A stretch of DNA of 12,093 nt from a virus, in IMG/VR virus record IMGVR_UViG_3300012992_000322; one strand, given 5' to 3'. Position 1 is the first letter of the stretch. Every line of letters begins with the position of its first letter. Below the pieces are notes generated by a model, which saw only the letters and a list, made by a program, of their open reading frames with translations, was not told the DNA's origin and did no database searches. Below are positions 1 to 12,093 of the stretch, piece after piece. Position numbers and translations under genes: made by a program.

Positions 1-15
1 CTCCCCCCCCCTCTG

Positions 16-42
16 AAAAAAATGCCCCCCAAAAATGGGGCA
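16..42 (-). terminator. Outward-facing intrinsic terminator at the left terminus
   Basis: Mirror of 12052..12078. The minus strand reads TGCCCC-8 nt loop-GGGGCA followed by T7. On the plus strand the hairpin is followed by A-rich sequence, so it can act only in the outward direction. Confidence 0.45.
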
Positions 43-142
43 AAAATTTAACCAAAAATTTGTACAAAATTTTCAACAAATTTGTGTCAAAAAATTTATA
101 CAATTTTTCAACGAAAATTTTAACGTGAAAAGTGTGTAAAAA
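16..142 (-). ncRNA. Candidate ITR-encoded small RNA, left copy (about 125 nt from the proximal promoter, about 270 nt if started at the distal promoter near 286)
   Basis: Delimited only by the predicted promoter and terminator. It has no SD or credible ORF. The function (a pRNA-like packaging RNA?) is speculation. Confidence 0.25.
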
Positions 143-148
143 ATTTGA

Positions 149-177
149 ATGATAACACGTGTAATTTATTGTGTCAA
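149..177 (-). promoter_or_regulatory. Outward-facing sigma-A-like promoter in the left ITR (terminus-proximal copy)
   Basis: Mirror of 11917..11945. The sequence is identical because it sits in the duplicated 115-bp module. Confidence 0.4.
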
Positions 178-292
178 AATTTATACAAAATTTTCAACAA
201 ATTTGTGTCATAATTTTCAACAAATTTGTGTCAAAAAATTTATACAATTTTTCAACGAAAATTTTAACGTGAAAAGTGTGTAAAAAATTTGA

Positions 293-321
293 ATGATAAC
301 ACGTGTAATTTATTGTGTCAA
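293..321 (-). promoter_or_regulatory. Outward-facing sigma-A-like promoter in the left ITR (distal copy): TTGACA-17 nt-TGtTATCAT on the minus strand
   Basis: Mirror of 11773..11801. It has a consensus -35, a 17-nt spacer, a TGn extended -10 and a 5/6 -10 (TATCAT). Confidence 0.4.
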
Positions 322-344
322 AATTTGTGTCAATAATTGTGTCG
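313..344. promoter_or_regulatory. Iteron-like array: TTGTGTCA, TTGTGTCA, TTGTGTCG starting at 313, 325 and 337 (exact 12-bp phasing) at the inner edge of the left ITR. Further TTGTGTCA copies lie at 82, 169, 203 and 226.
   Basis: The 8-mers and their spacing were read directly from the sequence. There are seven copies per 373-bp ITR. Any role as a protein-binding site is inference. Confidence 0.45.
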
Positions 345-444
345 ATAATTAGTAGAAAAGTTGAACGTGTGAATGTGTTTCTACTATATAAATATGTAAA
401 ATAGTGAAAATGAAAATTACATAAAAAAATTTTCAAAAAAACTA

Positions 445-473
445 TTGACAATAGTTTCTATTCATGATAGAAT
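445..473 (+). promoter_or_regulatory. Left-end inward promoter: TTGACA (445..450)-17 nt-TGaTAGAAT (465..473), preceded by an A/T-rich UP-like tract
   Basis: It has a consensus -35, a 17-nt spacer, an extended -10 TG and a 5/6 -10. It lies just outside the ITR and upstream of the first gene. Its upstream context AAAATTTTCAAAAAAACTATTGACA is paralogous to 11296..11322. Confidence 0.65.
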
Positions 474-540
474 ATATACAGTTACATAAGGTAACACAAA
501 CTTGTTAAAAAATAAAAAATATGAAAGTGAGGAAATTAAA

Positions 541-897
541 GTGAGTATTGCAAGCAAGTACAACAAAAAGGTGAATGTTTTTACATTCTCAATTCCAAAA
601 GATTTTGAATATCGTTCTTTAGCTGATTTGTTCAACAATAACGGTAAAGAACACGTGTACAAAGTTCGTGCAGTTTACATTAACAAAAAGTCACGTTTTG
701 GTGAAAGCCCTGTTGTTGCAACTGATGATTGTTTGGTAAATCTTCCACAACATTTGACAGATGTAGCACGTGAAATTATGCGTGATGAAGAAACAGTAAA
801 TGCTATCAATGACGGTAAGTTTGGTTTTACAATTTATCCATACGAAACAAAAAATAGAAAAGCACTTTGTTATTCTGTAAATTGGGTTGATTGCTGA
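541..897 (+). CDS. Small early protein (118 aa), possibly an OB-fold ssDNA-binding or other DNA-binding replication accessory protein
   Basis: The ORF is open from TTG 502. The conserved RBS GAAAGTGAGG (522..532) sits 8 nt upstream of in-frame GTG 541, so 541 is the preferred start. It is the first gene after the early promoter and is followed by a terminator. Its size matches the phi29 p5 class. The functional call rests on position and size only. Confidence 0.6.
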   Translation: MSIASKYNKKVNVFTFSIPKDFEYRSLADLFNNNGKEHVYKVRAVYINKKSRFGESPVVATDDCLVNLPQHLTDVAREIMRDEETVNAINDGKFGFTIYPYETKNRKALCYSVNWVDC

Positions 898-916
898 TTA
901 TTAACATACGGTGCAA

Positions 917-942
917 GGGGTAACAACTTGTTACCCCGTTTT
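917..942 (+). terminator. Intrinsic terminator or attenuator after the first gene
   Basis: GGGGTAACAA / TTGTTACCCC inverted repeat (917..937) followed by GTTTT. The T-run is short, so termination is probably partial. Confidence 0.5.
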
Positions 943-962
943 AATTAGAAAAGAGGAGTAAC

Positions 963-1181
963 GTGATAAAAAACGTAGGTAATTTTTGCAAGGATTTTAG
1001 AAGGAATGTTTTAAATAAAACTTTAAATGAAATTTGTAAAGATATTGAAATAAAACCAAAAACTCTTTCCGCATTTGAAAATGGTAGGGCAAATAATATT
1101 AAATATTTGTTTTTATATTATAATTCATGCAATGATGAACAAAAAGAACTTTTTGTAAGGGGGGTTTTTGAATGTCAGTAA
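963..1181 (+). CDS. XRE-family helix-turn-helix transcriptional regulator (72 aa)
   Basis: GTG start with the AAGAGGAG RBS just upstream. The segment LNKTLNEICKDIEIKPKTLSAFENGRANNI fits the Cro/CI-type HTH pattern (hydrophobic helix, turn, S-x-x-E-N-G-R). It overlaps the next gene by 10 nt. Confidence 0.6.
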   Translation: MIKNVGNFCKDFRRNVLNKTLNEICKDIEIKPKTLSAFENGRANNIKYLFLYYNSCNDEQKELFVRGVFECQ

Positions 1182-1759
1182 AATTAGCAAGTGATGAATA
1201 TAAAGCATTTAAAAAAGAAGTTTCAAGAATGGCAAGCATGGCAAACAAAAGATTGAAACGTTTGGAAAAAAACGAATTAACAGATTTACCTTCTTATAAA
1301 TCATGGGAAGAAAACGGAAGTATTCGTTTTAGTGTAAAAGGAAAAACATACCAACAATTACAAGCTGAATATTGGAGATTAAAAAATTTTCTTGACGCAA
1401 AAACTTCAACTGTACGTGGAGCAAATGCTTTTTTAAAAGAAATGGCTCAAAATACGGGAATTAAATACAAGGGTTTAGCAGATTTAAAAACAAAGGCTAA
1501 AAAGTTTTTTGAACTTGCAAACAAAATAAAGCAGTATTATAAAAATGCTGAGCAATCAGCACTTGCGTTAGATTACCAAAAAATATGGCAACAAATCAAT
1601 GAACAAATAAAGCAGGGTGTTATTGATATTGATAATGAAGAGAGTACCGAAAGTGTATTAAACAAATATCTAAATGCTATGGATAAACTACAACCCGTTG
1701 AAACAAATAGTGAGGGTTATAAAAATGGTAGTACTGAATGGGATTTTATTAAATTGTAA
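1172..1759 (+). CDS. Candidate terminal protein (replication primer), 195 aa
   Basis: It sits immediately upstream of the protein-primed PolB, as gene 3 sits before gene 2 in phi29. It has a basic helical N-terminus (KKEVSRMASMANKRLKRLEK...DLPS). A C-terminal NSEGY motif resembles the FDSEGN context of the phi29 TP priming Ser232. RBS AAGGGGGG. Confidence 0.55.
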   Translation: MSVKLASDEYKAFKKEVSRMASMANKRLKRLEKNELTDLPSYKSWEENGSIRFSVKGKTYQQLQAEYWRLKNFLDAKTSTVRGANAFLKEMAQNTGIKYKGLADLKTKAKKFFELANKIKQYYKNAEQSALALDYQKIWQQINEQIKQGVIDIDNEESTESVLNKYLNAMDKLQPVETNSEGYKNGSTEWDFIKL

Positions 1760-1773
1760 AGGTGGTGGAAAAC

Positions 1774-3918
1774 TTGAAACAATATCAAGATTTTGATTTA
1801 GAAGAATTGAACGATATTAACATTGATATTGTTTCAAAATTCGATAATTATAGTAAAACGGTTAAAAAGTATTTTAATGTTGAAAGTGCATTTGATATTG
1901 AAACAAGTAGTGTTATGTTAGAAAATGAACAAAAATTTGCGTTCATGTATGAATGGACCTTTGGCATAAAAGACAAGAATTTTATTTGTTATGGAAGAAC
2001 GTGGGAAGAATTTAAAGATTTATGTAGACAATTGCAAGAATATTTCCTATTAGATAGTGAACACATTTTAGTTGTTTATGTTCACAATTTAAGTTATGAA
2101 TTTCAGTTCATGCGTAAATATTTTAATTGGTTAGATGTTTTTGCGGTTGATGAAAGAAAACCCGTTAAAGCATTATGTAGTTATGGTATTGAATTTAGAG
2201 ATAGTTATATTTTATCGGGTTATTCACTTGAAAAACTTGCTGAAAATTTAGTATCACATAACATTAAAAAATTAGTCGGGGATTTAGATTATAATTTAAC
2301 CCGTACACACATAACAGAATTAACAGAAAATGAACTTGCATATTGTAACAATGATGTTGAAATTGTTTTAGCGTATATAAATGAACAAATTGAACAATAC
2401 GGAAGTATAACAAAAATCCCTATGACAAATACGGGCAGAGTTAGAAATTTTGTTAAAGATAAATGTTATTTTACTGAAAAAAATCATAGGAAAAGCAGTA
2501 AAGGAAAATACCAACGTTACAAAGAATTGATGAATGAATTAACTTTAACTACGGGTGAATACACAATGTTAAAACGTTGTTTCATGGGGGGATTTACTCA
2601 CGCAAGTATGTTATATAGTGGGAAACTATTACATGATGTTGCAAGTATTGATTTTACAAGTAGTTACCCGTATGTTATGTTATCTGAAAAATTTCCCATG
2701 TCAAAGCCCGAAAAAGTAAACCCAACAAAAGAACAATTTTTAAAATGGGTTAATGATGATAATGTGGGGTTAATGTTTGTTGTACGTTTTAAGGGGTTGC
2801 AAAGTAAACTTTCATTTGAAACATATTTAAGTGAAAGTAAATGTGATGTTCTTGAAAATCCCATAATTAACAACGGTAGAGTTTTCAAAGCTGATACCGT
2901 ACAAACAACAATAACCGATATTGATTTTAAAATCCTGTATAAATGTTATACGTGGGATATTATCGAAATAGCAAACGTTCATAAATTTTATATGCAGTAT
3001 TTACCAAAACCAATACTACTTGCAATAGTGGAACTTTACGAAAAGAAAACCACATTAAAAGATGTATCGGGAAAAGAGGTTGAATATCTTGTAAATAAAG
3101 GTATGTTAAATTCTGTATATGGTATGTGTGTAACTGATATTGTACGTGATAATATAAGTTATAAAGATGATTGGCAACTTGAAAAATACACTATTGAAAT
3201 GATGAATGAACAAATTGAAAAATACAATAGTTCAAGCAATCGTTTTTTATATTATCCGTGGGGTGTTTGGGTAACTGCTTACGCACGTAAAAATTTATGG
3301 AATGGTATTCTTGAAATTGGTATTGATTATGTTTATAGTGATACCGATAGTGTAAAATTTCTGAATTATGAAAAACATAAAGAATACATAAACCGTTACA
3401 ATTTAGATGTGGAACGCAAGTTGAAAAAGATGTGTAAATTTAGGCAAATAGAATTTGAACGTTTAAAACCTAAAACAATAAAGGGTGTAGAAAAAATGAT
3501 AGGTGTATGGGATTTTGAGGGTATTTATACACATTTTAAAACGTTGGGTGCAAAACGTTATTTAGTACGTTCAAAAAAAGATGAAAAACTGCATTTAACC
3601 GTTGCAGGGCTTTCAAAACAAAACGGGGTTGAATATATGTTACGAATTTGTAATAATGATTATGAAAAAGTTTTTGCAAATTTTAATGATGATTTATATA
3701 TACCCGAAAATGAAACGGGTAAACATACTCACACATATATTGATAGCCCTATAACTTCTATGATAACAGATTACCAAAACAATGTTGTTGAAGTAACTGC
3801 ATTATCGGGTGTTCATTTATCCCCATGTGAATTTACTTTATCAATTAGCCGACAGTATAGTAAATTTTTACACGATTTACGAAACGGGTATTTATTCACG
3901 GGAACACGTGCTATTTAA
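1774..3918 (+). CDS. Family-B protein-primed DNA polymerase (phi29 gp2-like)
   Basis: The following motifs were read from the translation. Exo I FDIETSS. Exo II HNLSYEFQF. Exo III YCNNDVEI. Motif A DFTSSYPYVM (Dx2SLYP). Motif B KGMLNSVYGM (Kx3NSxYG). TAYARK (Tx2GR). Motif C YSDTDSV. KxY GAKRYL. The ORF is open from GTG 1762, but the GGTGG SD (1761..1768) favours TTG 1774 as the start. Confidence 0.95.
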   Translation: MKQYQDFDLEELNDINIDIVSKFDNYSKTVKKYFNVESAFDIETSSVMLENEQKFAFMYEWTFGIKDKNFICYGRTWEEFKDLCRQLQEYFLLDSEHILVVYVHNLSYEFQFMRKYFNWLDVFAVDERKPVKALCSYGIEFRDSYILSGYSLEKLAENLVSHNIKKLVGDLDYNLTRTHITELTENELAYCNNDVEIVLAYINEQIEQYGSITKIPMTNTGRVRNFVKDKCYFTEKNHRKSSKGKYQRYKELMNELTLTTGEYTMLKRCFMGGFTHASMLYSGKLLHDVASIDFTSSYPYVMLSEKFPMSKPEKVNPTKEQFLKWVNDDNVGLMFVVRFKGLQSKLSFETYLSESKCDVLENPIINNGRVFKADTVQTTITDIDFKILYKCYTWDIIEIANVHKFYMQYLPKPILLAIVELYEKKTTLKDVSGKEVEYLVNKGMLNSVYGMCVTDIVRDNISYKDDWQLEKYTIEMMNEQIEKYNSSSNRFLYYPWGVWVTAYARKNLWNGILEIGIDYVYSDTDSVKFLNYEKHKEYINRYNLDVERKLKKMCKFRQIEFERLKPKTIKGVEKMIGVWDFEGIYTHFKTLGAKRYLVRSKKDEKLHLTVAGLSKQNGVEYMLRICNNDYEKVFANFNDDLYIPENETGKHTHTYIDSPITSMITDYQNNVVEVTALSGVHLSPCEFTLSISRQYSKFLHDLRNGYLFTGTRAI

Positions 3919-3957
3919 TTGTACGTGAAACATTTATAGAAAAGAGGTTAAAAAATA

Positions 3958-5061
3958 ATGACAGAAAAGAAAACAAGTTTTTATAATCCGAAAAACATTA
4001 TAAACAAAAATGCAGTTTATAACGTGATTTTCGGGGAACGTTCCAACGGTAAAACCTATTCTATTTTAAAGTATGGTTTAGAACAATATTTTGAAAATGG
4101 GGGGCAACTAGCTATTGTAAGACGTTGGCAAGAAGATATAAGGGGAAAACGTGCCAGTGAAATTTTTAGTGCAATCAATGAAAACAATGAAGTTGAAAAA
4201 CTATCAAAAGGAAAATACAAAGGTGTAACGTTTTTTTCGGGTAGATATTATGTGTGTAACTATGATGAAAACGGTAAAACAATTTATAACATTGATACTG
4301 ATTGTATCGGTTATGTTTTTGCTTTATCTGAAACGGAACACAATAAAAGTATTTCATACCCAAAAATTACAACGATTATGTTTGATGAATTTTTGACTAA
4401 ACACGTTTATTTACAAGATGAATTTGTGTTATTTATGAATACAGTTTCTACCATTGTAAGACAACGAACAAACGTTAAAATTTTCATGTTAGGTAATACT
4501 GTAAACCGTTATTGTCCGTATTTTGAAGAAATGGGATTAGTACATATTAAAGAAATGAAACAAGGTACTATTGATATTTACACATACGGGAATAGTGAAT
4601 TGAAAGTTGCAGTTGAATATTGTAGCAGTATGCAGAAACAGAAAAAGAACAATTTTTATTTTGCATTTGACAACCCGAAATTGAATATGATAACAAGCGG
4701 TGCATGGGAGTTAGATATATACCCACATTTACCCGAAAAATATAAACCAACTCAAATAGAGTTTACTTATTTTATCATGTTTAACGGTATGACTTTTCAA
4801 TGTGAAATTATAACAGATAAAAACGGGGATATGTTCACATTTATTCACGAAAAAACAACTCCATTAAAAAATACTGACAATGATTTAATTTATACACTTG
4901 AATTTTGCCACAAATTGAACTATAATAGAAGTATATACAAACCAATAAATAAGTTACAAGAACGTATTTTGTGGTTTTTCAAAACAGACCGTGTATTTTA
5001 TCAAAATAACGGTGTTGGGGATACCATAAACAACTATTTAAAAATTTGTAAAGGATTTTAA
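3958..5061 (+). CDS. DNA encapsidation (packaging) ATPase, phi29 gp16-like
   Basis: The N-terminus SFYNPKNII...YNVIFGERSNGKTYSILKY...GGQLAIVRRW parallels the remembered gp16 LFYNPQKML...NFVIGARGIGKSY...GEQFIYVRRY. Walker A is GERSNGKT. A Walker B-like TIMFDEF is present. RBS AAAGAGG. Confidence 0.9.
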   Translation: MTEKKTSFYNPKNIINKNAVYNVIFGERSNGKTYSILKYGLEQYFENGGQLAIVRRWQEDIRGKRASEIFSAINENNEVEKLSKGKYKGVTFFSGRYYVCNYDENGKTIYNIDTDCIGYVFALSETEHNKSISYPKITTIMFDEFLTKHVYLQDEFVLFMNTVSTIVRQRTNVKIFMLGNTVNRYCPYFEEMGLVHIKEMKQGTIDIYTYGNSELKVAVEYCSSMQKQKKNNFYFAFDNPKLNMITSGAWELDIYPHLPEKYKPTQIEFTYFIMFNGMTFQCEIITDKNGDMFTFIHEKTTPLKNTDNDLIYTLEFCHKLNYNRSIYKPINKLQERILWFFKTDRVFYQNNGVGDTINNYLKICKGF

Positions 5062-5079
5062 GAGAGTGAGGTTGAAATA

Positions 5080-6255
5080 ATGGGAAAGATTGACAAGTAT
5101 AACATGGGGTTAGAACATATTACAAAATATGATTTTAAAAACAAAGAAAAAAATTTGAATGATTATATAACATATATGTTAAATCGTTCTATTACTATGT
5201 TCAAGTATCATAATTTACCCGATACAATGCCACAAAGAGAAATTGAACTTTTGTTACAATGTAACGGTTGGGGTTGTGTTTGTGAAATTGAGGGTAATTT
5301 GTACTGTTTAAATGGCGGTTTGGGGGGTGTTCCAAATGCTTATAATATGCCAACTGAAATTATTATCAATAACCCGTACTTAAATTACAACAAAACTTTA
5401 ACTATTGATACAGATTGTGTTATTATTCCAAATGATAGTATGTATGTTGGTTTACTTCCTATGTATAACCGTTACTGTACAATGTTAGTTGAAAATGATA
5501 TAACAATGATACTTGCAACCGTGAATAAACGAGTTCAAAATCTTTTATCAGCTAATGATGATAACACGGTTGAAAGTGCAAAGAACTTTTTAAAAAAAGT
5601 TTTTGACGGGGAATTAGGTGTTATTGCTGAAAGTAAATTATTTGATACTTTAAAAGTTAATGCAAGTAGTGTTAATAGTACCGTTTCAATGACTGAATTG
5701 TTTGAGTTTGAACAATATGTAAAAGCAAGTTTATATAATGAAATAGGTTTAAGTGCTAATTATAATATGAAAAGGGAACGTCTGACAAGTGCAGAAGTTG
5801 AAACAAATACTGATAGCCTTTACCCGTTAGTTGATGATATGATTAACCAACGTAGAAAAGCAGTCGAAAAAATCAATGAAATGTTCGGTGTAAATATTGA
5901 AATTGAATTTAATTCAAGTTGGGATAACAGACCGTTTAACGGTGCAAGTATTCACAATGTAGAAGATGAAGTAAATCCAACGGAACTTGTAACAGAAGAT
6001 GTTGAAAACGTTGTGGAAGATACGGGAAAAGCAGAAACAGAAACAAATGTTGTTTCAGAGGAAGAAACAACAACCGAAACGGAAGATGAAAAAGAGGTAG
6101 AAACGGAAGAAGAAACAAATGAAGAAACAACAACCGAAACGGAAGATGAAAAAGAGGTAGAAACGGAAGAAGAAACAAATGAAGAAACAACAACCGAAAC
6201 AGAAGATGAAAAAGAGGTAGAAACGGAAGAAGAAACAAATGAAGAAAATGATTAA
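5080..6255 (+). CDS. Portal / head-tail connector protein, phi29 gp10-like, with an acidic repeat C-terminal extension
   Basis: Matches to remembered gp10 blocks: FKYHNLPDTM (FEWENLPPTI), VNKRVQNLLSANDDNT (NQNAQKTPVLIRANDNN), KRERLTSAEV (KKERMVTDEV) and RRKAVEKINEMFGVNIEIEF (REEACEKINELYGLNVKVKF). Confidence 0.9.
   Translation: MGKIDKYNMGLEHITKYDFKNKEKNLNDYITYMLNRSITMFKYHNLPDTMPQREIELLLQCNGWGCVCEIEGNLYCLNGGLGGVPNAYNMPTEIIINNPYLNYNKTLTIDTDCVIIPNDSMYVGLLPMYNRYCTMLVENDITMILATVNKRVQNLLSANDDNTVESAKNFLKKVFDGELGVIAESKLFDTLKVNASSVNSTVSMTELFEFEQYVKASLYNEIGLSANYNMKRERLTSAEVETNTDSLYPLVDDMINQRRKAVEKINEMFGVNIEIEFNSSWDNRPFNGASIHNVEDEVNPTELVTEDVENVVEDTGKAETETNVVSEEETTTETEDEKEVETEEETNEETTTETEDEKEVETEEETNEETTTETEDEKEVETEEETNEEND
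6061..6240 (+). repeat. Three tandem 60-bp repeats (6061, 6121, 6181) encoding (EETTTETEDEKEVETEEETN)x3 in the portal C-terminus
   Basis: Units 1 and 2 are identical. Unit 3 differs by one synonymous g->a at 6201. The repeats are in frame with the portal ORF. Confidence 0.97.
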
Positions 6256-6297
6256 ACTTTATCTTCCACACATAATTTATGTAAAAGGGGGGTTTGT

Positions 6298-6786
6298 ATG
6301 TCAGTTGGTGTTATTAAATCAGAATTAACAAGGTTTCAATCTGAATTGCAAAACTGCATTACTCAATGTGACAATTTAATTCATGTATTAAACGGGGCTA
6401 AACTTGGAACGTGTAAAAGGGTTTTAACCTCAGCTTCTACATTAACGCAATCAATAGAAAAGCAAGGTATTTTATTAAATTCTTTATATGCTGATTGTGT
6501 TACAGAATTACATATATTTTTTAGAACATATAACACAAGTTTATCAAAATTAAAAACAAGTAATGAACGGGTAAAATCTAAAATTGAAGAATTAAAAGAA
6601 ACTGCAAAAGAATTATATCGGTTAGTTTTAATTGATTATTCAATAGAGTGGTTTCTTGAATATAATTTAAGCGAACAAGATTTAAAAGCATTTACACCCG
6701 AAATTGTTCGTTATAAAAATGAACTTTTAAAACTGCAATTTGAAACACAAAAACGGAACAAAGATTTAATTGTGAAAGTGAGGTAA
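6298..6786 (+). CDS. Hypothetical helical protein (162 aa), possible scaffolding or head-assembly protein
   Basis: RBS AAAGGGGGG. It lies between the portal and capsid genes. Heptad-like charged/hydrophobic composition (KSKIEELKETAKELYRL, NELLKLQFETQKRNKD). No family was recognised. Confidence 0.6.
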   Translation: MSVGVIKSELTRFQSELQNCITQCDNLIHVLNGAKLGTCKRVLTSASTLTQSIEKQGILLNSLYADCVTELHIFFRTYNTSLSKLKTSNERVKSKIEELKETAKELYRLVLIDYSIEWFLEYNLSEQDLKAFTPEIVRYKNELLKLQFETQKRNKDLIVKVR

Positions 6787-6792
6787 AACAAT

Positions 6793-7356
6793 ATGAAAGT
6801 TTCAGAGAAATTTACAACCGAAAATTTATTTGATGAAATGAATAAAATACACCCGTTTCCATTTATCAGTTTGTTTAATGCTGATAAAATGAACTTGTTT
6901 TATATCAATACATACGGGGATAGAACACTTTCAAAAATGGGTAGAAATTTAACCATTCCCGAAATTGCAAATATTTTAGTAAATTTGTACGGGGAAAAGT
7001 GGGATAAAATTTATGAAAGTATTTTAGTTGATTTTCCTATTCTTGAAAACTATGTTGAAACAGTAACAGAGAGAACAAACGAAACGGGAAATAGTACCAA
7101 CAATACAACCGAAACAAACGTTGAAAAAGTTAGTGCTTATAATGATAATGATTTTGTAAATGATGAACAAAGCACGAACACTAACGAAATGAAAATGAAT
7201 AATGAAAATGTTATTGAAAAAACGTATGAAAAAAGGATAACAGAAAATGCTACAAAAAATTTAGAAAATGCGTTAAACTACTTGCAAAATAACGTTATTT
7301 ATTATATAATATTCTCAGATGTAAATGATGTAATTACATTAAACATTTTTGATTAA
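6793..7356 (+). CDS. Hypothetical structural protein (187 aa) with an N/T/E-rich low-complexity centre, a scaffold or collar candidate
   Basis: Strong [16 protein letters not shown]. It lies immediately upstream of the major capsid gene, the position of gp7 scaffold in phi29. The function is not recognisable from the sequence. Confidence 0.6.
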   Translation: MKVSEKFTTENLFDEMNKIHPFPFISLFNADKMNLFYINTYGDRTLSKMGRNLTIPEIANILVNLYGEKWDKIYESILVDFPILENYVETVTERTNETGNSTNNTTETNVEKVSAYNDNDFVNDEQSTNTNEMKMNNENVIEKTYEKRITENATKNLENALNYLQNNVIYYIIFSDVNDVITLNIFD

Positions 7357-7378
7357 ATGAAAGTGAGGTAATTTAAAA

Positions 7379-8557
7379 ATGGAAGTTAAGCAGATTTATG
7401 CATTAATCAACAATGTAACAACTGAAATTTTGGGTAAGTCTGATTTAGTAAAAGAGGATTTGTCAAACGTTGTTGAAGTTGGTACAGAAATTTTCGGTGC
7501 AACAGAGGTTGACGGGTATGTTAAAAGTCTTGTAAATCATATCGGTAAAGTTATCTTTGTAAACAGACCGTATACGGGTAACATTCCGTCACTTATTATG
7601 GATAGTTGGGAATTTGGTAGTGTACTTGAAAAAATTAGTGCTGATATTCCAAACGCAACAGAAAATGAAAGTTGGGAACTTGAAAACGGTAGAGAATACA
7701 AACAGGATATTTTTTATAAGCCCTCTGTATCCGCAAAGTTCTTTAACAAAATGGTAACTTTTGAAGTGCCTATGTCCTTTACTGAAAAGCAAGTTAAACA
7801 GTCTTTCAGTTCCGCAAGTCAGTTGAACGGTTTTGTATCTATGATTTACAATGCAGTTGATAAATCTATGACTGTAAAAATTGATAGTCTTGTAATGCGA
7901 ACTATCAATAATATGATTGGTGAAACTGTATGGGCAGAATTTGCAACAGGAGAAAAAACAAAAGCACTTCCTGCAACATTTGCAAATTCCACGGGAACAA
8001 AAGCAGTAAATTTACTGAAACTTTACAATGATAAATTCGGTACAACTTTAACTGCTGAAAAGTGCATGACAGATAGTGACTTTATCAGATTTGCAAGTTA
8101 TACAATGGCTCTTTATGTTGACCGTCTTTCAAAAATTTCTACACTTTTCAACGTAGGGGGCAAGGAACGTTTTACAAGTTCTGAATACCTGCATATTGTA
8201 ATGTTGTCTGAATTTAAGAGCGGTGCAACTGCTTATTTGTCAAGTGATACATACCATGAAAATTATGTATCACTTCCAAATAGTGAAAGCGTTCCATATT
8301 GGCAGAGTTCGGGAACTGATTATAGTTTTGCAAACACTTCAAAAATTACTGTTAGAACTGCAACGGGCAATGATGTAACTATTGGTGGCATTCTTGCAAT
8401 CATGTTTGACCGTGATAGCATGGGCGTTTGTAATTCTGACAGACGTGTAACAACTAACTACAATGCAAAAGCAGAGTTTTTCAATAATTATTACAAATTT
8501 GACGCAAGTTATTTTAATGATTTGAATGAAAACTTTGTTGTGTTCTTTGTTGCGTAA
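7379..8557 (+). CDS. Major capsid protein, phi29 gp8-like (lacking the C-terminal Ig-like domain)
   Basis: [35 protein letters not shown] parallels the remembered gp8 [62 protein letters not shown] parallels [27 protein letters not shown]. It has a strong RBS and a strong downstream terminator. Confidence 0.85.
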   Translation: [392 protein letters not shown]

Positions 8558-8575
8558 GTAACAGTTACTGTTAGA

Positions 8576-8609
8576 CGGGTAACGGGAATAAACCCGTTGC
8601 CCGTTTTTT
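8576..8609 (+). terminator. Strong intrinsic terminator after the capsid gene
   Basis: CGGGTAACGGG / CCCGTTGCCCG forms an 11-bp stem (one G-U pair) with loop AATAAA, followed by T6 (8604..8609). Confidence 0.8.
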
Positions 8610-8631
8610 ATATGAAAGTGAGGTACACAAA

Positions 8632-9069
8632 ATGTTAATGAAAATGTATGATACAAAAAGCAGTAACAACACTATAAATAAAGTATTAGAAAATGAACAT
8701 GAATTTGATATAAAATTTAAAGATAAAACCGATATTGTAAACCCCGTTGTTATTTTGCATAGTTCAAAATTGATACTTTCAAACTATGCTTATATACCCG
8801 ATTTTCATAGATATTATTTTGTTGATAAAATAGAACTTTTTCCGAATAGTGTTTATAATATAACTTTGCGTTGTGATGTTTTGGAAAGTTTTAAAGATGA
8901 TATTTTAGCAAGTTCGGGTTTTATAAATCAGCAATCACAAAACGTTAATAAATACTATAATTCTAACTATCAATCAGAGGTTAGAAAAGAAGTTGATTTG
9001 TATAAATCAAATGTAACAATTCCCGTTGATGTAAAATCAACAATACTTGTAACAATCGGGGGTGTTTAA
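8632..9069 (+). CDS. Tail knob / distal tube protein, N-terminal-domain-only ORF (phi29 gp9 N-terminus-like, 145 aa)
   Basis: NYAYIPDFHRYYFVDKIELFPNSVYNITLRCDVLESFKDDI parallels the remembered gp9 [63 protein letters not shown]. Confidence 0.55.
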   Translation: MLMKMYDTKSSNNTINKVLENEHEFDIKFKDKTDIVNPVVILHSSKLILSNYAYIPDFHRYYFVDKIELFPNSVYNITLRCDVLESFKDDILASSGFINQQSQNVNKYYNSNYQSEVRKEVDLYKSNVTIPVDVKSTILVTIGGV

Positions 9070-9071
9070 AT

Positions 9072-10088
9072 ATGGCAACTTACAAGGTATCAATAACGGG
9101 AACATTAAAAAATTGTACTTGTAATTATTCAGACGGGGAAGTAATAACAAATGATAAACCAAATATTATTTTAACTGCTAATAACGGTTATGAATTTGAC
9201 GGGGAATTTTTATATAAATCAGGTCCAGTAACAAATATATTTAAGAATAGTACAGATAAAACAACATTAACTGCTTCTATTTCAAACGGTCGTAATTATA
9301 TTTTAAATGATGAATATATTGCAGTAAAAAAAGTTGAAAAAATCGGGGAATTTACCCGACTTTATAACCCTGTTGAAAGTGAATTAGCGGAACTTGCAAA
9401 AGTGCGTTTTCAGAATGATGTTGATATGGGGCAATATATAACTGCATTGTTTAAAATTCCGTTTGAAATTCCTACTGATTTAATTACAAATGAAAAACGT
9501 AACATTGTTTTAGGAAAATTTGATACAAATGTTAGTGTTAACGGTTTAACTACTTATAACATGGTTGTCGATATTGGTGTAATTACAGTACCCGAAAAGT
9601 ACGAAAATGTTTATGATTATATTGATACAGAATGTATATTAAATTTACCATATTTTGACAAGGTTTATTTAAGTAATGAATTTGTTATAGGGCAAACGGT
9701 AAGAATTGAATACATTATTGACTTGTATAGCGGTAACGCAACGTGTAACATTTATAGCAGTTTCACGGGGGGTATTGTTGAAAGTACAAACGGGGTTATT
9801 TGTTGTAACATTCCATTTGTACAAAAAACAAACAATAGTGTTGTTGGGTTAATCAGCAATATTAACAAGAATATTATTGATACTGCATACATTGAAGTTA
9901 TAAGAAATAAACCGTATAACGTTGAAACGGTGTTCGGTGCTGAAACTATTGACTTTGGTGTTATTGGAGATTATACGGGATATATTGAAGTTTCTGACGT
10001 TGTATTAAATTCAAGTGCTACAAATGAAGAAAAGAACGAAATAACCGACTTGTTAAAAGAAGGTGTGACGATAAATGAAAACAACTGA
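9072..10088 (+). CDS. Tail protein (338 aa), possibly the remainder of a split gp9-like tail knob, or a collar protein
   Basis: It starts 2 nt after the stop of the preceding ORF (TAAatATG). The C-terminal VVLNSSATNEEKNEITDLLKEGVTI resembles the gp9 C-terminal FISGDINNNDLQEIRTIFDNGITLW. The rest was not recognised. Confidence 0.4.
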   Translation: MATYKVSITGTLKNCTCNYSDGEVITNDKPNIILTANNGYEFDGEFLYKSGPVTNIFKNSTDKTTLTASISNGRNYILNDEYIAVKKVEKIGEFTRLYNPVESELAELAKVRFQNDVDMGQYITALFKIPFEIPTDLITNEKRNIVLGKFDTNVSVNGLTTYNMVVDIGVITVPEKYENVYDYIDTECILNLPYFDKVYLSNEFVIGQTVRIEYIIDLYSGNATCNIYSSFTGGIVESTNGVICCNIPFVQKTNNSVVGLISNINKNIIDTAYIEVIRNKPYNVETVFGAETIDFGVIGDYTGYIEVSDVVLNSSATNEEKNEITDLLKEGVTINENN

Positions 10089-10446
10089 TAAATTAGATGT
10101 TAAAGAAATAGAGTATGGAATATATTCTTATATTGTGCAAGATTTTGCAGAATACTTTAACAATCGTATGAACATTTACAAAGGTGTTGTTATGTATCTT
10201 GATACTATAACTAATCAGCATTTAATAACTACAACAACCAATAATATTTATGATGAATATAAAACATTTTGTGAAAATGAAAATATCAATTGTTTAAAAC
10301 CCAAATCATTTGCTAATGTTATGACGGGTATGTGTGGTTTTATAATCACACGTACAAGTCATAGAAACGGAAAAGATAAAAACGGTAAAGAAATACGCAA
10401 GTTTGAAACGTATTATGAAATGGGGGGTAAAAATGAAAATTCTTGA
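10075..10446 (+). CDS. Small protein (123 aa) with a winged-helix domain of the P4/D5 primase C-terminal type, a putative DNA-binding protein
   Basis: IYDEYKTFCENENINCLKPKSFANVMTGMCGFIITRTSHRNGK fits the Y-x-x-Y-x-x-(W/F)-C...(S/K)-x-x-x-F...R pattern of phage/plasmid primase C-terminal domains. It overlaps both neighbouring genes. Confidence 0.4.
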   Translation: MKTTDKLDVKEIEYGIYSYIVQDFAEYFNNRMNIYKGVVMYLDTITNQHLITTTTNNIYDEYKTFCENENINCLKPKSFANVMTGMCGFIITRTSHRNGKDKNGKEIRKFETYYEMGGKNENS

Positions 10447-11299
10447 TGATGTTTTAGCACTAAAATTAGTTTACAATATTCAAAATGAAATAGATGTTGA
10501 ACAATCATATAATAAATTGATTAAAATGTGTGAACATATTGTAAAATGGTTTTTGCGTAAATATACCCCTATTATTCTAAAGTACGATTTAATTTATGAT
10601 GATGTGAAACAAGAAATGTATATAAGGTTATTACAAGCAGTTAAAAGTTGCCCCGTTAATTGTAAAAATTTTTATAATTGGTTAATGCCACATTTACGGG
10701 GTAGTTGTTTAAACTATTTCAAGTTTAATACTAATAGAATTACACCATATAGCAAAAACAAAGAAAAACGATTAGAAGAATTTAAAAGTTTTTCGTTAAA
10801 TAATAATATCAATGAAGAAAATGAATATCTTGATTTGCTGGCATATAATGATAGTTCTATAAATGATTTTCTTGACCATGATTATAACAAATATATCTAT
10901 GCAAAATTAAAAGGTTTTTTGTATTATCGTTTTGAAAATATAAATGTTGATTTATATTTTGATTTTTATAAATTAACTTTTAATGAATTAGAACATAAAT
11001 ATAAAAAACCGATTTTAAATATTATGCGTTACTGTACATTTATTACAACCGTTCTAAAAACTGATTATGATTTTAAAATATTTTGTGAAAAGTATTTAAA
11101 AGAAATTATAACTGAAAGACGTTTTAAACAATGGGAATATCAAAATAAAATTAATGGTAAAATTGATGTTACACACCTTTTAAATGATGAAATAGTAACA
11201 AATTTTTCACATACTTCAATATTAAATTTTGAAATTGGTAAAGATGTAAAAATACATAACTATTTTCGTGTACGTTTTCCACAACAAAATTTAATATAA
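10433..11299 (+). CDS. Divergent sigma-70 family (ECF/group-4-like) factor, 288 aa
   Basis: YDDVKQEMYIRLLQAVKSCPVNCKNFYNWLMPHLRGSCLNYFK aligns by eye with ECF region 2 (e.g. AEDIAQEAFIRAYVNIDSFDINRKFSTWLYRIATNLTIDRIRK). A possible region-4 HTH lies around LTFNELEHKYKKPILNIMRY. The ORF is open from TTG 10403, but the GGGGGG SD (10422..10427) favours ATG 10433. Confidence 0.5.
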   Translation: MKILDDVLALKLVYNIQNEIDVEQSYNKLIKMCEHIVKWFLRKYTPIILKYDLIYDDVKQEMYIRLLQAVKSCPVNCKNFYNWLMPHLRGSCLNYFKFNTNRITPYSKNKEKRLEEFKSFSLNNNINEENEYLDLLAYNDSSINDFLDHDYNKYIYAKLKGFLYYRFENINVDLYFDFYKLTFNELEHKYKKPILNIMRYCTFITTVLKTDYDFKIFCEKYLKEIITERRFKQWEYQNKINGKIDVTHLLNDEIVTNFSHTSILNFEIGKDVKIHNYFRVRFPQQNLI

Positions 11300-11316
11300 A
11301 ATTTTGAAAAAAACTA

Positions 11317-11345
11317 TTGCATTTTTCTATTATAAGTAGTATAAT
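11317..11345 (+). promoter_or_regulatory. Right-end promoter: TTGCAT (11317..11322)-17 nt-TATAAT (11340..11345)
   Basis: It has a 5/6 -35, a 17-nt spacer and a perfect -10. Its upstream context AAAATTTTGAAAAAAACTATTGCA is nearly identical to that of the left-end promoter. Confidence 0.65.
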
Positions 11346-11400
11346 AAAGACAGTTAGAAATGTACTAACAAATGAACAAAGAAAAGTGAGGTAAATTATT

Positions 11401-11667
11401 ATGACAAACACAATTAAAATCAAAGTACCTGTAACTACTGTAACAACTGCCATAATGTATAACGATAATACGTGCGAAATTAAAACATTTGATTTATATG
11501 GTAAATACAGTAATGCAAGTGCAAAAAAGTATTTTAAAGAAAACCCCATTGACAATGCAAAAAATGTTACTATTCTTGATACTGTAAAGAATGTTATAAA
11601 CTATGAAATTGAACTTGAAAAACTTTTACCCGTACTTGGTGAAAGTAGTAAAGTAACTGTTGAATAA
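11401..11667 (+). CDS. Hypothetical 88-aa protein in its own promoter-terminator cassette
   Basis: RBS [12 protein letters not shown] sits 7 nt upstream of the ATG. A dedicated promoter lies upstream and a terminator downstream. No family was recognised. Confidence 0.65.
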   Translation: MTNTIKIKVPVTTVTTAIMYNDNTCEIKTFDLYGKYSNASAKKYFKENPIDNAKNVTILDTVKNVINYEIELEKLLPVLGESSKVTVE

Positions 11668-11691
11668 TAACAAAATAATAACACACGAAAC

Positions 11692-11717
11692 ACGTTGTAG
11701 AAATACAACGTTTTTTA
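11692..11717 (+). terminator. Intrinsic terminator of the last gene, abutting the right ITR
   Basis: ACGTTGTA-GAAA-TACAACGT forms an 8-bp stem with a GNRA-type loop, followed by a T-run (11711..11716). Confidence 0.75.
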
Positions 11718-11749
11718 TTGTTCACACGTTCAACTTTTCTACTAATTAT

Positions 11750-11781
11750 CGACACAATTATTGACACAAATTTTGACACAA
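11750..11781. promoter_or_regulatory. Mirror iteron-like array in the right ITR (CGACACAA, TGACACAA, TGACACAA at 12-bp spacing)
   Basis: Reverse complement of 313..344. Confidence 0.45.
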
Positions 11782-11801
11782 TAAATTACACGTGTTATCA
11801 T
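11773..11801 (+). promoter_or_regulatory. Outward-facing promoter in the right ITR (distal copy): TTGACA (11773..11778)-17 nt-TGtTATCAT (11793..11801)
   Basis: Read directly from the sequence. The -35 hexamer is the reverse complement of part of the TTGTGTCAA motif. Confidence 0.4.
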
Positions 11802-11916
11802 TCAAATTTTTTACACACTTTTCACGTTAAAATTTTCGTTGAAAAATTGTATAAATTTTTTGACACAAATTTGTTGAAAATTATGACACAAATTTGTTGA
11901 AAATTTTGTATAAATT

Positions 11917-11945
11917 TTGACACAATAAATTACACGTGTTATCAT
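11917..11945 (+). promoter_or_regulatory. Outward-facing promoter in the right ITR (terminus-proximal copy)
   Basis: Identical sequence 144 bp downstream of the distal copy, within the second copy of the 115-bp module. Confidence 0.4.
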
Positions 11946-11951
11946 TCAAAT

Positions 11952-12078
11952 TTTTTACACACTTTTCACGTTAAAATTTTCGTTGAAAAATTGTATAAAT
12001 TTTTTGACACAAATTTGTTGAAAATTTTGTACAAATTTTTGGTTAAATTTTTGCCCCATTTTTGGGGGGCATTTTTTT
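11952..12078 (+). ncRNA. Candidate ITR-encoded small RNA, right copy (about 125 nt, or about 270 nt from the distal promoter near 11808)
   Basis: Bounded by the predicted promoter and terminator. It has no SD or plausible ORF and is AU-rich with several local palindromes (ACAAATTTGT, TTGTACAA). Expression and function are unverified. Confidence 0.25.
12052..12078 (+). terminator. Outward-facing intrinsic terminator at the right terminus
   Basis: TGCCCC (12052..12057), an 8-nt loop, GGGGCA (12066..12071), then T7 (12072..12078), 15 nt from the genome end. Confidence 0.45.
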
Positions 12079-12093
12079 CAGAGGGGGGGGGAG

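Follow-up and report, generated by a model that had tools for sequence, protein, structure and literature searches.

Outward promoter-like sites and terminator-like hairpins in the inverted terminal repeats of a phi29-like gut phage: a lineage-restricted unit within a putative origin region

Each end of the genome described here carries what appears to be a short transcription unit pointing towards the terminus, and the question it raises is whether the inverted terminal repeats (ITRs) of this phage encode a packaging RNA (pRNA). The use of pRNA outside the Bacillus phi29-like phages is an open question that has been raised for the 11–12-kb Astrithrvirus-like group (PMC8472413), and a two-copy, ITR-borne pRNA, if true, would have answered it. 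Such an RNA was suggested in an earlier note on this DNA, of which the outward promoter and terminator, their insulation from the neighbouring gene and the presence of gp10- and gp16-like genes stand, whereas the pRNA analogue does not. The outward promoter and the terminator-like hairpin are truly present at both genome ends, and the ITR is best read as an iteron-rich origin region carrying a lineage-restricted, dispensable outward promoter.

The genome is that of a phi29-like gut phage of about 12 kb, and the window (the whole stretch of DNA analysed) is 12,093 nt long with a composition of 71 % A+T. It is bounded by a perfect ITR:

1–373, minus strand: left ITR in outward reading, 373 nt, arms 100 % complementary
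11721–12093, plus strand: right ITR in outward reading, 373 nt, arms 100 % complementary

An origin of this repeat as an assembly artefact was rejected, the same ends being found in many independent contigs. The DNA polymerase is of the protein-primed family-B type (PHROG 1907, E-value 7e-80), which points to a linear protein-primed genome with ITRs, and it is 53–58 % identical to the polymerases of phages DU_PP_III, Phanie and Astrid; when the whole window was compared with phages by megablast, the single match was to 225 nt of the DU_PP_III polymerase gene. A gp10-like connector and a gp16-like packaging ATPase are encoded, as had been noted before, and the ITRs are the sole non-coding stretches of sufficient length for an RNA of the pRNA type.

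Five promoter-like sites of high quality were identified, four of them in the ITRs:

11773–11801, plus strand: inner promoter-like site, TTGACA-17-TGtTATCAT, sigma-A-type, 11/12 with TG present
11917–11945, plus strand: outer, terminus-proximal promoter-like site, 11/12 with upstream TG, made by a 144-bp duplication
293–321, minus strand: left-ITR mirror of the inner site, 11/12
149–177, minus strand: left-ITR mirror of the outer site, 11/12
445–473, plus strand: early-promoter candidate, TTGACA-17-TGaTAGAAT, just outside the left ITR and facing inward

The two copies of TTGACA-17 nt-TGtTATCAT that had been reported for the right ITR are thus in place, as is their mirror image on the minus strand of the left ITR (promoter sites at 321–293 and 177–149, hairpin at 42–16). 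The sites have the 16–18 nt spacing of the −35 and −10 hexamers and the extended −10 TG expected of sigma-70/sigma-A promoters, and the only site of equal quality outside the ITRs is that at 445–473, probably the early promoter of the gene block. Whether such motifs could be pure chance in AT-rich DNA was judged against shuffles, with expected counts given per genome. Weak promoter-like sites are indeed not enriched over the whole window (90 found, 71.6 ± 9.4 expected), in line with chance, but five sites of at least 11/12 with TG stand against 0.06 ± 0.24 in dinucleotide shuffles and ten terminator-like sites against 3.8, the other strong terminator-like sites lying at operon ends. The shuffle tests reject a pure-chance origin, which we regard as extremely improbable. 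Four matches to ECF-type motifs (AAC-N15–17-CGT), which might have linked the sigma-like protein of the phage to the ITR, are scattered without pattern.

In the ITR sites TTGACA is more than a lone −35 box, since it sits at the centre of an iteron confined to the ITRs, TTGACACAA, of which all ten exact copies lie inside the ITRs and point outward, with none in the intervening 11.3 kb. These iterons belong to a nested system of repeats, which in the right ITR comprises the following:

11744–11791, plus strand: iteron array with 12-nt spacing (period 12, 3.2 copies; motif family D4)
11768–12038, plus strand: tandem duplication of a 144-bp module (1.9 copies, 97 % matches)
11844–11925, plus strand: 23-nt sub-repeats, TGACACAAATTTGTTGAAAATTA and relatives (period 23, 2.0 copies, 100 %)

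The array reads TCGACACAA, TTGACACAA, TTGACACAA and a degenerate ATTACACGT, and the −35 hexamer of the inner promoter-like site is its third iteron. The 115-bp module previously described in two copies is an exact run (11768–11882 and 11912–12026) that carries the promoter-like site and forms part of the duplication with period 144. The 23-nt sub-repeats recur at 11988–12035, motif family D1 (the TGACACAAATTTGTTGAAAATTA type) has spacings of 23, 23, 11, 87 and 23, and each ITR also holds CACGT(G/T) boxes; iteron phasing is about 12, 23 and 47 nt. With one iteron followed 16–17 nt downstream by TATCAT, the ITR site is a well-formed sigma-A-type promoter, and host RNA polymerase would therefore very probably treat this site as a strong promoter facing outward. 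A TTGACA has a 0.003 chance of being followed by such a −10, so the promoter match is far above chance even given the iterons, an observation that we count against an explanation in terms of origin repeats.

Comparison among relatives (L numbers) shows that DNA elements of this region, namely the iterons, the subterminal hairpin with its G-box and the C-rich terminus, are kept, whereas the number and order of the repeats vary by strain. There is one module in L106 and L001 and two in the window, L103 and L127; a 47–48-nt sub-repeat is present in three to about five copies in L104 and L133, and in L133 the 23-nt sub-repeat has been enlarged to a 47-nt unit repeated 4.8 times. In L133–L135 every iteron copy has the form TTGATACAA (nine copies in L133, six in L134) and none the form TTGACACAA, a concerted change. 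The iteron also occurs without any −10 sequence, in L085 (11-nt spacing), in L120/L122 (12 nt) and, in the opposite orientation, in L089.

Between the last gene and the right terminus there are two terminator-like structures, the second of them mirrored at the left end:

11692–11718, plus strand: intrinsic terminator of the last gene, an 8-bp stem followed by TTTTTATTGT, immediately preceding the ITR
12052–12078, plus strand: subterminal hairpin TGCCCC-N8-GGGGCA followed by T7, terminator-like in the outward direction only
16–42, minus strand: left-ITR mirror of the subterminal hairpin and T-run, terminator call outward only
12079–12093, plus strand: inner part of the terminal origin motif, CAGAGGGGGGGGGAG, G-rich (5′ strand C-rich), truncated in the window

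The ITR unit is insulated, as had been claimed, by the first of these (stem at 11692–11711), which is conserved in all close relatives. The subterminal hairpin likewise has the sequence and the outward-only U-run ascribed to it; it consists of six pairs at 12052–12071, five of them GC, followed by T7, as intrinsic terminators do. The conserved subterminal G-box forms the 3′ arm of this hairpin, and the CCCC/GGGG stem is retained with differing loops in L001 and L120/L122. The U-tract is not conserved with the stem, since the T-run shortens from seven in the window to six in L106, five in L001 and four in L120/L122, and L085 and L089 have the hairpin without it.

The T-run had been placed 15 nt from the terminus, but its end is about 27–30 nt from the true end because the window is probably short by approximately 12–15 nt at each end. 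L001 continues past the window end with ...CAGAGGGGGGGAGGGGGGAT and L085 with ...GGGGGGAGGGGGGGGATAACCC, the ATAACCC end being found also in L089 and Phanie, and the sequence missing from the window termini is probably ...GGGGGGATAACCC. Relatives terminate in ...CAGAGGGGGG(A)GGGGGG(G)ATAACCC. This layout of hairpin, GGGG(A/T), 8–14 nt, G-runs and ATAACCC recurs in L085, L089, L093, Phanie and DU_PP_III; the G-box/G-run/ATAACCC architecture is also present in L001, L091 and L120, a related form occurs in Cp-1, and the C-rich terminus is common to relatives as far as Cp-1.

Together the promoter and the subterminal terminator make a short, AU-rich, non-coding transcript possible, and we consider one plausible in the window strain. 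With starts expected some 7 nt past 11945 and 11801 and an end at 12078, the predicted products are about 127 and 271 nt, close to the 125 and 270 nt estimated previously, and when read by eye they contain, again as stated before, no ribosome-binding site and no ORF above a 5-codon ATG frame. That such a transcript is a two-copy pRNA analogue, bridging connector and ATPase like the pRNA of phi29, draws on several observations: genes for both proteins are present, the ITRs alone offer enough non-coding sequence, the phi29 pRNA is likewise transcribed from an early promoter towards the nearby genome end, a pRNA was claimed for Cp-1 in 1996 according to a citation in PMC6266182, and PMC8472413 asks explicitly whether the Astrithrvirus-like group uses a pRNA. 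The unit does share with the pRNA class its place beside the genome end and transcription towards that end from an early host-type promoter, and phi29 offers a close parallel (promoter A1 at 328–356, pRNA core at 318–201) in being a small non-coding unit of this kind alongside homologous connector and ATPase genes. It differs in being present as two copies inside a long ITR, whereas the single phi29 copy adjoins an ITR of 6 bp, and in having no covariance match, three-way junction, conserved structure or length, or conservation among relatives.

The search with the pRNA covariance model called for in the earlier note (RF00044) gave no match to the window at E≤10, although phi29 201–318, the positive control, scored 145.4 bits; the model derives from Bacillus phages, and a distant analogue could escape it. 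All Rfam families at the same threshold gave chance-level matches only in the window, such as RyhB and Ysr49, which scored some 19 bits across the terminator, and nothing relevant in Cp-1 1–400. The failure to see a pRNA-like fold by eye is borne out by computation: the minimum-energy and centroid folds of 11952–12078 form one long AU hairpin and the terminator hairpin, leaving the 5′ end unpaired, with neither a three-way junction nor an A-helix pairing of the 5′ and 3′ ends. The folding z-score of the window RNA is −3.6 with the terminator hairpin and −1.8 without it, as against −0.5 and +1.0 for the L001 homologue, whose changes disrupt 8 of the long helix's 25 pairs. Covariation in this helix does not exceed that of shuffles (53/500; three sequences only), and L001 replaces TTGTAYAA by TTGCACAA in both direct copies. 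A check of relatives' ITRs for compensatory changes, also proposed earlier, turned up no covariation and direct repeats kept instead, the substitutions preserving repeats in the DNA and not base pairs.

The distribution of the unit bears on the same question. A scan of viral contigs for exact copies of a 27-mer conserved in the module matched L001 and L002 only, and the outward promoter is lineage-restricted, being present in the species of the window and the two nearest lineages. The hexamers are unchanged in L001, where four positions of the spacer differ and its length changes by 1 nt (to 16 nt, TG missing), and are kept in the L002/L127 type and in strains L102–L110; in L133–L135 the −35 is weakened to TTGATA. 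The outer site is missing from L001 and from single-module strains such as L106. In a sister lineage with an unchanged gene set the promoter is wholly missing: L120/L122 share the WH and sigma-like genes of the window and have a last protein 82 % identical, yet contain no promoter-like site and only T4 after the hairpin. The 25-nt segment bearing the −10 is missing from L132 and L136 and from the second module of L133/L134. Among more distant relatives the promoter was not found in L085, L089, L091, L093, DU_PP_III, Phanie or the 44 %-GC clade, although several relatives' ITRs are metagenome contigs that end inside repeats, where absence near the very end is not always scorable; in remoter relatives that share the connector and ATPase genes both the promoter and the U-tract are missing. 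Where both promoter and terminator are present, the distance between them varies several-fold among strains.

The earlier note had named a lack of conservation of promoter and terminator as grounds for abandoning its proposal, and this is what is seen in L120/L122, L132, L136, L085, L089, L091 and L093 as well as in DU_PP_III, Phanie and the 44 %-GC clade. Neither a defined size nor presence in all phages sharing the connector/ATPase motor is found; the strain-dependent length and content of the transcript, the loss of its fold in L001 and the absence of the promoter from sister lineages and from all other phages of the group with these genes leave the pRNA analogue largely refuted by comparison with relatives, and we hold it very unlikely. 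As the unit is absent or rearranged in close relatives, varying among near-identical genomes and missing from the rest of the group, it seems to be a dispensable piece of a repeat-rich origin region and no packaging RNA gene.

We therefore favour, as somewhat better than an even prospect, a model in which the ITRs are origin-proximal, phased-repeat DNA of a protein-primed linear genome with accessory, dispensable outward transcription. The hairpin, G-box and C-run would be the core origin, and the repeats would offer a DNA-binding protein of the phage a phased series of sites, an arrangement resembling the p6 nucleoprotein complex of phi29, which occupies the genome ends every 12/24 bp and opens them so that terminal protein can prime. 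An iteron with TATCAT 16–17 nt downstream would create a strong outward promoter for host RNA polymerase, which the subterminal hairpin and T-run would release about 27–30 nt before the true end; the transcript would be about 125 nt, longer with repeated modules, AU-rich, essentially unstructured and non-coding, an accessory addition to the origin region that the phage could do without and that has no role as packaging RNA. ITRs of adenovirus (with NFI and Oct-1 sites) and PRD1 provide precedents for auxiliary origin regions of protein-primed replicons, a terminal core origin adjoining sites for transcription-type factors that stimulate initiation. The proteins and sequences differ, and a stimulation of initiation by RNA polymerase or another factor is hypothetical for the phage described here.

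A candidate for the array-binding protein is encoded by the last gene:

11401–11667, plus strand: last gene, 88-aa protein, a weak candidate p6-like dsDNA-binding protein

It matches PHROG 6370 (‘dsDNA binding protein’; E-value 7.5e-4), as do two of the nine members of its family, while direct comparison with phi29 p6 was not significant (BLASTP E-value 0.078; hhalign probability 0.6 %), so that the suggestion that this protein is p6-like and might bind the ITR repeats is a weak one. In phi29, one p6 dimer binds per 24 bp, and at the genome ends the complex both activates protein-primed initiation and represses C2, an early promoter close to the end (PMC4974454). The likeness lies in end-proximal DNA with a periodicity of about 12/24 bp, the repeats here having a phasing of 12, 23 and 47 nt and overlapping the promoter much as the p6 complex covers C2; the differences are that phi29 p6 recognizes bendability and not a sequence iteron, that the phi29 ITR is only 6 bp and C2 points inward, and that the 88-aa protein is at most a candidate homologue.

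The nearest parallels to the outward unit are found in the Streptococcus phages Cp-1 (GenBank Z47794) and Cp-7 (LK392619), whose records annotate outward −35/−10 signals inside the ITRs, that of Cp-1 at 150–177. These annotations and the 1996 claim of a Cp-1 pRNA weaken the assertion of novelty made for an outward unit in the ITR. These are also protein-primed podoviruses with long ITRs (236 bp as annotated in Cp-1), in which a near-consensus promoter of the TTGACA-16/17-TGnTATAAT type faces the genome end with no downstream protein gene, at about 150–177 nt from the end in Cp-1 and 149–177 in the slightly truncated coordinates of the window, and the genome end has a G-run together with a subterminal GGGGGAATTTTT box, resembling those of L001 and the window. 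In contrast, the transcribed body has no sequence similarity to the window, neither the TTGACACAA iteron arrays nor the tandem module is present in Cp-1, and the promoter is conserved in the available Cp relatives but present or absent among close relatives of the window; in both groups the promoter signals are predictions. No covariation was seen in the outward region of Cp-1, Cp-5 and Cp-7 (covariation term +0.89), a further point against a pRNA analogue. We note that Cp-1 and Cp-7 share this arrangement and that their hexamers are identical although the region downstream has diverged, which counts against the origin-region model.

These similarities lend some weight to a functional outward transcription unit in which transcription itself, or the RNA in cis, would aid the origin, RNA polymerase for example opening the AT-rich ITR just inside the terminus, and the terminator shielding the last 30 bp or so, the site of initiation by terminal protein and polymerase. 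On this view the unit would be a lineage-specific addition to the iteron array, selected where present. Besides Cp-1 and Cp-7, whose outward promoters lie about as far from the end and whose hexamers are conserved over a divergent body, this is consistent with a near-consensus extended −10 promoter equal in quality to the early promoter of the genome, with the correct order and orientation of promoter, hairpin and U-tract at both ends, and with the retention of the −35 and −10 in L001 over a changed spacer, a pattern that would be expected of a selected promoter and counts against our preferred explanation. Loss of the −10 in L120/L122, L132, L136 and all more distant relatives, reduction of the U-tract to T4 in L120 and its disappearance in L085, and the several-fold variation in promoter–terminator distance argue the other way, and we regard selection for transcription in cis as possible but tentative. 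It is unlikely that the unit is a genuine two-copy small-RNA gene of a design common to the Cp-1 and Cp-7 ITR promoters and that its RNA serves as a non-homologous pRNA substitute or in protein-primed origin firing, other lineages having solved the problem otherwise.

A regulatory small RNA acting in trans, by base-pairing with host or phage mRNAs, would need just such a plausible promoter and terminator, and a 40-nt stretch is 73 % complementary to 5124–5163, near the start of the connector gene. Complementarity of this order is ordinary in a genome of 71 % A+T, however, and with an RNA body made of variable repeats, a promoter dispensable in close relatives and no Rfam family match, we find this explanation quite improbable.

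The comparative evidence indicates that this locus is not the answer to the pRNA question; because the unit is dispensable in near-identical genomes and missing elsewhere in the group, these phages probably package their DNA without ITR-encoded RNA. What emerges is a description of ITR architecture in a little-studied group, in which the terminus and the subterminal hairpin/G-box are conserved, the iterons are specific to lineages and change in concert within a genome, and the repeats often expand and contract. These elements lend themselves to footprinting and to assays of protein-primed replication in vitro.

Elsewhere in the window, a scan for tRNA and tmRNA genes gave none, and an exact-protein look-up of the first gene product (502–897) returned no record. 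An HTH protein is encoded at 963–1181. A host search among genome contigs found three MAG contigs, including Clostridia and Treponema, none with the full ITR. The ORF at 1172–1759, without a match in family searches, lies directly upstream of the polymerase gene and is kept in all relatives.

With 12,093 bases and 29% G+C, the window represents the nearly complete linear genome of a small podovirus of the phi29-like kind, whose credible genes are all on the + strand, within 502-11667. The polymerase shares 53-58% identity with its counterparts in DU_PP_III, Phanie and Astrid, which are Astrithrvirus-like isolates. Homologues of gp10 and gp16 are encoded, as the earlier note had held, and the recognizable genes include:

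1762-3918, + strand, protein-primed-type family-B DNA polymerase
3958-5061, + strand, gp16-like packaging ATPase
5080-6255, + strand, gp10-like connector
7379-8557, + strand, phi29-type major head protein

The connector ends in an acidic, E/T-rich tail encoded by 3.1 copies of a 60-nt unit with 99% matches (6061-6247, +), and a different, ETTD-type repeat occupies the corresponding place in L099, one of the phages with 54-80% polymerase identity.

Metagenome contigs with identical or near-identical copies of the small last gene (11401-11667, +) number well above one hundred, and those inspected include some from pig-gut and other gut samples. Since this gene has its own promoter-like site (TTGCAT-17-TATAAT, 11317-11345, +) as well as the terminator previously proposed for it (11692-11711), it could be expressed on its own, apart from the long rightward operon. 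A 298-residue ORF (10403-11299, +) bears the region-2 domain of sigma-70 factors (Pfam PF04542 at 25.7 bits, over the cut-off; TIGR02937 sigma70-ECF, E = 5.5e-9, below that model's cut-off), and its overlapping upstream neighbour, a 123-residue ORF (10075-10446, +), encodes a winged helix of the Cdc6 type. For a 12-kb phage it is unusual to have a sigma-like factor, and the pair is present only in the window's lineage (the window, L001, L002, L082, L120-L124 and L127-L136); different genes take its position in other relatives, of CHAP/CW_7 lysis type in L125 and L126.

Every sequence feature described in the earlier note was found in the window. The ITR arms (1-373 and 11721-12093) are 100% complementary, and each carries two outward promoter-like sites, TTGACA-17-TATCAT with a TG ahead of the -10, at 11773-11801 and 11917-11945 (+) and mirrored on the - strand at the left. 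They lie in a 115-bp module, an exact identical run (11768-11882 and 11912-12026) within a tandem duplication of period 144, and the hairpin TGCCCC/GGGGCA with its T7 (12052-12078) is terminator-like in the outward direction only. The window has five sites that score at least 11/12 with TG, of which four are in the ITRs and the fifth is the evident early promoter at 445-473, against 0.06 in shuffled sequences. Matches of this quality are not due to chance; given TTGACA, the probability of such a -10 at the correct distance is 0.003. TTGACA also serves as the core of the 9-nt iteron TTGACACAA, which has ten exact copies, every one of them inside the ITRs and pointing outward. The palindrome GTTCCACGTGAAACA, with a CACGTG core, marks the inner ITR boundary in several distant lineages (L026 11403-11465; L086, L089 and L126) and resembles a conserved target of a dimeric DNA-binding protein; the window has a degenerate form, CACACGTTCAAC, at the boundary (11721-11735), and a CACGTG (11789-11794) within the spacer of the promoter-like site.

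The T-run ends 15 nt from the terminus in window coordinates, as stated previously, but the window probably lacks roughly 12-15 nt per end. The assembly breaks off inside terminal C/G runs (1-15 and 12079-12093), while the related contig L001 extends further, to ...CAGAGGGGGGGAGGGGGGAT, and L085, L089 and Phanie terminate in ...ATAACCC; comparison with these four suggests that the absent sequence is ...GGGGGGATAACCC. The terminal ~45 nt of Streptococcus phage Cp-1 (L113 1-70) and of L001 (12567-12636) have common boxes in the same order, namely TCAAATTT, GGGGGAATTTTT, a short spacer and G-runs broken by one base. The two ends, GGGGGAATTTTT-GAAAAA-GGGGTGGGGGAG in Cp-1 and GGGGGAATTTTT-CAGA-GGGGGGGAGGGGGG in L001, are recognizably alike, which suggests an old core-origin design common to Cp-1 and the window's lineage, though the phages are distantly related.

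The relatives compared were strains of the window's own phage (L102-L111), lineages graded by last-protein identity (L133-L136, 93%; L127 and L002, 89%; L001, 88%; L132, 85%; L120-L125, 82%), the phages with 54-80% polymerase identity (L084-L099), about 60 genomes of a 44%-GC clade (L006-L068) and isolated phages. Even within one species, the stretch from promoter to terminus varies in make-up: the module is single in L106 and double in the window and L103, the order is rearranged in L102, a 48-nt sub-repeat is present three times in L104, and in L133 a 47-nt unit repeated 4.8 times lengthens the ITR to >460 nt. L132, L136 and the second module of L133 and L134 read TTGA(C/T)ACAATAAATTACACACTTTTCACG, the 25-nt segment with the -10 being missing between two TTACAC repeats. 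L120 and L122 have no promoter-like site, and only T4 after the hairpin, despite carrying the lineage-specific gene pair. Neither an outward promoter nor a U-tract hairpin was found in the ITRs of L085, L089, L091, L093, DU_PP_III, Phanie, Astrid and the 44%-GC clade, all of which encode the same connector and ATPase. To judge from these genomes, the outward promoter is dispensable.

The iteron TTGACACAA, by comparison, is kept in L084, L085 (at 11-nt spacing), L092-L094 and L120-L125, and in reversed orientation in L089. Its copies change together within a genome (L133 has nine of TTGATACAA and none of TTGACACAA), and repeat spacings are ~12, 23 and 47 nt. In the window, L001 and L120, the 'terminator' retains its CCCC/GGGG stem, with a different loop in each of the three; other lineages have another hairpin at or beside the same subterminal GGGG(A/T) box, which precedes the terminal G-runs by 8-14 nt. 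The comparison thus shows that the DNA elements (iterons, subterminal hairpin/G-box and terminus) are conserved, and that repeat number, -10 and U-tract are not.

A promoter-terminator unit therefore exists and its transcript is plausible, but the suggestion that this RNA is an analogue of the phi29 packaging RNA (pRNA) is unsupported. The Rfam pRNA model found no match in the window at E <= 10, and recovered phi29 pRNA at 145 bits. For the predicted 127-nt RNA, the fold consists of a single long, AU-rich hairpin and that of the terminator, and contains no three-way junction; the z of -3.6 is largely due to the terminator (z = -1.8 without it). Among the more divergent relatives only L001 has a full-length transcript homologue, and it does not retain the fold (z = -0.5; +1.0 without the terminator): in the long helix 8 of 25 pairs are broken, and the L001 substitutions preserve direct repeats, TTGTAYAAATTTT becoming TTGCACAAATTTT in both copies, which are then unable to pair. 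Promoter and/or terminator are missing in several of the relatives, the outcome that the earlier note itself had set against its proposal. With no Rfam match, the fold lost in L001, the promoter dispensable and wider relatives without the unit, we consider a pRNA analogue highly improbable. Whether the Astrithrvirus-like group uses a pRNA is an open question in the literature (PMC8472413), to which this locus gives no positive answer.

The nearest precedent is not phi29 pRNA but the outward -35/-10 signals annotated within the ITRs in the GenBank records of Cp-1 (150-177 from the end) and Cp-7, so that the window's promoter is another case of an outward ITR promoter in a protein-primed podovirus, a type already known, if by prediction only. 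A passage in a later paper citing Martin et al. 1996 mentions 'the pRNA of Cp1' (PMC6266182); an alignment of Cp-1, Cp-5 and Cp-7 contained no covariation. Outward transcription might itself be selected, for example by aiding origin opening: the promoter match is statistically strong, the hexamers are identical in L001 despite spacer changes, and Cp-1 and Cp-7 are of like design, with hexamers conserved above a diverged body. We regard this as possible but rather unlikely, the promoter being dispensable among the relatives.

We consider it somewhat probable that the ends carry an iteron binding array in which one iteron acquired a -10, giving outward transcription that stops before the core origin. 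The phased iterons would bind a phage DNA-binding protein that orders the ends for terminal-protein-primed initiation, on the model of the established phi29 p6 complex, in which a dimer is bound every 24 bp and thus a monomer every 12 bp; that complex activates initiation and also occupies and represses C2, a promoter close to the genome end (PMC4974454). Candidate binders are the last-gene product (PHROG 6370, E = 7.5e-4; comparisons with p6 itself not significant), a conserved HTH protein (963-1181) and the first-gene product. The -10 would have been gained at the correct distance in the window's lineage; host RNA polymerase would very likely bind there and transcribe outward, and the hairpin with T7 would halt it.

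In the 44%-GC clade the ITRs (about 250-850 nt at the termini; for example L026 11480-11626) contain two to more than five tandem units, each carrying TGGCACGGTTTTTGCT, which fits the sigma-54 -24/-12 consensus, TGGCACG-N4-TTGCW, perfectly. All point inward, toward genes that converge from both ends, and their number differs among genomes, the ITR of L054 reaching 875 nt. Eight contigs of this clade (L030, L034, L044, L045, L046, L047, L055 and L067) have sequencing-adapter sequence at their ends, such as GACGTGTGCTCTTCCGATCT or AGATGTGTATAAGAGACAG, a contamination of public IMG/VR records. We note that the adapter of L047 is fused directly to AAAGGTACGC, which is therefore the physical genome end.
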